A stretch of 64,000 bases of DNA from Mycoplasmatota bacterium (GTDB lineage: Bacteria > Bacillota_I > Bacilli_A > RF39 > UBA660), in contig JALFCF010000005.1 of assembly GCA_022771205.1 (NCBI GenBank), positions 90,399 through 154,398 of the forward strand, read 5' to 3'. Positions 1 to 64,000 of the stretch are shown in pieces. Position numbers and translations under genes: made by a program. The notes under the pieces were generated by a model. That model was not told the DNA's origin, did not search any database, and saw only the letters and a list, made by a program, of their open reading frames with translations. The first letter of the stretch is position 1. Each line of letters opens with the position of its first letter.

Positions 1-214
1 TGCCTAATACTCCATAACCACATCCCATATCCAGAATTTTGCCTCCAACCTCTTCTTGCGGGATTACTTCAAGAAGAAGTCTACTGCCAAAATCCAAACC
101 GTCTTTCGAAAACACACCATTATCGGTTAAAAATTTAAAATGTTGATTTAAAACCACACATGTGGTTTCTTTTATATCGCTAGGTAACTGCTCGTTCGTA
201 AAATAATGCCCCAT
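1..214 (-). CDS. SAM-dependent methyltransferase, YbxB/RsmC-like (3' part beyond window edge)
   Basis: ATG at 214..212 behind an AGAGGGG SD. The translation [50 protein letters not shown]...[13 protein letters not shown] carries the VFS-x-D-x-G and DxGCGxG motifs of the small methyltransferase that follows rplL in Bacillus. It is absent from the ORF track because there is no in-window stop. Confidence 0.5.
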
Positions 215-344
215 CTTATCCCCTCTAAACAAAAAAGAAGGAGAAAACTTGTACATTCCAATAAGTTTTCTCCCTTTCGTAAACATATAATACACGAAAT
301 GTGATGTTTTGTCAAATAATTTTTTAAATTTTGACAAAATTTTA

Positions 345-1058
345 CTAATAATTTCCTGTTTCCTGCAATAACGTTGCTAAATCATAAAGGTTTCCATCTT
401 CATCCTGTGCTAATATAGTAACACTACTACCCATTTGTGATAAAGAATTAGCAGAATAAAATTTAACAATATTTGAAATTCCAGATAAAGTTCCATATGA
501 TTTTAAATTTTCATGATCAGTAGAATAAGCTTTTTTTAATGGTAAATATTGAACAGTACCGTCTTCCAACAAAAATAACAATGTATCACCAGAAACATCT
601 TGTCCAATACCACCAAAGAAAATATCAACTACCTTCTGTTCAAATACTATCTCATGTGGCTCATAAGTATAATCATCATTAGAAGTAACCCAACCAAGTC
701 TATAATTTTGACTAATCAAATAATGATTAATAGATACAGTAACTTTGGTCTGACTACTATCTAAATAAATATTAGTACCGGAAGCATGAGATGGAACAGT
801 TAATGTATAGCCTTCAGCTGAAGCATTTACAACTTTACTAGAATCAAAAATATAATTATTTTTTTCTATTTCAGATGTTGTCTGATCAGATATTTTATTT
901 TTGCTATCCTTACTTTGAACTTTAGCAGATTCAAAAATTAAAATTTTTTGTGAATATAAAACATAAAAAATTCCACAAGATAATACTATTCCTATAAAAA
1001 CGCCTATAATTCCATACAAAAATATATGATTTTTTTTCTTTTGATTATCTACTTCCAT
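345..1058 (-). CDS. hypothetical membrane-anchored (N-terminal TM) extracytoplasmic protein
   Basis: ORF with ATG at 1058 behind an AGGAG SD. A single hydrophobic helix ([24 protein letters not shown]) is followed by a Ser/Thr-rich soluble domain. I recognise no family. Confidence 0.45.
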
Positions 1059-1105
1059 AAACACACTCCTATTCTATAAATAGAATAACATAAATGCCAA
1101 AATTT

Positions 1106-1570
1106 TTATATAGCTTTTTTACAATAATATTCCAAAATTTTTATCAAAAAATTCCATGGACCAATTTTTCTAGTAATACATTTATAATCATCATTAACCA
1201 TATTAAGAATATCATTCAAACTAAAGAATTTAACTTCAGAAACTTCTTCGGTTTGTAACACAATTTCAGATAAATCAACATTTTTAGTAATAATATAGCA
1301 TTCATTAAAATGTTTATTAATATAAGCACTACTAGTATCAATGGAAGTAGAACCAACTAAATATTTAATCTCATCATCACTAACTTCAAGCCTAAGTTCT
1401 TCCCTAACTTCTCTAATTAGCGCTTCTCTACCAAATTCTCCAGTCAAAACATGACCACCAACTGTAACATCCCACATATCAGGCCACCGTTTCTTATTAC
1501 AACTACGCCTTTGCAACAATATATCACCTTCATTATTAATGATAAAAGCATATACTGCTCTATGCCACAA
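1106..1570 (-). CDS. NUDIX hydrolase (YfcD-like); conserved N-terminus interrupted by an in-frame TAA, so possibly a pseudogene
   Basis: The Nudix box GGHVLTGEFGREALIREVREELRLE is present. The ORF as tracked starts at TTG. The upstream in-frame sequence encodes M-E-stop-KFDVLNEWGEFTGKIATKSQCHKEGLWHRAV, which is the conserved family N-terminus. Confidence 0.6.
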   Translation of the reverse strand: MWHRAVYAFIINNEGDILLQRRSCNKKRWPDMWDVTVGGHVLTGEFGREALIREVREELRLEVSDDEIKYLVGSTSIDTSSAYINKHFNECYIITKNVDLSEIVLQTEEVSEVKFFSLNDILNMVNDDYKCITRKIGPWNFLIKILEYYCKKAI

Positions 1571-1696
1571 TCCTTCTTTATGACATTGACTTTTTGTTGC
1601 AATTTTACCAGTAAATTCTCCCCATTCATTTAATACATCAAATTTTTATTCCATAATACCATCTCTATAATTAATACAATTTTAACATAAGCAGTC

Positions 1697-1725
1697 AAAA
1701 AAAAAGAAGTTAATTACTTAACTTC
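1697..1725 (-). terminator. intrinsic terminator after rplL
   Basis: Hairpin GAAGTTAA-TTAC-TTAACTTC overlapping the rplL stop codon, followed on the minus strand by a 9-nt U run. Confidence 0.5.
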
Positions 1726-2082
1726 TACAGTAGCTCCAGCTTCTTCAAGCTTAGCTTTAATTTCATCAGCTTCAGTAGTAGAAATGTTTTCTTTAACAGC
1801 ACCATTGTTGTCAACGATATCTTTAGATTCTTTTAATCCTAATCCAGTGATTTCTTTAACAACTTTGATAACAGCAACTTTAGCAGCTCCAGCATCAGCG
1901 ATAGATACTGTAACAGTACTTGGTGCAGCATCAGCAGCAGCTCCAGCAGCAGGTGCAGCAACAGCTACAGCAGATGGATCAACACCAAATTCTTCTTTCA
2001 TTGCATCTACTAATTCTTTAATTTCTAATAAATTCATTTCTTTTAAACTACTGATAAAATCTTCTTTAGTTAATTTAGCCAT
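1714..2082 (-). CDS. rplL: 50S ribosomal protein L7/L12
   Basis: [34 protein letters not shown]..., a typical L7/L12 with an Ala-rich hinge. Confidence 0.92.
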
Positions 2083-2116
2083 TTTATTTCCTCCTTATTT
2101 TATATTTACTTTATTA

Positions 2117-2611
2117 TTAATTCTCTTCTTTTTGTTGACTATATAAGTCTAAAGCGATTGCTAAATCTCTTGGAATAGCCATCATACCACCAGCAAGCAT
2201 AGTAAGTAATCCTTCTCTTGATGGTATAGTAGCATATTCAGCTAATTTAGCTTGATCTGCTTTTTCTCCATCTACAATCCCTACTTTTAAAACTAATGCT
2301 GGATGATCTTTAGCAAACTCTGACAATACCTTAATTGGTGCAATTTGATCTTCACCAAAAGCAAATGCACTAGGTCCGTTTAATGATTCATTTAAATCAA
2401 TATCTAAATCATTAAATGCACGAGCCATCAAAGTATTTTTATATACTTTATAATCTGAATTAGATTCTCTTAATTTAACACGTAATTCTTTTGCTTCACT
2501 ATCAGTAATACCACGATAATCGAATAAGACAATAGTTTTAGCATTTTGAACACGTTCCTTAATTTCATCTATAACTACTTGCTTTTGCTTTAAGATTGCT
2601 TCACTTGCCAT
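2117..2611 (-). CDS. rplJ: 50S ribosomal protein L10
   Basis: L10 homology. Start corrected to ATG at 2611 (MASEAILKQKQ...) behind an AAGGAGG SD; the 17 codons before it in the ORF track are leader read-through. Confidence 0.85.
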   Translation of the reverse strand: MASEAILKQKQVVIDEIKERVQNAKTIVLFDYRGITDSEAKELRVKLRESNSDYKVYKNTLMARAFNDLDIDLNESLNGPSAFAFGEDQIAPIKVLSEFAKDHPALVLKVGIVDGEKADQAKLAEYATIPSREGLLTMLAGGMMAIPRDLAIALDLYSQQKEEN

Positions 2612-2769
2612 CAAAACACCTCCTTCATATTTAGGGATGCCATAAAAAAGGTTCTCGAGCAACCGAGAACCTTCTTATATTCACTTAAGATTAAGTCCTC
2701 GGTAGGATTTATTTTTGTACCTACTGTCTATGGCACCTACAAATTGTCTTTATTATACCCTATAACTTA
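2612..2769 (-). promoter_or_regulatory. rplJ (L10) leader with attenuator-like hairpin
   Basis: 158-nt untranslated gap between rplA and rplJ contains the hairpin GGTTCTCGGTTGCTCGAGAACC followed by a U run. Its position matches the autoregulatory L10(L12)4 leader of Firmicutes. Confidence 0.4.
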
Positions 2770-3465
2770 CTATTTGTCAAAATTATTTTCAACTTTAATT
2801 CCAGGACCCATAGTTGAAGCTATAGAAATACTCTTAACATAATCACCTTTTACTGTTGCTGGCTTAACTCTTAAAATAGCTGATACGAAAGCATTTAAGT
2901 TTTCCATCAAATCTTCTTCAGAGAATGAAACCTTACCAATAACTCCGTGAATAATTCCGAAACTATCAGCACGATATTCAACACGTCCAGCTTTAACTTC
3001 TTGAACAGCTTTAGCAACATCTAAAGTAACAGTTCCAGTTTTAGGGTTAGGCATTAATCCTTTTGGTCCTAAAACTCTACCTAATTTACCAAGAAGAGGC
3101 ATCATATCAGGAGTAGCAATCATAGTATCAAAATCGAACCAATTTTCTTTTTCGATTTTTTCTAACATATCAACATCTCCAACATAATCAGCACCAGCTT
3201 CTTTTGCTTGATTAGCCTTTTCTCCTTTTGCAATAACTAAAACTTTTGTAGTTTTACCAGTTCCTTTAGGAAGTACAATAGCACCTCTTAATTGTTGGTC
3301 AGCTTTTTTAGTATCAATATTTAATCTGATAGCAACTTCAACTGTACCATCAAAAGAACTAGTAGAAGTTTCTTTAACTAACTTAACAGCTTCTTCTTTA
3401 GTATATGCTTTATTACGTTCTACTTTAGACATAGCTTCTGTATATTTCTTACTTCTCTTTTTCAT
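2770..3465 (-). CDS. rplA: 50S ribosomal protein L1
   Basis: [26 protein letters not shown]..., L1 family. Confidence 0.9.
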
Positions 3466-3532
3466 CTTTATTCCTCCTTACGTGGTAATAGCGGTTAAAA
3501 CCTTCCACATAGGTATAACCTACATAGAACAA

Positions 3533-3970
3533 TTACTTATCTGTATAACCAGGGATTGAAATACCCATATTTTTAGCAGTACCAGCAACAATCTTCATTG
3601 CAGCTTCTACATCATAAGCATTTAAATCTGGTAATTTGATCTCAGCAATTTCTCTTAATTGATCTTCAGTTAATGTAGCAACAACTTCATTAGCTCCTTT
3701 AACTGCACCTTTATTGATTTTTGCATATTTTTTAAGTAAAAATGCAACTGGTGGAGTTTTAATTACAAAATCAAAACTTCTATCATCATAAATTGAAATT
3801 TCTACTGGTAAAATATCTCCCATCTTATCTCTAGTAGCATCATTATACTTAGTACAAAAATCTTGTAAATTAATTCCTGCAGGTCCTAAAACTGTTCCAA
3901 CTGGTGGAGCTGGTGTAGCTTTTCCTGCTGGGATTTGTAATTTAATCTTCTTTATTGCTTCCTTTGCCAC
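3533..3970 (-). CDS. rplK: 50S ribosomal protein L11
   Basis: L11 homology (KLQIPAGKATPAPPVGTVLGPAGIN). Start set to the second GTG at 3970, 9 nt after AGGAGG; the first GTG abuts the SD. Confidence 0.88.
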   Translation of the reverse strand: MAKEAIKKIKLQIPAGKATPAPPVGTVLGPAGINLQDFCTKYNDATRDKMGDILPVEISIYDDRSFDFVIKTPPVAFLLKKYAKINKGAVKGANEVVATLTEDQLREIAEIKLPDLNAYDVEAAMKIVAGTAKNMGISIPGYTDK

Positions 3971-4122
3971 GAAAAACACCTCCTATAATTTTAGTTTTCG
4001 CGAGTGGTCCAAATAGCTTGATTCCCGCTTTCATAAATGCAAACCATGCTTCCCACTAAATCTATATTAATTTCAATATAGCCCCTAAATAATAACATAT
4101 AAATTATATTTTTGCAACTATT

Positions 4123-4656
4123 TTATGCTTTTTGAATTTGATTTAATTCAACTTCTACAGAAGTCTCTTGTCCAAACAAATCAACAAGCAACATAACTTT
4201 TTGATTTGGAACATCAACACTATCAATCTTACCAAACATTCCATTAAATGGTCCGTCAACAATTTTAACAGTAGCACCCTCTACTAAATCAGTATCAACA
4301 TCCATACGACTAATTCCCATATTACCAAGAATTTTATCAACTTCATATGGTTGTAAAGGAGTAGGCTTAGCACCTTTACCACTAGATCCAATGAATCCTG
4401 TTACACCAGGTGTATTACGAACAACATACCAAGCTTCATCTGTCATAACCATTTCAACCAGAATATAACCAGGAAACATCTTTTTTACTTTTTCTTTACG
4501 TACACCATCTTTATCTTCAATGACTTTTTCTTCAGGAATAACAACTCTAAAAATATAATCTTGCATATCCATAGATTCAGCACGCATTTCCAATTTTTCT
4601 TTTACCTTATTCTCATGTCCAGAATAAGTATTAACAACATACCATTGTTTATCCAT
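4123..4656 (-). CDS. nusG: transcription termination/antitermination factor NusG
   Basis: NGN and KOW domains (WYVVNTYSGHENKVKEKLE ... GATVKIVDGPFNGMFGKI). Confidence 0.9.
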   Translation of the reverse strand: MDKQWYVVNTYSGHENKVKEKLEMRAESMDMQDYIFRVVIPEEKVIEDKDGVRKEKVKKMFPGYILVEMVMTDEAWYVVRNTPGVTGFIGSSGKGAKPTPLQPYEVDKILGNMGISRMDVDTDLVEGATVKIVDGPFNGMFGKIDSVDVPNQKVMLLVDLFGQETSVEVELNQIQKA

Positions 4657-4670
4657 AATTAAAACTCCTT

Positions 4671-5009
4671 TTATCTAAATAATGATTGAACTAATGCAAA
4701 AATAATATCAATGACGTAAAAAAATAAAGAACAAAAAACGATAAATAAAACAGTAGCAACAGAATATTTAAGCATATCTTTTTTTGTTGGCCAATGAACT
4801 TTTTTTGTTTCTGATTTCACACCATGGCAAAAAATACGAAATCTTACCCATAAGCTTTTCTTTTCTTCAGAAGAAGATTTAACCAAAGTATCTTTATGGT
4901 TTTCTTTTTTCTTACTATTTTTGCTTTGCTTGTTTTTTTCATTTTTATGAAACTGAGTTTCATCAATTTTATAGTTTTCTACTTCTTTTCTTTTTCTAAC
5001 TTCAGCCAT
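4671..5009 (-). CDS. secE: preprotein translocase subunit SecE with Lys/Glu-rich N-terminal extension
   Basis: C-terminal KKVHWPTKKDMLKYSVATVLFIVFCSLFFYVIDIIF matches the SecE TM core. Its position upstream of nusG is the expected one. Confidence 0.65.
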   Translation of the reverse strand: MAEVRKRKEVENYKIDETQFHKNEKNKQSKNSKKKENHKDTLVKSSSEEKKSLWVRFRIFCHGVKSETKKVHWPTKKDMLKYSVATVLFIVFCSLFFYVIDIIFALVQSLFR

Positions 5010-5110
5010 ATTTCACCATTCCTATTTTTTATCAAAATAAAAACACTTTCCGTGTTCACCATTAAAATAGCATAAACACTAGAAAATGTCAACAATTAAA
5101 TAAAATTATA

Positions 5111-5953
5111 TTATCTAAATAAATAAGATAAAAACAAAATAACAAAACCTAATACAAACACTAATATTGGATAGATTAAAGCCCTAGCAAAAGCAGCTTC
5201 TTTTTTTACTAAACTAGCATAAATAAGTTCATTAGCCTCTTCATTTTGTGGAAGAAAATCTTCTGCAGTATAAGCAGAACCATTAGTCTTAACTAATCTT
5301 TTTCCACTACTATTATTTTCTCCAGAAGAAACTTCTTTTTCTAAATTTTGTAAATCTCTTTTCTTACGTTCACCAACATAAGCACTATAATAAACAGATG
5401 CACCCTTTTCAATGATGCCAGAATAATACGGAACATCTTCGAGAGGCAAAAAAATTGTAAATTGTTGAAAATTATCCTTAATAGCAGGTATTGTATTCAT
5501 TGTAAAATGTTGCAAACATTTGGCATAAAGACCAATATGTAAAACAGATGCCATAAAGATATTATCACGAACAACTTGCTTCTGTTGAGAAATATCATAT
5601 GGTAATGGTGCTAATTCCTGAAATTGAATTTGTCTAATTGAATGATTTAATAATGATATTCTATCAAGAGCAAAAGAGGAGATATAATACCCTTGATCAT
5701 GAATATATTTCATAGCAATATCCATATTAACAAACAAATTCTGTAACTGATTATTAGTACGATAACTCTGCAACCATTCATTCAAAGTAATTGAATCAAT
5801 CTCTTTATGACGAAATGGAATAATTTTTGATGACTTTAAATTTTTGAAACTATCATCTGAAGAAAAAGATTGATCACCATTTACCCCATCAAAATAAGGA
5901 ACAGTTGGAATCTGTTCTTTTGTATTTACTCGCAATTGCTCCTGTCCTATCAT
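5111..5953 (-). CDS. hypothetical protein with C-terminal TM anchor, immediately downstream of sigH
   Basis: 280-aa ORF that ends in the hydrophobic helix LIYPILVFVLGFVILFLSYLF. It occupies the slot where Bacillus has yacP/rpmGB. I recognise no family. Confidence 0.5.
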   Translation of the reverse strand: MIGQEQLRVNTKEQIPTVPYFDGVNGDQSFSSDDSFKNLKSSKIIPFRHKEIDSITLNEWLQSYRTNNQLQNLFVNMDIAMKYIHDQGYYISSFALDRISLLNHSIRQIQFQELAPLPYDISQQKQVVRDNIFMASVLHIGLYAKCLQHFTMNTIPAIKDNFQQFTIFLPLEDVPYYSGIIEKGASVYYSAYVGERKKRDLQNLEKEVSSGENNSSGKRLVKTNGSAYTAEDFLPQNEEANELIYASLVKKEAAFARALIYPILVFVLGFVILFLSYLFR

Positions 5954-5997
5954 ATTCTATTCACCTATTATCATTTTAAAACAAACATACATTTTTT

Positions 5998-6597
5998 TCA
6001 ATTTAAATTATAGTTTTCTATTACTTTTTTCAAAAATTTTCGAGCTTTACAAATTTTAGATTCAACAGAAGAAAGATTTAAATCTAAAAGTTCTGCAATT
6101 TCCTTATTAGAAAAACCATTATATCTCATTTCAAAAACACATCTAGTTTCTAGATCTAACATATAAGACGATAAAAAAATACACTCGATTAATTCCTTAG
6201 AAGTAGAATTACAAAATTCTCCAAAAAAAGTATGATCTGGAATAATATTTAAAGAATAATCACTATCAGAAATAGAAAAATTTAAATTTTGATGTTTTAG
6301 TGCAGAAAGGGATCTACAATAAGTTCTAATAGTTCTTTCAATACATACAGTAGCAAATGTATAAAATATAGTATTATTATCATTACGATAATTAACGATT
6401 GCACTATTTAATCCAATATATCCCTCTTGTATCAAATCTTGATATTCCGCACCACATCGACTAGCAAAATTAAAATATTTACTAGCAATTGATTTAATGA
6501 TAGGTAAATACTTTTGATATAAAATATCATAACTGACATCCATATTTTCACTAATCAAATATAATAACTCATAATCATTAACATTTTTATAATCCAA
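5998..6597 (-). CDS. sigH: SigH-like sigma-70 family factor (region 2 + region 4)
   Basis: YQDLIQEGYIGLNSAIVNY (region 2) and IAELLDLNLSSVESKICKARKFLKK (region 4 HTH). It sits in the conserved cysS-mrnC-rlmB-sigH-secE-nusG position. Confidence 0.7.
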   Translation of the reverse strand: MDYKNVNDYELLYLISENMDVSYDILYQKYLPIIKSIASKYFNFASRCGAEYQDLIQEGYIGLNSAIVNYRNDNNTIFYTFATVCIERTIRTYCRSLSALKHQNLNFSISDSDYSLNIIPDHTFFGEFCNSTSKELIECIFLSSYMLDLETRCVFEMRYNGFSNKEIAELLDLNLSSVESKICKARKFLKKVIENYNLN

Positions 6598-6605
6598 AAT
6601 AACCT

Positions 6606-7304
6606 CTACTTTCTATTTCGGATTACCTCATATATCATAATTCCACTAGCAACAGATGCATTTAAGCTATTAGTTCTCCCATACATTGGAATTTTTGCAA
6701 TAAAGTCACACTTTTTTCTTACTAAATTTGAAATTCCAGAACCCTCATTACCGATAACTAAAGCTATTTTCCCAGAATAATCGATAGTACGATAATCAGC
6801 ACTATCTTCTAATGCTGTTCCAACTACCCAGAAGTTTTGCTTTTTCAAATAATCAATAGTAGAAGATAAATTTGCAACCTGAGAAATTTTCATAGAATCA
6901 AGAGTTCCTACACTAGTCTTCATCACAGTAGCAGTAACGCCTACTTGCCTATCTTTTGGAATAATAATACCATCCACTCCAGCAGCTTCACAGGTTCTAA
7001 TGATTGCACCAAAATTATGTGGGTCTTCTAAATGATCTAAAATCACCAAAAAAGAAGCTTCTTCATTGACAATAGACATTAATGGATAATACTGGTAATC
7101 TCGAACATATAAAATTATACCTTGATGAACACCTTCTGCCAAACGATCAATTTCCTTTTTTGACTTAATAAAAACAGGTATTTTACTACTTTCTAATAAA
7201 GAAAGAATTTTTTTGTCATCAAATCCATCTTGCAATAACACTTTTTGAACCTTTTTAGGATTTTTTAACATTTCTAAAGCAACATTTCTACCATATACTA
7301 ACAT
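6606..7304 (-). CDS. rlmB: 23S rRNA (Gm2251) 2'-O-methyltransferase, TrmH/SpoU family
   Basis: MLVYGRNVALEMLKN N-terminus and the SpoU methylase motifs (VLDHLEDPHNFGAIIRT, LVIGNEGSGIS). Confidence 0.75.
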   Translation of the reverse strand: MLVYGRNVALEMLKNPKKVQKVLLQDGFDDKKILSLLESSKIPVFIKSKKEIDRLAEGVHQGIILYVRDYQYYPLMSIVNEEASFLVILDHLEDPHNFGAIIRTCEAAGVDGIIIPKDRQVGVTATVMKTSVGTLDSMKISQVANLSSTIDYLKKQNFWVVGTALEDSADYRTIDYSGKIALVIGNEGSGISNLVRKKCDFIAKIPMYGRTNSLNASVASGIMIYEVIRNRK

Positions 7305-7711
7305 ATATTATCCTCCAAAATAAAATTCATAATTTCATCAATTCTTTCTTTATTATTTTCCATATCCAGATAGCCAATTAATGCTTCTAATCCAGTTGCA
7401 TATTTATAAGTTACAATATCACAACTTTTTGGATGAGATGTAGTTTTATAATTTCTAGCCCTTTTTACAATACTTATCTCTCCATCTGATAAAAAGTTAG
7501 AATTCATCATTTTTTTCAAAAAAGTTGCTTGACTTTTAGCACTAACGTATTTTACAGCTTGTTTCTGTAATTCATCTACATGAGTATATCCTCGACCAAT
7601 CAAAAACTTGCGCACATAATTTTCATAAATAGTATCACCAAGATAAGCAAGTACTAAAGAATTAACACCTATTGTATTCAAAATAATCACCACCACTAAT
7701 ATAAAAATCAT
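7298..7711 (-). CDS. mrnC: Mini-ribonuclease 3
   Basis: NSLVLAYLGDTIYENYVRKFL RNase III-like signature; about 137 aa; located between cysS and rlmB. Confidence 0.7.
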   Translation of the reverse strand: MIFILVVVIILNTIGVNSLVLAYLGDTIYENYVRKFLIGRGYTHVDELQKQAVKYVSAKSQATFLKKMMNSNFLSDGEISIVKRARNYKTTSHPKSCDIVTYKYATGLEALIGYLDMENNKERIDEIMNFILEDNIC

Positions 7712-7795
7712 ATAAAAAACATCACTTCAAACTGTTTATAACAACAAAAGAAATATTCTTTAATCATCCAAATAAGGCATACTCCTTATGCCTTA

Positions 7796-9184
7796 TTATA
7801 GAAGTTCATACGTAGTTCCTTCTCTACTATCTACTAAACGAATTCCCTCTTGTAACAAATTATCTCGAATAGCATCCGCTAAAGAAAAATCTTTATTTTT
7901 TTTAGCCTCTGCTCTTTTTTCAATTTGCTCTAATATATATTTTTCATTGGCTGCTGACTTTTTTACTTGAATCAAATCCAAAGATAATACTTGATCAAAT
8001 TTTTTAATTATAGCAAGTTTACTTTTACCAGAAAGATTGTTATCTTTTAAAGCTTCATACAAAACAGAAAGTGCATTAGCAGTATTCAAGTCATCTTCTA
8101 GCTCTAAAACAAACTTATCACAATAGCTAGCTATTAAAATATCATTTCGCTCTCCATCATCATTTATAGAAGAAATACGGTTACGTAATTTCTTCAAAGT
8201 AGTATAAGCTTGATCTAAAGCTTCATAAGAAAAAACTAATTGTTTTCTATAATGAGAATTTAAACACATAAAACGAAAAGCTAATGGATCATAACCTTTA
8301 TCTTTTAATGCAGTAACAGTTAAAATTGCTCCATGAGACTTGCTCATCTTTCCTGTTTCATCTAGTAAATGTTCATTATGAAACCAATATTTACACCAAG
8401 GATGCCCCAAATAAGCTTCACTTTGTGCTATTTCATTAGTATGATGTGGAAAAATATTGTCAACACCACCACCATGAATATCAAGATACTCACCTAAATA
8501 TTTAATGGAAATACCACTACATTCAATATGCCAACCAGGATATCCTCGTCCCCAGGGAGAATCCCATAATAACTCATGATTTTCAAACTTGCTAGTAGTA
8601 AACCATAAAACAAAATCCGCTTGATTTTTCTTGTTGTTATCTTCTTCTACACCTTCCCTAGCTCCAACAACCATATTATCTTCTTGATGATTTGTTAATA
8701 CATAATAATCAGGCAACTTTGTAGTATCAAAATAAACATTTCCACCAGATAAATAAGCATATTTTTTTTCTATCAAAGTAGAAATAATTTTAATATATTC
8801 ATCAATGTTTTGTGTAGCAGGCGAAACAATCTCTGGCATTTTACAATTGACTAATTTAAAATCTTCAAAAAACGCATCAGTATAAAATTTTGCTATTTCT
8901 AGAGCAGATTTATGTTCTCTTTTTCTAGCAACTTCCATCTTATCTTCACCAGAATCTGAATCACTAGTCAAATGTCCAACATCTGTAATATTCATAGCGC
9001 GAACTACATCATAACCAAGAAGACGTAAAGTTTTGTCCAACACATCATGACCTATATAATTACGAATATTTCCAATATGAGCATAATGATAAACGGTAGG
9101 CCCACATGTATACATTTTTACTTTTCCCTCTTCATAAGGAACAAAATCTTCTATTTTTCTAGTTAAAGTATTATAAAGTTTCAT
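7796..9184 (-). CDS. cysS: cysteine--tRNA ligase
   Basis: Class I HIGH (HIGN) and KMSKS motifs, Cys-binding CGPTVY. Confidence 0.92.
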   Translation of the reverse strand: MKLYNTLTRKIEDFVPYEEGKVKMYTCGPTVYHYAHIGNIRNYIGHDVLDKTLRLLGYDVVRAMNITDVGHLTSDSDSGEDKMEVARKREHKSALEIAKFYTDAFFEDFKLVNCKMPEIVSPATQNIDEYIKIISTLIEKKYAYLSGGNVYFDTTKLPDYYVLTNHQEDNMVVGAREGVEEDNNKKNQADFVLWFTTSKFENHELLWDSPWGRGYPGWHIECSGISIKYLGEYLDIHGGGVDNIFPHHTNEIAQSEAYLGHPWCKYWFHNEHLLDETGKMSKSHGAILTVTALKDKGYDPLAFRFMCLNSHYRKQLVFSYEALDQAYTTLKKLRNRISSINDDGERNDILIASYCDKFVLELEDDLNTANALSVLYEALKDNNLSGKSKLAIIKKFDQVLSLDLIQVKKSAANEKYILEQIEKRAEAKKNKDFSLADAIRDNLLQEGIRLVDSREGTTYELL

Positions 9185-9236
9185 AAAATCACCTACTACT
9201 AGTATATCATACAGAAAATAGAAAAAACACAGTATT

Positions 9237-11462
9237 TTACTGATAAACTGTATTCAAATCAATATATTCTAATAATTTATCAACCTTTCTCGCACCAAAA
9301 TTAGAGTAATCACAATTATCTTTCACGTATTTACATATTTTTTTCTTCCTATCCAATTCAAGTTTAGGAAATTTTTGTTCTACTTTTTGCATAATTATTT
9401 TATTAATAGTGGCTGCCGAAAAAGGTAAAAAATGTAAAACCAAGTCTATGCGATTAACAAGTTCCGAACCAAAAAATTCCCTTAAATCATTTTCAATCAA
9501 ATCTTTACTATTCTCTAAAAAACCAATTCCTTCTCTATTACTTCCCAAATTAGAAGTCATAAAGATAATAACATTAGAAAAATCCACAGAATCTCCATAA
9601 GATGTAGTCATAACCCCATCGTCTAAAACTTGTAAAAAAAGCTTTAAAACACTTGGATTTGCTTTTTCTATTTCATCTAATAGCAAAACAGCATAAGAGT
9701 GTATTTTTATTCTTTCCAAAATTGTATTCCTATCATCATAACCAACATAACCAGGAGGAGAACCAATTATTTTAGATATAGAAGTAGCATCTTTATACTC
9801 ACTCATATCTAATTTTATAAAAGCTTCTTTCGGATAAAGTAAATCGGCAAATTTACGTACTAATAAAGTTTTACCTAACCCACTTTTCCCAACAATAAGA
9901 AAACATTTCGACGCTTTTTTATTTAAGTTTTTACAAAATACAGATTTAGTCAAACTAGTAATAGCTTCTTCCTGCCCAACAACTGTTTTCTGTAACTCCC
10001 TCTTTAAAGATTCAGAATTTAATGACAAAATTTTTTTAATAGGTATCTTAGTTTTAGAATAAATAACATCATAAACAGTATCTATAGATAAAATTGGTTT
10101 AATATTACTTTGTGTTTGAATCAGAAGATTATTAATTTTGGATTGTAAAAAAGCCTCTCTTTCCCGTAAATATGTAGCTCTTTTAAAATCATGATCAACA
10201 ATAGATTTATTTTTTTCATCAATCAAATTGGTAAGCTCTAATTGAAGATTGTGAATTTTTTCATTTTCTAATGTATTCATACTAATTGTCTTTGAACAAG
10301 ATTCGTCTAATAAATCCAATGCTTTATCTGGTTGTTTTCCACTAGATATATATCTTTCTGATAAATCAGCTATAGAAAATAAAATTTCATCGGTTAATAT
10401 AACACCATGATAATTTTCATATATTTCCTTGACATTCAATAAAATAGATTTTACATTTTCTAAATCTGCCTCCATAACAATTACTTTTTGAAATCTACGA
10501 TCAAAAGCTTTATCACCTTCCAAAAACTTCATATATTCATGTTTCGTAGTTGCTCCGATTACCTTAATTTTACCTCTAGCTAAATATGGTTTTAAAATAT
10601 TGGAAGCATCTATTGCTCCTTCAGCTCCCCCAGCACCAATAATAGTATGAATTTCATCTATAAATAAAATGATATTAGAAACACTCTCTAATTCATCTAT
10701 CATCTTATTAATTCTCTCCTCAAACTCTCCACGATATTTAGTACCTGCAACTAAAGAAGAAATAGAAACACTTAAAACCCTCATATTTTTAAGTTCATTA
10801 GGAACTAAACCTAAAACTATTCTTCTGGCTAATTCCTCTACTAAAGCAGTTTTACCTACTCCCGCATCACCTATAAGTAAAGGATTACTTTTTTTTCTTC
10901 GAAGTAAAATTTCAATAATATTACAAATTTCTTCATCTCTTCCAATCACAGGATCAAAGTCGCCATTTTTTGCTGCTTGTGTAAAATCAGTAGAAAACTC
11001 TTCTATAGTTAATTTACTAAACGTATTTTTTCCTTCACATACAAGATGACTAGAAAATTGTTCATATAAATTATCTAAATCTATATTCATTCCCATCATA
11101 ATTCTATTCGCAACACCTTCTCCTTCTTCTAACAGCGACAAAAATAATTGTTCCACAGTAACATCCTTATTTTCATCTTTACTATCTAAAATAGCATTTT
11201 CAATAATCTTTTTTAATAAAGGAGTATATAGAAACCATTTAGAAATTTTTCTTCCAACTCCTATAACTTCTATAAGCTTATTTTTAAATGATGAATAAGT
11301 AATACCATTTTGTTCTAAAAAAGATAAAAATTTTTTATCAGAATAATGCAAAATAGACAACAATAAATGCTCACTACTAACATAAGGATGCTTTAATTCT
11401 TGCATCTCTTTTTTGGACATAATTAATATTTTTTGGGCTTCTTCCGTGAATTTCGAAAACAT
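9237..11462 (-). CDS. clpC: ATP-dependent Clp protease ATP-binding subunit ClpC-like (Clp-N repeats + two AAA+ modules)
   Basis: Start corrected to MFSKFTEEAQKIL (ATG at 11462 behind an AGGAGA SD). D1 Walker A is GDAGVGKT; D2 is GKSGLGKT; sensor motifs are present. No ctsR/mcsA/mcsB lies upstream. Confidence 0.8.
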   Translation of the reverse strand: MFSKFTEEAQKILIMSKKEMQELKHPYVSSEHLLLSILHYSDKKFLSFLEQNGITYSSFKNKLIEVIGVGRKISKWFLYTPLLKKIIENAILDSKDENKDVTVEQLFLSLLEEGEGVANRIMMGMNIDLDNLYEQFSSHLVCEGKNTFSKLTIEEFSTDFTQAAKNGDFDPVIGRDEEICNIIEILLRRKKSNPLLIGDAGVGKTALVEELARRIVLGLVPNELKNMRVLSVSISSLVAGTKYRGEFEERINKMIDELESVSNIILFIDEIHTIIGAGGAEGAIDASNILKPYLARGKIKVIGATTKHEYMKFLEGDKAFDRRFQKVIVMEADLENVKSILLNVKEIYENYHGVILTDEILFSIADLSERYISSGKQPDKALDLLDESCSKTISMNTLENEKIHNLQLELTNLIDEKNKSIVDHDFKRATYLREREAFLQSKINNLLIQTQSNIKPILSIDTVYDVIYSKTKIPIKKILSLNSESLKRELQKTVVGQEEAITSLTKSVFCKNLNKKASKCFLIVGKSGLGKTLLVRKFADLLYPKEAFIKLDMSEYKDATSISKIIGSPPGYVGYDDRNTILERIKIHSYAVLLLDEIEKANPSVLKLFLQVLDDGVMTTSYGDSVDFSNVIIFMTSNLGSNREGIGFLENSKDLIENDLREFFGSELVNRIDLVLHFLPFSAATINKIIMQKVEQKFPKLELDRKKKICKYVKDNCDYSNFGARKVDKLLEYIDLNTVYQ

Positions 11463-11537
11463 AATATCATCTCCTATATTTATTGTAAAAATAAGAAGAA
11501 AGAGTTTCAAGAAATAAAGTACCCAAAAAATAGACAA

Positions 11538-11562
11538 AAAAAGAGCCCTTAGACTCTTCTTA
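11538..11562 (-). terminator. intrinsic terminator after the transporter gene
   Basis: On the minus strand, AAGAG-TCTAAGGG-CTCTT hairpin followed by TTTTTTT. Confidence 0.4.
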
Positions 11563-13086
11563 CTAAATTAAAATTAAAATTGTAAATACGATTAATAATA
11601 CAACTAATAATTCTAAAACTAATTTCCAAATTGCTTTAAACCATTTAGAATATGGAATCTTTAAATAAGATAACATACCCATTAAAATCAAACTAGTTGG
11701 GGCAACTAACATAGTTAAACCATAAGCTGCTTGATATACAACTGCCATAATTGGATAATTATCAGCATTTGTAACAAGACTAGATAAATATGGTAAAGAA
11801 CTTTGGAAAGCATAAGCGATATCTCCATTAAAGAATGCAGATAAAATTGCTACTATAAAAGTAGTAAATACATTAAATCCATCTGTAATTCCTAAAATAG
11901 CTTTATAAATTACTAATTGGAATGGATGATAAGTTGTAATTACTAAAATAGTATAAATCATAATAGCAATAACAGCTGGTCCTAACGCACGCTTAGCACC
12001 TTGAACAAAACCATCTAGTACCTCGTCAAATTTAACTTTATAAATCAAAGCTAAAATAAACATAAATACCATTAATACGACAACCATATCGACTAAAGTC
12101 CAAGATCCAAATGCATTAACTGTTCCTAACAATTTGCCAAATAAAGCAAATCCAAACACTTCAAATCCAGTAACAGCAGTAGTAGCATCATCCATAGCAT
12201 TAAGTCCAAATGCACCAGACCAAGAAATAAATGCTAATACTAAAATAATGAAGATAATTGATAAAACAATAGCTAATGGCCAAACAATATGTTTCTTACC
12301 AGCTACTATCGTAGGAACATATAAATCCTCTTCTGAATCTTCTGCTGTAACTACAACTACTTCTTCTTCTCTTACAGCTGCTTTTGTATTTTTTGAAGAT
12401 TTAGCCTTAGTAGTTTTAGCAGGTTTTTTCTCTTCTTTTGCAGTAACTTTTTTTACTTTTGCTTTTTTCTCACTCTTTTGTTGTTTTCTAATATATAAAA
12501 CTGTATTTACAATCAACAGTACTACTCCTAAAAATAATACAATACATTTAGGCAACATTCCATTAGTAAATTCAGTTCCTAAAATACTTGAAAAAATACC
12601 AGTATTATTATATCCAAAAGTAGTACCTAGCATACCCATCATAGTAGAACCAACTATAGCAAGTGCTGCTACAATCTTATCAAATCCCATAAGTAAAATT
12701 AAAGATACTAACATAGGATAAAATATAATTAATCCAAGTTGTAAACCACAAATAGATGTAAGAAGAGCAATAATTACCATCATAATAGATAAAACAACTA
12801 CTTCTTTACCTTTAAATGCAGATCTTAATTTATCCAACATCGTACGATATGCACCAATTTTATTTAACACACCGTAAAATCCACCAACAGCTAATATAAA
12901 GGCTGCAATATAGCCAAAATATGATACTGCAGTAACAGGATAATTGAATAAATCAAAAAGTCCCATCTGAACGCGTCCTTGATCAACGTAACTACCTGAA
13001 TAATAAGCAGCTGGTAAAATCCAAGTAAGTAACATTAATACTAATAATGTAACAAGAACGACTTTAAATGTATTATGTTTCTTCAT
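11563..13086 (-). CDS. polytopic membrane transporter, YfcC/DcuC-like anion permease
   Basis: At least 10 predicted TM helices. Start corrected to ATG at 13086 (MKKHNTFKVV) behind GGGAGG. Contains a roughly 55-aa Lys-rich hydrophilic insertion. Confidence 0.45.
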   Translation of the reverse strand: MKKHNTFKVVLVTLLVLMLLTWILPAAYYSGSYVDQGRVQMGLFDLFNYPVTAVSYFGYIAAFILAVGGFYGVLNKIGAYRTMLDKLRSAFKGKEVVVLSIMMVIIALLTSICGLQLGLIIFYPMLVSLILLMGFDKIVAALAIVGSTMMGMLGTTFGYNNTGIFSSILGTEFTNGMLPKCIVLFLGVVLLIVNTVLYIRKQQKSEKKAKVKKVTAKEEKKPAKTTKAKSSKNTKAAVREEEVVVVTAEDSEEDLYVPTIVAGKKHIVWPLAIVLSIIFIILVLAFISWSGAFGLNAMDDATTAVTGFEVFGFALFGKLLGTVNAFGSWTLVDMVVVLMVFMFILALIYKVKFDEVLDGFVQGAKRALGPAVIAIMIYTILVITTYHPFQLVIYKAILGITDGFNVFTTFIVAILSAFFNGDIAYAFQSSLPYLSSLVTNADNYPIMAVVYQAAYGLTMLVAPTSLILMGMLSYLKIPYSKWFKAIWKLVLELLVVLLIVFTILILI

Positions 13087-13186
13087 AATTAACCTCCCAT
13101 TATCATTATACTGACATAGAAAATTTTTTACAAGCATTTGACTTCTTTTTTTATGAAAATTTCGTGAAAAGCAAAGAAAAAAGACT

Positions 13187-14668
13187 CTACATAGAGTCTT
13201 CTTCTTGCTCATTAAGTGGTCTCATCAAAGGAAATAAAATTACATCCTTAATATTTTGAGAATTAGTTAAAAGCTGAACAACACGATCAATTCCCATTCC
13301 CCAACCACTGATTGGAGGCATACCACATTCCATAGCAGAAATATAATCATGATCCATTGGCATAGCTTCTTCATCACCTTGTGCCTTTAATTTTGCTTGT
13401 TCTTCTAAACGTCTAGCCTGTTCTTGAGGATCAACAAGTTCTGAATAAGCATTAATGATTTCGGCTCCATTAATAACCAATTGAAAACGATCAGTAATAG
13501 TTGGATCATCATCATTAGCACGTGCTAATGGACTCAAACTAATTGGATGTTCTGTAAGGAATATTGGATTAACAATATGTACTCTAGCCACTTTTTTATA
13601 CAATTGATCAACTAAATTACCATAACCTAAATTTTCCAAAGGAGTTTCGCTATCTATTTCAATCTTTTCTTCTTTTATTTTATCCAATAATTTCTCCTTA
13701 GTATCATAAACTTTTATATCAATATCACTATAGCGTAAAATTAAATCTCGAAAACTAACAGCTTCCCACTCGCCGCTCAAATCTACTTCTTTGTCACCTA
13801 CAGTAATAGTCAAAGTACCAAATAATTTCATAATAATTGATTGAAGCATTTCTCTTAAAAATTTCATATTATCTTTATAATTATAGTAAGCTGCATACCC
13901 TTCAATCATAGTAAAATCCTGTAAATGAGTAGCATCTATACCCTCATTTCTAAAACATCTTGCTATTTCAAAGACTTTAGTAAATCCACCAACAACTGCA
14001 CGTTTTAAATATGTTTCAGGAGCAATTCTTAAATATAAATCTATATCTAAAGCATTATGATGAGTAATAAAAGGTTTTGCTGCTGCACCACTTGCCTTAT
14101 TATTTAAAATAGGAGTTTCAATTTCTACATAACCAGCAGCATCTAAATAATTTCTAATTTCATGAATGAAACGACTCCTAAATAAGAATTTTTTCTTAGA
14201 ATCATCATTCATAATTAAATCTAAATATCTTTCACGATAAATTGTCTCAACATCCTCTACACCATGAAACTTCTCTGGTAACGGCTTCAAAGCTTTACCT
14301 AAAAACATAATACTATTAGCACGTACTGTCTTCTCACCAGTATGAGTTGTAAAGGTTTCACCTTCTACACCAATAAAATCTCCAATATCATAATTAGCTT
14401 TAAAATCTTTATAAGCTTCTTCACCAATCATATCTAGTTTAACAGAAATTTGTATTTTTCCATGAATATCTCCAATGGTTAAGAAACTCATTTTTCCCAT
14501 CTTTCTCATTAAAATAATACGACCAGCAACCTTAACACCAGTAACTCCATCCTCTAACCTACTTGCATCACTAATTTCATAATTAACCTCAAATCTTTCA
14601 GGATAAGGTTGTTTAATATTCTTTAACTTTTCTCTTCTAACAACTTCTTGTTCACTTAACTCTCGCAT
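13187..14668 (-). CDS. lysS: lysine--tRNA ligase (class II)
   Basis: Class II motifs and OB-fold N-domain. Start set to MRELSEQE (ATG at 14668 behind AAGGAG). Confidence 0.92.
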   Translation of the reverse strand: MRELSEQEVVRREKLKNIKQPYPERFEVNYEISDASRLEDGVTGVKVAGRIILMRKMGKMSFLTIGDIHGKIQISVKLDMIGEEAYKDFKANYDIGDFIGVEGETFTTHTGEKTVRANSIMFLGKALKPLPEKFHGVEDVETIYRERYLDLIMNDDSKKKFLFRSRFIHEIRNYLDAAGYVEIETPILNNKASGAAAKPFITHHNALDIDLYLRIAPETYLKRAVVGGFTKVFEIARCFRNEGIDATHLQDFTMIEGYAAYYNYKDNMKFLREMLQSIIMKLFGTLTITVGDKEVDLSGEWEAVSFRDLILRYSDIDIKVYDTKEKLLDKIKEEKIEIDSETPLENLGYGNLVDQLYKKVARVHIVNPIFLTEHPISLSPLARANDDDPTITDRFQLVINGAEIINAYSELVDPQEQARRLEEQAKLKAQGDEEAMPMDHDYISAMECGMPPISGWGMGIDRVVQLLTNSQNIKDVILFPLMRPLNEQEEDSM

Positions 14669-15366
14669 GTTTCCATCTCCTTTACTAAACCACATCTAAC
14701 TACATCAGTATGAGCAACCATGTCATGAATTCCTTGACTTTTTTTACTAAACATCACCATAAATCCACTAATGGCAATAATAGCAAATTGTATCATACTT
14801 AAAATACCAGCTCCATAAAAATATATTGTTGCACTAGTAAATAATAAAATACCAAAACTTACCATATCAACTAAAATCGAATTGATAATTAATGATCTAA
14901 AAATCATCTGATTCATACCAAGATTACCATCTTGACTACTTACTTTAATACGCAATAATTTCTTACCAATAGTTTGTCCATTGTTTTTAACTTGAAAAAC
15001 AACAAAATATAAAATATTTAAAAATATAGTAATTAAAGAAAGGACTCCTTGCTTTCTAGCCATCTCATAACTAATACTAATACTATCACTAGTATACTCA
15101 TTAATACTAATTTTTTGAGTCATATAATCCTCAACAACTTGTGTACTAGACTCATTAAGCTTATTAATAGAATCTAAATCTAAAAAAGGATAAGAAATCA
15201 AAGATGCAACCATCGATACTATAAAAACATCTAATATAAATGCTGCTAATCTTTGAATAAAAAAGGCTTTTTCAACAGTTTCAATTTTATTACTTTTTTT
15301 AGGTTTACTTTCCTTTTTTTGTTCTTCTATCACGGAAGCCTCTTCAACTTTTTTACTTTTTGCCAT
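14656..15366 (-). CDS. RDD-family-like membrane protein with Lys-rich N-terminus
   Basis: Three or four TM helices after a charged N-terminus. Lies between dusB and lysS. Family assignment is tentative. Confidence 0.4.
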
Positions 15367-16339
15367 CCAATTCCTCCTTAAATGTATTTAATATAGAAAT
15401 TATATCACGAATTTTAGTAGTTTGATAGATTTTATTTTTTACTATAGTTCCACCAGGAACTCCTTTTAAATACCACCCAATATGATTCCTTATTTCCAAA
15501 GTAGCAATATGTTCATTCTTAAGATTACTTAAATAATCTAAATGATGTAAAATCATAGCTATTTTATCATTCACAGAAACATTAGAATCATAATCACCAT
15601 TGTCTAAAAAAGAAATAGTATTCTGTATAAGCCAAGGATTTCCTAAAACTCCACGTCCTATCATAATAGCATCACAACTAGTTTGCTCTAACATTTTTTT
15701 AGCATCTTCTGGTGTCTTTATATCTCCATTTCCAATAACAGGTATAGAAACTGCTTCTTTTACTAATTTAATAATAGACCAATCAGCCTTACCACTATAC
15801 CCTTGACTGCGAGTCCGAGGATGAATACAAATAGCCGAAGCACCAGCTGACTCTATTACTTTGGCAACTTCTACTGCATTAATATGATTTTGATCCCATC
15901 CGCTACGAATTTTAACAGTAACCGGAATAGGAACAGATTGAACAACAGCAGAAACAATCTCATAAATTTTTTCTGGACTTTTAAGCAAAGCTGAGCCTGC
16001 CTGAGCACGAACTGCAACCTTAGGAACAGGGCATCCCATATTGATATCAATAATATCAGGATGCATATTTTCATATATATATTTAGCTGCCTGAACAAAA
16101 GATTCCTTATCACTACCAAAAATCTGTTGCACTAAAGGTCTTTCATATTCAGTCATATATAGCATATCTAAAGTTTTTTGATTCTGAAAAGCAATTGCCT
16201 TATCACTAACCATTTCAGCATAGATAAGTCCGCATCCCATCTCTTTACATATACGTCTAAAAGCAGAATTACAAATTCCTGCCATAGGAGCAAGGACAAC
16301 TTGATTTTTAATTGTAATATTCCCAATTTTCCATTCCAT
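15353..16339 (-). CDS. dusB: tRNA-dihydrouridine synthase B
   Basis: [22 protein letters not shown] ... DIINMGCP, the Dus TIM-barrel motifs. Confidence 0.85.
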
Positions 16340-16395
16340 ATATCCAACTCCTTTTTGTAACGCTTAATATATCACAAGAACAAAAAAAAAGAAAG

Positions 16396-16830
16396 CTATT
16401 TTCCTTCTTTTAAATTGTTTTTTAATAAATCTCGAATATCTTCTAATATCAAAACTTCTTCCGTTTTCTTAGAATCCTCTTTCTTTTCTTCTTTTCTTTT
16501 AAATTTACTAAATATCTTAATCATAATAAAAATAGAAAGAGAAATAATCAAAAAATCAACGATAGATTGAACAAATAATCCATAGTCAACACTAGAACTA
16601 CCTATTTTTAATGATAAATCACTAAAATTAAGTCCACCTAAAACAACACCAATTACAGGCATCAAAAGATCTTGTACTAAACTAGTTACAATTTTACTAA
16701 ATGCACTTCCAATAATAACACCGACAGCCATATCAATGACATTGCCCCTAGAAATAAACTTTTTAAACTCACTTGCTTCCTTCTTAATTTTTTCAATTTC
16801 TTTTGTTTCTTTTATATCTATTTTTTTCAT
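16396..16830 (-). CDS. mscL: large-conductance mechanosensitive channel
   Basis: FKKFISRGNVIDMAVGVIIGSAF MscL signature. Start set to ATG at 16830. Confidence 0.8.
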   Translation of the reverse strand: MKKIDIKETKEIEKIKKEASEFKKFISRGNVIDMAVGVIIGSAFSKIVTSLVQDLLMPVIGVVLGGLNFSDLSLKIGSSSVDYGLFVQSIVDFLIISLSIFIMIKIFSKFKRKEEKKEDSKKTEEVLILEDIRDLLKNNLKEGK

Positions 16831-16877
16831 ATTACTGCACTCCCTATAAAAATTATAACACAAAAAAAAGAAGCAAA

Positions 16878-18860
16878 CTAATTATTTGCTTCATCTAATT
16901 CTTTCAATAATTCTGCTTTATTCATTTTAGAATAACCCTTAATTCCTTTATCTTTAGCAATTTCTTTTAGCTTAGTAACAGACATTTTTTCATAACTAGT
17001 TTCATCTGTTTCTTCAGGCATATGACCGTTTTTTACTAAATAATCAATTTGCTCTTTTGTTAAAGTTTCATATTCTAACAATGTATTAGCAATAAGTTCA
17101 AGTAAATCTTTGTTTTTATTAATAATTTCTTTTGCTTGTTTATGACAATTATTAATTATTTTTCTCATTTCCATATCAATCTCATTGGCCACTTCATTAG
17201 AAAAATGTTGAGCTTTGTTATAATCACGTCCTAAGAAAACACTACCTTCTTGTTGTTCAAACTGAAGAGGTCCTAAATCACTCATACCATATTCAGTAAC
17301 CATAGATCTTGCAATTTTAGTAGCTTTTTCAAAATCATTATGAGCTCCTGTTGTAATCTCTCCAAAAATAATTTCCTCAGCAGAACGTCCACCTAAAAGT
17401 CCAGTAATTTCTTCTAATAAATCTGTCTTAGTAGAACATAATTTTTCTTCACTAGGAACCATCATGTTATAGCCACCAGCAGATCCACGTGGAATAATAG
17501 TAACTTTTTGAACATCATTAGCATGAGCCAACTTCAATCCAATAACGGCATGTCCAGCTTCATGATAAGCGACTAAACGACGATCACTTTCACTATATTT
17601 ATGAGACGTTTTAGCAGGTCCCATAAGAACACGATCGGTTGCTTCATCAATTTCACTCATAGTAATTTTGTCTTTATTACGACGAACAGCTAAAAGAGCT
17701 GCTTCATTAAGTAAATTTTCAAGATCTGCCCCACTAAAACCAGGAGTACGTTTAGCCAAATTACTTAATGTAATACCATCAGCTAAGATTTTGTTCTTAG
17801 CATGAACAGCTAAAATTTCTTCACGTCCTTTTACATCTGGCAAATTAACAGTAACTTGTCTATCAAAACGACCTGGACGTAATAAAGCTGGATCCAATAC
17901 ATCCGGACGGTTAGTAGCTGCTATAATAATAATTCCTTCATTAGCTCCAAACCCATCCATTTCAGTAAGTAACTGATTTAGTGTTTGTTCACGTTCATCA
18001 TGTCCTCCACCTAATCCAGTACCACGCTGACGACCAACAGCATCAATTTCATCAATAAAAATTAAACATGGTGCATTTCTTTTTGCTTGTTGAAACATAT
18101 CACGAACACGACTAGCACCTACACCAACAAATAATTCTACAAAATCAGAACCACTAATAAAGTAGAAAGGAACATTAGCTTCACCAGCGACAGCTTTAGC
18201 AAGCAAAGTTTTTCCAGTACCTGGAGGACCAAATAATAACACACCTTTAGGAATTCTAGCTCCAAGCTTTTGAAATTTTTTTGGATTTTTCAAAAAATCA
18301 ATTAATTCCTTTACCTCTTCTTTTTCTTCTTTTAAACCAGCAACATCTTTAAATGTTACTTTATTAGAATCACTATTTAATCTCGCTTTACTTTTTCCAA
18401 AATCCATAGAACTCTTATTACCAGCCATTTGTCTACTAAAGAAGAAGAAAGCAAAACCAATTATCAAGACAAATGGTAAAACATTGAAAACTAATAACCA
18501 AAAAGATGAAGAATCTGGATCAGCTTCTGCCTCTAATTGAAAACCTCTTTCTTCGCTTGCATTAACAATTTTCTTCATAACTTCATCACTAAGTGGTAAA
18601 CGAGCAAAAAAAGTTTCATTATTATCATAATCTTTCAAACTTCCACGAACTTCATAAGTATAAGCACTACCACGAGCAGTAATTTGTACTTCTTCAACAT
18701 TACCCTTATTTAACTCTGACATAAATTCATTATAAGTTAAAATATTTACATCATTATTCATAACATTAACAACATAAAAAACTCCAAGCATAATTAATGC
18801 CAAGAATAAATAGGGTAATAATCCTTTTTTGATAGTTTTTTTATCTATTGTTTTATTCAC
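16878..18860 (-). CDS. ftsH: ATP-dependent zinc metalloprotease FtsH with Rho-N/SAP-like C-terminal tail
   Basis: AAA+ module (GPPGTGKT), HEAGH zinc site, two N-terminal TM helices. C-terminus [28 protein letters not shown] resembles the Rho N-terminal helix-hairpin. Confidence 0.9.
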
Positions 18861-18872
18861 TATATTTCCTCC

Positions 18873-20183
18873 TTAACTATATCTTAATATTATATCATAC
18901 TTTTCTGTCTTTTTCTTATCATATTTAGACTTTTTTAAACCAGGAAGCCAAACAACTACACCCTTAGAATCAACAACAACCGGCCAAAGATCTCTTTCTG
19001 AAGATGACACTTTCTTATCTATAAATATATCCTTAATTTTTTTCGTACCATTTCCCTTAATAGACATTCGATCTCCAAATTTTCTAGTTCGAACAGTAAG
19101 TGGCAAATTAATTTCTGAACTTAACAAACGGCAAGTATCATTACCACTACCTACCAAATCTGCCACCTCTTCAATAACGTGATGATTAGGCAAAAGAACA
19201 TATTTAGAAAGTTCTACTTCATAAGTAGTAATTTCAGTTGTAACTTTTTTCAATTCTAGTTCTTGATAAGTCTTAGTTGCAATAACTTCATTAGGCAAAT
19301 TAACAAAAGCATTTGCTCTATTACTATATATTAAATTTAATAAAAGTTCAATATGTTTATCATTAATTAATATCAAATCATCCTGATAGAAATCATTCAT
19401 CATATAATATAAAATTTCTTTTTGAATAAAAGAATCTAATTCCTTAAAAATATCTATTTTTAAAATATTATTATTAATCACTTTCTTTAAAGCTTTATCT
19501 CGTTCATGTTCAATAAATTGATTAGCCTCATTCAAAACTGTACTAAATTTTAAATATTTTAGATGAATATTACAATCTTCTTCTTTCAAAAAAGGAAGAA
19601 CATATTTACGATAACGATTTCTAGTATATTTATCTTTAGCATTAGAATCATCAATATAGTACATAATATGATTCTTTTTGTCATAATCTTCTAGTTCTTG
19701 CTTAGTATAAGATAACAAAGGTCGAACAATCTTATATTCCCCTTTATCTACTATCTTTTTAAAACCACTATACCCATTCAAATTGGAACCACGAGTAATA
19801 CGCATTAAAACTGTCTCCACCAAGTCATCACCATGATGAGCTGTCATTAAATAATTAGCATGATATTTATAAACTACTTTTTCAAAAAAATCATAGCGAA
19901 TATTTCTAGCTTCATTATGAAAGTTATCGTCTCCATACTCTGTTATCATCATACATTCAAACATAACTTTCTTTTTTTCACAATAATTTCTTAAATATTC
20001 TTCCTCTTGGACACTTTGCTTACGCAAATTATGATTTACATGGGCAACTATTAAATTTAAAGAATATTTCTCTCGAATTCTTAATAACATATCAATCAAC
20101 GCCATAGAATCAGGACCTGCAGAACATCCAACAACAATAGTATCTTCTTTATGAAAAACAAAATTATCTTCTATTGACAACAT
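18873..20183 (-). CDS. tilS: tRNA(Ile)-lysidine synthetase
   Basis: SGGPDS-type PP-loop (CSAGPDS). Confidence 0.8.
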   Translation of the reverse strand: MLSIEDNFVFHKEDTIVVGCSAGPDSMALIDMLLRIREKYSLNLIVAHVNHNLRKQSVQEEEYLRNYCEKKKVMFECMMITEYGDDNFHNEARNIRYDFFEKVVYKYHANYLMTAHHGDDLVETVLMRITRGSNLNGYSGFKKIVDKGEYKIVRPLLSYTKQELEDYDKKNHIMYYIDDSNAKDKYTRNRYRKYVLPFLKEEDCNIHLKYLKFSTVLNEANQFIEHERDKALKKVINNNILKIDIFKELDSFIQKEILYYMMNDFYQDDLILINDKHIELLLNLIYSNRANAFVNLPNEVIATKTYQELELKKVTTEITTYEVELSKYVLLPNHHVIEEVADLVGSGNDTCRLLSSEINLPLTVRTRKFGDRMSIKGNGTKKIKDIFIDKKVSSSERDLWPVVVDSKGVVVWLPGLKKSKYDKKKTEKYDIILRYS

Positions 20184-20224
20184 AAAATACCTCCTTTAGT
20201 AAACTCAGAAAAAAAGAAACTTCT

Positions 20225-20524
20225 TTATTCTTCAGGAATTTTCAAAATAAATTCTCCATCTTTAGAATAAAGATATTTCTCTCTAGCATATCTAGCTATA
20301 TAATCCGGATCTTGCAGTTTATTAGCATCAACCTTTAATTTTTTCTCTTTATTTTTTAAAGAAATCAATTCTTTTTCCAATTCTTTTTTTTCTTGATATT
20401 TATCATAAATTTCTATCCAATACTTACCAATAGTAAAAGTAGTAATACCTATAACAAAGACAGAGGTTAATCCTAAAAAAAGCATTCTTCTACGCCTTTT
20501 TGTTTTCGCCTTAGATTTAGCCAT
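20225..20524 (-). CDS. divIC: septum formation initiator family (DivIC/FtsB-like)
   Basis: Basic N-terminus, single TM, then a coiled coil (ELEKELISLKNKEKKL). Position yabP-yabQ-divIC. Start ATG at 20524 behind GGTGG. Confidence 0.55.
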   Translation of the reverse strand: MAKSKAKTKRRRRMLFLGLTSVFVIGITTFTIGKYWIEIYDKYQEKKELEKELISLKNKEKKLKVDANKLQDPDYIARYAREKYLYSKDGEFILKIPEE

Positions 20525-20608
20525 ATTACCACCTACTCTTTCACAATAAATTATAAACCAGATTAAAGTATAGAGCAACAATACCCCAAAAAAAAGAGAA
20601 ATTTGACA

Positions 20609-20884
20609 CTATTTTTTACGAAATTTTTTAAAAAAAGAAAAAGTAGTATAAAACCCTAAAAATAAAAGAAAATAAAAATAAACATGAACAATCCCATTAT
20701 TTATCATCTGCAATACTAAAAAATATAACAGCGCCATATCCAATAAGAATAACAAAGTAATAATAACTTGAATTATTTTGTTTCTATAAAACAAAAATTG
20801 ATAATGAAGATTAAATAAAAAAGAAAAGAAAACACCATACAAAAAAGAAAAAAGAAAAGAAATAATTTGTATTTTTAAATTCAT
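20609..20884 (-). CDS. yabQ: YabQ-like small membrane protein (spore cortex/coat associated)
   Basis: 91 aa with 3 TM helices. Start overlaps the yabP stop (ATGA). Assigned by position and topology only. Confidence 0.45.
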   Translation of the reverse strand: MNLKIQIISFLFSFLYGVFFSFLFNLHYQFLFYRNKIIQVIITLLFLLDMALLYFLVLQMINNGIVHVYFYFLLFLGFYTTFSFFKKFRKK

Positions 20885-21171
20885 TATTTAAACAAACGAT
20901 TAAATATACTATTTTCTTTATCTTTTTTTACATCTTCAATATAGGTCATACTATAAATAAGCCCCTTAATAGAAACATTACCTTGCATAGTGTCTAATTT
21001 TATTAACTCTAATCCTTCTCCTTTAATCATTAAGAAACCCATAATAGTATCCAAAAGAAATTGCTCATTATCAAAATTCTCTATTTTCTTAACACCAGTA
21101 ATAACTAAATTTTTTCTTTCTAATAGACTAATACCATGATTGTAATTGTTGATTGTATCTTGTTTATCCAT
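20884..21171 (-). CDS. yabP: sporulation protein YabP
   Basis: LVITGVKKIENFDNEQFLLDTIMGFLMIKGEGLELIKLD..GNVSIKG matches the YabP family. Confidence 0.65.
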   Translation of the reverse strand: MDKQDTINNYNHGISLLERKNLVITGVKKIENFDNEQFLLDTIMGFLMIKGEGLELIKLDTMQGNVSIKGLIYSMTYIEDVKKDKENSIFNRLFK

Positions 21172-21231
21172 AAAATCCTCCTGATAAATAATATGCTAAA
21201 TTAAAAAAATTATACAAAAAAAGAAGACTTA

Positions 21232-21510
21232 CTAGTCTTCATTTTCAGTTGGCTCTTCAGCTTTTTCATAAGCATCTAAAATTGCTTCTTCAAACATTGC
21301 TCTCACTTCTGGATTAATTGGATGAGCAACATCACGATAACCACCAGTAGCTGTCTTTCGGCTAGGCATAGCTATGAATAGTCCGTTGTCTCCATCAATG
21401 ATTCGAATATCATGTACTGCAAAACTATCATCTAATAATACAGAAGCAATACCCTTCATACGAGATCCTTCCTTATTAATTTTGCGTACATTTACAGATG
21501 TAATTTTCAT
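21232..21510 (-). CDS. spoVG: septation/sporulation regulator SpoVG
   Basis: MKITSVNVRKINKEGSRMKGIASVLLDDSFAVHDIRIIDGDNGLFIAMPSRK, a near-canonical SpoVG. Confidence 0.88.
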   Translation of the reverse strand: MKITSVNVRKINKEGSRMKGIASVLLDDSFAVHDIRIIDGDNGLFIAMPSRKTATGGYRDVAHPINPEVRAMFEEAILDAYEKAEEPTENED

Positions 21511-21604
21511 GTAATATTCCTCCCTCTTAAAGTATTACACTTTACACTTTAATTCTATAATAATTCCTAAAAAATTGCAATGATTTTTACACTTTAGAAA
21601 GAGT
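21511..21604 (-). promoter_or_regulatory. spoVG upstream region with sigma-A-like promoter and three copies of TAAAGTGTAA
   Basis: On the minus strand: TTGCAA, a 17-nt spacer, then TAGAAT. The 10-mer TTACACTTTA (plus-strand notation) occurs at 21535-44, 21542-51 and 21587-96. Confidence 0.3.
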
Positions 21605-21817
21605 TTAAGGTAAAATTTCTAAACTTTGAGTCAAAATATCACTATAACTAAATGTTTTTATTTTATTATTTTCAGTTTCAATAGTAAATATTGCTGGATA
21701 TAAATCAACAATCACACCATGAAATTCATCTACTTGATTTCGTGAACCATGAAAGCGAAAAGAGCACTTTATACCTTGATTTTGTTCTACAACTTTCTTT
21801 ATATTATCAATCATCAT
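21605..21817 (-). CDS. veg: Veg-family small protein
   Basis: FRFHGSRNQVDEFHGVIVDLYPAIFTIE...FSYSDILT resembles Veg. Confidence 0.65.
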   Translation of the reverse strand: MMIDNIKKVVEQNQGIKCSFRFHGSRNQVDEFHGVIVDLYPAIFTIETENNKIKTFSYSDILTQSLEILP

Positions 21818-22578
21818 CTTGGATACCCCACATACATAGTACCATTAGTGATAATTCCTCCCATTCCATCTTTACCATACTTTGTTTTTTCTAAGATGTG
21901 AATTAAATCTATGCTTTTATTTCTATCTGCTAATGCTAAAGAACAGGCTAAAATTGCTGGATCCAACGCATGAATATTAATTCTTTTAGGACTTGAAGCA
22001 AAATTAGCACCTGCTTTTATTAATTCTTCATAATTAGACTGACAAGCCCCCGCTATAATAATTAACTTATCTTGACTTTTTTCATATTTCCTAGCTTCTC
22101 TTACAGCTTCAATAAAATTCAAAGAGTTTTGATAATCTCCTCTATTTTTCTTTAAATAAGCATCATGACCAGTTATCACAACTATATCAGGCTGAAATTC
22201 ATCTAATAATCCATGAATTTTTCTAGGTATTTCTATCTCAGAAACAGTAAGACCATTAGCTTTTACGTTCATTTCCTTATAAAAATTCATACATCTTTTT
22301 AAATAATCACTATCCCCATCAATATGTAAAATCTTACCAGGTAAATAAAAATACTGACTCCTATCCATTTCTAAACTTCTTAAACTTTTTTCCACTATCT
22401 GTTTGTCAGAATCCAAAGAAACATTAGTCTTAACTAAATCAGATAACAAACTATCTGCATAAAGTCTTAAATCAGCACCTTTTAAAAATGCAATATTTCC
22501 ATCAATAGAAACTATTTTAAAAACGATATCATGATTATGAGAAATCCTTGTAACATAATCACCTTCATGAAAATCCAT
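21814..22578 (-). CDS. yabG: sporulation-specific protease YabG
   Basis: N-terminus MDFHEGDYVTRISHNHDIVFKIVSIDGNIAFLKG..LRLYADS is YabG-like. Located between ksgA and veg. Confidence 0.65.
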   Translation of the reverse strand: MDFHEGDYVTRISHNHDIVFKIVSIDGNIAFLKGADLRLYADSLLSDLVKTNVSLDSDKQIVEKSLRSLEMDRSQYFYLPGKILHIDGDSDYLKRCMNFYKEMNVKANGLTVSEIEIPRKIHGLLDEFQPDIVVITGHDAYLKKNRGDYQNSLNFIEAVREARKYEKSQDKLIIIAGACQSNYEELIKAGANFASSPKRINIHALDPAILACSLALADRNKSIDLIHILEKTKYGKDGMGGIITNGTMYVGYPR

Positions 22579-22623
22579 ACTATCATCTCCACTAGATTAT
22601 ATGCAAAAAAAAAAAGAAATATT

Positions 22624-23424
22624 CTAACCAGCTAACGCATTAGCAATAGCTACAAATATTTCAACAGATAATTGTTCAGCACGAACAGTTAAATCATAAT
22701 CATAATCTTGAAGTACTGAACGAATAATATTTAAATCGTATTTCTTTAAATTATTTCGCAAATTTTTTCTTTTAAATTGAAAACTATCTCTAACTACTTT
22801 AAAAAATAAATCTCTATCTTTTAAATTTAACACCACATCTTTTTTTGTAAAAGATATAACTACACTATCTACATTAGGTTCAGGAACAAACTCTTTTCTA
22901 GAAACCAAAAATTCCTTTTTAACATCATAAAAATAAGATAGAAAGACACTAATAGAACCATATTCTCTGCTTCCAGGAGAAGCACAAAATCTATTTCCTA
23001 CTTCTTTTTGAACCATCATACATATCTTTTTAAAATTTAAATTACTATTAACAATCTTCATAATAATAGGTGTAGTTATATAATAAGGAACATTACTAAT
23101 AAAATATAAATTACTATAAGAAAACCTAGATATATCATATTCCAAAGAACTATTTAAAAAATCTTGAAATAGTATATCAACGTTAGAAAATTCACTCAAT
23201 TTATTAGTTAACTCTACCTTCAAATCTTCATCTATTTCATAAGCTAGCACATGTCCTGCCCTTTTAGCAAGTTCCTGAGTTAAAATAGCACCACCAGGAC
23301 CAACTTCTATTACTAAATCATCCTTAGTTAAAGAACAAACATCAGCTATTCGTTCCACAACTACTTTTCGTTTTAAAAAATTTTGACCAAATTTTTTCTT
23401 AAATGTTACATCATAATGTTCCAT
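22624..23424 (-). CDS. rsmA: 16S rRNA (adenine1518/1519-N6)-dimethyltransferase
   Basis: KKKFGQNFL motif. Start set to ATG at 23424; the track start is a TTG. Confidence 0.85.
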   Translation of the reverse strand: MEHYDVTFKKKFGQNFLKRKVVVERIADVCSLTKDDLVIEVGPGGAILTQELAKRAGHVLAYEIDEDLKVELTNKLSEFSNVDILFQDFLNSSLEYDISRFSYSNLYFISNVPYYITTPIIMKIVNSNLNFKKICMMVQKEVGNRFCASPGSREYGSISVFLSYFYDVKKEFLVSRKEFVPEPNVDSVVISFTKKDVVLNLKDRDLFFKVVRDSFQFKRKNLRNNLKKYDLNIIRSVLQDYDYDLTVRAEQLSVEIFVAIANALAG

Positions 23425-23472
23425 AATATCACCACACAAAATATACCACAATAAAAAAAGAAAGACAATAAA

Positions 23473-24159
23473 TTAAATAATTTCAATGTCTTCGTCACTT
23501 AACAAGCTCTTTTTCAATTTTCTGATTTTGATTAATTTACGTACCCTAATTACTTCTGTCATAATTAAATATAAAACAGGTAAAGCAATACAAAGAATCC
23601 ATCCAAAATAAGTAGATAAAAACCATCTAACATAACCCAACTTTGGAATTCTAAATAAAACTTTCCCATAAACGTTTTCTTCTCTAACCAAAATAGCATC
23701 AGCAACATTATTGTTGTCACCTTTAGTACGATACAATAAAGTTCCATCATTAGCTTCCACTATACCTATAATTCGATGAGTAACAACTTTCCCAGCATAA
23801 TAGGAATCTGTAGATAAATAACTAATAATATCACCTTGTTTTAACTTTTTTGGTGAAACTCTAGCAATAATAATGGCATCTTGAACATTAATTGTAGGAA
23901 CCATACTTGGACTTACTATAACATACGCATCAAACAGAGGTGGTTTATTTTCCCCAGAACGTAGATTATATAATAAATCTACAAAATAGAAAATGAAAAA
24001 AAGAAAAATAAGGGCTAATAAAAGAAAAACAACATACAAAAACACTTTAGTTACAAAATGAAAAAAGAATTGTATGACTTCTTTTATAGAAACAACATCA
24101 TCATGATTTGTATCAAAATATTGTTTCATAATAAGCCTCCTATCTATCATTATCTCCAT
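23473..24159 (-). CDS. sipW: ER/archaeal-type signal peptidase I (S26B, SipW-like) with extra N- and C-terminal TM segments
   Basis: VSPSMVPTI catalytic Ser region and THRIIG...TKGDNNNVAD, a Sec11/SipW-type motif. C-terminal TM helix. Confidence 0.65.
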   Translation of the reverse strand: MEIMIDRRLIMKQYFDTNHDDVVSIKEVIQFFFHFVTKVFLYVVFLLLALIFLFFIFYFVDLLYNLRSGENKPPLFDAYVIVSPSMVPTINVQDAIIIARVSPKKLKQGDIISYLSTDSYYAGKVVTHRIIGIVEANDGTLLYRTKGDNNNVADAILVREENVYGKVLFRIPKLGYVRWFLSTYFGWILCIALPVLYLIMTEVIRVRKLIKIRKLKKSLLSDEDIEII

Positions 24160-24221
24160 GATAACACGTGAAAATCAAAAAAACTAGTTTTAAGCAGAAA
24201 AAAAAGAAGAGTTGACATCCT

Positions 24222-24845
24222 CTACATAGCTTTTGCTACAACATTCAATTTAATATTAAAATCACGACTAATAGAGTCAATTACAGTATCCTGAGCAACC
24301 CACATACGCAATCTAAAACTATCTTTTATTTCTTTATCATGACTTGTCATATTAGATAACGTTCCCGAATATAATATCATACTTCCCTTCTTGCTACCCA
24401 AAAAACTATTATTCTCTAACGGAATAAAAGGCTGTGGATTTTGAGTAATTAATGTAGATTTATATGCATTATCTTCGTACTTTTCCAAATAAAATCTTAC
24501 ATCAGAATTAGAAAGAGTCGGTTTATCAGTTTTAATTTTTTCTACATAAATTTCATAATTAAGCGTTGTTTGTGCAGAAAGCATAGATTGTACTTCAAAA
24601 TCATAGACATTATTATCATCTAACATCATTCCATCTACATCAGAAGCAGGCATAGCATTTTCCATAGATAAAGCACCGTTTTCATTTTTCAATTTTAAAG
24701 ATATAGTTCCAGTAGAAATACCATTTATTTGAGAATCTTCAAAAACTGTAACAAAAGTAGCATAAGATACACCAACAAATGCAATAATTAAAACAGCAAT
24801 GCTAATAATAGATAATAAGATTTGTTTTGACTCAGTTTGTATCAT
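24222..24845 (-). CDS. TasA/camelysin-like secreted protein with SipW-cognate signal peptide (paralog 1)
   Basis: Start ATG at 24845 behind GGAGG. After the signal peptide and SYA, TFVTVFEDSQINGISTGTISLKL matches the A-x-F-x-D-x-E-x-S...GTLDL SipW-cognate motif. C-terminal FRLRMW block. Confidence 0.55.
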   Translation of the reverse strand: MIQTESKQILLSIISIAVLIIAFVGVSYATFVTVFEDSQINGISTGTISLKLKNENGALSMENAMPASDVDGMMLDDNNVYDFEVQSMLSAQTTLNYEIYVEKIKTDKPTLSNSDVRFYLEKYEDNAYKSTLITQNPQPFIPLENNSFLGSKKGSMILYSGTLSNMTSHDKEIKDSFRLRMWVAQDTVIDSISRDFNIKLNVVAKAM

Positions 24846-24916
24846 AAAAAAGCCTCCATATACTCCATGTATATTATGATATATATCACTCAAAACATAA
24901 AAGACTTCAAAGAAGT

Positions 24917-25510
24917 CTAATTTGCTTGTCCAAACACTTTAACTTTAACAGAATAAACTCCAGAAGGATCTACTACAGCACCTTCTCTAATCCACATTCT
25001 CAATCTATAATTAACTACCTTTTCAGATGAAAGTGTTACTTTATCTACAACCATAGATTTAGCTGGACTACCTAAAGATGTCTTTTTCTTACTTGGCATA
25101 AAGATTTTGGGATCATCAACCTTAGCATAACTACCACTATTCTGTTTTTCTAAATAGATTACAACATCATTATCAGAAATAGTAGATTCTGAATCTTTGA
25201 TTAAAGCAATTTCGTATTGTACTGACGAATCTTCATCAAGTTGAGAAGAAACTGCAAAATCAAAATAACTACCTTCTGTTCGTAAAGCTTTACCAACTTC
25301 ATTAGACATAGGAGTCAAATTTGCAAGTTTAAAATCAGCAGTTGATGTTTTATAATTCATTGTAACAACACTATTTTTAATGACTTCATTAACATTATTC
25401 TTTTGATGTTTAAAAAACATTATAAACGAAAAAATAACAACTAAAATTAAAATTACACTAATCCCTAAAATTATAAATAAAATATTCTTTGTTTTATAAC
25501 TATTATCCAT
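24917..25510 (-). CDS. diverged TasA-like paralog 2 (N-terminal TM anchor)
   Basis: Shares the ...L-x-N-x-x-P/MS..VG, YEI, V-x-x-YLE and YRLRMW blocks with paralog 1. Follows it after a 23-nt gap. Confidence 0.45.
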   Translation of the reverse strand: MDNSYKTKNILFIILGISVILILVVIFSFIMFFKHQKNNVNEVIKNSVVTMNYKTSTADFKLANLTPMSNEVGKALRTEGSYFDFAVSSQLDEDSSVQYEIALIKDSESTISDNDVVIYLEKQNSGSYAKVDDPKIFMPSKKKTSLGSPAKSMVVDKVTLSSEKVVNYRLRMWIREGAVVDPSGVYSVKVKVFGQAN

Positions 25511-25518
25511 ATTTCCTC

Positions 25519-26121
25519 CTAATCCATTATTCGAACATAAAGATTTACTTTAAAATTACGTATTTCTGTAGTAATAGGATAAGTATCAGCCAACCACATA
25601 CGTAACCTAAAAGTTTTCACTTCATTCTCTTTTAACGTCCCTGAATAAATTTTTTTACCAGCAGGATTTGTTCTGGCAACTTTCAAATCATGATAAGTAG
25701 GAATTTTATCTCGATAATCATCGAATGGTAAATCATTATGACCATCTGTTAAATAAACTTTTACATAATCGCTAGGAAGTTCCAAAGAAACTCCAGTTTG
25801 AATAGCGTAAATTTCATAATCAATAGATTTCATCCCATCAAAATTAGCAGAAACAGTAAATTCACTATAACCATATTTTGTCTGATTAGGAGTAAAAGTT
25901 AACTGTTTACCAACAACATCTGTAATCGGCATAGAATTATCTACTACAAGATCAGATGAATTATCAGAATAAGACAAAATTAATGTTGCATTTTTAATAT
26001 CTTGCTTATTATTATAGAAATAAAGAAATAAGCAAAATATTAAAGAAAAAATAGCAATCAAAACTAAAACAACTGAAATAAAAAGTGTATTGTTATGAGT
26101 TAATTTTTTCAAATGTTTCAT
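25519..26121 (-). CDS. diverged TasA-like paralog 3 (N-terminal TM anchor)
   Basis: Shares the DNSMPITDVVG, YEIY, VKVYL and FRLRMW blocks with paralogs 1 and 2. Separated from paralog 2 by an 8-nt gap. Confidence 0.45.
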   Translation of the reverse strand: MKHLKKLTHNNTLFISVVLVLIAIFSLIFCLFLYFYNNKQDIKNATLILSYSDNSSDLVVDNSMPITDVVGKQLTFTPNQTKYGYSEFTVSANFDGMKSIDYEIYAIQTGVSLELPSDYVKVYLTDGHNDLPFDDYRDKIPTYHDLKVARTNPAGKKIYSGTLKENEVKTFRLRMWLADTYPITTEIRNFKVNLYVRIMD

Positions 26122-26177
26122 ATAGCAACCCCTATCTTATAGTATTAAGGATACACTATTTTGATAACTTTTTCAAC

Positions 26178-26930
26178 TTAATCTAAATTAAAAACTTTTT
26201 TAGCAGTAGAAGTAGTAATTTCAGCCACCTCAGAAACAGTGATTTTTTTTAGATTAGCAATTTCTAATGCAATAAGCGGAATATATTTAGAACTATTTTG
26301 TTTACCACGATAAGGTGTAGGTGTTAAATAAGGACTATCAGTTTCTAAAACAATATCATTTATAGAAATTTGCTCAACAACATTTTTTAAATTACTATTC
26401 TTAAACGTTACAACACCACCAATACCTAATACAAATCCCATTTTTATATACTCTCGTGCAGTTTCTAGACTACCACTAAAGCAATGAATAACTCCAGTAA
26501 CACGATATTTTTTTAAGCATTGAATGGTATCATAGGTAGCATCTCTACTATGAATAACAACTGGTAATTCATATTTTTCTGCTAATTTCAATTGCTTTTC
26601 AAATAATGACAATTGCTCACATCTTGATTCCTTTCCGTAATGATAATCCAATCCGATTTCACCTACACCAACAACCTTATCTGAATGCAATTGCTTTTCT
26701 AATAAATTAAGATCTTTATCTGATGTAATAGTTGATTCAGAAGGATGATACCCTATTGTTACATAAACATCAGAATATTTATTACTATATTCCAAAGACT
26801 CTACTATACTATTCCTAGTACATCCTGAAATAATAATAGGACTAACTCCTTCTTTTCTATCATCTTGCAAAACCTGTTCAATATCTTCATAATCTTCCTT
26901 TGATAAATGACAATGTGTATCTATAAACAT
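26178..26930 (-). CDS. tatD: TatD-family metal-dependent DNase/hydrolase
   Basis: MFIDTHCHL...GEIGLDYHY...HSRDA...HCFSG motifs. Start ATG at 26930 behind GGAGG. Confidence 0.8.
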   Translation of the reverse strand: MFIDTHCHLSKEDYEDIEQVLQDDRKEGVSPIIISGCTRNSIVESLEYSNKYSDVYVTIGYHPSESTITSDKDLNLLEKQLHSDKVVGVGEIGLDYHYGKESRCEQLSLFEKQLKLAEKYELPVVIHSRDATYDTIQCLKKYRVTGVIHCFSGSLETAREYIKMGFVLGIGGVVTFKNSNLKNVVEQISINDIVLETDSPYLTPTPYRGKQNSSKYIPLIALEIANLKKITVSEVAEITTSTAKKVFNLD

Positions 26931-26958
26931 AAAATACCTCCAAAATAAAAATATCACA

Positions 26959-27132
26959 TTAATGATATTTTTTCCACTGACAATATTTCATACTAAAAGA
27001 ATATATTAATATAAAAAACAAATAACAAATATCTAAAATATTTTTGGTAACACTTATGTAAATAATCATAAAAAAAGTTCCAATAAAGAATACCAAATTC
27101 ACTGTAAAAAACTGCATAACACTTTTTGACAT
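26959..27132 (-). CDS. possible 57-aa small hydrophobic protein
   Basis: ATG at 27132, 7 nt after AAGGA. MSKSVMQFFTVNLVFFIGTFFMIIYISVTKNILDICYLFFILIYSFSMKYCQWKKYH. Below the ORF-track length cutoff. No homology recognised. Confidence 0.25.
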   Translation of the reverse strand: MSKSVMQFFTVNLVFFIGTFFMIIYISVTKNILDICYLFFILIYSFSMKYCQWKKYH

Positions 27133-27227
27133 AATTTTATCCTTTCTTACAGCAACTTCCTTTTCACTATAACATAATTAAAAAAAGAAAAAAAACAATA
27201 TGTTCTTTTCTTTTTTTATTTGACAAA

Positions 27228-28769
27228 TTATTTTACATGTTCTTCGAAAAATTTATCACGATCTATTCTTTGAAATAATACACTAGGTGTATTTAAATGA
27301 TATTCATTAGAAGCGTTATATGAAGGAACAACATCTGAAATATTTAGTTGTTTTCTAATCTCGTTACTGGTACCTGGCATAAAAGGTTCTAAATAAAGTG
27401 AGCAAACTCTAATAGCTTCTAATAAATGATAAATAACATTTTGCAATCTTTTACTTTTATTTGCATCTTTAGCAAGTACCCATGGAGTAGTCTCATCAAT
27501 ATATTTATTAGTAAAACGTAATACATTAAATATTTCAGTAATAGCTTCACTAATTTGTAACATTTCCATCTTATTATCTACTAACTGTTCTAAATCTTTC
27601 AATTTGTTTTCTAATTCAAAATCAATTTCTTCAACTTCCTCAGAACTTTTTACTACTCCATCAAAATATTTATTACCCATAGAAATAGATCTTTGAACTA
27701 AATTTCCCAACACATTAGCCAATTCACCATTTATATGATCAATTAATAAATCATAAGTAATATTTCCATCACTTGAAAAAGGTATTTCATGAAGTAAATA
27801 ATAGCGAACAGCATCTACACCAAATAAATTGACTAATTCATCTGCATAAATAACATTTCCCTTTGATTTACTCATCTTATCATTGTTCATCAATAACCAC
27901 GGATGACCAAATATCTTTTTTGGAAGAGGTAAATTTAAAGACCATAAGAAACAAGGCCAATAAATTGAATGAAAACGAACAATATCTTTGCCAATAACTT
28001 GTAAATCTGCAGGCCATAATTTTTTAAATTGATCACTAACTTCATCAATATCATAACCGATATTAGTAATATAATTAGTAAGGGCATCTAACCACACATA
28101 AACAACATGATTAGAATCAAATTCAACAGGTATTCCCCATTTAAATGATGTTCGTGAAACACACAAATCCTGCAATCCTGGTTTAATAAAATTATTCAAC
28201 ATTTCATTCTTTCTTGCTTCTGGCTGAATAAAATCAGGATGAGTTTCAATATAATCTTCCAATTTTTTTTGATATTTACTTAATCTGAAGAAATAAGATT
28301 CTTCTTTTGCTTCTTTTACCTCTCTACCACAATCAGGACATTTTCCATCAATAAGCTGAGATTCAGTCCAAAAAGATTCACAGGGTGTACAATAAAGCCC
28401 AGTGTATTCACCTTTATAGATATCACCTTGATCATACATTTTCTTAAAAATATGTTGAACTATTTTTTTATGATGTGTATCAGTTGTTCTCACAAACTTA
28501 TCATAACTAGTATTCATTAAATCCCAAATACGTTTAACCTCAGCAGCTTGAATATCAACAAACTCTTGAGGACTAAGACCTGCATCACGAGCTTTATCTT
28601 CAATTTTTTGTCCATGTTCATCAGTACCAGTTTGAAAATAAACATCATATCCCTTAAATCTTTTATATCTAGCTATAGCATCAGCCAAAACAATTTCATA
28701 AGTATTTCCTATATGTGGTTTTCCAGATGTATAAGCTATCGCGGTTGTTAAATAAAACTTCTTATTCAT
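27228..28769 (-). CDS. metS: methionine--tRNA ligase (short form, no C-terminal tRNA-binding domain)
   Basis: HIGN (AYTSGKPHIGNTYE) and KMSKS motifs; zinc knuckle CPDCG. Confidence 0.92.
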   Translation of the reverse strand: MNKKFYLTTAIAYTSGKPHIGNTYEIVLADAIARYKRFKGYDVYFQTGTDEHGQKIEDKARDAGLSPQEFVDIQAAEVKRIWDLMNTSYDKFVRTTDTHHKKIVQHIFKKMYDQGDIYKGEYTGLYCTPCESFWTESQLIDGKCPDCGREVKEAKEESYFFRLSKYQKKLEDYIETHPDFIQPEARKNEMLNNFIKPGLQDLCVSRTSFKWGIPVEFDSNHVVYVWLDALTNYITNIGYDIDEVSDQFKKLWPADLQVIGKDIVRFHSIYWPCFLWSLNLPLPKKIFGHPWLLMNNDKMSKSKGNVIYADELVNLFGVDAVRYYLLHEIPFSSDGNITYDLLIDHINGELANVLGNLVQRSISMGNKYFDGVVKSSEEVEEIDFELENKLKDLEQLVDNKMEMLQISEAITEIFNVLRFTNKYIDETTPWVLAKDANKSKRLQNVIYHLLEAIRVCSLYLEPFMPGTSNEIRKQLNISDVVPSYNASNEYHLNTPSVLFQRIDRDKFFEEHVK

Positions 28770-28774
28770 AATAT

Positions 28775-29025
28775 CCCTCCTAAAAAAAAACTATTATAAA
28801 TATAAGGACGAAAACTCGCGGTACCACCTTATTTTATAATAGTAAATATTATACGCTTAAATAGTTAACGCCTATCTACGATTACACCTACATATCGATG
28901 CAATAGTTCAGAAGCCATATCATATAAAATGTTCATATCCATTTCCACCACCAGGACTCTCTATAACAAACATTGCTTATAAGACTCTTCCTCAAAACAA
29001 TCAATATGGCTAGAGTATAACACAA
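28775..29025 (-). promoter_or_regulatory. T-box riboswitch leader of metS
   Basis: Minus strand contains AAGGTGGTACCGCGAG (reverse complement of 28815..28830), which matches the T-box consensus AGGGUGGNACCGCG, about 45 nt upstream of the metS SD. The variable N is U, complementary to an A73 discriminator. Confidence 0.55.
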
Positions 29026-29031
29026 AACTAA

Positions 29032-29574
29032 TTATTCTTCAATATGTTTTCCTAAAAATTTAGAAACAACATCTGCCATTTTTTCTTCTACTTGACCAAC
29101 ATTTTGTTCTGAAATAATTAAAACTAATCCAATAGCATCGCCATTCATAATAACGGGAGAAATAATATAAGAATATTGTTCCATTTCAGAATCAAGAAAT
29201 TCAATATTATGTAGTTCCTTCTCAACAACTTTCACACGATCTTTCATAATAATTTCTAAAGATTTAGAAATAGGTTTACCTAAATACTTCTTTTTTAAAT
29301 TTCCGCTAGCTGCAATAAAATTATCACGATCAGTAATAAATACATTTTGCCCTATAACAGAATTAACAATATCTACTAACTGTTTAGAAATTTCATCCAT
29401 ATCTGTCATCTTAGAAAATTTCTTCAAAGCAATCATTTCTCTATCAACAAAAATTTCTAAAGACTCACCATCCCTGATTCTGAGAGTACGGCGAATTTCT
29501 TTTGGAATAACAATTCTTCCTAAATCATCTACTCTTCTAACTACACCTGTTGATTTCATATAATTATTCCTCAC
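29032..29574 (-). CDS. spoVT: stage V sporulation protein T-like regulator (AbrB-type N-domain + GAF-like)
   Basis: GVVRRVDDLGRIVIPKEIRRTLRIRDGESLEIF is the AbrB/SpoVT swapped-hairpin domain; a C-terminal domain of about 120 aa follows. Located downstream of mfd as in Bacillus. Confidence 0.7.
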   Translation of the reverse strand: MRNNYMKSTGVVRRVDDLGRIVIPKEIRRTLRIRDGESLEIFVDREMIALKKFSKMTDMDEISKQLVDIVNSVIGQNVFITDRDNFIAASGNLKKKYLGKPISKSLEIIMKDRVKVVEKELHNIEFLDSEMEQYSYIISPVIMNGDAIGLVLIISEQNVGQVEEKMADVVSKFLGKHIEE

Positions 29575-29728
29575 TTTCCCATACTACTATTATTTCTACT
29601 TTTTTTAAATTTATACCGCTTTTCATAATTTATTATAATCAATATTCCCAAAATTTCCCTTGGTAAATATTTCCATATAAAACAAAAGAAAAAAAAAGAA
29701 GACTTTTTGTTCGCCTTCTTCAATTATT

Positions 29729-30391
29729 TTATTTATCTTCATTTAACAAATAAGAATTCATCTTAGTAAATAAAAATCTTTCTCCTTGCTCTCGAACTCC
29801 ATTAATTAAAGTAGTATCTTTAACAATTACCTTAAAATCAATACTTTCTAAAAGCTGTTTCAAATAAGTAGAACTGACAAATTTTATCATTTCATTAGAG
29901 ATTGCACTAACATCTTTTTTTTCTATTTTTTTTGTAAATAAAAGATTTACATTTTTGACAATTTTTTTATCAATAACTTCACTAATATCCGCTTTCATAG
30001 TTTTCTTTAATTTGCGATTTAATGGAATAAAATCTTTTTTATTAAACTTAATAACATCACTTTCCTTCTTAGGAGAAAAAGAAATAATATTTTTTTGTAA
30101 TTCTTCTATCCTTATTTTCTTCCAAGAAGGAATATATGTAATAATTTTTTTCCTATAGTTTTCTAAAATTTTATCTAATGCATCAGCTTGAATTATTGTC
30201 CTATGACGTTTAGCTAATTCTAAAAATTTACATTTAATAATATCCATAGAATCAAGTGGAGGTTTTTTTAATAAAAATAAAACATCATCATCAAATAAAG
30301 AAATAGTATTATTTTTTAGTGTTTCTAAAACTGCATTTTTATAATTTTCAAAATGTTTTTGTTTAAAATCCTCAATTGTCTCTTGATTCAT
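29729..30391 (-). CDS. hypothetical Lys-rich cytoplasmic protein between mfd and spoVT
   Basis: 220-aa ORF with no TM or signal peptide and no recognisable motif. Confidence 0.45.
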   Translation of the reverse strand: MNQETIEDFKQKHFENYKNAVLETLKNNTISLFDDDVLFLLKKPPLDSMDIIKCKFLELAKRHRTIIQADALDKILENYRKKIITYIPSWKKIRIEELQKNIISFSPKKESDVIKFNKKDFIPLNRKLKKTMKADISEVIDKKIVKNVNLLFTKKIEKKDVSAISNEMIKFVSSTYLKQLLESIDFKVIVKDTTLINGVREQGERFLFTKMNSYLLNEDK

Positions 30392-30445
30392 ACTACCACA
30401 TCCTAATATTGTAAGTTTAACAAAAGCAACTTCTTCTAGTCAAGA

Positions 30446-33400
30446 TTATGTGAAGAATTTATGATAAATTAAATCCAACAAAGAAACTAGATAATAAATA
30501 GGATGTTTCTCCAATTTGATAATATCTAAAATAATTACCAAATTAGAACCTCTACTCAAAAATCTAAATGATGGACTAATATCATAAGAATCCATAAACA
30601 ATTCATCTACTTTAAACTTAGAAACAACGTCGCTAGGAAATACAAGTTCAATAGAATTCTTAGTTTGAGATACACGTTTAATTCTCACTTGTTTAGCTAA
30701 CTTTTCAAACCATTCCTCATACATATAAATAAGCATATCATCAGTTACTCTTCCAAATCTATCTTCTAATTCAACTTTAACATCTTCTAGTTTTTCAGCA
30801 GAATCAATTTCATTAATTTTACGATGAATTTCAATTTTTAAATCATCTTCTGAAACATAATGATCATCAATATGCGTAGTAACATTCAATAGTGGTTTAC
30901 TATCAATTTCTTCTTCCTCTATTGGTAACTTAAGATTCTTTTTACGAGCAACTTCTTCATTTAACAATCTTAAATACAAATCAATGCCGACAGAATCAAT
31001 AAATCCAGCCTGTTCACTACCTAAAATATCTCCAGCACCGCGAATAGATAAATCACGAGTAGCAATACTAAAACCGCTACCAAGTGCAGTAAACTCTTTA
31101 ATTACATTAAGTCTCTTAATAGCAGATTCAGTTAATACTTTAGCAGGATGATACATCAAATAAGCATAAGCAAACTTGTCACTTCGTCCAACTCGACCAC
31201 GTATCTGATAAAGCTGACTAAGACCAAATCTATCAGCATCCATAATAATCAAAGTATTAACATTAGGAATATCAATACCTGTTTCAATAATTGTCGTACA
31301 AACTAAAATATCATATTCGTGATTAATAAAATCTAAAATTCTATTTTCTAAATCATTTTTATTCATTTGTCCATGAGCAGTTATAATCCTAGCCTCTGGA
31401 ATTAAATTTTGAATACGATATTTTTCTTCTTCAATAGACTCTACTTTATTATACAAAATAAATACTTGACCATCACGAGATAATTCTTTATAAATAGCAT
31501 CTTTTAATATTTGATTATTCTCTTCAATTACGTAAGTTTGAACAGGATAACGATTAACAGGTGGAGTTTCAATCAACGATAAACTGCGAATTCCAACTAA
31601 TGACATCTGTAATGTCCTAGGAATAGGTGTAGCAGTTAACGTTAACACATCAACATTGGTCTTATATTTTTTTATCTTTTCCTTATGAACAACACCAAAC
31701 CGTTGTTCTTCATCAATAACTAAGAGTCCCAAATTTTTAGGCTTAATATCATCACTTAATAAACGGTGTGTCCCAAAAACCAAATCAATAGTACCATTAG
31801 AAATTCCATCAATGATTCTTTTAACTTCTTTAGGAGAAGTAAATCTATTTAAAAGTCCAATGGATACAGGAAAATCTTTAAAACGTTCTAAAGCATTTTC
31901 ATAATGCTGATTTGACAATATAGTAGTAGGACATAAGAAAAGTACTTGTTTAGAATCTAAAATTGCTTTAAATGCTGCAACAAAAGCAACTTCTGTTTTT
32001 CCAAAGCCTACATCACCACACAATAAACGGTCCATTGGTGTCTTTTTCTCCATATCCTCTTTAATTTGTACTATTGCCCTTTTTTGATCTGGAGTAAGTT
32101 CATACGGAAATTCTGCTTCGAAATCTAACAACATATCACAATCAGGAGAAAACGCAAATCCTTGCCGTGCTTCACGTTCTGCATAAAGTTGTAGTAAGTC
32201 ATCAGCCATATCTTGAACTTTCTTTTTTACTCTATTTTTCGTCTTCTCCCATTCATTACCACCAAGCTTATTAATTTTAGGAGCATAACCTTCTTTACCA
32301 GTATACTTACTTAACAAATCTATTTTTTCAACTGGTATATACAACTTATCTTCTCCATAATATAAAACTTCCAAATAATCTTTTTTTACACCAGATAAAC
32401 TAAGAGTTTTGATACCATTATAAACTCCAATACCATGAATATTATGAACAACATAATCTCCAACAGATAATTTATTAATATCAGAAATACTAGAAGCATA
32501 TTTAAACTTAGTACGATATTTCTTTTGTTTTTCCTTTACTAAAAACAACTCATTAGCGGTCAAAAACACATAATTTTGATATATAAAACCCGCTTTCAAA
32601 GGAGCAGAAACTAAATTAACTTCATTAGAAACAATATGATCAAAATCAGCTTCTACAATTTTCATATTAAGAAATTTCATAACACTAAATATTTGATATT
32701 TTTTTAGACATAACACAACAGTTTTTCCATCACCAATAGCATGACGAATAAACTGGTTAATAGAGTCAGAATTTTCATTAAAATTATTTATGGTATGAAC
32801 ATCCAAATCTAATATATTATTAGAATGATAATGATCAATATTCATATAATAAATAGGAAAAGATGGATGAATATCTAACAAATCAAACATATATTTCCCA
32901 TTAAATTCTATATCTTTCGTACTATGATAAGTTAAAGCCTCTTCCATAATTTGAGAAAAGCTAACTTTTAACTGTTCATAATCCTTAAAAAAAGTAATAG
33001 AATCTCCCAAATAATCAGAAATTGAAGAAACATCTTCATAAAAAGGGAGAAATTTCTGCTTAGAAGAATTTTCTTCAACTGTTTTTGATGTCAAAAACTC
33101 AGAACAAGGATGTATTAAGATTGAAGAAATATTAGATAAAGATTTCTGAGTATCACAGTCAAAATAACGTATAGAATCTATTTCATCGTCAAAGAATTCA
33201 ACACGAACAGCATTTTCACACTCGACAGGAAAAACATCAATAATAAAGCCTCTAACAGCAAATTCACCAGTTTTATTAACAATAGTATCACGAGTATAAC
33301 CAGCTTGAACTAATTTTTCCACCAATTCTTGTGGGTTAATTGTATTTCCAACGTTTAATTCTATAAAGAACTGTTGATAATTTTGTTTTGTTGGTAAAAA

Positions 33401-33736
33401 CCTCAAATATCCCATCAAATTAGTAACAACAATGTGAGGATATTCTAAAACTTTATTAATTGTTTCTAAACGATTATAACGAAGTTCCGGACTAACTGCT
33501 AAAGCTTCACTAGTTAAAAAATCGTCCATAGGAAACAAACTAACATTATCTGTATAGTTAGTCAAAGAAGAATACAATTGGTTTGCCTCATATAAAGAAT
33601 TAACAACAACTAAAATATTTTTCTTTTCTCTTTGCAAAGTAGAATATAATAGAACACAAAAAAACTCATCGGTAACACCTGTAATACCCATGTTCTTTTT
33701 TAATTCTATAGTTCCAATTTGCTCAAAAACATTCAT
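30446..33736 (-). CDS. mfd: transcription-repair coupling factor
   Basis: UvrB-homology N-domain, RNAP-interacting domain, superfamily-2 helicase motifs (GDVGFGKTEVA, DEEQRFG), TRG motif. Confidence 0.92.
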   Translation of the reverse strand: MNVFEQIGTIELKKNMGITGVTDEFFCVLLYSTLQREKKNILVVVNSLYEANQLYSSLTNYTDNVSLFPMDDFLTSEALAVSPELRYNRLETINKVLEYPHIVVTNLMGYLRFLPTKQNYQQFFIELNVGNTINPQELVEKLVQAGYTRDTIVNKTGEFAVRGFIIDVFPVECENAVRVEFFDDEIDSIRYFDCDTQKSLSNISSILIHPCSEFLTSKTVEENSSKQKFLPFYEDVSSISDYLGDSITFFKDYEQLKVSFSQIMEEALTYHSTKDIEFNGKYMFDLLDIHPSFPIYYMNIDHYHSNNILDLDVHTINNFNENSDSINQFIRHAIGDGKTVVLCLKKYQIFSVMKFLNMKIVEADFDHIVSNEVNLVSAPLKAGFIYQNYVFLTANELFLVKEKQKKYRTKFKYASSISDINKLSVGDYVVHNIHGIGVYNGIKTLSLSGVKKDYLEVLYYGEDKLYIPVEKIDLLSKYTGKEGYAPKINKLGGNEWEKTKNRVKKKVQDMADDLLQLYAEREARQGFAFSPDCDMLLDFEAEFPYELTPDQKRAIVQIKEDMEKKTPMDRLLCGDVGFGKTEVAFVAAFKAILDSKQVLFLCPTTILSNQHYENALERFKDFPVSIGLLNRFTSPKEVKRIIDGISNGTIDLVFGTHRLLSDDIKPKNLGLLVIDEEQRFGVVHKEKIKKYKTNVDVLTLTATPIPRTLQMSLVGIRSLSLIETPPVNRYPVQTYVIEENNQILKDAIYKELSRDGQVFILYNKVESIEEEKYRIQNLIPEARIITAHGQMNKNDLENRILDFINHEYDILVCTTIIETGIDIPNVNTLIIMDADRFGLSQLYQIRGRVGRSDKFAYAYLMYHPAKVLTESAIKRLNVIKEFTALGSGFSIATRDLSIRGAGDILGSEQAGFIDSVGIDLYLRLLNEEVARKKNLKLPIEEEEIDSKPLLNVTTHIDDHYVSEDDLKIEIHRKINEIDSAEKLEDVKVELEDRFGRVTDDMLIYMYEEWFEKLAKQVRIKRVSQTKNSIELVFPSDVVSKFKVDELFMDSYDISPSFRFLSRGSNLVIILDIIKLEKHPIYYLVSLLDLIYHKFFT

Positions 33737-33740
33737 AAAA

Positions 33741-34310
33741 TCACCTATTTTTACGATTATAGCGATTCATTAAAGATAAAAAATCTAATACAAAATAATC
33801 ATCAAGAACCTCAACCAAAGAATTAAATAATTCTTCTAATTGCTTTTCTTCTTCTCTAGAAAATCGACCTAAAACATAATCTTTAGTCTCTCGTGATTTA
33901 TCATTAGAAATTCCTATCTTCAATCGCTTATACTGTTGAGTATGAACACATGACTCAATATTGCGTAATCCATTATGTCCACCACAAGAACCTTTGTCTT
34001 TTAACTTAAAATTACCAACATTCAAATCTAAGTCATCTGAAATAATTAATAAATCAGAAACATCTACTTTAAAAAAGTTAATAAACTGTGAAACAACAGT
34101 ACCAGATAAATTCATATAAGATTGAGGTTTCAAAAATATAACTTTCTCTCCATTTAAATTAATCTCACAATAAAGACCTTGAAACTTATTTTTCCAAGTT
34201 ACAATAATATTTTTGTAATTTAAATAATAATCTAAAAAAGAAAAACCAACATTATGTCGAGTACCCTCATATTCTCTACCTGGATTACCTAATCCTACAA
34301 TAATCTTCAT
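33741..34310 (-). CDS. pth: peptidyl-tRNA hydrolase
   Basis: MKIIVGLGNPGREYEGTRHNVGF, canonical Pth. Confidence 0.92.
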   Translation of the reverse strand: MKIIVGLGNPGREYEGTRHNVGFSFLDYYLNYKNIIVTWKNKFQGLYCEINLNGEKVIFLKPQSYMNLSGTVVSQFINFFKVDVSDLLIISDDLDLNVGNFKLKDKGSCGGHNGLRNIESCVHTQQYKRLKIGISNDKSRETKDYVLGRFSREEEKQLEELFNSLVEVLDDYFVLDFLSLMNRYNRKNR

Positions 34311-34330
34311 AACATCACCTCTAACTAAAA

Positions 34331-34350
34331 ATTATTTCCCGGGAAATAAT
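34331..34350. repeat. perfect 20-bp palindrome ATTATTTCCCGGGAAATAAT abutting the rsmI stop, with flanking A/T runs
   Basis: Read directly. A near-identical copy (ATTATTTCCTGGGAAATAAT) lies at 41389..41408 and a half copy at 41376..41385. Confidence 0.6.
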
Positions 34351-35193
34351 TTATTTTTTATTCTCATGATATTCTTTATATACAATGGACTTAGCTATTC
34401 CTCTTTCTTTGGCAACAGTTTTAATAGCATCTTTCTCACTAATGCCATCATCCAAATAAAGATTAATATGCTCTAAAATAGACATACTAGAATAATCAAT
34501 ATCATCATGATTACCATCAACTACTACTACAAACTCTCCCTTTAACTCTGAAACAATAGGAATAAGTTCTTGTATTGTGCCACGACAAATTTCTTCATGC
34601 AACTTAGAAATTTCTCGATGAATACTAATATTACGATTACCAAAAATTTCTAACATATACCTCATAGTTTTTTCTATGCGATGTGGAGCCTCATAAAAAA
34701 CTAATGTATAAGGTAATTTACTTAAACTCATAAGTTCTCTTTTAATTTTAGATTCTTTTGTCTGTAAAAAACCATAAAATAAAAATGGAGAAGGTGAAAG
34801 TCCAGAAGAAGTTAAGGCAGGAACAAAAGCAGTTGCCCCAGGAAGAGCAATAACATTTAAATGATTAGCTATAACAGCTTTAGAAACCACATATCCTGGA
34901 TCACTAACAATTGGAGAGCCTTGATCAGTAATTAGTCCAATATTTTTACCTTTTTTTAATTCAGAAATAATATATTCCTTTATTTTATCTTCATTATATT
35001 CATGACAACTAACCAATCTCTTTTTTATATTAAAATGATTTAATAATTTACTACTCTCCCTCGTATCTTCACATAAAATAAAGTCTACCATTTCCAATAC
35101 TTTAAGTGCACGAACTGTAATATCATCCAAATTTCCAATCGGGGTTGGAATCAAATATAAACTGGCACTACCATCATAACTACTCTGTCTCAT
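34351..35193 (-). CDS. rsmI: 16S rRNA (cytidine1402-2'-O)-methyltransferase
   Basis: Tetrapyrrole-methylase fold (LYLIPTPIGNLDDITVRAL). Start ATG at 35193 behind GGAGG. Confidence 0.8.
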   Translation of the reverse strand: MRQSSYDGSASLYLIPTPIGNLDDITVRALKVLEMVDFILCEDTRESSKLLNHFNIKKRLVSCHEYNEDKIKEYIISELKKGKNIGLITDQGSPIVSDPGYVVSKAVIANHLNVIALPGATAFVPALTSSGLSPSPFLFYGFLQTKESKIKRELMSLSKLPYTLVFYEAPHRIEKTMRYMLEIFGNRNISIHREISKLHEEICRGTIQELIPIVSELKGEFVVVVDGNHDDIDYSSMSILEHINLYLDDGISEKDAIKTVAKERGIAKSIVYKEYHENKK

Positions 35194-35920
35194 TCTTAAC
35201 CTCCAATAAAAACTTTTCATATTCAGCTGTTTTAACACCATTATCTGTATACATGATAAATGGTTTTTCTACTTTCAAACCAGATTTTCCATTTTTAGTT
35301 CCCTCCAATAAAACTAAAGTAGAAGATTTATTAATCATTTCATGAACAAATTGAATTCTTTTAGGTTCAATATGATATTTACGAAATAGATCAAAAATTT
35401 CTAATAATCTATCAGTACGATGAACAATAGCAAAATTACCATTATTTTTTAGTAATCTAGAAGCAACATGAATAACATCTTCCAATGATATACACACTTC
35501 ATGCCTAGCAATCATTTTTTCTTTTCGTTCATTAAAAAAATTTTTATCATTAACTTTAAAATATGGTGGATTACAAGTAATAACATCATATCTTTCAATC
35601 GTCTTAGGCATAACATAATCTTTCATATCACAATTTATAATAGAAATTTGAGATTCAAGTTTATTATATTGAACAGACTTTTCAGCTAAGTTAGCTAAAG
35701 GTTGTTGAATTTCAACACCAACAATAGGCTTATTAGTACGAATCGATAAAATAAGTGGTATTACTCCATTACCAGTACCTAAATCAAGAATATTTTTATC
35801 TCGTAACCGAATAGTAACAAAATTTGAAAGCATGACACTATCTAAAGAAAATGAAAAAAAATCTGTATTTTGATAAATCTTACGATTAGGATAACCTAAA
35901 ATGTCATTCAACACTTCCAT
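35180..35920 (-). CDS. SAM-dependent N6-adenine methyltransferase, YabB/TrmN6-like
   Basis: DLGTGNGVIPL SAM motif and NPPY catalytic motif (ITCNPPYF). Confidence 0.55.
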   Translation of the reverse strand: MEVLNDILGYPNRKIYQNTDFFSFSLDSVMLSNFVTIRLRDKNILDLGTGNGVIPLILSIRTNKPIVGVEIQQPLANLAEKSVQYNKLESQISIINCDMKDYVMPKTIERYDVITCNPPYFKVNDKNFFNERKEKMIARHEVCISLEDVIHVASRLLKNNGNFAIVHRTDRLLEIFDLFRKYHIEPKRIQFVHEMINKSSTLVLLEGTKNGKSGLKVEKPFIMYTDNGVKTAEYEKFLLEVKNETE

Positions 35921-36707
35921 GATACTCTTCCTTTTTCATCTCAACAATTCCTTTTTCTTTTAAATCAACTTGAAAAGTTCCTTTAAAAACATCTATTGAA
36001 GAAACCTTTCCTAAACCAGACTCAGTTTCTACAATGCTTCCCATCTTAGGATAACCTTTTTTTAATTCTGTATATAACTCATTTTCATACCCAAGACAAC
36101 ATAAAAGTCTACCACAAATACCATTAATTTTAGAAGGGTTTAAAGCCAAAAATTGATTTTTAGCCATATTAATAGATACACTATTAAAATCAGTCAAAAA
36201 AGTATGACAGCATAAGAACAAACCACAAGGTCCTAATCCACCTACCTTCTTAGCTTTATCACGTACACCAATTTGTCGAAGTTCAATACGAGTTTTATAT
36301 TTCTGAGCTAACTTCTTTGCCAACTCTCTAAAATCAACCCTATTATCCGCAACAAAAGAAAAAACCAACTGACTTTTATCAAAAGTATAATAACAATCTA
36401 CAAATCCCATATTCAAATTCAAATCCTTACTATACTTTCTAGCTGTCTCTAAAGCCTTTTTTGCTTTGTCATCATTTTCAGATAATATCACCATATCTTC
36501 ATCTGAAACTTTTCTAACAACTTTTCTAATAGAATCAGGTAAATTTTCTTCTTTTTCCATATATGATGCTTTTTTTATAATACCTAAATCAAGTCCAGAC
36601 TCAGTTTCTACAATAACTAAATCATTAATAACTAAATCAAATTCACTAGAATCGAAATATGCAAAAACTTTGGTAATAGGAAACATAACTTGAACAACTT
36701 TTTGCAT
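35904..36707 (-). CDS. ricT: PSP1-domain protein RicT/YaaT
   Basis: PSP1 C-terminal domain with a Cys cluster (GPCGLFLCC...GRLLCC). Located between holB and the yabB-like gene. Confidence 0.65.
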   Translation of the reverse strand: MQKVVQVMFPITKVFAYFDSSEFDLVINDLVIVETESGLDLGIIKKASYMEKEENLPDSIRKVVRKVSDEDMVILSENDDKAKKALETARKYSKDLNLNMGFVDCYYTFDKSQLVFSFVADNRVDFRELAKKLAQKYKTRIELRQIGVRDKAKKVGGLGPCGLFLCCHTFLTDFNSVSINMAKNQFLALNPSKINGICGRLLCCLGYENELYTELKKGYPKMGSIVETESGLGKVSSIDVFKGTFQVDLKEKGIVEMKKEEYHGSVE

Positions 36708-37568
36708 CTATTTCACCTCCACAAATCTAGAATAAATACAATCTAACCATAATTTATAATTTATATTATACACCAACTTAGGAATTTCTTCTTCAATTAT
36801 AGTAATATAAGATAAAAGTATATTGGCATTAACATTATCTAAAAAAGAAAAAATAGAACTATTTTTATTCCGAGATTTAGTAGATAAATAATTAATCAAA
36901 ATTTTCTCAACAGCAAAGAAAATCTCTCTTGCTGTCTCTTTATCTGACAATATCGAATCATAAATTTCTTTATAATGAATAAACAAATCTTCAGGATGAA
37001 TAAGATATCTCATAAAAACTATAATCTTATCATCAACAATTTCCGTTTCAGAATCATCCAAAAGAGATAAAACTTGACATCTAGACAAAATTGTATCCAA
37101 AATTTGATAACGATTACTAGTAAGTAATATAGCAATAACCCCTTCTTCTGGTTCCTCTAAAAATTTCAAAATAGTATTTGCTGAAGAAGGATTCAATTTC
37201 TCCGCATTTTTAATAATATAAACTCTTCTCTTACCAATTAAAGACTTATTTTGATATTCACCTTTCAAAGATAAAAGCTGATTCTTTTTTATTTGACTTC
37301 CCTCAGCCTCAATAATTTGTAAATCAGGAAAACTATTTTCATCTATTAGTTTGCAAGTATTACAACGATTACAGTTCAAATTTTCTACATCAGCAACCAT
37401 TTCTGAACATAAAATCATTTTAACAAACAATAAAACAAGAGGAAAATCTAAAGAGAAATCCCCCAATTCTATTAAATACGAATGAGATAACTTATTAGAT
37501 TGTATAATTTTCTCAATATAATTCACAAATTTTTCTTGTATATAAGTTAAATCATTCATAAACATCAC
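36708..37568 (-). CDS. holB: DNA polymerase III delta' subunit
   Basis: Degenerate AAA+ clamp-loader fold. Position upstream of ricT as in Bacillus. Confidence 0.6.
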   Translation of the reverse strand: MMFMNDLTYIQEKFVNYIEKIIQSNKLSHSYLIELGDFSLDFPLVLLFVKMILCSEMVADVENLNCNRCNTCKLIDENSFPDLQIIEAEGSQIKKNQLLSLKGEYQNKSLIGKRRVYIIKNAEKLNPSSANTILKFLEEPEEGVIAILLTSNRYQILDTILSRCQVLSLLDDSETEIVDDKIIVFMRYLIHPEDLFIHYKEIYDSILSDKETAREIFFAVEKILINYLSTKSRNKNSSIFSFLDNVNANILLSYITIIEEEIPKLVYNINYKLWLDCIYSRFVEVK

Positions 37569-37571
37569 CTA

Positions 37572-37757
37572 TTATAAAACTAAAATTCTAAATAGCACCA
37601 ATGCAATTAGTGCTGGTGTTCCAAAAAAAGATACAGAAAATAAGGTTATGAAGTTAATTGGTAAAATCATATTAAAATTAACAGCAATCAAATTATAACC
37701 GTATAAAAGAAAACCACTTATAACAATGCGTTTAACAATTGTCACTATTTTTTTCAT
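37572..37757 (-). CDS. bofA: BofA-like small membrane protein (pro-sigma-K processing inhibitor family)
   Basis: 61 aa with 2 TM helices. C-terminal LIAVNFNMILPINFITLFSVSFFGTPALIALV resembles BofA. Located next to recR as in Bacillus. Confidence 0.45.
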   Translation of the reverse strand: MKKIVTIVKRIVISGFLLYGYNLIAVNFNMILPINFITLFSVSFFGTPALIALVLFRILVL

Positions 37758-37798
37758 ATTATTATCTCCTCGATAAAAAATATGAAAAAAAGCTACTT

Positions 37799-38395
37799 TT
37801 ATTCTATTTCTTTTCTATCGTGTAAAGCTCTCTCTAAAGTAAGGCTATCAACATATTCCATATCAGCACCCATAGGAACACCACTAGCAAGTCGAGTAAC
37901 CTTTACTCCCATTCCCTCCAAAACGCGTTTAATATATAGAGCTGTAGTTTCACCTTCAATACTAGGACGAAAAGCAAAAATAATTTCCTTAAATTGTTCT
38001 TCTTTAATTCGATCAATCAACTTATCTAATCCAATATCCTCAGGATTTATACCATCAAGAGGAGAAATTAGTCCATCTAAAACATGAAACATACCATGAA
38101 ACATACCTAATTTTTCAAATAAAAATACATTCTTTGTATCTTCTACAACACACAAAGTAGTTTTATCTCGACCTACATCAGAACAAATAAAACAAACATC
38201 TGTATCAGTAAATGTATTACATATCGGGCAAGGATGAATATTTTTTTTCACATGGACCAAACTTTCAGAAAAAAGATCAATCTGTTCATCCTCTAAATCC
38301 AAAACAGAAAATGCTAAACGTTCAGCAGTTTTTTCACCAATACCAGGCAAATATTTAAAAGATTCAATTAAGTTTTTAATACTCTCTGGATACAT
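37799..38395 (-). CDS. recR: recombination protein RecR
   Basis: HhH N-terminus, C4 zinc finger (CPICNTFTDTDVCFIC), Toprim. Confidence 0.92.
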   Translation of the reverse strand: MYPESIKNLIESFKYLPGIGEKTAERLAFSVLDLEDEQIDLFSESLVHVKKNIHPCPICNTFTDTDVCFICSDVGRDKTTLCVVEDTKNVFLFEKLGMFHGMFHVLDGLISPLDGINPEDIGLDKLIDRIKEEQFKEIIFAFRPSIEGETTALYIKRVLEGMGVKVTRLASGVPMGADMEYVDSLTLERALHDRKEIE

Positions 38396-38403
38396 AAATC
38401 AGA

Positions 38404-38700
38404 TTAAAATAACCCCGGTATATTACCAAATTTTCCCATTTTCTTTTCTGTTTCAGAATCAATTTTTTTCATAGCTTCATTCACTGCTACCATAATCATA
38501 TCTTCTAACATTTCTAAATCTTCACTATCCAAAATATTAGATTTATCAATATCTACTTTAACAATTTCCTTTGTACCTTTTAAGGTAACTTTTACTAACG
38601 AACTTTCACCAACAAATTCTTTAGAATCAATTTCTTCCTTTACACTCATCATATCCTTTTGTAATTTTTGTGCTTGTTTCATCATTGCTTGTATATTCAT
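38404..38700 (-). CDS. ybaB: nucleoid-associated protein YbaB/EbfC
   Basis: MNIQAMMKQAQKLQKDMMSVKEE... Start ATG at 38700 behind AGGAGA. Confidence 0.8.
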   Translation of the reverse strand: MNIQAMMKQAQKLQKDMMSVKEEIDSKEFVGESSLVKVTLKGTKEIVKVDIDKSNILDSEDLEMLEDMIMVAVNEAMKKIDSETEKKMGKFGNIPGLF

Positions 38701-38713
38701 AATTATTCTCCTT

Positions 38714-40441
38714 TTAATCAAATTCTACGATATCGCCAAATATAGAAGCGGCATCATTAGATATTATATCATTAGTTTCTTCTTTTTTAAACTCTTTCTC
38801 TGGTTCCACTTTAATTTCATAATGCTCACCATTTTTCAAATGATTAATATACTCAGACTTTAGTTCAGTCCACTGTTTATCTGTAATAATAGCAAACCTT
38901 TTAGTAGAACCAGTCAATTTATTATAAACATTTTCTAATTGTTCTAGATGTTCTAAATTCTGTTGTACTATAGAATCGTATTCATAACTCAAAACAATTA
39001 TATCATCGCTGGCAACTCTAAACTTAGAATTTAAAATTTCACATACCAAATATCCAATCTGCTGATCAAAAGTATAATCATTTAAAAGGTCAAAATTTTG
39101 CATTTCTTGCGTTAATATCTGCTTATTAGCTAAAGCAAAAGCATTATTAATTCGAACATCCATAATTTCTTTCAAATTTAAAATACCATTACTATCATTT
39201 GAAAGAAAAGGTGTACCATGCTCTGGAGGAATAATTTCATCAAAGGAATTATTTTTTTCAACAATAGTGTCATCAGCAGAAATATCAATATTAATAATAG
39301 ATTCTTCAGTAGAAACAGAAGTTATAGTATTATTTTTTGAAATAAAATTTTCCTTATTATTACTAGAAAAAGAATTATCATTTTCTGATATCATAACAGT
39401 ATTACCACTAATAGAAGACATAAAATTTAGTAGCAATATTTCAATATAAATTTTAGGATTACTGCTTTTTTTGATATCGAACATTTTTTCGTTAATAATA
39501 GTTATTAATTTTTCCACAAGAGTAATATCATAATCACAATTTATGGAATTAACATAGTAATTAACCAATAAATCTCTCAAATAATACATAAACTGAGAAG
39601 TAATCTGAATTAAATTTTTTCCACAATTATTAAAATAAACAATTTGAGATAACACATCTTTAAAATTACAATTAAATATGCAATCAGAAAACATTTTTAA
39701 ATCTTTTTTAGTAATTAGTCCATTTAGTTCAGTATAAATATCCATTGTAATTAAATCATCTGTATAAGAACTCAATTTATCAAGCATTCCTAAAGAATCG
39801 CGCATTCCTCCATCAGCAGCAACAGCAATTTCTCTTAATACTTCATTATCAATTTTAATATTTTCACAATTACATACATATTCCAACCGTTGAATCAACA
39901 TATCTATAGAAATTCTTTGAAAAGAAAAGCATTGACAACGAGAAATAATCGTTTCTGGAACTTTTTGAGGATCTGTTGTAGCCAAAATAAAAATAGCATG
40001 TTCAGGTGGTTCCTCCAACGTTTTCAACAAAGCATTAAATGCTCCTATTGAAAGCATATGAACCTCATCAATAATATAAACTTTATACTTTAATTCAGCA
40101 GGTACCAAATTAATCTTATTACGCAATTCACGAATTTCATCTACACCATTATTAGAAGCAGCGTCAATTTCCAAAATATCTACGCATTCCTTTTCACTCG
40201 CAATCAAACAATTTTTACATTTTCCACAAGGGTTACCATCAATCGGTTCCAAGCAATTAACTGCTTTTGCAAATATTTTAGACAAAGATGTTTTACCAGT
40301 ACCTCTAGAGCCAAAAAACATATAAGCATGACAAAATTTACGTTGTTCGATAGAATTTTTCAAGACTTTAACTATTGAAGATTGTCCAACTACATCATCA
40401 AAAGTTTGTGGCCTATACTTTCTATATAAAGCTTGATACAT
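38714..40441 (-). CDS. dnaX: DNA polymerase III subunit tau/gamma
   Basis: YRPQTFDDVVGQ, Walker A GSRGTGKTS, zinc module CGKCKNC. Start ATG at 40441 behind GGAGGTG. Confidence 0.88.
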   Translation of the reverse strand: MYQALYRKYRPQTFDDVVGQSSIVKVLKNSIEQRKFCHAYMFFGSRGTGKTSLSKIFAKAVNCLEPIDGNPCGKCKNCLIASEKECVDILEIDAASNNGVDEIRELRNKINLVPAELKYKVYIIDEVHMLSIGAFNALLKTLEEPPEHAIFILATTDPQKVPETIISRCQCFSFQRISIDMLIQRLEYVCNCENIKIDNEVLREIAVAADGGMRDSLGMLDKLSSYTDDLITMDIYTELNGLITKKDLKMFSDCIFNCNFKDVLSQIVYFNNCGKNLIQITSQFMYYLRDLLVNYYVNSINCDYDITLVEKLITIINEKMFDIKKSSNPKIYIEILLLNFMSSISGNTVMISENDNSFSSNNKENFISKNNTITSVSTEESIINIDISADDTIVEKNNSFDEIIPPEHGTPFLSNDSNGILNLKEIMDVRINNAFALANKQILTQEMQNFDLLNDYTFDQQIGYLVCEILNSKFRVASDDIIVLSYEYDSIVQQNLEHLEQLENVYNKLTGSTKRFAIITDKQWTELKSEYINHLKNGEHYEIKVEPEKEFKKEETNDIISNDAASIFGDIVEFD

Positions 40442-40494
40442 ATGTGCACCTCCAATAAACATCTATATTATATCATAAAAAAAGAAGAATATAT

Positions 40495-40944
40495 TTAACT
40501 ATTTCTTCTATTTCTAAAAAACTCTTTCATAATTCTATCTACTTTTTCCACAGCCAAGTCATTAATAATAGAAACACCAGCATTATTTTTATCAGATTTT
40601 AAAATTTGTAAAACTATTTCACTATTTTTAGAATCAGAATTAGATAATCCACAATAAATGTGACTAACTCTAGCTTGTTTTAATGCACTAGCACACATAG
40701 GACATGGTTCTAAAGTAATATACGCATCACATTGTTCCAATCTCCAATTATTTATTTTAGATGATGCTTCTTCTATAGCTAAAATTTCCGCATGTTTAGT
40801 AGCAGAATTCATTTGTTCTTTCATATTATGAGTTAAAGCTAACACATGGTTATTTTTAACAATTACACATCCAACCGGCACTTCTCCTTGTTCAAAAGCC
40901 TTTTTTGCCTCTTCTAAAGCCATATCCATATATTTTAAATTCAT
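40495..40944 (-). CDS. tadA: tRNA-specific adenosine deaminase
   Basis: HAEILAI ... PCPMCASAL CDA zinc motifs. Confidence 0.88.
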   Translation of the reverse strand: MNLKYMDMALEEAKKAFEQGEVPVGCVIVKNNHVLALTHNMKEQMNSATKHAEILAIEEASSKINNWRLEQCDAYITLEPCPMCASALKQARVSHIYCGLSNSDSKNSEIVLQILKSDKNNAGVSIINDLAVEKVDRIMKEFFRNRRNS

Positions 40945-40957
40945 AAATCACCTCAAA

Positions 40958-41045
40958 ATAAAAGCGCACATAAAAGTTAATCATTAAGGCTGCTACTTCC
41001 CAGTCCTGACCTGTTTCTGACACTTTTATTGCGCTACAACCATTT
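40958..41045 (-). ncRNA. ffs: signal recognition particle RNA, small (4.5S-like) type; ends approximate
   Basis: Minus strand reads GUAGCGCAAUAAAAGUGUCAGAAACAGGUCAGGACUGGGAAGUAGCAGCCUUAAUGAUUAACUUUUAUGUGCGCU. It contains the domain IV motif AGGUCAGG...GGAAG.AGCAGCC, closed by the helix GCGCAAUAAAAGU/ACUUUUAUGUGCGC. Confidence 0.7.
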
Positions 41046-41095
41046 TAATATAAAGAAACAAATTTGTAAATAATATTTTTAATTATCTATATTAT

Positions 41096-41116
41096 ATGTT
41101 CCACGTGAAACTTTTT
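41096..41116. repeat. copy 1 of the 21-bp motif ATGTTCCACGTGAAACTTTTT (CACGTG-centred palindrome)
   Basis: Read directly. Identical to copy 2. Confidence 0.7.
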
Positions 41117-41207
41117 AGATACATAAAAAAAACGAAATCTCCGATAATGATTCTTTTAACATATTTTTCTTTTTACTAAATTCACCATATAAAACAGAAT
41201 CAAAACA

Positions 41208-41228
41208 ATGTTCCACGTGAAACTTTTT
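41208..41228. repeat. copy 2 of ATGTTCCACGTGAAACTTTTT
   Basis: Read directly. 112 bp after copy 1. Confidence 0.7.
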
Positions 41229-41432
41229 TTTAAATATATATGTGTTTATATTATTATTGAACTAATATAAAACACTATTAAAAACAATAAAATCAAATTC
41301 ATTATTTCAATATCATTAATATATAAATTTTATATATGTTAAGTAGAACAAAATCATAATAAAAGCACCATAAAAATTATTTCCCAAAATTATTTCCTGG
41401 GAAATAATCTAATTAATAACAAAAAGAAATAT

Positions 41433-41453
41433 ATGTTTCACGTGAAACTCTTC
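41433..41453. repeat. copy 3, ATGTTTCACGTGAAACTCTTC (perfect 14-bp palindrome GTTTCACGTGAAAC)
   Basis: Read directly. A degenerate fourth copy (ATGTTAAGTAGAAC) lies at about 41336..41349. Confidence 0.65.
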
Positions 41454-41771
41454 AAATAAATTAATATAAAAAACCATAACACTAGTAAAAAATACCCACA
41501 TAACATACTACCTTTCTTTGAAAATTATTTCTATAAATATTAATTATATATATATATATACGTAAAATTTATGCTTGAAAACAGAAAAAAACATGACTTG
41601 CGTTTTATATTTGTTGTTTCAAAAAACTTTTTTCCACAGGTGATAGAAGCAAAATTGAATAAATAAAAAAACAAACATTAAAAATATATTGATATATAAG
41701 GAATCTAAAACGCAAAATAAAAGAAGTAAAATTTTTACTTCTTTTATTCTAAATAACCATTATAAATCAAA

Positions 41772-44282
41772 CTATTTACTAATTTCGTTGGTTTGCGTAT
41801 TTTCTTCGTTTGAAATATTTTTTTCCACAGATGATTGTTCCTCGTTTTCACTGTTTTCTTCTGTATCATCTTCTTTATCCACAATAGCAACAGTAGAAAC
41901 CTTTTGATCATCTTTCAAATTAATCAATCTAATTCCTTGAGTTGCTCGTTTCAAAGTAGATACTTGTTCTAATGGTAATTTAATGATAACACCACTATCT
42001 GTCATAATCATTAAATCACTTTCATTCTCTGGATTAACGCATTTCAAAGCAACCATCATACCATTTTTATCTGTAATATTAAGTGCTTTAACTCCTTTGC
42101 TACCACGATGAGTTAAACGATACTCATCTATTTCTGATTTTTTACCATAACCATTCTCTGTAACAATCAAAATCAATTGATTTTGCTTAAGTACTTCAGC
42201 ACCAATAACCTTACTATCATCTAGTTCAATTCCTTTAACTCCTGAAGCAGTACGTCCCATTACGCGAACTTCATCCTCATTAAATCGAACCATTCTACCA
42301 TTATTAGATCCTATTGCAATCTCATCATTACCAGTAGTAACACCGACATAAATTAATTCGTCATCCTCTTTTAAAGTAATTGCAATTTTACCACTCTTAC
42401 GTATATTATCAAACTCAGATAATTCTGTACGCTTAATAATACCATTTTTAGTGACAAAAACTAAATACTTATGTTCTTCATTATCTGCAGATAAAGAAAT
42501 AATAGAACTAACATTTTCATCTTTTTCTAATTGTAATAAATTGATAATTGGTAATCCCTTAGATTGCCTACTAAATTCAGGAACTTCATAACCCTTCATT
42601 CTATAAATTCTACCCTTATTTGAGAAGAATAATATATAATCATGAGTCTTCATAGAAACCAATTGTTCCACAAAATCTTCTTCATTCGTAGCCATACCCT
42701 TAACACCTACACCACCACGGTTTTGAGTTTTATAAGTATCAGCCTTCAAACGCTTAATATAACCTTTATGAGTCAAAGTAACAATTATATCCTCAACAGG
42801 AATTAATGACTCGTCTTCAATATATTCTATAGCCGTCATATCAATGTTTGTACGACGTTCATCACCATATTTATTCTTAATTTCAGTCATCTCATCCTTA
42901 ATAATTTGTAATACTTTAGGTTCACTTGCCAAAATAGACTTCAATTCTTCAATTTCAGCAAGTAATTCTTGCAACTCATTCTCAATCTTATCTCTTTCTA
43001 ATCCCGTCAAACGACGTAATTTCATCTCTAAAATAGCTTGAGCTTGCGCTTCTGACAATTTGTAATTATTTCTAAGACCTAACATTGCCTCTTCATCATT
43101 TTTAGCAGACTTAATTAATTGAATAATATCATCTATGTGATCTAAAGCAATTTTCAATCCTTCTAAAATATGAGCTCTAGCCTCATCTTTTGCTAAATCA
43201 AACTTTGTACGACGAATAATTATTTCCTTTTGATAATCAATATATTTAGAAATAATATCCTTTAATCCCAATGTCTTTGGAACACCTTGGTCTAACATTA
43301 AGAAAATAATTCCATAATTTGTTTGAAACGCAGTATGCTTATATAAATTATTAAGCACAACTTGTGGATTAGCATCTTTTTTAAGAGTAATAGTAATTTT
43401 AATACCATCTTTTAAATCAGTATGATAATCAGTAATACCATCAATTACCTTATTATGAACAAGTTCAGCCACTTTATTTTTTAATTCTAATGTATTTATA
43501 CCATAAGGAACTTCATCAACGATAATATAATGTCTACCATTTTTCTCTTCTATTCTAGCCTTACTACGAATAGTTATACTTCCTCTACCTGTTTCATAAG
43601 CTTTCTTAATACCACTATTACCTAAAATAGTAGCCCCGGTTGGAAAATCAGGTCCCTTAATATACTGCATTAACCCATCCACATCAATATCTGGATTATC
43701 AATATAAGCAATACATCCATCAATAACTTCCTTCAAATTATGAGGAGGTATATTGGTAGCCATACCAACAGCTATCCCCATAGTTCCATTAACTAAAATA
43801 TTAGGAAATCTAGAAGGTAATATTTCAGGTTCCTTTTCAGATTCGTCAAAGTTAGAAATAAAATTAACAGTATCTTTATTAATATTTCTAAGTAATTCCA
43901 ATGATATTTTAGATAAACGAGACTCTGTATAACGCATTGCAGCAGCCCCATAACCTTCAATATTACCAAAATTACCATGACCATCAACTAACATATAACG
44001 ATAAGAAAAATCTTGTGCCATACGAACCATAGCTTCATATATACTAGAGTCACCATGAGGGTGATATTTTCCCATGACATCTCCAACTATTCTAGCGCTC
44101 TTCTTATGGGGTTTGTCAGGTGTATAACCTGATTCATACATCGAATACAAAATTCGTCTGTGAACAGGCTTTAAACCATCTCTAAGATCAGGTAAAGCAC
44201 GAGATACAATAACACTCATCGAATATTCAAGAAAAGAGTCCTTTACTTCATTAACTATATTATTCTGTTCCAATCTATCCAT
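41772..44282 (-). CDS. gyrA: DNA gyrase subunit A
   Basis: [24 protein letters not shown] and the active-site Tyr region. Acidic C-terminal tail. Confidence 0.95.
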
Positions 44283-44295
44283 CTTTTCCTACCTC

Positions 44296-46233
<1,938 letters not shown>

Positions 46234-47343
46234 CTACTTTCTCTCAACTTTACCATTTTTCACATTGTATATATAAGCATCCGTTAAATACTTTTTATTT
46301 ATATTTTTCAAATCAGTAGTTGTAATTACACTCTGAATACCTGTATGAATTAATTTTAAAAGTCGATTTCTCTTTTTTAAATCTAATTCACTAAATATAT
46401 CATCCAAAAGAAGGACAGGTTTAGTACTTAACATACTTTCGAATATAGGAATTTCTGACAATTTATAAGCAAGGACAGCAGTCTTTTGCTGACCTTGAGA
46501 CCCAAAAAACTTCAAATTTTTATCGGACAAGAAAAAAGAAAAATCATCCCTATGCGGTCCAACAAGTGTCATACCATAATTTAACTCTTTTTTATAATTC
46601 TTTTTATAGTAATGTTTCAAAGTTTTACGAATAGTTTCACCATCATAATCAGAAAATTCTATATTTGGTTCATATCTAACCAATAACCCGACTTCCCCAT
46701 TAATATCTTTATAATAAGTATTTATAGATTCATTAATTAAATCTAAGTATTCTTTGCGCTTCTGATAAATAAAAGTAGCTTTTTCGATTAATTTATCAGT
46801 AATAATATCCAAATAACTAGAATCAGCTATAGAATTTTGAAATAAAACTTTCAAATACTCATTTCTAGTTCTAAGCAATTTATTATACTCATTATAAATA
46901 TTTAAATAAATTTTAGAAATTTGCGAAAGCTGTATGTTTAATAGGTTGCGTCGTACATTTGGAGATCCTTTTATAATTTCCAAATCATCAGGTGAAAATA
47001 CAATAATATTCAAATTAGAAATATAATCAGCAACTTTGCGAATCTCTGTTTGGTTTACAAATAATTTTTTCTCATTATCAACTATTTCTACTTCTAATTT
47101 AGATATTATTTTTTCTTTCTGAATAACTCCTTTAATTTTTGCTTTCTTTTTATTGAACATAATAACATTAGGATGTACGCCTAAACGATGAGATTTAGTA
47201 AGTGCCAAAAAAGTTATTGCCTCTAAAATATTTGTCTTACCTTGCGCATTATCTCCTACAAATATGTTCATTCCCACACCTAATTTAATAGATAAAGTAG
47301 AATAATTTCTAAAATTTAATAAATTTAATTTAGTGATTTTCAA
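46234..47343 (-). CDS. recF: DNA replication and repair protein RecF
   Basis: Walker A GDNAQGKTN and ABC signature; position dnaN-x-recF-gyrB. Confidence 0.9.
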   Translation of the reverse strand: MKITKLNLLNFRNYSTLSIKLGVGMNIFVGDNAQGKTNILEAITFLALTKSHRLGVHPNVIMFNKKKAKIKGVIQKEKIISKLEVEIVDNEKKLFVNQTEIRKVADYISNLNIIVFSPDDLEIIKGSPNVRRNLLNIQLSQISKIYLNIYNEYNKLLRTRNEYLKVLFQNSIADSSYLDIITDKLIEKATFIYQKRKEYLDLINESINTYYKDINGEVGLLVRYEPNIEFSDYDGETIRKTLKHYYKKNYKKELNYGMTLVGPHRDDFSFFLSDKNLKFFGSQGQQKTAVLAYKLSEIPIFESMLSTKPVLLLDDIFSELDLKKRNRLLKLIHTGIQSVITTTDLKNINKKYLTDAYIYNVKNGKVERK

Positions 47344-47466
47344 TCAGACTTAAAAAAAAGACCCATATAATCACCTATCCCCTACTTCGGTATTCCTATA
47401 CATACATATATATTATAGCATAAAATAACCAAATAAGATAGGAAAAAGTGATTTTATAGATACTTT

Positions 47467-47916
47467 TTATAGGTTAGATTTTCTTTTTCTCATCATAAAA
47501 TCTAATCTAGACGCTCTAGATATTTGATTTTCTAAAGTTCGATAAGAAACTGGAACAATAATTTCTTTATTATTATCAAATATAACCTTAGTATTAACAC
47601 TATCTACCTTTTCAAAAAATTTAATTCTTTTTAAAGAAATCCAAATACAATCTTGAGACTTTGGAGAAGTAGTAGGAAAAACAATCAAATTATCTGTATC
47701 TTCTACAATTACAGGTACTTTATATTCAGCTCCTAATATTGATTTAGCACTATCTTTTCTTCCTTCATAAGTACTACCAAAATACTTACAACTATCTTCC
47801 ATTATTTCAAATGGACTCTGATTAACCAAAAAGCGATCTTCATCCTCATATACTAAGCTTTGATTAATTTCATTTGGCATAATTGCCAAAGTTCCTTTAT
47901 TAATTTCATATTCCAT
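47467..47916 (-). CDS. comK: ComK-family transcription factor homolog
   Basis: YEINKGTLAIMPNEI...SCKYFGSTYEGRKDSAKSILGAEYKVPVIVEDTDNLIVFPTTSPKSQDCIWISL...VSYRTLENQ. This parallels B. subtilis ComK (SYEVNGATIAVLP...SCRFFGSSYAGRKAGT...FLFPTLSS...QCGWIS...ISYNSFENQ). Start ATG at 47916 behind AGGAGGGGG. Confidence 0.6.
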   Translation of the reverse strand: MEYEINKGTLAIMPNEINQSLVYEDEDRFLVNQSPFEIMEDSCKYFGSTYEGRKDSAKSILGAEYKVPVIVEDTDNLIVFPTTSPKSQDCIWISLKRIKFFEKVDSVNTKVIFDNNKEIIVPVSYRTLENQISRASRLDFMMRKRKSNL

Positions 47917-48046
47917 AAAATTTCCCCCTCCTAAACATGAAATTGTCCCTAGAATACTAAATTCAATTGTCATATTTTGTCATTTTATAAAATTTGCTCA
48001 ATAAAATTATCAAAAATAAAAGAATCCACAATATTTGTGGATTCTT

Positions 48047-49174
48047 TTAATATGTACGAATAGGTAAAACTAATTGAGTTAAAGTTTCATCTTCACTAGA
48101 CTTAATTAATATTGGTTTAATTTCTCCAACAAAATGAATATCAACAGTTTCAGTGGAAAAACTCTTTAATGCTTCCATCATATATTTTGCACTAAATGAA
48201 ATTTTTATATCTTCACTATTATTTTTCAGTATAGGCATTTTTTCTTCTACTCGACCAATTTCTACAGAAGAACTTTTTAACACCAATATATCGCCCTTAG
48301 TTTCCAATGTAACGATGTTTTTCTCTTTATCACTAGTTAATATACTAACTCTATCAATCACGTCGTAGAAAGCATTTAAATTAGTACTAACAACTAAATA
48401 AGAATCATCTGGTAACAAATTAGATGTATTAGGATAAGTTCCATTAATTAAACGAGACTCAAATTTTAAATTACCAGTCTTAAATAAAATTTTATTATTA
48501 AAGATGTGTAATTCAATATCACCATCTTCATCATCAATAATTCTAGAAAATTCTAAAATATTATGACTAGGAATAACTATATTATAATTCTCTTCACTGG
48601 CACCATCTAATTTTATTACCTTTCTTGCTAAACGGTAAGAGTCAGTAGAATTACACTCTAATACATCCCCTACTATATTAAAGTTAATACCAGTTAAAAC
48701 AGGTTTACTTTCTTCATTAGAAGAAGCAAAAGCAGTTTGATTTACAATATCCTTAAAAACAGAAGCTTTAATATGAACTTTTTTCTTACTTTCTTCTAAA
48801 CCGATATTAGGATATTCACTTTCACTAATACCATTTAAATTAAATTCACTGTTTTCTGTGTAAATTAATATTTTTAATTCATCAATAACTTCTATATTAA
48901 TATATTTATCTGGTAACTTACGTACAATATCTAATATATACTTTCCCTGAATAATAATACTACCCTCTTGTTCAACTTTAAAATCCTCCTCATTGGTAGA
49001 TTCAATCATAGTTTGAATAGTAATATCATTATCACTAGCAGTTAAAGTTAACTTTTTCTTTTTTAGTTCAAACTTAATACCAGCTAAAACTGGAATAAGA
49101 TTTTTAGTTGAAATAGCCTTAGATACCTTATTAAGTGCATTTAATAATAAATCCTTTTTAATTGTTAATTTCAT
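48047..49174 (-). CDS. dnaN: DNA polymerase III beta sliding clamp
   Basis: Three-domain beta clamp; MKLTIKKDLLLNALNKVSKAIS. Confidence 0.9.
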   Translation of the reverse strand: MKLTIKKDLLLNALNKVSKAISTKNLIPVLAGIKFELKKKKLTLTASDNDITIQTMIESTNEEDFKVEQEGSIIIQGKYILDIVRKLPDKYINIEVIDELKILIYTENSEFNLNGISESEYPNIGLEESKKKVHIKASVFKDIVNQTAFASSNEESKPVLTGINFNIVGDVLECNSTDSYRLARKVIKLDGASEENYNIVIPSHNILEFSRIIDDEDGDIELHIFNNKILFKTGNLKFESRLINGTYPNTSNLLPDDSYLVVSTNLNAFYDVIDRVSILTSDKEKNIVTLETKGDILVLKSSSVEIGRVEEKMPILKNNSEDIKISFSAKYMMEALKSFSTETVDIHFVGEIKPILIKSSEDETLTQLVLPIRTY

Positions 49175-49306
49175 TTATATTCCTTCTTTCTTTTTTTGTT
49201 TTTATTATTATTACTGTGGAAAAAGTGAAAAACTATAATTTTAATAAGTTCTACAATGATTTTAACATATTTTATCTTGTGGAAAAAGAAAAGTTTTTCA
49301 TTTTTT
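49175..49306. promoter_or_regulatory. oriC part 2 (dnaA-dnaN spacer): DnaA boxes plus an AT-rich unwinding region
   Basis: TGTGGAAAA (= TTTTCCACA) at 49214-49224 and 49276-49287. T/A tracts at 49180-49210 and 49291-49306. Confidence 0.55.
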
Positions 49307-50695
49307 TTACACAACCCCTATATCTTTTTTTAATTTTTCAATGATATTTGCTAAATCTTTGTTAACTTTTATTTCTCTTTCAATCTTCTCGACAGAATGC
49401 ATTACTGTAGTATGATCTTTTCCACCAAATTCAGTACCAATTTTAGGGAATGACTCATTTGTCATAATTCTACAGAGGTACATTGCAATCTGACGTGGAA
49501 AAGAAATATTAGAACTTCTCTTCTTACTTCGAATATCTTCAACAGAAATCTGAAAGTATTCAGATACAATTTTTTGAATACGCTGAACGTCGTTCTTTTC
49601 CCCCATTCCTTTACTAATAAAGTCTTTTAGTGCTTCAATAGCTAAGTCTAAAGTAATTTCGGCACCTCCCATGATTGTAGAATATGCAATTAATCTAGTA
49701 ATAGATCCTTCTAATTGTCTAACATCAGTACCAATATTCGAAGCTATATATTCGACAACATCATCTGGAATTTCTGTTTCAAAGTTACCAGCGATAATCT
49801 TTTTCTTTAAAATTTCCGTTCGAAGAGTAAAATCTGGAGGGAAAATATTTACTGTTAATCCCCAACAAAATCGAGTACGAAGACGATCTTCAAGCAATTT
49901 TAAGTCATCAGGAGACCTATCAGAAGATATAATTATTTGTTTACTATCATTATATAAGCTATTAAATGTGTGAAAAAATTCCTGCTGTGTTTGTGTAGCT
50001 CCGCCTAGAAATTGAATATCATCAATAATTAATACATCAATGTTTCTATATTTATTTTTAAAGAAATCCACATAATTAAAATTTGTACCTTTATCATCTT
50101 TTTTGTTAATTCCAATAAAATCTTGAATAAATTGATCAGATGTAACATAAAGAACACGACGATTACTGTTTTCAGTAATATAATTTCCTATCGCATGCAT
50201 TAAATGAGTCTTACCTAATCCACTATTACCATAAATAAATAGTGGGTTGTACATATTTCCTGGATTTTCAGCAACAGATAATGCAGCAGCATGAGCAAAC
50301 TTGTTACTATTTCCTACAATAAAATTATCAAAAGTATATTTGCTCTTCAAATTTGATTGTGCTTGATTATGTGGAACTCCGAAGTTCTCATTATTATTTT
50401 GAATATCCCCCTGCTCTATTTCAATAGTTTTTTCTTCCTCTTCAACAATTTCTTCTTTCAGTAAGAACACTAATTCAAAATTAGTACCAGTAATATTATT
50501 TAAATGATTCAATATAAGATCTGAATAATTATCTGCTAAATGTTTCTTATGTATCGGCATTGGTACAATAATATAGGCTTTACCACCATCAAGTTTATGC
50601 AATTCAGTATCTTTAAACCAAGTATCAAAAGAAAGAGAGGTCAAATCGTCTTTAACTTCTGTTAGAAATTTAGACCACAAAATATCTACATTCAT
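49307..50695 (-). CDS. dnaA: chromosomal replication initiator DnaA
   Basis: AAA+ (GNSGLGKTHL), DnaA signature, C-terminal HTH. Start ATG at 50695 (MNVDILWSKF). The 39 upstream codons in the track read through the DnaA-box array. Confidence 0.95.
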   Translation of the reverse strand: MNVDILWSKFLTEVKDDLTSLSFDTWFKDTELHKLDGGKAYIIVPMPIHKKHLADNYSDLILNHLNNITGTNFELVFLLKEEIVEEEEKTIEIEQGDIQNNNENFGVPHNQAQSNLKSKYTFDNFIVGNSNKFAHAAALSVAENPGNMYNPLFIYGNSGLGKTHLMHAIGNYITENSNRRVLYVTSDQFIQDFIGINKKDDKGTNFNYVDFFKNKYRNIDVLIIDDIQFLGGATQTQQEFFHTFNSLYNDSKQIIISSDRSPDDLKLLEDRLRTRFCWGLTVNIFPPDFTLRTEILKKKIIAGNFETEIPDDVVEYIASNIGTDVRQLEGSITRLIAYSTIMGGAEITLDLAIEALKDFISKGMGEKNDVQRIQKIVSEYFQISVEDIRSKKRSSNISFPRQIAMYLCRIMTNESFPKIGTEFGGKDHTTVMHSVEKIEREIKVNKDLANIIEKLKKDIGVV

Positions 50696-50790
50696 TCGAC
50701 CATCTCCCCACAAGTAAAAATTATACCAATAGTTTAGCTCAAATTGTGAAAAAAAGAAAGAAAAAAACACAAAAAAAAAGAAATCACAAG

Positions 50791-50922
50791 CTATCCACAA
50801 AATATTCCACAAAAAAAGTTAAATAAAATAAAGATAAAAATAGCATTTCCACAGTTTCCACAGATTTTTTATAACAACCGTGTAAAACCAAATCCACAGC
50901 ACTGTGGATATTGTGGAAACAA
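50791..50922. promoter_or_regulatory. oriC part 1 (upstream of dnaA): cluster of about 7 DnaA boxes
   Basis: Both orientations are present: tATCCACAa, TTCCACAa, tTTCCACAg x2, aATCCACAg, TGTGGATAt and TGTGGAAAc, all within 130 bp. Confidence 0.65.
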
Positions 50923-50950
50923 TAAAAAGCCTTAAATTTGTAAGTTATGA

Positions 50951-50980
50951 TTGACAAAACAAAGATATTATTATTATAAT
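50951..50980 (+). promoter_or_regulatory. sigma-A-type promoter for rpmH
   Basis: TTGACA (50951-56), a 17-18 nt spacer, then TATAAT (50975-80). Confidence 0.5.
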
Positions 50981-51012
50981 AATGTAGATTTATGTCTGGA
51001 GGTGGAGAGAAG

Positions 51013-51135
51013 ATGAAAAGAACATATCAACCAAACAATCGTAAAAAATCAAAAAGATTAGGATTTTTCGCACGTAAGAAAACAAATATTTTAAATCGTC
51101 GTCGTCGCAAAGGACGTAAAAACCTTTGTAAATAA
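51013..51135 (+). CDS. rpmH: 50S ribosomal protein L34
   Basis: MKRTYQPNNRKKSKRLGFFARKKTNILNRRRRKGRKNLCK, a canonical L34 behind a GGTGGAGAGA SD. Below the ORF-track size cutoff. Confidence 0.92.
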   Translation: MKRTYQPNNRKKSKRLGFFARKKTNILNRRRRKGRKNLCK

Positions 51136-51183
51136 TTTACCGCTGCTAAAACAGTGGTTTTTTACTTATAAAGAGGTGATAAG

Positions 51184-51519
51184 GTGAAAAAATTATTTAT
51201 TGTAAAGCACAAATATGATTTTGATAAAATTATTAATAAAAAAGATAGGAAAAAGAATGATATCTTTATCATCTATTCTGAAAATAACAACTTGCCTTAT
51301 GCTAGATATGGAATATCAGTAGGTAAAAAGTTGGGAAATGCAGTATATAGAAATAGAAAGAAAAGACAAATACGTTCCATAATCGATAATTTAGAAAAAG
51401 ACTATATAAAAAAGAAAGATTATATTATAATATTAAGAGAGAAGGGAAAGTATTTAGAATATCAAGAACTAAATCATAAATTAAAGTCCCTTTTAATTGA
51501 AAGAAAGGACCAAAAATGA
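51184..51519 (+). CDS. rnpA: ribonuclease P protein component
   Basis: GTG start behind AAGAGGTGA. Basic RNase P protein (ARYGISVGKKLGNAVYRNRKKRQIR). Confidence 0.85.
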   Translation: MKKLFIVKHKYDFDKIINKKDRKKNDIFIIYSENNNLPYARYGISVGKKLGNAVYRNRKKRQIRSIIDNLEKDYIKKKDYIIILREKGKYLEYQELNHKLKSLLIERKDQK

Positions 51520-52448
51520 GAAAGAAAAATAAAATTAAAATATTGATTGTACTGCTACTATTATTAATTACAACAGGATGTACAACAACGTTAGTTGATG
51601 AAAATAAAAAGCCAGTACAAAATAAAACGACAGGACAAAATTTAACAGAAAATATTATATGCCAACCAACAGATAAGGAAAATAGAAAATTATATAAAGA
51701 AAATGATGTAAAAATCGATAAGTTACCAACTTGCGATGATTTCAAAATAACATCTGGGAAATATGAAGGCTTATGGACTAGTATTTTTGTAAAACCATTA
51801 GCATTTATTCTTTTATGGCTAGGTAGAATCGTAGGTAACTATGCTATATCATTAATAATTATCAGTATTCTTATTAGATTGATTAGTTTTCCACTTACTA
51901 AAAAAACAGCATTGCAATCAGAAATGATGCAAAAGGCACAACCTGAAATTGAAAAAATAACAAAGAAGTATAAAGATAAACAAGATCAGGAATCAATGAT
52001 GAGACAAAGCCAAGAGATGATGATGATTTATAAAAAATATAATATTAGCCCTATGTCAGGATGTATTTTTGCAATGCTACAGTTTCCTCTATTTATTGCT
52101 TTCTTTGAAGCAATTCAAAGAACACCAGCTCTTTTTGAAGGAAAATTCTTAGGATTACAATTAGGAACAACACCAATGGTAGGTATAACTACTGGAACTT
52201 TTATTGCATATATTATTTTGATATTATTAATTGCTGGAACAACATTCTATTCATTTAAAATGAATTTATCTAATACAAATATGGATCCAAGTATGAAGAT
52301 GATGCCAATTATGATGAGTTCAATTATTATAATTACAGCTTTGTTCATGCCATCAGCATTAGGAATTTATTGGGTAACATCAAATCTATTGACTATTGCC
52401 CAAAATATTGTAGTAAAAAGGAGCAAAGAAGTACATGGAAAAGCATAG
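51516..52448 (+). CDS. yidC: membrane protein insertase YidC/SpoIIIJ (lipoprotein form)
   Basis: Lipobox LITTGC and the 60-kDa IMP core. Overlaps the rnpA stop (ATGA). Confidence 0.85.
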   Translation: MRKKNKIKILIVLLLLLITTGCTTTLVDENKKPVQNKTTGQNLTENIICQPTDKENRKLYKENDVKIDKLPTCDDFKITSGKYEGLWTSIFVKPLAFILLWLGRIVGNYAISLIIISILIRLISFPLTKKTALQSEMMQKAQPEIEKITKKYKDKQDQESMMRQSQEMMMIYKKYNISPMSGCIFAMLQFPLFIAFFEAIQRTPALFEGKFLGLQLGTTPMVGITTGTFIAYIILILLIAGTTFYSFKMNLSNTNMDPSMKMMPIMMSSIIIITALFMPSALGIYWVTSNLLTIAQNIVVKRSKEVHGKA

Positions 52449-53052
52449 ATTCATTGGAAAGACTAAAGAAGAAGCAATTGAAAATGCAAAAATTGGATTA
52501 CAAGAGTTAGAAGAAAATCTAATAATAAAGGAAATAGAATCAACAAAAGGTGGATTATTTAAAAGTAAAAAAGTAGAGATAGAAGTAGTTGAAAAAAGAG
52601 AAATTGTGAAAGAAATTAAAAACTATTTAAATAAATTATTAAGAGATTTAGGATTTACCATTAATATTGAAGTAAAAATGAATGAAGATGTTCCAACTTA
52701 TACAGTATATTCAGATAATGATTCATTATTGATAGGTAAAAATGGAAAAAATCTTCATGCGTTATCAATTATAGTAAATCAATATGTCAAAAAAGAAGTT
52801 GGAGAAAATTATAAGTTCCTAATAGATGTAAATGCGTATAAAGAAAAGCATGAAAAATCATTGGTAAGATTAGCAAAAAAAGTAGCTAGAGAAGTTGCAA
52901 CAACTAAAATCGCTGCTAAGATGGATTCTATGAATTCTTATGAAAGAAGAATTATTCATAATGCATTAACTAATAATAAAAAAGTATATACAGAAAGCGA
53001 AGGCGAAGAACCAAATCGCTATGTTGTAATCAAACCAAAAGAGGAGGAATAA
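52435..53052 (+). CDS. jag: Jag/KhpB RNA-binding protein (Jag-N, KH, R3H)
   Basis: KH and R3H motifs (SMNSYERRIIHNAL). Follows yidC as in Firmicutes. Confidence 0.75.
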   Translation: MEKHRFIGKTKEEAIENAKIGLQELEENLIIKEIESTKGGLFKSKKVEIEVVEKREIVKEIKNYLNKLLRDLGFTINIEVKMNEDVPTYTVYSDNDSLLIGKNGKNLHALSIIVNQYVKKEVGENYKFLIDVNAYKEKHEKSLVRLAKKVAREVATTKIAAKMDSMNSYERRIIHNALTNNKKVYTESEGEEPNRYVVIKPKEEE

Positions 53053-53070
53053 CTCTTCTTTTTATTTTTA

Positions 53071-53099
53071 TTAAATAAATTAAAATAATGTGCTATAAT
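53071..53099 (+). promoter_or_regulatory. putative extended -10 promoter for mnmE
   Basis: TGCTATAAT at 53091-53099, with a weak TTAAAT -35. Confidence 0.3.
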
Positions 53100-53125
53100 A
53101 TACGAAGAAAAAGGGAAGTGATACC

Positions 53126-54481
53126 ATGAATGATACAATAGTAGCTATATCTACAGCTTTAGGAGTGGGTGCTATTTCTATTGTTAGATTAAGTGGAAAA
53201 GAAGCAATCAAAATAGTTAATAGTTGTTTTAAAGGAAAAGATTTATCAAAAGTAAAAAGCCACACAATTAATTATGGTCACATTATAGACAAAGATGAAA
53301 TAATAGATGAAGTTCTTGTTTCAATTATGAAAGAGCCAAAAACTTATACGACAGAAGACGTAGTAGAAATTAACTGTCACGGTGGTGTGATTTCTACTAA
53401 ACGTATTTTAGAAACAATGTTAACTCATGGTGCTCGTCTGGCAGAACCAGGAGAATTTACTAAAAGGGCTTTTCTAAATGGGAGAATAGATTTAGTAAAA
53501 AGCGAAGCAGTTATGGATATTATTGATAGTAAAAGTGAAGAAGCCAATAAAATAGCTTTATCTCAACTAAGTGGTTCAACATCAAATATGATCAAAAAGT
53601 TTAGAGAAAGTTTAAAGCAATTATTAGCTAGCATAGAAGTAAATATAGATTATCCAGAATATTATGACATTGAAGTTGTCACAAAAGAAAAAATAAGTAA
53701 ATCAATTGAAGAGATGAAAAAAGATTTAGAAAAAGTAATTAATGAATCAAAAAATACAACTCTAATTAAAGAAGGTATAAAAACAGTAATTGTAGGAAGA
53801 CCTAATGTAGGAAAAAGTAGTATTTTAAATAAGCTTCTAGAACAAGAAAAGGCAATCGTAACAGATATAGCGGGAACCACAAGAGATATAGTAGAAGGAG
53901 AAATCAGTTTAGATGGTATTTTATTAAACATTATAGATACAGCAGGAATTAGAAGTACTGATGATATTGTAGAAAAAATTGGTGTAGAAAAGAGTCTTTC
54001 TATGATTGATGCTGCTGATTTAGTGGTAGTAGTACTCAACAATAATGAAGAGTTAACTGCAGAAGATCAGGAAATACTAGAAAAAACAAAAGCAAAAGAA
54101 AGAATTATAGTAATTAATAAAAATGATTTAAGTAAAAAGTTGGATATTTCTAGATATAATTTAAAAAATGTTGTAGAAACAAATGCTAACACTACTGATG
54201 GTATCAAAAATTTAAAGAAAAAAATTATAGAATTGTTTCAACTTGAAACTATCAAAACAAAAGATTATACATATCTAACAAATGCCAGACAAATAGCTTT
54301 AGCAAAAAAAGCATACCAAAGTTTAACAGAAGCAGAAGCAGGAATAAATAATGATTTACCAATAGATATGGTAGAAATAGATTTAAAAAACACTTTTGAT
54401 TTCTTAGGAGAAATTATTGGAGAAACATATAGTGAAGAAATTTTAGATCATCTATTTGCTAATTTCTGTGTGGGAAAATAG
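53126..54481 (+). CDS. mnmE: tRNA modification GTPase MnmE
   Basis: G-domain GRPNVGKSS, DTAGIR, NKND; C-terminal CxGK (CVGK). Confidence 0.92.
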   Translation: MNDTIVAISTALGVGAISIVRLSGKEAIKIVNSCFKGKDLSKVKSHTINYGHIIDKDEIIDEVLVSIMKEPKTYTTEDVVEINCHGGVISTKRILETMLTHGARLAEPGEFTKRAFLNGRIDLVKSEAVMDIIDSKSEEANKIALSQLSGSTSNMIKKFRESLKQLLASIEVNIDYPEYYDIEVVTKEKISKSIEEMKKDLEKVINESKNTTLIKEGIKTVIVGRPNVGKSSILNKLLEQEKAIVTDIAGTTRDIVEGEISLDGILLNIIDTAGIRSTDDIVEKIGVEKSLSMIDAADLVVVVLNNNEELTAEDQEILEKTKAKERIIVINKNDLSKKLDISRYNLKNVVETNANTTDGIKNLKKKIIELFQLETIKTKDYTYLTNARQIALAKKAYQSLTEAEAGINNDLPIDMVEIDLKNTFDFLGEIIGETYSEEILDHLFANFCVGK

Positions 54482-54491
54482 GAGTGATTAT

Positions 54492-56345
54492 ATGAAATAT
54501 GAAATAATAGTAGTAGGTGGAGGTCACGCTGGATGTGAAGCAGCTTTGGCATCTGCACGAAAAGGACATAAAACATTATTAGTAACATCTAATATCAAAA
54601 ATATTGCAGATATGCCTTGCAACCCATCAATAGGAGGCCCAGCAAAAGGTATAGTAGTTCGAGAAATAGATGCTTTAGGTGGCGAAATGGGAAGAAATGC
54701 AGATAAAGGTGCTCTACAAACAAAAATGTTAAATACAAAAAAAGGGCCAGCTGTTCAAGCTTTACGTTTTCAAGCCGATAAGATAACTTACCCAAAAGAA
54801 ATGTTAAATACATTAAAAAATACAGAAAATTTAGATATAAAAGAAGCAATGGTAGAAAAATTAATAGTAATTGAAAATAAAGTAGCAGGTGTTGAGTTAG
54901 AAGATGGTGAAAAAATAGAATCTGAAGCAGTAATCTTAACAACAGGTACTTATTTAAAAGCTGTCGTATTGGCTGGTTCAACTCGCAAATCAAGCGGACC
55001 TCATGGAGAAAAAGAATCAAAGTTTCTAAGTGATAATTTAAAAGATTTAGGATTTACTATCAAAAGATTAAAAACAGGTACTCCTCAAAGAATTGATAAA
55101 AATACAATAGATTATTCTAAAACACAAGAAGAAAAAGGAGATTCAGTACCACGTACATTTTCTTTTGATAATATTGTGTATAAAGAGCCAAAAGATCAAA
55201 TATCTTGTCATTTGATTTATACAACTCCAAAAACACATGAAATAATAAGAGAACATTTGAATGAATCTAGTATGTATGGTGGTTATGTTGAAGGTGTAGG
55301 TCCAAGATATTGTCCATCTATAGAAGATAAGGTCGTAAGGTTTAGCGATAAAGAACGTCACCAGTTATTTTTAGAACCAGAAAGTCTTTATTATGACGAT
55401 ATTTATCTTCAAGGTTTTTCTACTAGTATGCCAAATGAAATTCAAGATATAATGGTACATAGTTTGCCAGGATTAGAGAAGGCAAAAATATTAAAATACG
55501 GTTATGCAATAGAATACGATGCTATAGACTCTAAACAATTAAAAAGATCATTAGAAACAAAAATAATAGAAAATTTATATACTGCTGGACAAATTAATGG
55601 AACAAGTGGATATGAAGAAGCTGCAGGACAAGGATTAATTGCTGGAATTAATGCCTCTTTAAAACTAGAGGGAAAAGAACCGTTGATTTTAAAAAGAAAT
55701 GAATCATATATTGGTGTATTAATAGATGATTTAGTAACAAAAGGTGTTAAGGATCCATATCGTTTATTAACATCTCGTGCAGAATACAGACTATTATTAA
55801 GAAATGATAATGCAGATCTAAGATTAAGAGACTACGGATATAAAGTTGGATTAATATCTGAAGAAAGATATGGTAAGTTTACAACAAAAAAACAAAACAT
55901 CTATAAAATAACAGAACTATTAAATCAAACACGGATTACTCCTAAAAAAGAAACAAATGAATATATAGAAAAAATTCCATCAACTCCATTAAAAGATGGA
56001 CTTTCCTTATATGATTTTTTGAAAAGACCAGAAGTATCAATGGAAAATATAAAACACTTTTTAGATTTAGATTATTCAAATGAAGAATTAGAGCAAGTAG
56101 AAATCAATGCAAAATATGAAGGATACATAAAAAAAGCTAATAAAGAAGCAGAAAAAATGTTAGCGTTAGAGGAAAAAATAATCCCAGATAATATAGATTA
56201 TGAAAAAGTACCTAATTTAGCCAGTGAGGCACGACAAAAGCTTACAGAAATAAAACCAACAACTATAGGGCAAGCTTCTAGAATTAGCGGAGTAAACCCA
56301 GCGGATATTTCAATATTGATGGTTTATTTAAGAAGGAATGGATAA
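54492..56345 (+). CDS. mnmG: tRNA uridine 5-carboxymethylaminomethyl modification enzyme MnmG
   Basis: FAD-binding VVGGGHAGCEAA. Start ATG at 54492 behind GGAGTGA. Confidence 0.92.
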   Translation: MKYEIIVVGGGHAGCEAALASARKGHKTLLVTSNIKNIADMPCNPSIGGPAKGIVVREIDALGGEMGRNADKGALQTKMLNTKKGPAVQALRFQADKITYPKEMLNTLKNTENLDIKEAMVEKLIVIENKVAGVELEDGEKIESEAVILTTGTYLKAVVLAGSTRKSSGPHGEKESKFLSDNLKDLGFTIKRLKTGTPQRIDKNTIDYSKTQEEKGDSVPRTFSFDNIVYKEPKDQISCHLIYTTPKTHEIIREHLNESSMYGGYVEGVGPRYCPSIEDKVVRFSDKERHQLFLEPESLYYDDIYLQGFSTSMPNEIQDIMVHSLPGLEKAKILKYGYAIEYDAIDSKQLKRSLETKIIENLYTAGQINGTSGYEEAAGQGLIAGINASLKLEGKEPLILKRNESYIGVLIDDLVTKGVKDPYRLLTSRAEYRLLLRNDNADLRLRDYGYKVGLISEERYGKFTTKKQNIYKITELLNQTRITPKKETNEYIEKIPSTPLKDGLSLYDFLKRPEVSMENIKHFLDLDYSNEELEQVEINAKYEGYIKKANKEAEKMLALEEKIIPDNIDYEKVPNLASEARQKLTEIKPTTIGQASRISGVNPADISILMVYLRRNG

Positions 56346-56346
56346 T

Positions 56347-56988
56347 ATGACAGAACAAGAATTTATAGATTCAATTAAAGAATTAGGTATAGAACCAACA
56401 GACAAACAATTATACCAGTTAAGTAAGTTCTACGAACTATTAATAGAATGGAATCAAAAAATAAACTTAACTCGAATTACAGATAAAAAAGAAGTTTATT
56501 TAAAACATTTTTATGATAGTCTTACAATATCAAAAGAATTGGATTTAAATAAGATTAATACTCTTTGTGATGTAGGAACAGGAGCAGGATTTCCAGGAAT
56601 TGTATTGAAAATTTTTTATCCAGATCTGAAAATAACTCTAATAGATTCATTATTAAAAAGAGTAAAATATTTAAATGAAATAATAAAAGAACTGAATTTA
56701 AAAGAAATAAAGGCTATTCACACAAGAGCTGAAGATTACAAAGAAACTTTTGATATCGTTACTGCAAGAGCAGTAGCAAATATAGAAAAATTATTAACAT
56801 ATACCATGCATTTAGTAAAAAAAGATGGGAAACTTATTGCGATGAAAGGAAATATAGATGAAGAAATAACAGAAGATGTTAGAAAAAGAATAGATAAAAA
56901 GTATAAACTAATAAAAATTAATAAGTTTTATTTACCAAAAGAAGAAAGTCATCGCAGTTTAGTTATTATAGGAAAAAAAGGGCTTTAG
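56347..56988 (+). CDS. rsmG: 16S rRNA (guanine527-N7)-methyltransferase
   Basis: GidB family (DVGTGAGFPGIVLKI). Start at the second ATG, 9 nt after AAGGA. Confidence 0.85.
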   Translation: MTEQEFIDSIKELGIEPTDKQLYQLSKFYELLIEWNQKINLTRITDKKEVYLKHFYDSLTISKELDLNKINTLCDVGTGAGFPGIVLKIFYPDLKITLIDSLLKRVKYLNEIIKELNLKEIKAIHTRAEDYKETFDIVTARAVANIEKLLTYTMHLVKKDGKLIAMKGNIDEEITEDVRKRIDKKYKLIKINKFYLPKEESHRSLVIIGKKGL

Positions 56989-57081
56989 CTCTTTTTATTT
57001 TCATTTTTCTTGAAAGTAAAATGAAAATAGTCTATAATGATAACATAGGATAACTGTAAGAATAAAAAGTGAGGGATGAGT

Positions 57082-58536
57082 ATGCAAGAACAAACTAAAG
57101 ATGAAGTTGTATACCTATATTTAGATGATATCATACCAAACAGATTTCAACCTCGCGAGGTTTTTGACGAAAGAGCTTTAAAAGAATTAGCTGTATCAAT
57201 TAAAGAACATGGAGTAATTCAGCCAATTATAGTAAGAAATGTTAATGGTAAGTATGAAATAATTGCTGGTGAAAGAAGATATAAAGCCTCTGCTATGGCG
57301 GGTTTAACAAAAATTCCCGCAATTATTAGAAATTTAGATGATAAAGAAAGTTCAAAAGTAGCATTGTTAGAAAATCTCCAAAGAAGAAATTTAAATCCGA
57401 TCGAAGAAGCTAGAACTTATCAAAAAATATTAGAACTTGATCAAATGACTCAAGAAGAATTGGCAAAAACAATGGGAAAAAGTCAATCAGCAGTTGCTAA
57501 TAAAATAAGACTATTAGGCCTTACAGATGAAGTACAAGATGCTTTATTGAAAGAACAAATATCAGAGCGTCATGCTAGAACATTATTAAATATATCAGAT
57601 GCAAAGAAGCAAAAAGAAATGCTAAAAAGGATAATAAATGAAAAAATGACGGTACGGCAATTAGAAGCAGAAATAAAAAGTATGTACCCTAAAGAGGAGG
57701 GGGAAACAGTGAGTAATACATCTACAGCAATCACATCAGCAGCTTTTGTAAATACTAGTCCATTGATGCCAACAGCAGATTTACCAGAAGATAAATCCAA
57801 TTATGGTCAAATAAAAATTGCACCACCCACTGGTACAGAAGAAGAATATCAACCAAGATTTATAAATTATGGAGAGATAAAAGATGATGATGAAGATGAT
57901 GATGAAGTACCAATTGGTGGAATTAATCCGGACAGTACTCAATCTATTCCTAATATAAAAGATATTAAGGAAAAAGCAGTTGACATTAATGCTCCACAGG
58001 CACAGCCAACAGCAGATTTAGACAGTTTATTAAATATTACAGCAGCATCCTCAGGAATTTCAAAACCAGATGAACATTATAAATTTATTACTCCAGCAGA
58101 AGAAATAGTAAAAACAGATGCAAGCAAAGCAAATAAAGCTAAGGTACAAGATTATTTTAAAACTCCCGATTTGATACCAGTAAATTTACCAAATGAAGTC
58201 CAATCTACTAAAGAAACAAACCAAGTTTCTTTATCTGAGATAGAAGCTAAATCAAAGCTGCAAAATAAATCAGCTGAATCAACAACCTTGCATGATTCAA
58301 GATATGATAAAAAGACTTTAAACAATACAAACTTAAATACAAACTTATTTGGCAATATCCAAAGAACAAATTTGAACGATAAGAAAAACAATCAATTTAC
58401 AGTACAACAATCTATAGATATGATTAGAAACTTAGTGGACGAATTAAATCGTCATGGAGTAAACGCAGATATTGATGAAATGAACTTTTCTAAATCATAT
58501 CAAATTATTATAAAATTAGATAAGACAGCAGAGTAA
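57082..58536 (+). CDS. noc: ParB/Noc-like nucleoid occlusion protein homolog with long low-complexity C-terminal extension
   Basis: ParB N-domain (IIAGERRYKAS) and HTH (QEELAKTMGKSQSAVANKIRLLGL) lie within the first ~200 aa. About 280 extra residues follow: Ser/Thr/Asn/Lys-rich with an acidic DDDEDDDE block and a short structured-looking C-terminus. Located in the rsmG-noc-soj-spo0J slot. Confidence 0.7.
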   Translation: MQEQTKDEVVYLYLDDIIPNRFQPREVFDERALKELAVSIKEHGVIQPIIVRNVNGKYEIIAGERRYKASAMAGLTKIPAIIRNLDDKESSKVALLENLQRRNLNPIEEARTYQKILELDQMTQEELAKTMGKSQSAVANKIRLLGLTDEVQDALLKEQISERHARTLLNISDAKKQKEMLKRIINEKMTVRQLEAEIKSMYPKEEGETVSNTSTAITSAAFVNTSPLMPTADLPEDKSNYGQIKIAPPTGTEEEYQPRFINYGEIKDDDEDDDEVPIGGINPDSTQSIPNIKDIKEKAVDINAPQAQPTADLDSLLNITAASSGISKPDEHYKFITPAEEIVKTDASKANKAKVQDYFKTPDLIPVNLPNEVQSTKETNQVSLSEIEAKSKLQNKSAESTTLHDSRYDKKTLNNTNLNTNLFGNIQRTNLNDKKNNQFTVQQSIDMIRNLVDELNRHGVNADIDEMNFSKSYQIIIKLDKTAE

Positions 58537-58540
58537 TAAG

Positions 58541-58566
58541 AGTAGATAAAAATCTACTTTTTTTTC
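58541..58566 (+). terminator. intrinsic terminator after noc
   Basis: AGTAGAT-AAAA-ATCTACT hairpin followed by T8. Confidence 0.5.
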
Positions 58567-58634
58567 GAAAAGCATTTAAAAAAGAATATTTATTTGATAC
58601 AATATATTAGTAAAAATGGAAACAGGTGATAAAT

Positions 58635-59420
58635 ATGGGAAAGGTGATATCTTTAGTAAATCAAAAAGGTGGAGTGGGAAAAACAACAACCAGTATCAAT
58701 CTTTCTGCATCATTAGCAGTACTAGGTAAAAAAGTATTATTAATCGATTTAGACCCGCAAGGGAATACAACAACAGGGGTTGGTATTAATAAAGGTGACA
58801 TAGAACGAAGTGTCTATGATGTTTTAATTGGAGAATGTAAAATATCAGAAGCAATGATTAAAACGAAATATAAAAATTTATATGTTCTACCAGCAACAAT
58901 TAACTTAGCTGGTTTAGATATAGAATTGGTAGAAAAAAGTAAACAAGAATCAGGATTTTTAAAAGGAGAACAATTAAAAATCCATTTGATTGATATAAAA
59001 GATAGCTTTGACTATATTATAATAGACTGTCCACCATCATTAGGCGTTATTACAACCAATGCTTTAACAGCCTCTAATTCGGTTATAATTCCAGTTCAAT
59101 GTGAATTCTTTGCATTAGAAGGAATTACTCAATTATTAAAAACTATTATGTTGGCACAGAAAAGTTTAAATCCAACATTGGATATAGAAGGTGTATTATT
59201 AACAATGTTAGATTCAAGAACTAACCTAGGATTTGAAGTCGTAGAAGATATCAGAAAATTTTTCAAAGAGAAGGTATACAACACAATAATTCCAAGACTA
59301 GTTCGATTGACAGAAGCACCTTCACATGGAGAACCAATTATTGCGTATGATCCTAAAAGTCGTGGAAGCGAAGCTTATTTAAATCTTGCAAAGGAAGTGA
59401 TTGAAAGAAATGGAAAATAA
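58635..59420 (+). CDS. soj: ParA-family ATPase Soj
   Basis: Deviant Walker A KGGVGKTTT. Start ATG at 58635 behind AGGTGA. Confidence 0.92.
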   Translation: MGKVISLVNQKGGVGKTTTSINLSASLAVLGKKVLLIDLDPQGNTTTGVGINKGDIERSVYDVLIGECKISEAMIKTKYKNLYVLPATINLAGLDIELVEKSKQESGFLKGEQLKIHLIDIKDSFDYIIIDCPPSLGVITTNALTASNSVIIPVQCEFFALEGITQLLKTIMLAQKSLNPTLDIEGVLLTMLDSRTNLGFEVVEDIRKFFKEKVYNTIIPRLVRLTEAPSHGEPIIAYDPKSRGSEAYLNLAKEVIERNGK

Positions 59421-60303
59421 TAAAAGAAGAGCTTTAGGAAGAGGCTTAGAAGAACTTTTTTATAACGAACCAATTGCTTACGATAAAATGGAAGAAAAAA
59501 TATTAACAGAAACTCCAAAAGAAGAAATAACGAATGTAAAAATATCCGAATTAAGAAGCAATCCATATCAACCAAGACAAGTATTTAAACAAGAAGCTCT
59601 ACAAGAATTATCAGATTCTATTAAAGAACATGGAGTTTTTCAGCCAATAATTATTAAGAAAAGTATTAAAGGGTATGAAATAATAGCTGGAGAGCGACGT
59701 GTAAAAGCATCACAAATGGCTGGACTTGATGAAATTCCTGCTATTATTAGAGATTTTACAGACGAAGAGATGATGGAGATTGCACTATTAGAAAATCTTC
59801 AAAGAGAAAACTTAAATCCAATTGAGGAATCTCGTGCTTATAAAAAATTGATAGAAACTTTAAATATTACACAAGAAGAGCTAGCAAAAAGATTAGGTAA
59901 AAGTAGAAGTTATATTACTAACATGATAGGACTACAAACATTACCTGCACCAATCCAAGATATGATTTCTGACAATAAAATGAGTATGGGTCATGCCAGA
60001 GTTCTAAGTAAATTAGAAAATGAAAATCAACAAAAAGAATTAGCAGATAAAATTATTGAAGATGGTATGAGTGTTCGAGAATTAGAAAATTTAACTAAAT
60101 CTTCAGACGAATACGAAAGAACTCATAAAATAAGAAAACACGTCAATACTCAAACTAATGAATATCAATATTTAGAAGATGAATTATGTGATAAACTTGG
60201 AACAAAAGTTAAAATAAAGTCAAATAAAATAGAGATTAGTTTTGTGAATGGAAACGACTTGAATCGCTTATTAGAAATTATGAATTTAGATACAAGGGGG
60301 TAA
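59410..60303 (+). CDS. spo0J: chromosome partitioning protein ParB/Spo0J
   Basis: GERRVKAS ParB box, HTH (QEELAKRLGKSRSYITNMIGL). Start ATG at 59410; the track start is a TTG. Confidence 0.88.
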   Translation: MENNKRRALGRGLEELFYNEPIAYDKMEEKILTETPKEEITNVKISELRSNPYQPRQVFKQEALQELSDSIKEHGVFQPIIIKKSIKGYEIIAGERRVKASQMAGLDEIPAIIRDFTDEEMMEIALLENLQRENLNPIEESRAYKKLIETLNITQEELAKRLGKSRSYITNMIGLQTLPAPIQDMISDNKMSMGHARVLSKLENENQQKELADKIIEDGMSVRELENLTKSSDEYERTHKIRKHVNTQTNEYQYLEDELCDKLGTKVKIKSNKIEISFVNGNDLNRLLEIMNLDTRG

Positions 60304-60309
60304 TATTGA

Positions 60310-61122
60310 TTGAAACTGTTTGATAGTATTACAATTGATTTAAAAGAGATTATATTCCCAGTGGTATATATAATAATAGGATTTATAATTTATAAAGTCT
60401 TAAAGAGATTAGTAAATAAAGTTATGTTAAATAACAAGAAAATGAAGAAACAGCATCTGCAAAGGGCTAATACTATAAGAATTGTTATTTTAAATGTAAT
60501 AAAATATTCTATAGTAGTATTAGTTTTATTAGCAATACTTGCTAATTTTGGAGTAAATGTAAAATCAATAGTAGCAGGACTTGGAATAACAACAGCTATT
60601 TTAGGTTTAGCATTTCAAGATTTAGCAAAAGATTTGATTGCTGGTATTTCCATCATAACAGAAAATCAATTTGAAGTTGGAGATATTGTTGAATATGATG
60701 GATTTATGGGAGAAGTTGTTTTTCTTGGGTTAAAAACTACAAGAATAAAAGATTATAGAGGGGCAGTAAAAATAATTGCTAATCATAAGTTAGATACAAT
60801 AATTAATTACAGTCTAAATAATTATTTAGCAATTGTAGATTTAAGAATATCCTATAATGAAAATCCAGATAAAGTGTCGACTGCACTAGAAGAAATAAAA
60901 CAAGAGCTAAACGGTAAAGTACCAAATGCAACAGGGGATATACAAATTTGGGGATTAGATGATTTTGAAGACTCTAACATGAGATATAGAGTCGTAGTTG
61001 AAACCAAGTCCCAAGAGCATTATGCTGCTCAAAGATTTTTACGCAGTGAATTTAAGAAAAGATTGGATAAAAGAAATATAAAGGTAACATGCCAACAGAT
61101 TGAGGTGACTCATGGAAAATAA
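60310..61122 (+). CDS. small-conductance mechanosensitive channel (MscS family)
   Basis: Three TM helices plus the MscS beta domain (GDIVEYDGFMGEVVFLGLKTTRIKDYRG). TTG start. Confidence 0.7.
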   Translation: MKLFDSITIDLKEIIFPVVYIIIGFIIYKVLKRLVNKVMLNNKKMKKQHLQRANTIRIVILNVIKYSIVVLVLLAILANFGVNVKSIVAGLGITTAILGLAFQDLAKDLIAGISIITENQFEVGDIVEYDGFMGEVVFLGLKTTRIKDYRGAVKIIANHKLDTIINYSLNNYLAIVDLRISYNENPDKVSTALEEIKQELNGKVPNATGDIQIWGLDDFEDSNMRYRVVVETKSQEHYAAQRFLRSEFKKRLDKRNIKVTCQQIEVTHGK

Positions 61123-61306
61123 TAATTATACTATCGGTACAAAGGTAGTAATGAAAAAGCCACATCCATGCGGAACAAATGAATGGGAAATTACTAGAGT
61201 AGGTGCTGATATAAAAATAAAATGTATCAATTGTGGAAGAACAGTATTAATACCTAGGATAGAATTTAATAAGAAATTAAAAAAGACAATTACACAGGAA
61301 GGATAA
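61112..61306 (+). CDS. DUF951-family small protein (YyzM-like)
   Basis: 64 aa with CGTNEW...CINCGR. Position after the spo0J region as in Bacillus. Confidence 0.55.
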   Translation: MENNNYTIGTKVVMKKPHPCGTNEWEITRVGADIKIKCINCGRTVLIPRIEFNKKLKKTITQEG

Positions 61307-61310
61307 AAAT

Positions 61311-62906
61311 ATGAAAGAAAAGAGAAAGTTAAAACTCAAAAAATTTTATTTTCATCCAATTACAGTATTCCTATTTTTAACCTTATTAATGATGATATTA
61401 AGTGGTATTTTATCTGTATTTGAAATGCAGGCAACATATAATACTATTAACCCAAATACCAATGATTTAGAACCAACATTAGTAGCGGTAAAAAATTTAT
61501 TTAGTTTTGATGGAATGAAATTTTTAATAGGAGATGCCACGACTAACTTTATTAGTTTTGCTCCATTGGGAACCTTATTACTAGCATTGATTGGAATAAC
61601 CATAGCAGAAGCTACAGGATTTATAGAAACACTATCTAAAAGATTTTTCAAAAAGATGCCAAAAGAAGTGTTTACATTTATTATAATTTTTATTGCAACT
61701 ATATCCTCTTTGATTAATGAAGTTGGGTATGCAATTTTAATTCCTCTAATAGCTCTAATCTATTTTATGAATGGCCGTAATCCAATACTAGGTATAGTAA
61801 CAGCTTTTTGTGGAGTAGCGTTTGGATATGGAGTAACCATATTTGTTGGATCTATGGAAGTTGCGCTAATGGATTATACTAGAACAGCAGCTTGGTTAGT
61901 AGATGATACGATGCACATTTCTTTAACTTCTAACTTATTTTTTATTCTAGCAACTTCAATATTAATTTCTATTATAGGAACAATAATTATTGAGAAGATT
62001 ATTGCTCCAAAAATTGGAAAATATAAAAAAGAAGAAGAGTTTGCAAAAACAGAACAATATAGAATAATCAATTTAGAAGAAGAAGAACAGAAAAGAATAG
62101 AAAAAGATAAGTATGAAAAACGAGGATTAAGATTTGCTTTAATCACTTGTATAATAGTAATTTTATTGTTTATATATATGTTAATTCCAGGATTACCATA
62201 TTCAGGAATGTTACTAGATATGAACGAAAATACATATTTAAACCAATTGTTTGGAACTAAGTCATATTTTCAATCAGGATTTACATATTTAGTGACTCTA
62301 TTATTAATAGTAACAGGATTAGCTTATGGTATTGGTGCTAAATCCATAAAAAATGATAAAAAACTATTAGAAGAAGTAGGAAATAAATTTAGTAAAACAG
62401 GATATATATTTGTTTTAATATTTGTAGTATCACAATTTATTGCTGTGTTTAAAGAAACTAATATAGGATTAATTATTACAGCATGGTTAGCAAATTTATT
62501 AGAACATTTAGAATTCAGTGGTATACCACTAATAGTAGTGACATTAATAATTATTGGTTTATCTAATTTATTTTTAACGAGTCCTACAACTAAATGGATG
62601 ATTTTTTCACCAATTGTTGTACCGATGTTTATGCAGGCAAATATATCTCCACAATTTGCTCAAATTGTAATGAGAATAGGAAACTCTATGACAAATGGTT
62701 TTACACCTATGTTAGCATCTTTTGTTATTTACATAGGATATCTTAATATATACAATTTAAATAAGAGTAAACCATATACAATAAAAAAATCTTTAAAATT
62801 AATTACTCCATATTTTTTAATTATTTTTGTTGTTTGGATTTTAATTGTTGTAGGATGGTATATTACAGGATTGCCTATTGGCCCAGGAGTTTTTCCAACA
62901 TTATAA
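61311..62906 (+). CDS. AbgT-family transporter
   Basis: NFISFAPLGTLLLALIGITIAEATGFIETLSKRF resembles the AbgT N-terminal signature. About 12 TM helices. Confidence 0.55.
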   Translation: MKEKRKLKLKKFYFHPITVFLFLTLLMMILSGILSVFEMQATYNTINPNTNDLEPTLVAVKNLFSFDGMKFLIGDATTNFISFAPLGTLLLALIGITIAEATGFIETLSKRFFKKMPKEVFTFIIIFIATISSLINEVGYAILIPLIALIYFMNGRNPILGIVTAFCGVAFGYGVTIFVGSMEVALMDYTRTAAWLVDDTMHISLTSNLFFILATSILISIIGTIIIEKIIAPKIGKYKKEEEFAKTEQYRIINLEEEEQKRIEKDKYEKRGLRFALITCIIVILLFIYMLIPGLPYSGMLLDMNENTYLNQLFGTKSYFQSGFTYLVTLLLIVTGLAYGIGAKSIKNDKKLLEEVGNKFSKTGYIFVLIFVVSQFIAVFKETNIGLIITAWLANLLEHLEFSGIPLIVVTLIIIGLSNLFLTSPTTKWMIFSPIVVPMFMQANISPQFAQIVMRIGNSMTNGFTPMLASFVIYIGYLNIYNLNKSKPYTIKKSLKLITPYFLIIFVVWILIVVGWYITGLPIGPGVFPTL

Positions 62907-62907
62907 A

Positions 62908-62927
62908 CACCATTTGGTGTTTTTTTC
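62908..62927 (+). terminator. intrinsic terminator after the abgT-like gene
   Basis: ACACC-ATTT-GGTGT hairpin followed by T6. Confidence 0.45.
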
Positions 62928-63055
62928 TTGTAAAAAATACCAAACCATATATAATAAGTTACAGATGAAATAAATTAGATTATAAAATATTATAATCATC
63001 ATTAGTCAAAAAATCATTCAATATGTTATAATAAGAAAAGAAAAGAGGTATAAAT

Positions 63056-64000
63056 ATGAGTTTAACAGCAGGAATTGTAGGTTTACCAAATGTGGGAAAA
63101 TCAACACTTTTTAACGCAATAACAAATCAAAAAATATTAGCAGAAAACTATCCTTTTGCAACAATAGAGCCGAATGTTGGAGTTGTTACAGTACCAGATG
63201 AAAGAATGGATAAACTAAAAGAGATGTATGATCCGAATAGATTTATACCAACAGCATATGAATTTACAGATATTGCTGGTTTGGTAAAGGGAGCATCACA
63301 AGGAGAAGGATTAGGAAATAAATTTTTATCGCATATTCGAGAAGTAGATGCTATAGTAGAAGTAGTACGTTGTTTTGATGACGGTAAAATTATTCATGTA
63401 GATGGTAATATTGATCCAATAAGAGATATAGAAACTATTAATTTAGAATTAGCAATTGCAGATTTAGATGTAATTAATAATAGATTAGAAAGAGTATCTA
63501 AAAAAGCACGTACAACAAAAAATAAGGATGATTTAGTAGAAGTAGATGCTTTAGAAAAAGCAAAAAAAGCATTGGAAGAAAACTGTGCATTAAGACAAGT
63601 TCCTTTTACAGAAGATGAATTAAAAGCTTTAAAATCGTATAGTTTCTTAACATTAAAACCCATTATCTATTTAGCAAATATTAAGGAAAGTGAGCTAGGT
63701 AATCCTGATAATGAATATGTACAGCAAGTAAAAGAGTATGCTCAAAAAGAAAATGCTAAAGTAGTAAGTTTATGTGCTAAAGTGGAAGAAGATTTAAGCG
63801 AGTTGACAAAAGAAGAAAAGGAAGAAATGTTAGAAGCACTAGGATTAGATGGCTCAGGTCTAGACAGATTAATTCAAGCAACATATGATATTTTAGGATT
63901 AGCAACATATTTTACAGTTGGAAAAGATGAAGTAAGAGCGTGGACATTTAAAAAAGGCATGAATGCTAAACAATGTGCGGGTATTATTCATACAGATTTT
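63056..64000 (+). CDS. ychF: ribosome-binding ATPase YchF (C-terminus beyond window)
   Basis: MSLTAGIVGLPNVGKSTLFNAIT; Obg-family G-motifs. ATG at 63056 behind AGAGG. No stop within the window. Confidence 0.9.
   Translation, partial: MSLTAGIVGLPNVGKSTLFNAITNQKILAENYPFATIEPNVGVVTVPDERMDKLKEMYDPNRFIPTAYEFTDIAGLVKGASQGEGLGNKFLSHIREVDAIVEVVRCFDDGKIIHVDGNIDPIRDIETINLELAIADLDVINNRLERVSKKARTTKNKDDLVEVDALEKAKKALEENCALRQVPFTEDELKALKSYSFLTLKPIIYLANIKESELGNPDNEYVQQVKEYAQKENAKVVSLCAKVEEDLSELTKEEKEEMLEALGLDGSGLDRLIQATYDILGLATYFTVGKDEVRAWTFKKGMNAKQCAGIIHTDF

Follow-up and report, generated by a model that had tools for sequence, protein, structure and literature searches.

Noc is the textbook nucleoid-occlusion factor of Gram-positive bacteria, and its mechanism is defined by a membrane helix at the N-terminus that becomes exposed under the control of CTP. 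This membrane-targeting helix of about 10 residues is reported for every Noc homologue so far examined and is needed for function. The 64-kb window analysed here (the whole stretch of DNA under study) encodes, at the position of noc, a protein that lacks this helix and carries a long acidic region instead of a short basic linker: what is this extra region, and what would a Noc clamp do once its membrane helix is gone? An earlier note on this DNA had described the protein as a ParB paralogue in the Noc position, bearing a long, partly acidic extension.

The gene and its distribution

The gene is a single uninterrupted reading frame on the + strand (57076..58536, 486 aa; 484 aa when read from the ATG at 57082). 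The true start is likely the ATG at 57082, since a GAGGG sequence ends at 57075, 6 nt 5' of this codon, and since the homologues all begin at the same Met, public gene calls giving 484 aa; residue numbers used here follow the 486-aa frame. Inspection of the reading frame and start region showed that no in-frame extension upstream is possible. The order rsmG (56338-56988), noc, soj/spo0J (58626-60303) corresponds to the Noc position near oriC, and the rsmG-noc-soj-spo0J synteny is kept in 80 loci; soj begins 90 bp past the stop codon and does likewise in relatives. The neighbouring Spo0J exhibits the parS-type residues R and G, a peptide with LGRGL at its N-terminus and a domain of the ParB_C type. 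A promoter-like site was located in the rsmG-noc spacer (Table 1), the total of such consensus matches across the region being not above shuffle expectation.

The architecture of this Noc variant is present in more than 120 protein clusters, covering 98-100% of the query, and in 80 species-level genomes, so that the extra region is conserved among relatives and not confined to this genome. The carriers are uncultured gut Bacilli (Ca. Faecimonas, Ca. Onthousia, CAG:417) that have the architecture, the synteny and seven short motifs in common. As a point of annotation, these proteins carry a generic name only: cluster members are listed by NCBI as 'ParB/RepB/Spo0J family partition protein'.

Table 1. 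Positions in the 64-kb window of the Noc-variant gene, its domains and motifs, neighbouring features and predicted NBS and parS sites.
Feature	Position	Strand	Remarks
Perfect NBS TATTTCCCGGGAAATA	34333..34348	.	pth / rsmI-like spacer; predicted site
Three parS-like sites (41097, 41209, 41434; TGTTyCACGTGAAACT)	41097..41449	.	gyrA-ffs intergenic, ~10 kb from dnaA
One-mismatch NBS TATTTCCTGGGAAATA with adjoining half-site at 41378	41391..41406	.	inside parS cluster
Terminator-like hairpin	56975-56996		just before the promoter-like site of the rsmG-noc spacer
Promoter-like site, TTGAAA-17-TATAAT, 11/12	57010..57038	+	rsmG-noc spacer; consensus match only
Noc-variant gene	57082..58536	+	484 aa; in-frame ATG 57076 gives 486 aa
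ParB N-terminal CTPase domain, residues 12-102	57109..57381	+	Pfam PF02195, E 3e-34
HTH_ParB DNA-binding domain, residues 105-203	57388..57684	+	Pfam PF17762, E 8e-34
Lineage-specific insertion, residues 205-440	57688..58395	+	~235 aa, acidic, mostly disordered
Insert motif 1 FVNxxPLxPTxxLPE, residues 224-237	57745..57786	+	conservation in 61 sequences
Insert motif 2 YGxxxIAPP, residues 243-251	57802..57828	+	conservation in 61 sequences
Insert motif 3 FINYGEI, residues 262-268, then acidic run DDDEDDDE	57859..57906	+	conservation in 61 sequences
Insert motif 4 KxxAxDIN, residues 298-305	57967..57990	+	conservation; weak model helix 294-300
Insert motif 5 ADLDSLLN, residues 313-320	58012..58035	+	LxxLL-like short amphipathic acidic helix
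Insert motif 6 FITPAEEIVKTD, residues 337-348	58084..58119	+	conservation in 61 sequences; model helix 340-353
Insert motif 7 (E)DYFKTPDL, residues 358-366	58147..58173	+	conservation in 61 sequences
Noc-type C-terminal (dimerisation) domain, residues 441-486	58396..58533	+	helix 443-459, hairpin 464-481
soj (parA) and spo0J (parB, 300 aa)	58626..60303	+	directly downstream of the noc variant

The folded core is of the Noc type

The assignment as a Noc-position ParB paralogue is borne out both by the location between rsmG and soj-spo0J and by structural comparison, with Noc (7NFU) as the best Foldseek match (E 1.8e-21) and all matches confined to residues 1-205. A sequence search of the PDB also returned 7NFU as the best entry (214.6 bits, with ParB entries at 181 and 170), and the DNA-binding domain superposes on the Noc-NBS complex 6Y93 with an rmsd of 1.0-1.6 Å. 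As had been proposed, the ParB and HTH domains are limited to the first ~200 residues (12-102 and 105-203 by Pfam). The TIGR04285 model for Noc scores the variant at 284.5 bits versus 240.4 for the neighbouring Spo0J, although the variant stays under the curated NCBIfam Noc cut-off of 315 bits, both as it stands and without the insert (298.8).

The nucleotide-binding motifs GERR (65-68) and ENLQR (99-103) do not vary among 61 clade members and recur in canonical Noc; CTP binding by B. subtilis Noc needs R89 (GERRxR) and N121 (ENLQR). Equally invariant are the HTH specificity residues Q137, K143 and R165 (Q-K-x-R), which equate to Q173/K179/R201 in an alignment to G. thermoleovorans Noc (Q173, K179, K184 and R201 follow C. 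crescentus ParB numbering). The fourth specificity position, equivalent to 184, is G, S, A or N in the clade and not K (G148 here); a single lysine at 179 or 184 suffices for NBS specificity (PMC7383237). The parS-specificity residues R173 and G201 are absent, with Q137 and R165 found there instead, whereas R and G are present in the neighbouring Spo0J. Conservation of the NTD and DBD core across the clade reaches 85% versus 67% for the Spo0J core, with Soj at 85-100%. Residues 1-204 are thus a Noc-type N-domain, predicted to bind CTP, followed by the HTH domain, and the DNA-recognition side of the protein looks canonical, that is, suited to NBS.

The C-terminus, which had been noted as short and structured-looking, is indeed modelled as folded by AlphaFold (helix and beta-hairpin over the last ~40 residues, pLDDT ~85), and by profile comparison it is an ordinary Noc C-terminal domain. 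Comparison of the last ~40 residues with canonical Noc CTDs by hhalign gave a probability of 97.0 (E 8.8e-11, 40 columns), and the control against the clade's own Spo0J CTD gave 0.2. A chimera from which the insert was removed matches TIGR04285 over positions 1-255 of 255. A ParB C-terminal dimerisation domain in the last ~50 aa, for which the earlier note had suggested an alignment of the last ~60 aa, was rejected, with no PF23552 match and 0.2% against the Spo0J CTD. The extra sequence is therefore real but is no C-terminal extension: it is inserted where the DNA-binding domain would join a normal Noc CTD.

The N-terminal membrane helix is missing

The variant begins ~20 residues into the canonical Noc sequence, and the segment MKHxFSRFFGLGEK of canonical Noc is absent from all clade members, in agreement with the earlier observation that the membrane-targeting helix is missing. 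The native amphipathic helix of B. subtilis Noc can be replaced by a heterologous one, which means that the membrane anchor is modular. A helix relocated into the insert was searched for by a HeliQuest-type scan and rejected, as no MTS-like amphipathic basic segment was found: the native MTS has muH 0.53, H 0.64 and z +2, while in the insert the best windows stay at H <= 0.12 and fall in stretches that are not conserved. Direct membrane binding by the Noc variant is not predicted from its sequence. The ParA-activating peptide LGRGL is absent as well, with only ~8 residues preceding strand 1.

The linker insertion carries conserved motifs

In place of the ~20-aa basic linker that joins the DBD and CTD of canonical Noc, the variant has ~235 acidic residues. 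This region, rich in N, K, T, D, E, S and P and with a net charge of -14, corresponds well to the long, partly acidic and disordered stretch described earlier: AlphaFold gives pLDDT <50 over most of residues 205-440, with weak local helices only, and both peptides quoted in the earlier note (IKDDDEDDDEVPIGG and VQQSIDMIRNLVDELNRHGVNADIDEMNF) are present in the protein. Searches of Pfam and NCBIfam (E <= 1) revealed no known domain after about residue 212, and the insert motifs match no known family. Within the insert lie seven motif islands with invariant residues across 61 sequences (Table 1), of which motif 5 is the most widely kept; motif 3 is duplicated in one homologue (P0150), and the DDDEDDDE run after it corresponds in the DNA to a (GAT)n-like microsatellite (57881-57907). 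Most of the insert evolves fast: identity in distant relatives falls to 26-34%, the region spans ~170 to ~310 aa across homologues, and the distal part (residues 387-440) is rich in indels. The insert is under purifying selection, with a dN/dS in the closest pair of 0.10 for the whole insert and 0.03 for the motif islands, the latter value being partly circular since the islands were picked by conservation.

An exhaustive search placed the insert module in 69 representatives among 1.84 billion, all within the Noc-variant family. The idea of a module common to other families or mobile elements was rejected on this basis, since only the Noc-variant architecture was recovered, the exceptions being two gene calls that are probably chimeras or fragments; within the 64-kb window the motifs do not recur elsewhere. 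The objection that the region might be a routine linker of homologues in related taxa is thus half right: it is common in these taxa, but is not found beyond a narrow clade. This confinement, together with the basic linker of ~20 aa in canonical Noc, makes the insert a genuine lineage-specific feature that is not peculiar to one genome.

A possible step towards this architecture is provided by a 300-aa protein from metagenome contig Ga0247608_10006083 (L158), which has no membrane helix and an acidic linker of ~55 aa, together with a Noc CTD and the same synteny. Its linker segments EDLFDFDF and VDALL align to motifs 1 and 5, motif 1 being alignable only in part to so short a linker, while counterparts of motifs 2-4, 6 and 7 are lacking. 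From its sequence, L158 seems to represent an intermediate stage in the evolution of the long form from canonical Noc.

NBS and parS sites near the origin

The search for NBS- and parS-like palindromes proposed in the earlier note was carried out in the window and in relatives; in the window it returned one perfect NBS, one NBS with a single mismatch and three parS-like sites (Table 1). The perfect 16-bp NBS, which none of 100 shuffles matched, is enclosed by an 18-bp palindrome (TTATTTCCCGGGAAATAA, 34332-34349), has the same sequence as the NBS core in the crystallised duplex and occurs at the same position in relatives L081-L086. The one-mismatch NBS at 41391 is also kept in relatives, and the parS-like sites exceed expectation (3 found versus 0.1); relatives carry the same parS cluster with 2 NBS. 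Cognate NBS palindromes are thus maintained in the genome. These comparisons concern close relatives, as a search for GyrA homologues returned only proteins of 94-100% identity. The position of oriC was assigned by gene order only, with DnaA-box counts in the window not above chance.

A metagenome scan with a strict 18-bp NBS pattern, in which loci are recognisable only where they overlap the window, gave at least 120 hits, and among the matches listed 85 of 120 align to the origin region of the window; these lie mostly just downstream of gyrA and with parS (again among the matches listed). Tandem arrays of alternating parS and NBS were found in related metagenome loci. The large arrays come from related low-GC lineages, no array locus being conspecific with a locus of known noc. 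Neither NBS nor parS was detected within +/-4 kb of noc in the 80 relatives or, at a range of +/-10 kb, in four more distant lineages with the long form. B. subtilis and S. aureus carry dozens of NBS, scattered through the half to two-thirds of the chromosome that is nearest the origin. A limited full-text literature search yielded no earlier description of interspersed parS and NBS.

Proposed mechanism and alternatives

The effector peptide of ParB-family proteins is normally located in the N-terminal tail, where it serves ParA activation in ParB and forms the membrane helix in Noc. As this tail is missing in the Noc variant, the conserved linker motifs are the likely effector module. On balance we consider it probable that the variant is an NBS-loading CTP clamp in which the effector has shifted from the membrane helix to the motif-rich linker and which acts close to the origin. 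Following the established ParB/Noc mechanism, a dimer would load at NBS, bind CTP, shut the N-gate and slide as a clamp, the long linker affording a much larger clamp lumen and the linker motifs providing docking sites for at least one partner protein instead of for lipid. Because NBS adjoin and intermix with parS near oriC, the probable site of action is the origin-proximal centromere region, together with Spo0J, and such action would differ from that of a genome-wide DNA-to-membrane tether. We infer DNA binding, CTP binding and the absence of membrane binding from sequence, and on the same footing the earlier suggestion of a divergent tethering or condensing mechanism is a reasonable one. 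A more specific version can be put forward tentatively: in these gut Bacilli with small genomes the variant may be a second CTP clamp of the centromere, loaded together with ParB on the interleaved parS/NBS arrays by oriC, with the acidic linker as a docking platform for a divisome, replication-initiation or origin-anchoring partner and with nucleoid-occlusion tethering given up.

The shift of the effector to the linker has to be weighed against a passive or regulatory role of the same region, in which an NBS clamp has lost membrane-tethering nucleoid occlusion and the linker is either an entropic spacer that enlarges the lumen past roadblocks such as ParB, or an acidic, DNA-mimicking auto-inhibitor of the DBD. 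The net charge of -14 and the poly-Asp/Glu run that replace a basic linker would fit such a role, as would the disorder and fast evolution of most of the insert, its variable length and its indel-rich distal part. However, sequence-specific islands would be unneeded for a pure spacer or charge role, and the seven islands retain invariant hydrophobic, aromatic and Pro residues clade-wide; furthermore, one motif was duplicated as a unit in P0150, and the short-linker intermediate L158 already shows remnants of motifs. We thus regard a passive linker as unlikely.

In another reading, the paralogue could have joined the partition complex as a second centromere protein, acting via ParA/Soj or SMC loading. 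The embedding of NBS in parS arrays with which they alternate, the location of the gene directly upstream of soj-spo0J and the 85-100% conservation of Soj in the clade all agree with this, but the ParA-activating peptide of the LGRGL type is present in the neighbouring Spo0J and absent from the variant, and no basic ParA-stimulating motif was seen in the insert; we regard such a role as improbable.

Retention of canonical nucleoid occlusion by way of a relocated anchor (an insert motif, or a lipidated or membrane-protein partner, that still brings DNA to the membrane) appears quite improbable. The modular anchor of B. subtilis Noc, which tolerates a heterologous helix, and the intact CTPase, NBS and CTD elements for the remaining mechanism would be compatible with it, but no insert segment combines the hydrophobic moment, hydrophobicity and positive charge of the native MTS, the acidic nature of the conserved motifs disfavours binding to anionic membranes, and the NBS seen are low in number and lie near the origin instead of being spread out. 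Finally, a frameshift, misassembly, read-through fusion to a downstream ORF or private low-complexity expansion, for which the unusual length and composition and the slippage-prone (GAT)n tract under the acidic run might speak, is ruled out for practical purposes by the same single-ORF architecture, which recurs across 80 genomes and over 120 clusters, by a Noc CTD at the end of this frame, by the dN/dS of the insert and by the start of soj 90 bp past the stop, as in relatives.

In summary of what this clade has done, it dropped the helix, kept the CTPase domain, NBS recognition and the CTD under very strong constraint, and built an array of motifs in the linker; it thereby offers a natural experiment on the other roles that a Noc clamp can play. 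Two questions are opened by this: whether a ParB-family clamp can signal through linker motifs, and whether ParB and Noc cooperate at a shared origin-proximal locus, as the alternating parS/NBS arrays hint. Should the reading of a repurposed Noc be true, it would represent an undescribed effector mode for ParB/Noc proteins as well as a new kind of composite centromere.

Comparison with known systems

Canonical Noc (B. subtilis/G. thermoleovorans; TIGR04285; 7NFU, 7NG0, 7OL9, 6Y93) is the closest counterpart, as it shares the ParB_N CTPase fold with GERR and ENLQR, the Q/K/R residues for NBS in the HTH domain, the Noc-type CTD, the rsmG/soj-spo0J position and the identical 16-bp NBS in the genome. 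The variant differs in that it lacks ~20 N-terminal residues including the 10-aa membrane-targeting helix, has ~235 acidic residues with conserved motifs where Noc has ~20 basic ones, and falls under the curated family cut-off; in addition, its NBS, as seen in the window and matching loci only, are few, origin-proximal and mixed with parS. Chromosomal ParB/Spo0J (PF02195 + PF17762 + PF23552), represented by the paralogue two genes downstream, resembles the variant in the NTD and HTH folds and the CTP-clamp motifs. In contrast to Spo0J, the variant has Q and R in place of R and G, no LGRGL peptide and an unrelated CTD without PF23552.

Two further systems illustrate how a DNA-bound protein can act through a partner. 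SlmA of E. coli is a site-specific, DNA-bound nucleoid-occlusion factor that acts via contact with FtsZ and without membrane tethering; as a TetR-family protein of unrelated fold and without CTPase it is a functional analogue only, with an effector logic like that proposed for the motif-rich insert. KorB of plasmid RK2 (8QA8/8QA9) is a structural relative. It is a plasmid transcriptional repressor that recognises another DNA site, shows only 27-32% identity and binds its partner through a folded domain rather than linker motifs, yet it too is a ParB-family CTP sliding clamp, and its output depends on a partner protein (KorA) that is neither ParA nor the membrane.

Residues 1–204 of the window protein are Noc-like

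The gene between rsmG and soj-spo0J, some 6 kb from oriC as placed at the dnaA / rpmH-yidC divergence, had been described in an earlier note as encoding a ParB-family protein with ParB and HTH domains in only its first ~200 residues and no membrane-targeting helix; its position, the Pfam domain limits (see table) and both peptides quoted there were found in the window protein, and the helix is indeed missing. Translation likely starts at the ATG at 57082, judging from a GAGGG upstream (6-nt gap) and from the fact that the Met encoded there is the first Met of all homologues; public gene calls give 484 aa and name the long-form proteins only "ParB/RepB/Spo0J family partition protein". One relative has a 360-aa ORF without a Pfam match between noc and soj, on the other strand (L209:11399-12481 (-)), and in another ~1.5 kb of additional DNA separates rsmG from noc (L013:2471-4001).

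By sequence, residues 1–204 are Noc-like and not Spo0J-like: with the NCBIfam Noc model the window protein reaches 284.5 bits and the neighbouring Spo0J 240.4, and the best-matching sequences of solved structure are the Nocs of G. thermoleovorans (214.6 bits) and B. subtilis (184.9), with ParB/Spo0J lower (181 and 170). Foldseek on the AlphaFold model repeated the ranking of Noc before ParB/Spo0J, and the DNA-binding domain (DBD) of this model superposes on the Noc-NBS complex 6Y93 (NBS, Noc-binding site) at 1.0–1.6 Å. Neither of the CTP-pocket motifs, GERR and ENLQR, varies in the clade. Switching ParB from parS to NBS takes four residues (Q173, K179, K184 and R201), and a single Lys at either of the two Lys positions is enough for NBS specificity (PMC7383237). 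The window protein and the whole clade exhibit Q137, K143 and R165, with the fourth position variable (G/S/A/N); the window's Spo0J carries the parS-type R and G. A Spo0J/ParB identity was rejected on the specificity residues, the N-terminal peptide and the C-terminal domain (CTD). Comparison of the NTD+DBD (window 57103-57687 for Noc, 59521-60108 for Spo0J) with distant members (loci L001-L080) gave median identities of 85% for Noc, 85% for Soj, 67% for Spo0J and 56% for RsmG: the core is conserved more than that of Spo0J and equally to Soj.

Canonical Nocs begin with MKHxFSRFFGLGEK and a variable spacer, which are absent here: the window protein, like every clade member, begins at the equivalent of ~residue 20 of G. 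thermoleovorans Noc, and there is no in-frame start upstream. The membrane-targeting helix has been reported in all Noc homologues examined, and NocNdelta10 does not bind membrane and is non-functional in nucleoid occlusion, with CTP binding and clamp closure retained. Limited literature searches found no description of a helix-less Noc.

A long acidic insert precedes the C-terminal domain

No Pfam or NCBIfam match was obtained past ~residue 212. Residues 441–486 are an ordinary Noc CTD: in silico deletion of residues 213–435 extended the Noc-model match from 1–203 to end-to-end (1–255 of 255), and profiles built from 108 clade C-termini and from 74 canonical Noc C-termini aligned over 40 columns at 97.0% probability (E 8.8e-11). 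The clade profile showed no resemblance to the Spo0J CTD of the same clade (0.2%). In the AlphaFold model these residues form a helix and a β-hairpin (pLDDT ~85). Because the Noc CTD follows at the C-terminus, the extra sequence is an insertion and not an extension.

The insert (residues 205–440) is rich in N, K, T, D, E, S and P with a net charge of -14, and its pLDDT is mostly below 50, with short helices at 294–300, 315–318, 340–353 and 386–393. Whereas the DBD-CTD linker of canonical Noc consists of ~20 basic residues (KPKPKRKAFSRD), the variant has ~235 acidic residues instead. The insert is fast-evolving overall (26–34% identity in distant members) and contains seven near-invariant islands across 61 sequences. 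In the closest genome pair (dS 0.55), NTD+DBD had a dN/dS of 0.015 and the CTD one of 0.027, with 0.10 across the insert as a whole; the islands alone gave 0.03, a figure that is partly circular, as conservation was the criterion for their selection. The acidic run DDDEDDD is encoded at 57881-57907 by a (GAT)n / 12-bp microsatellite-like tract that differs among relatives in length and composition, and thus slippage may cause part of the insert length variation. A distant clade member of 512 aa (P0150) carries the FINYGEI-type motif twice (NQFINYGEIE and SKYINYGEVG), a duplication which suggests that insert motifs behave as duplicable modules.

The long form is clade-wide and lineage-specific

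The long form comprises more than 120 protein clusters (57–100% identity, 98–100% query cover, 427–510 aa) and occurs in 80 species-level genomes, all with the gene order mnmG-rsmG-noc-soj-spo0J-mscS. The carriers, which NCBI places in Bacilli incertae sedis, are MAGs of uncultured "Bacilli/Tenericutes/Mycoplasmatota" from the gut of humans, chickens, ruminants, rabbits and mice, among them Ca. Faecimonas intestinavium, Ca. Onthousia and Clostridium sp. CAG:417. An exhaustive search with residues 205–486 against 1.84 billion representatives returned only 69 matches, and every full-length match had the same architecture. Two matched proteins, P0155 (325 aa) and P0148 (245 aa), join the C-terminal half of the insert and the Noc CTD to unrelated N-termini (Ig/fibronectin-like and Cys-rich, respectively) and are probably assembly or gene-call chimeras.

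In a related low-GC lineage, a 300-aa Noc of the same synteny (L158:7707-8609 (-)) lacks the membrane helix and has an acidic linker of ~55 aa before its CTD, in which DEPEDLFDFDF and VDALL (VDALLKS) align with motifs 1 and 5; it looks like an intermediate. L102:4056-4865 encodes a fully canonical Noc of 269 aa (MKFPFLQ start, KKKKKKNK linker). On these sequences the forms make a graded series: canonical Noc, helix-less with a short acidic linker, and helix-less with a long motif-rich linker.

The earlier description of a low-complexity, partly acidic and probably disordered region was right in substance. It erred in calling an insertion an extension; the C-terminus is structured, as supposed, but is that of Noc and not the ParB-type dimerisation domain asked about, and the region is routine within the clade, as the note had allowed, but specific to this lineage.

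NBS and parS sites lie together near oriC

Coordinates of features in the window and of homologous arrays
Feature	Location	Strand	Remarks
Noc-variant ORF	57076..58536	+	one uninterrupted ORF, 486 aa
ParB_N	residues 12-102		Pfam
HTH_ParB	residues 105-203		Pfam
Island 1, FVNxxPLxPTxxLPE	insert		conservation, 61 sequences
Island 2, YGxxxIAPP	insert		as island 1
Island 3, FINYGEI, then acidic run	insert		as island 1
Island 4, KxxAxDIN	insert		as island 1
Island 5, ADLDSLLN	insert		as island 1
Island 6, FITPAEEIVKTD	insert		as island 1
Island 7, DYFKTPDL	insert		as island 1
Perfect NBS, TATTTCCCGGGAAATA	34333-34348		within 18-bp palindrome; 40-bp spacer, pth / rsmI-like gene
One-mismatch NBS and half-site	41378-41406		inside parS cluster
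Three parS-like sites	41097, 41209, 41434		gyrA-ffs intergenic (41046-41771); ~10 kb from dnaA
parS/NBS arrays	L142:4117-4455; L140:13110-13296; L095:2838-3314; L143:6012-6627; L107:209-1752; L162:23-1286; L177		homologous to window ~41.0-41.8 kb
SRP RNA (ffs)	40948-41045	-	Rfam gathering-level match; borders parS cluster
T-box leader upstream of metS	28801-29004	-	Rfam gathering-level match
L10 leader	2635-2751	-	Rfam gathering-level match

Both palindromes sought in following up the earlier note are present in the window. The perfect NBS did not arise in any of 100 shuffles and matches the NBS core in the Noc-NBS crystal exactly; at gyrA-ffs, three parS-like sites were found versus 0.1 expected. 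In sister species, whose GyrA is 94–95% identical (Ca. Faecimonas intestinavium and others), the NBS between pth and rsmI is kept without a mismatch, and the gyrA-ffs spacer (L081:12718-13254; equivalents in L082-L086) retains three parS and two NBS, the remaining spacer having diverged. Around noc, neither NBS nor parS was found in the flanking ±4 kb of 80 relatives or in the ±10 kb of four long-form lineages that are more distant.

A metagenome scan with the 18-bp NBS palindrome matched at least 120 loci. Among the matches listed, 85 of 120 are low-GC and align to window 26-64 kb at 65–78% nucleotide identity, only ~16 low-GC loci do not align, and a parS lies within 100 bp of 74 of the 179 NBS. 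Also among those listed, NBS lie mostly with parS in the spacer downstream of gyrA, with recurrent minor positions at dnaX-ybaB, recF/gyrB, jag-mnmE, mnmE-mnmG and pth-rsmI, and at many loci of related low-GC lineages the two sites alternate in tandem arrays. Array units of 61 bp or ~120 bp hold one parS and one NBS each; other arrays consist of parS-NBS pairs at a fixed 28–29-bp offset, repeating every 200–400 bp. In L095, L140, L142, L143 and L177 the two sites alternate without exception (permutation p 0.003–0.03 each). It is the window and its close relatives that tie the long-form protein directly to mixed parS/NBS clusters. Limited literature searches found no description of interleaved parS/NBS arrays.

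Also adjoining oriC, a ComK-family gene lies between dnaN and recF (window 47467-47973 (-)) and is kept across the clade (L081-L086, L207-L210); YabG is encoded at 21814-22578 and BofA in relatives. These are competence- or sporulation-associated genes in small-genome MAGs labelled Mycoplasmatota or Bacilli by NCBI.

A probable Noc-derived clamp with a candidate effector linker

By descent and position the protein is a Noc orthologue; since it lacks the membrane-targeting helix and falls below the curated score cut-off, it is classed as a Noc-derived variant and not as canonical Noc. It combines a Noc-type CTPase and NBS-type HTH with a Noc CTD, maintained NBS and a constrained, motif-bearing acidic linker. 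We favour, with some reservation, the explanation that it is a Noc-derived clamp whose linker serves as effector in origin-proximal action; its identity and architecture we hold with high confidence, docking of partners only tentatively. By analogy with the established ParB/Noc cycle, the CTD-linked dimer would load at NBS, bind CTP, shut its N-gate and slide, and with a linker of 235 aa the compartment that holds the DNA would be much larger. The effector peptide of ParB-family proteins normally sits in the N-terminal tail; given that this tail is absent and that the linker carries conserved short motifs, the linker is the probable effector module. Its acidity, together with the lack of a basic amphipathic helix, would favour docking of protein partners over lipid, and the positions of the NBS suggest action with Spo0J on the origin-proximal centromere region.

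That the insert is an acidic spacer, passive or auto-inhibitory, seems unlikely, as its islands are sequence-specific. A second centromere protein directed at Soj or SMC is less probable again, the variant being without a ParA-activating peptide, and we give slightly less credence still to canonical nucleoid occlusion kept up through a relocated membrane anchor: a HeliQuest-type scan of the insert found no segment like the native helix, and the motifs are acidic. An artefact or one-off, including the frameshift named in the earlier note, is refuted by the single architecture and gene order shared across clusters and genomes.

The feature is real, and the clamp reading concerns a Noc whose defining effector, the membrane helix, has been lost, yet whose core is under strong constraint. 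The interleaving of parS and NBS near oriC was unexpected. The chromosomes of B. subtilis and S. aureus carry dozens of NBS, distributed over their origin-proximal half to two-thirds, whereas in the window and its close relatives they lie near oriC together with parS.
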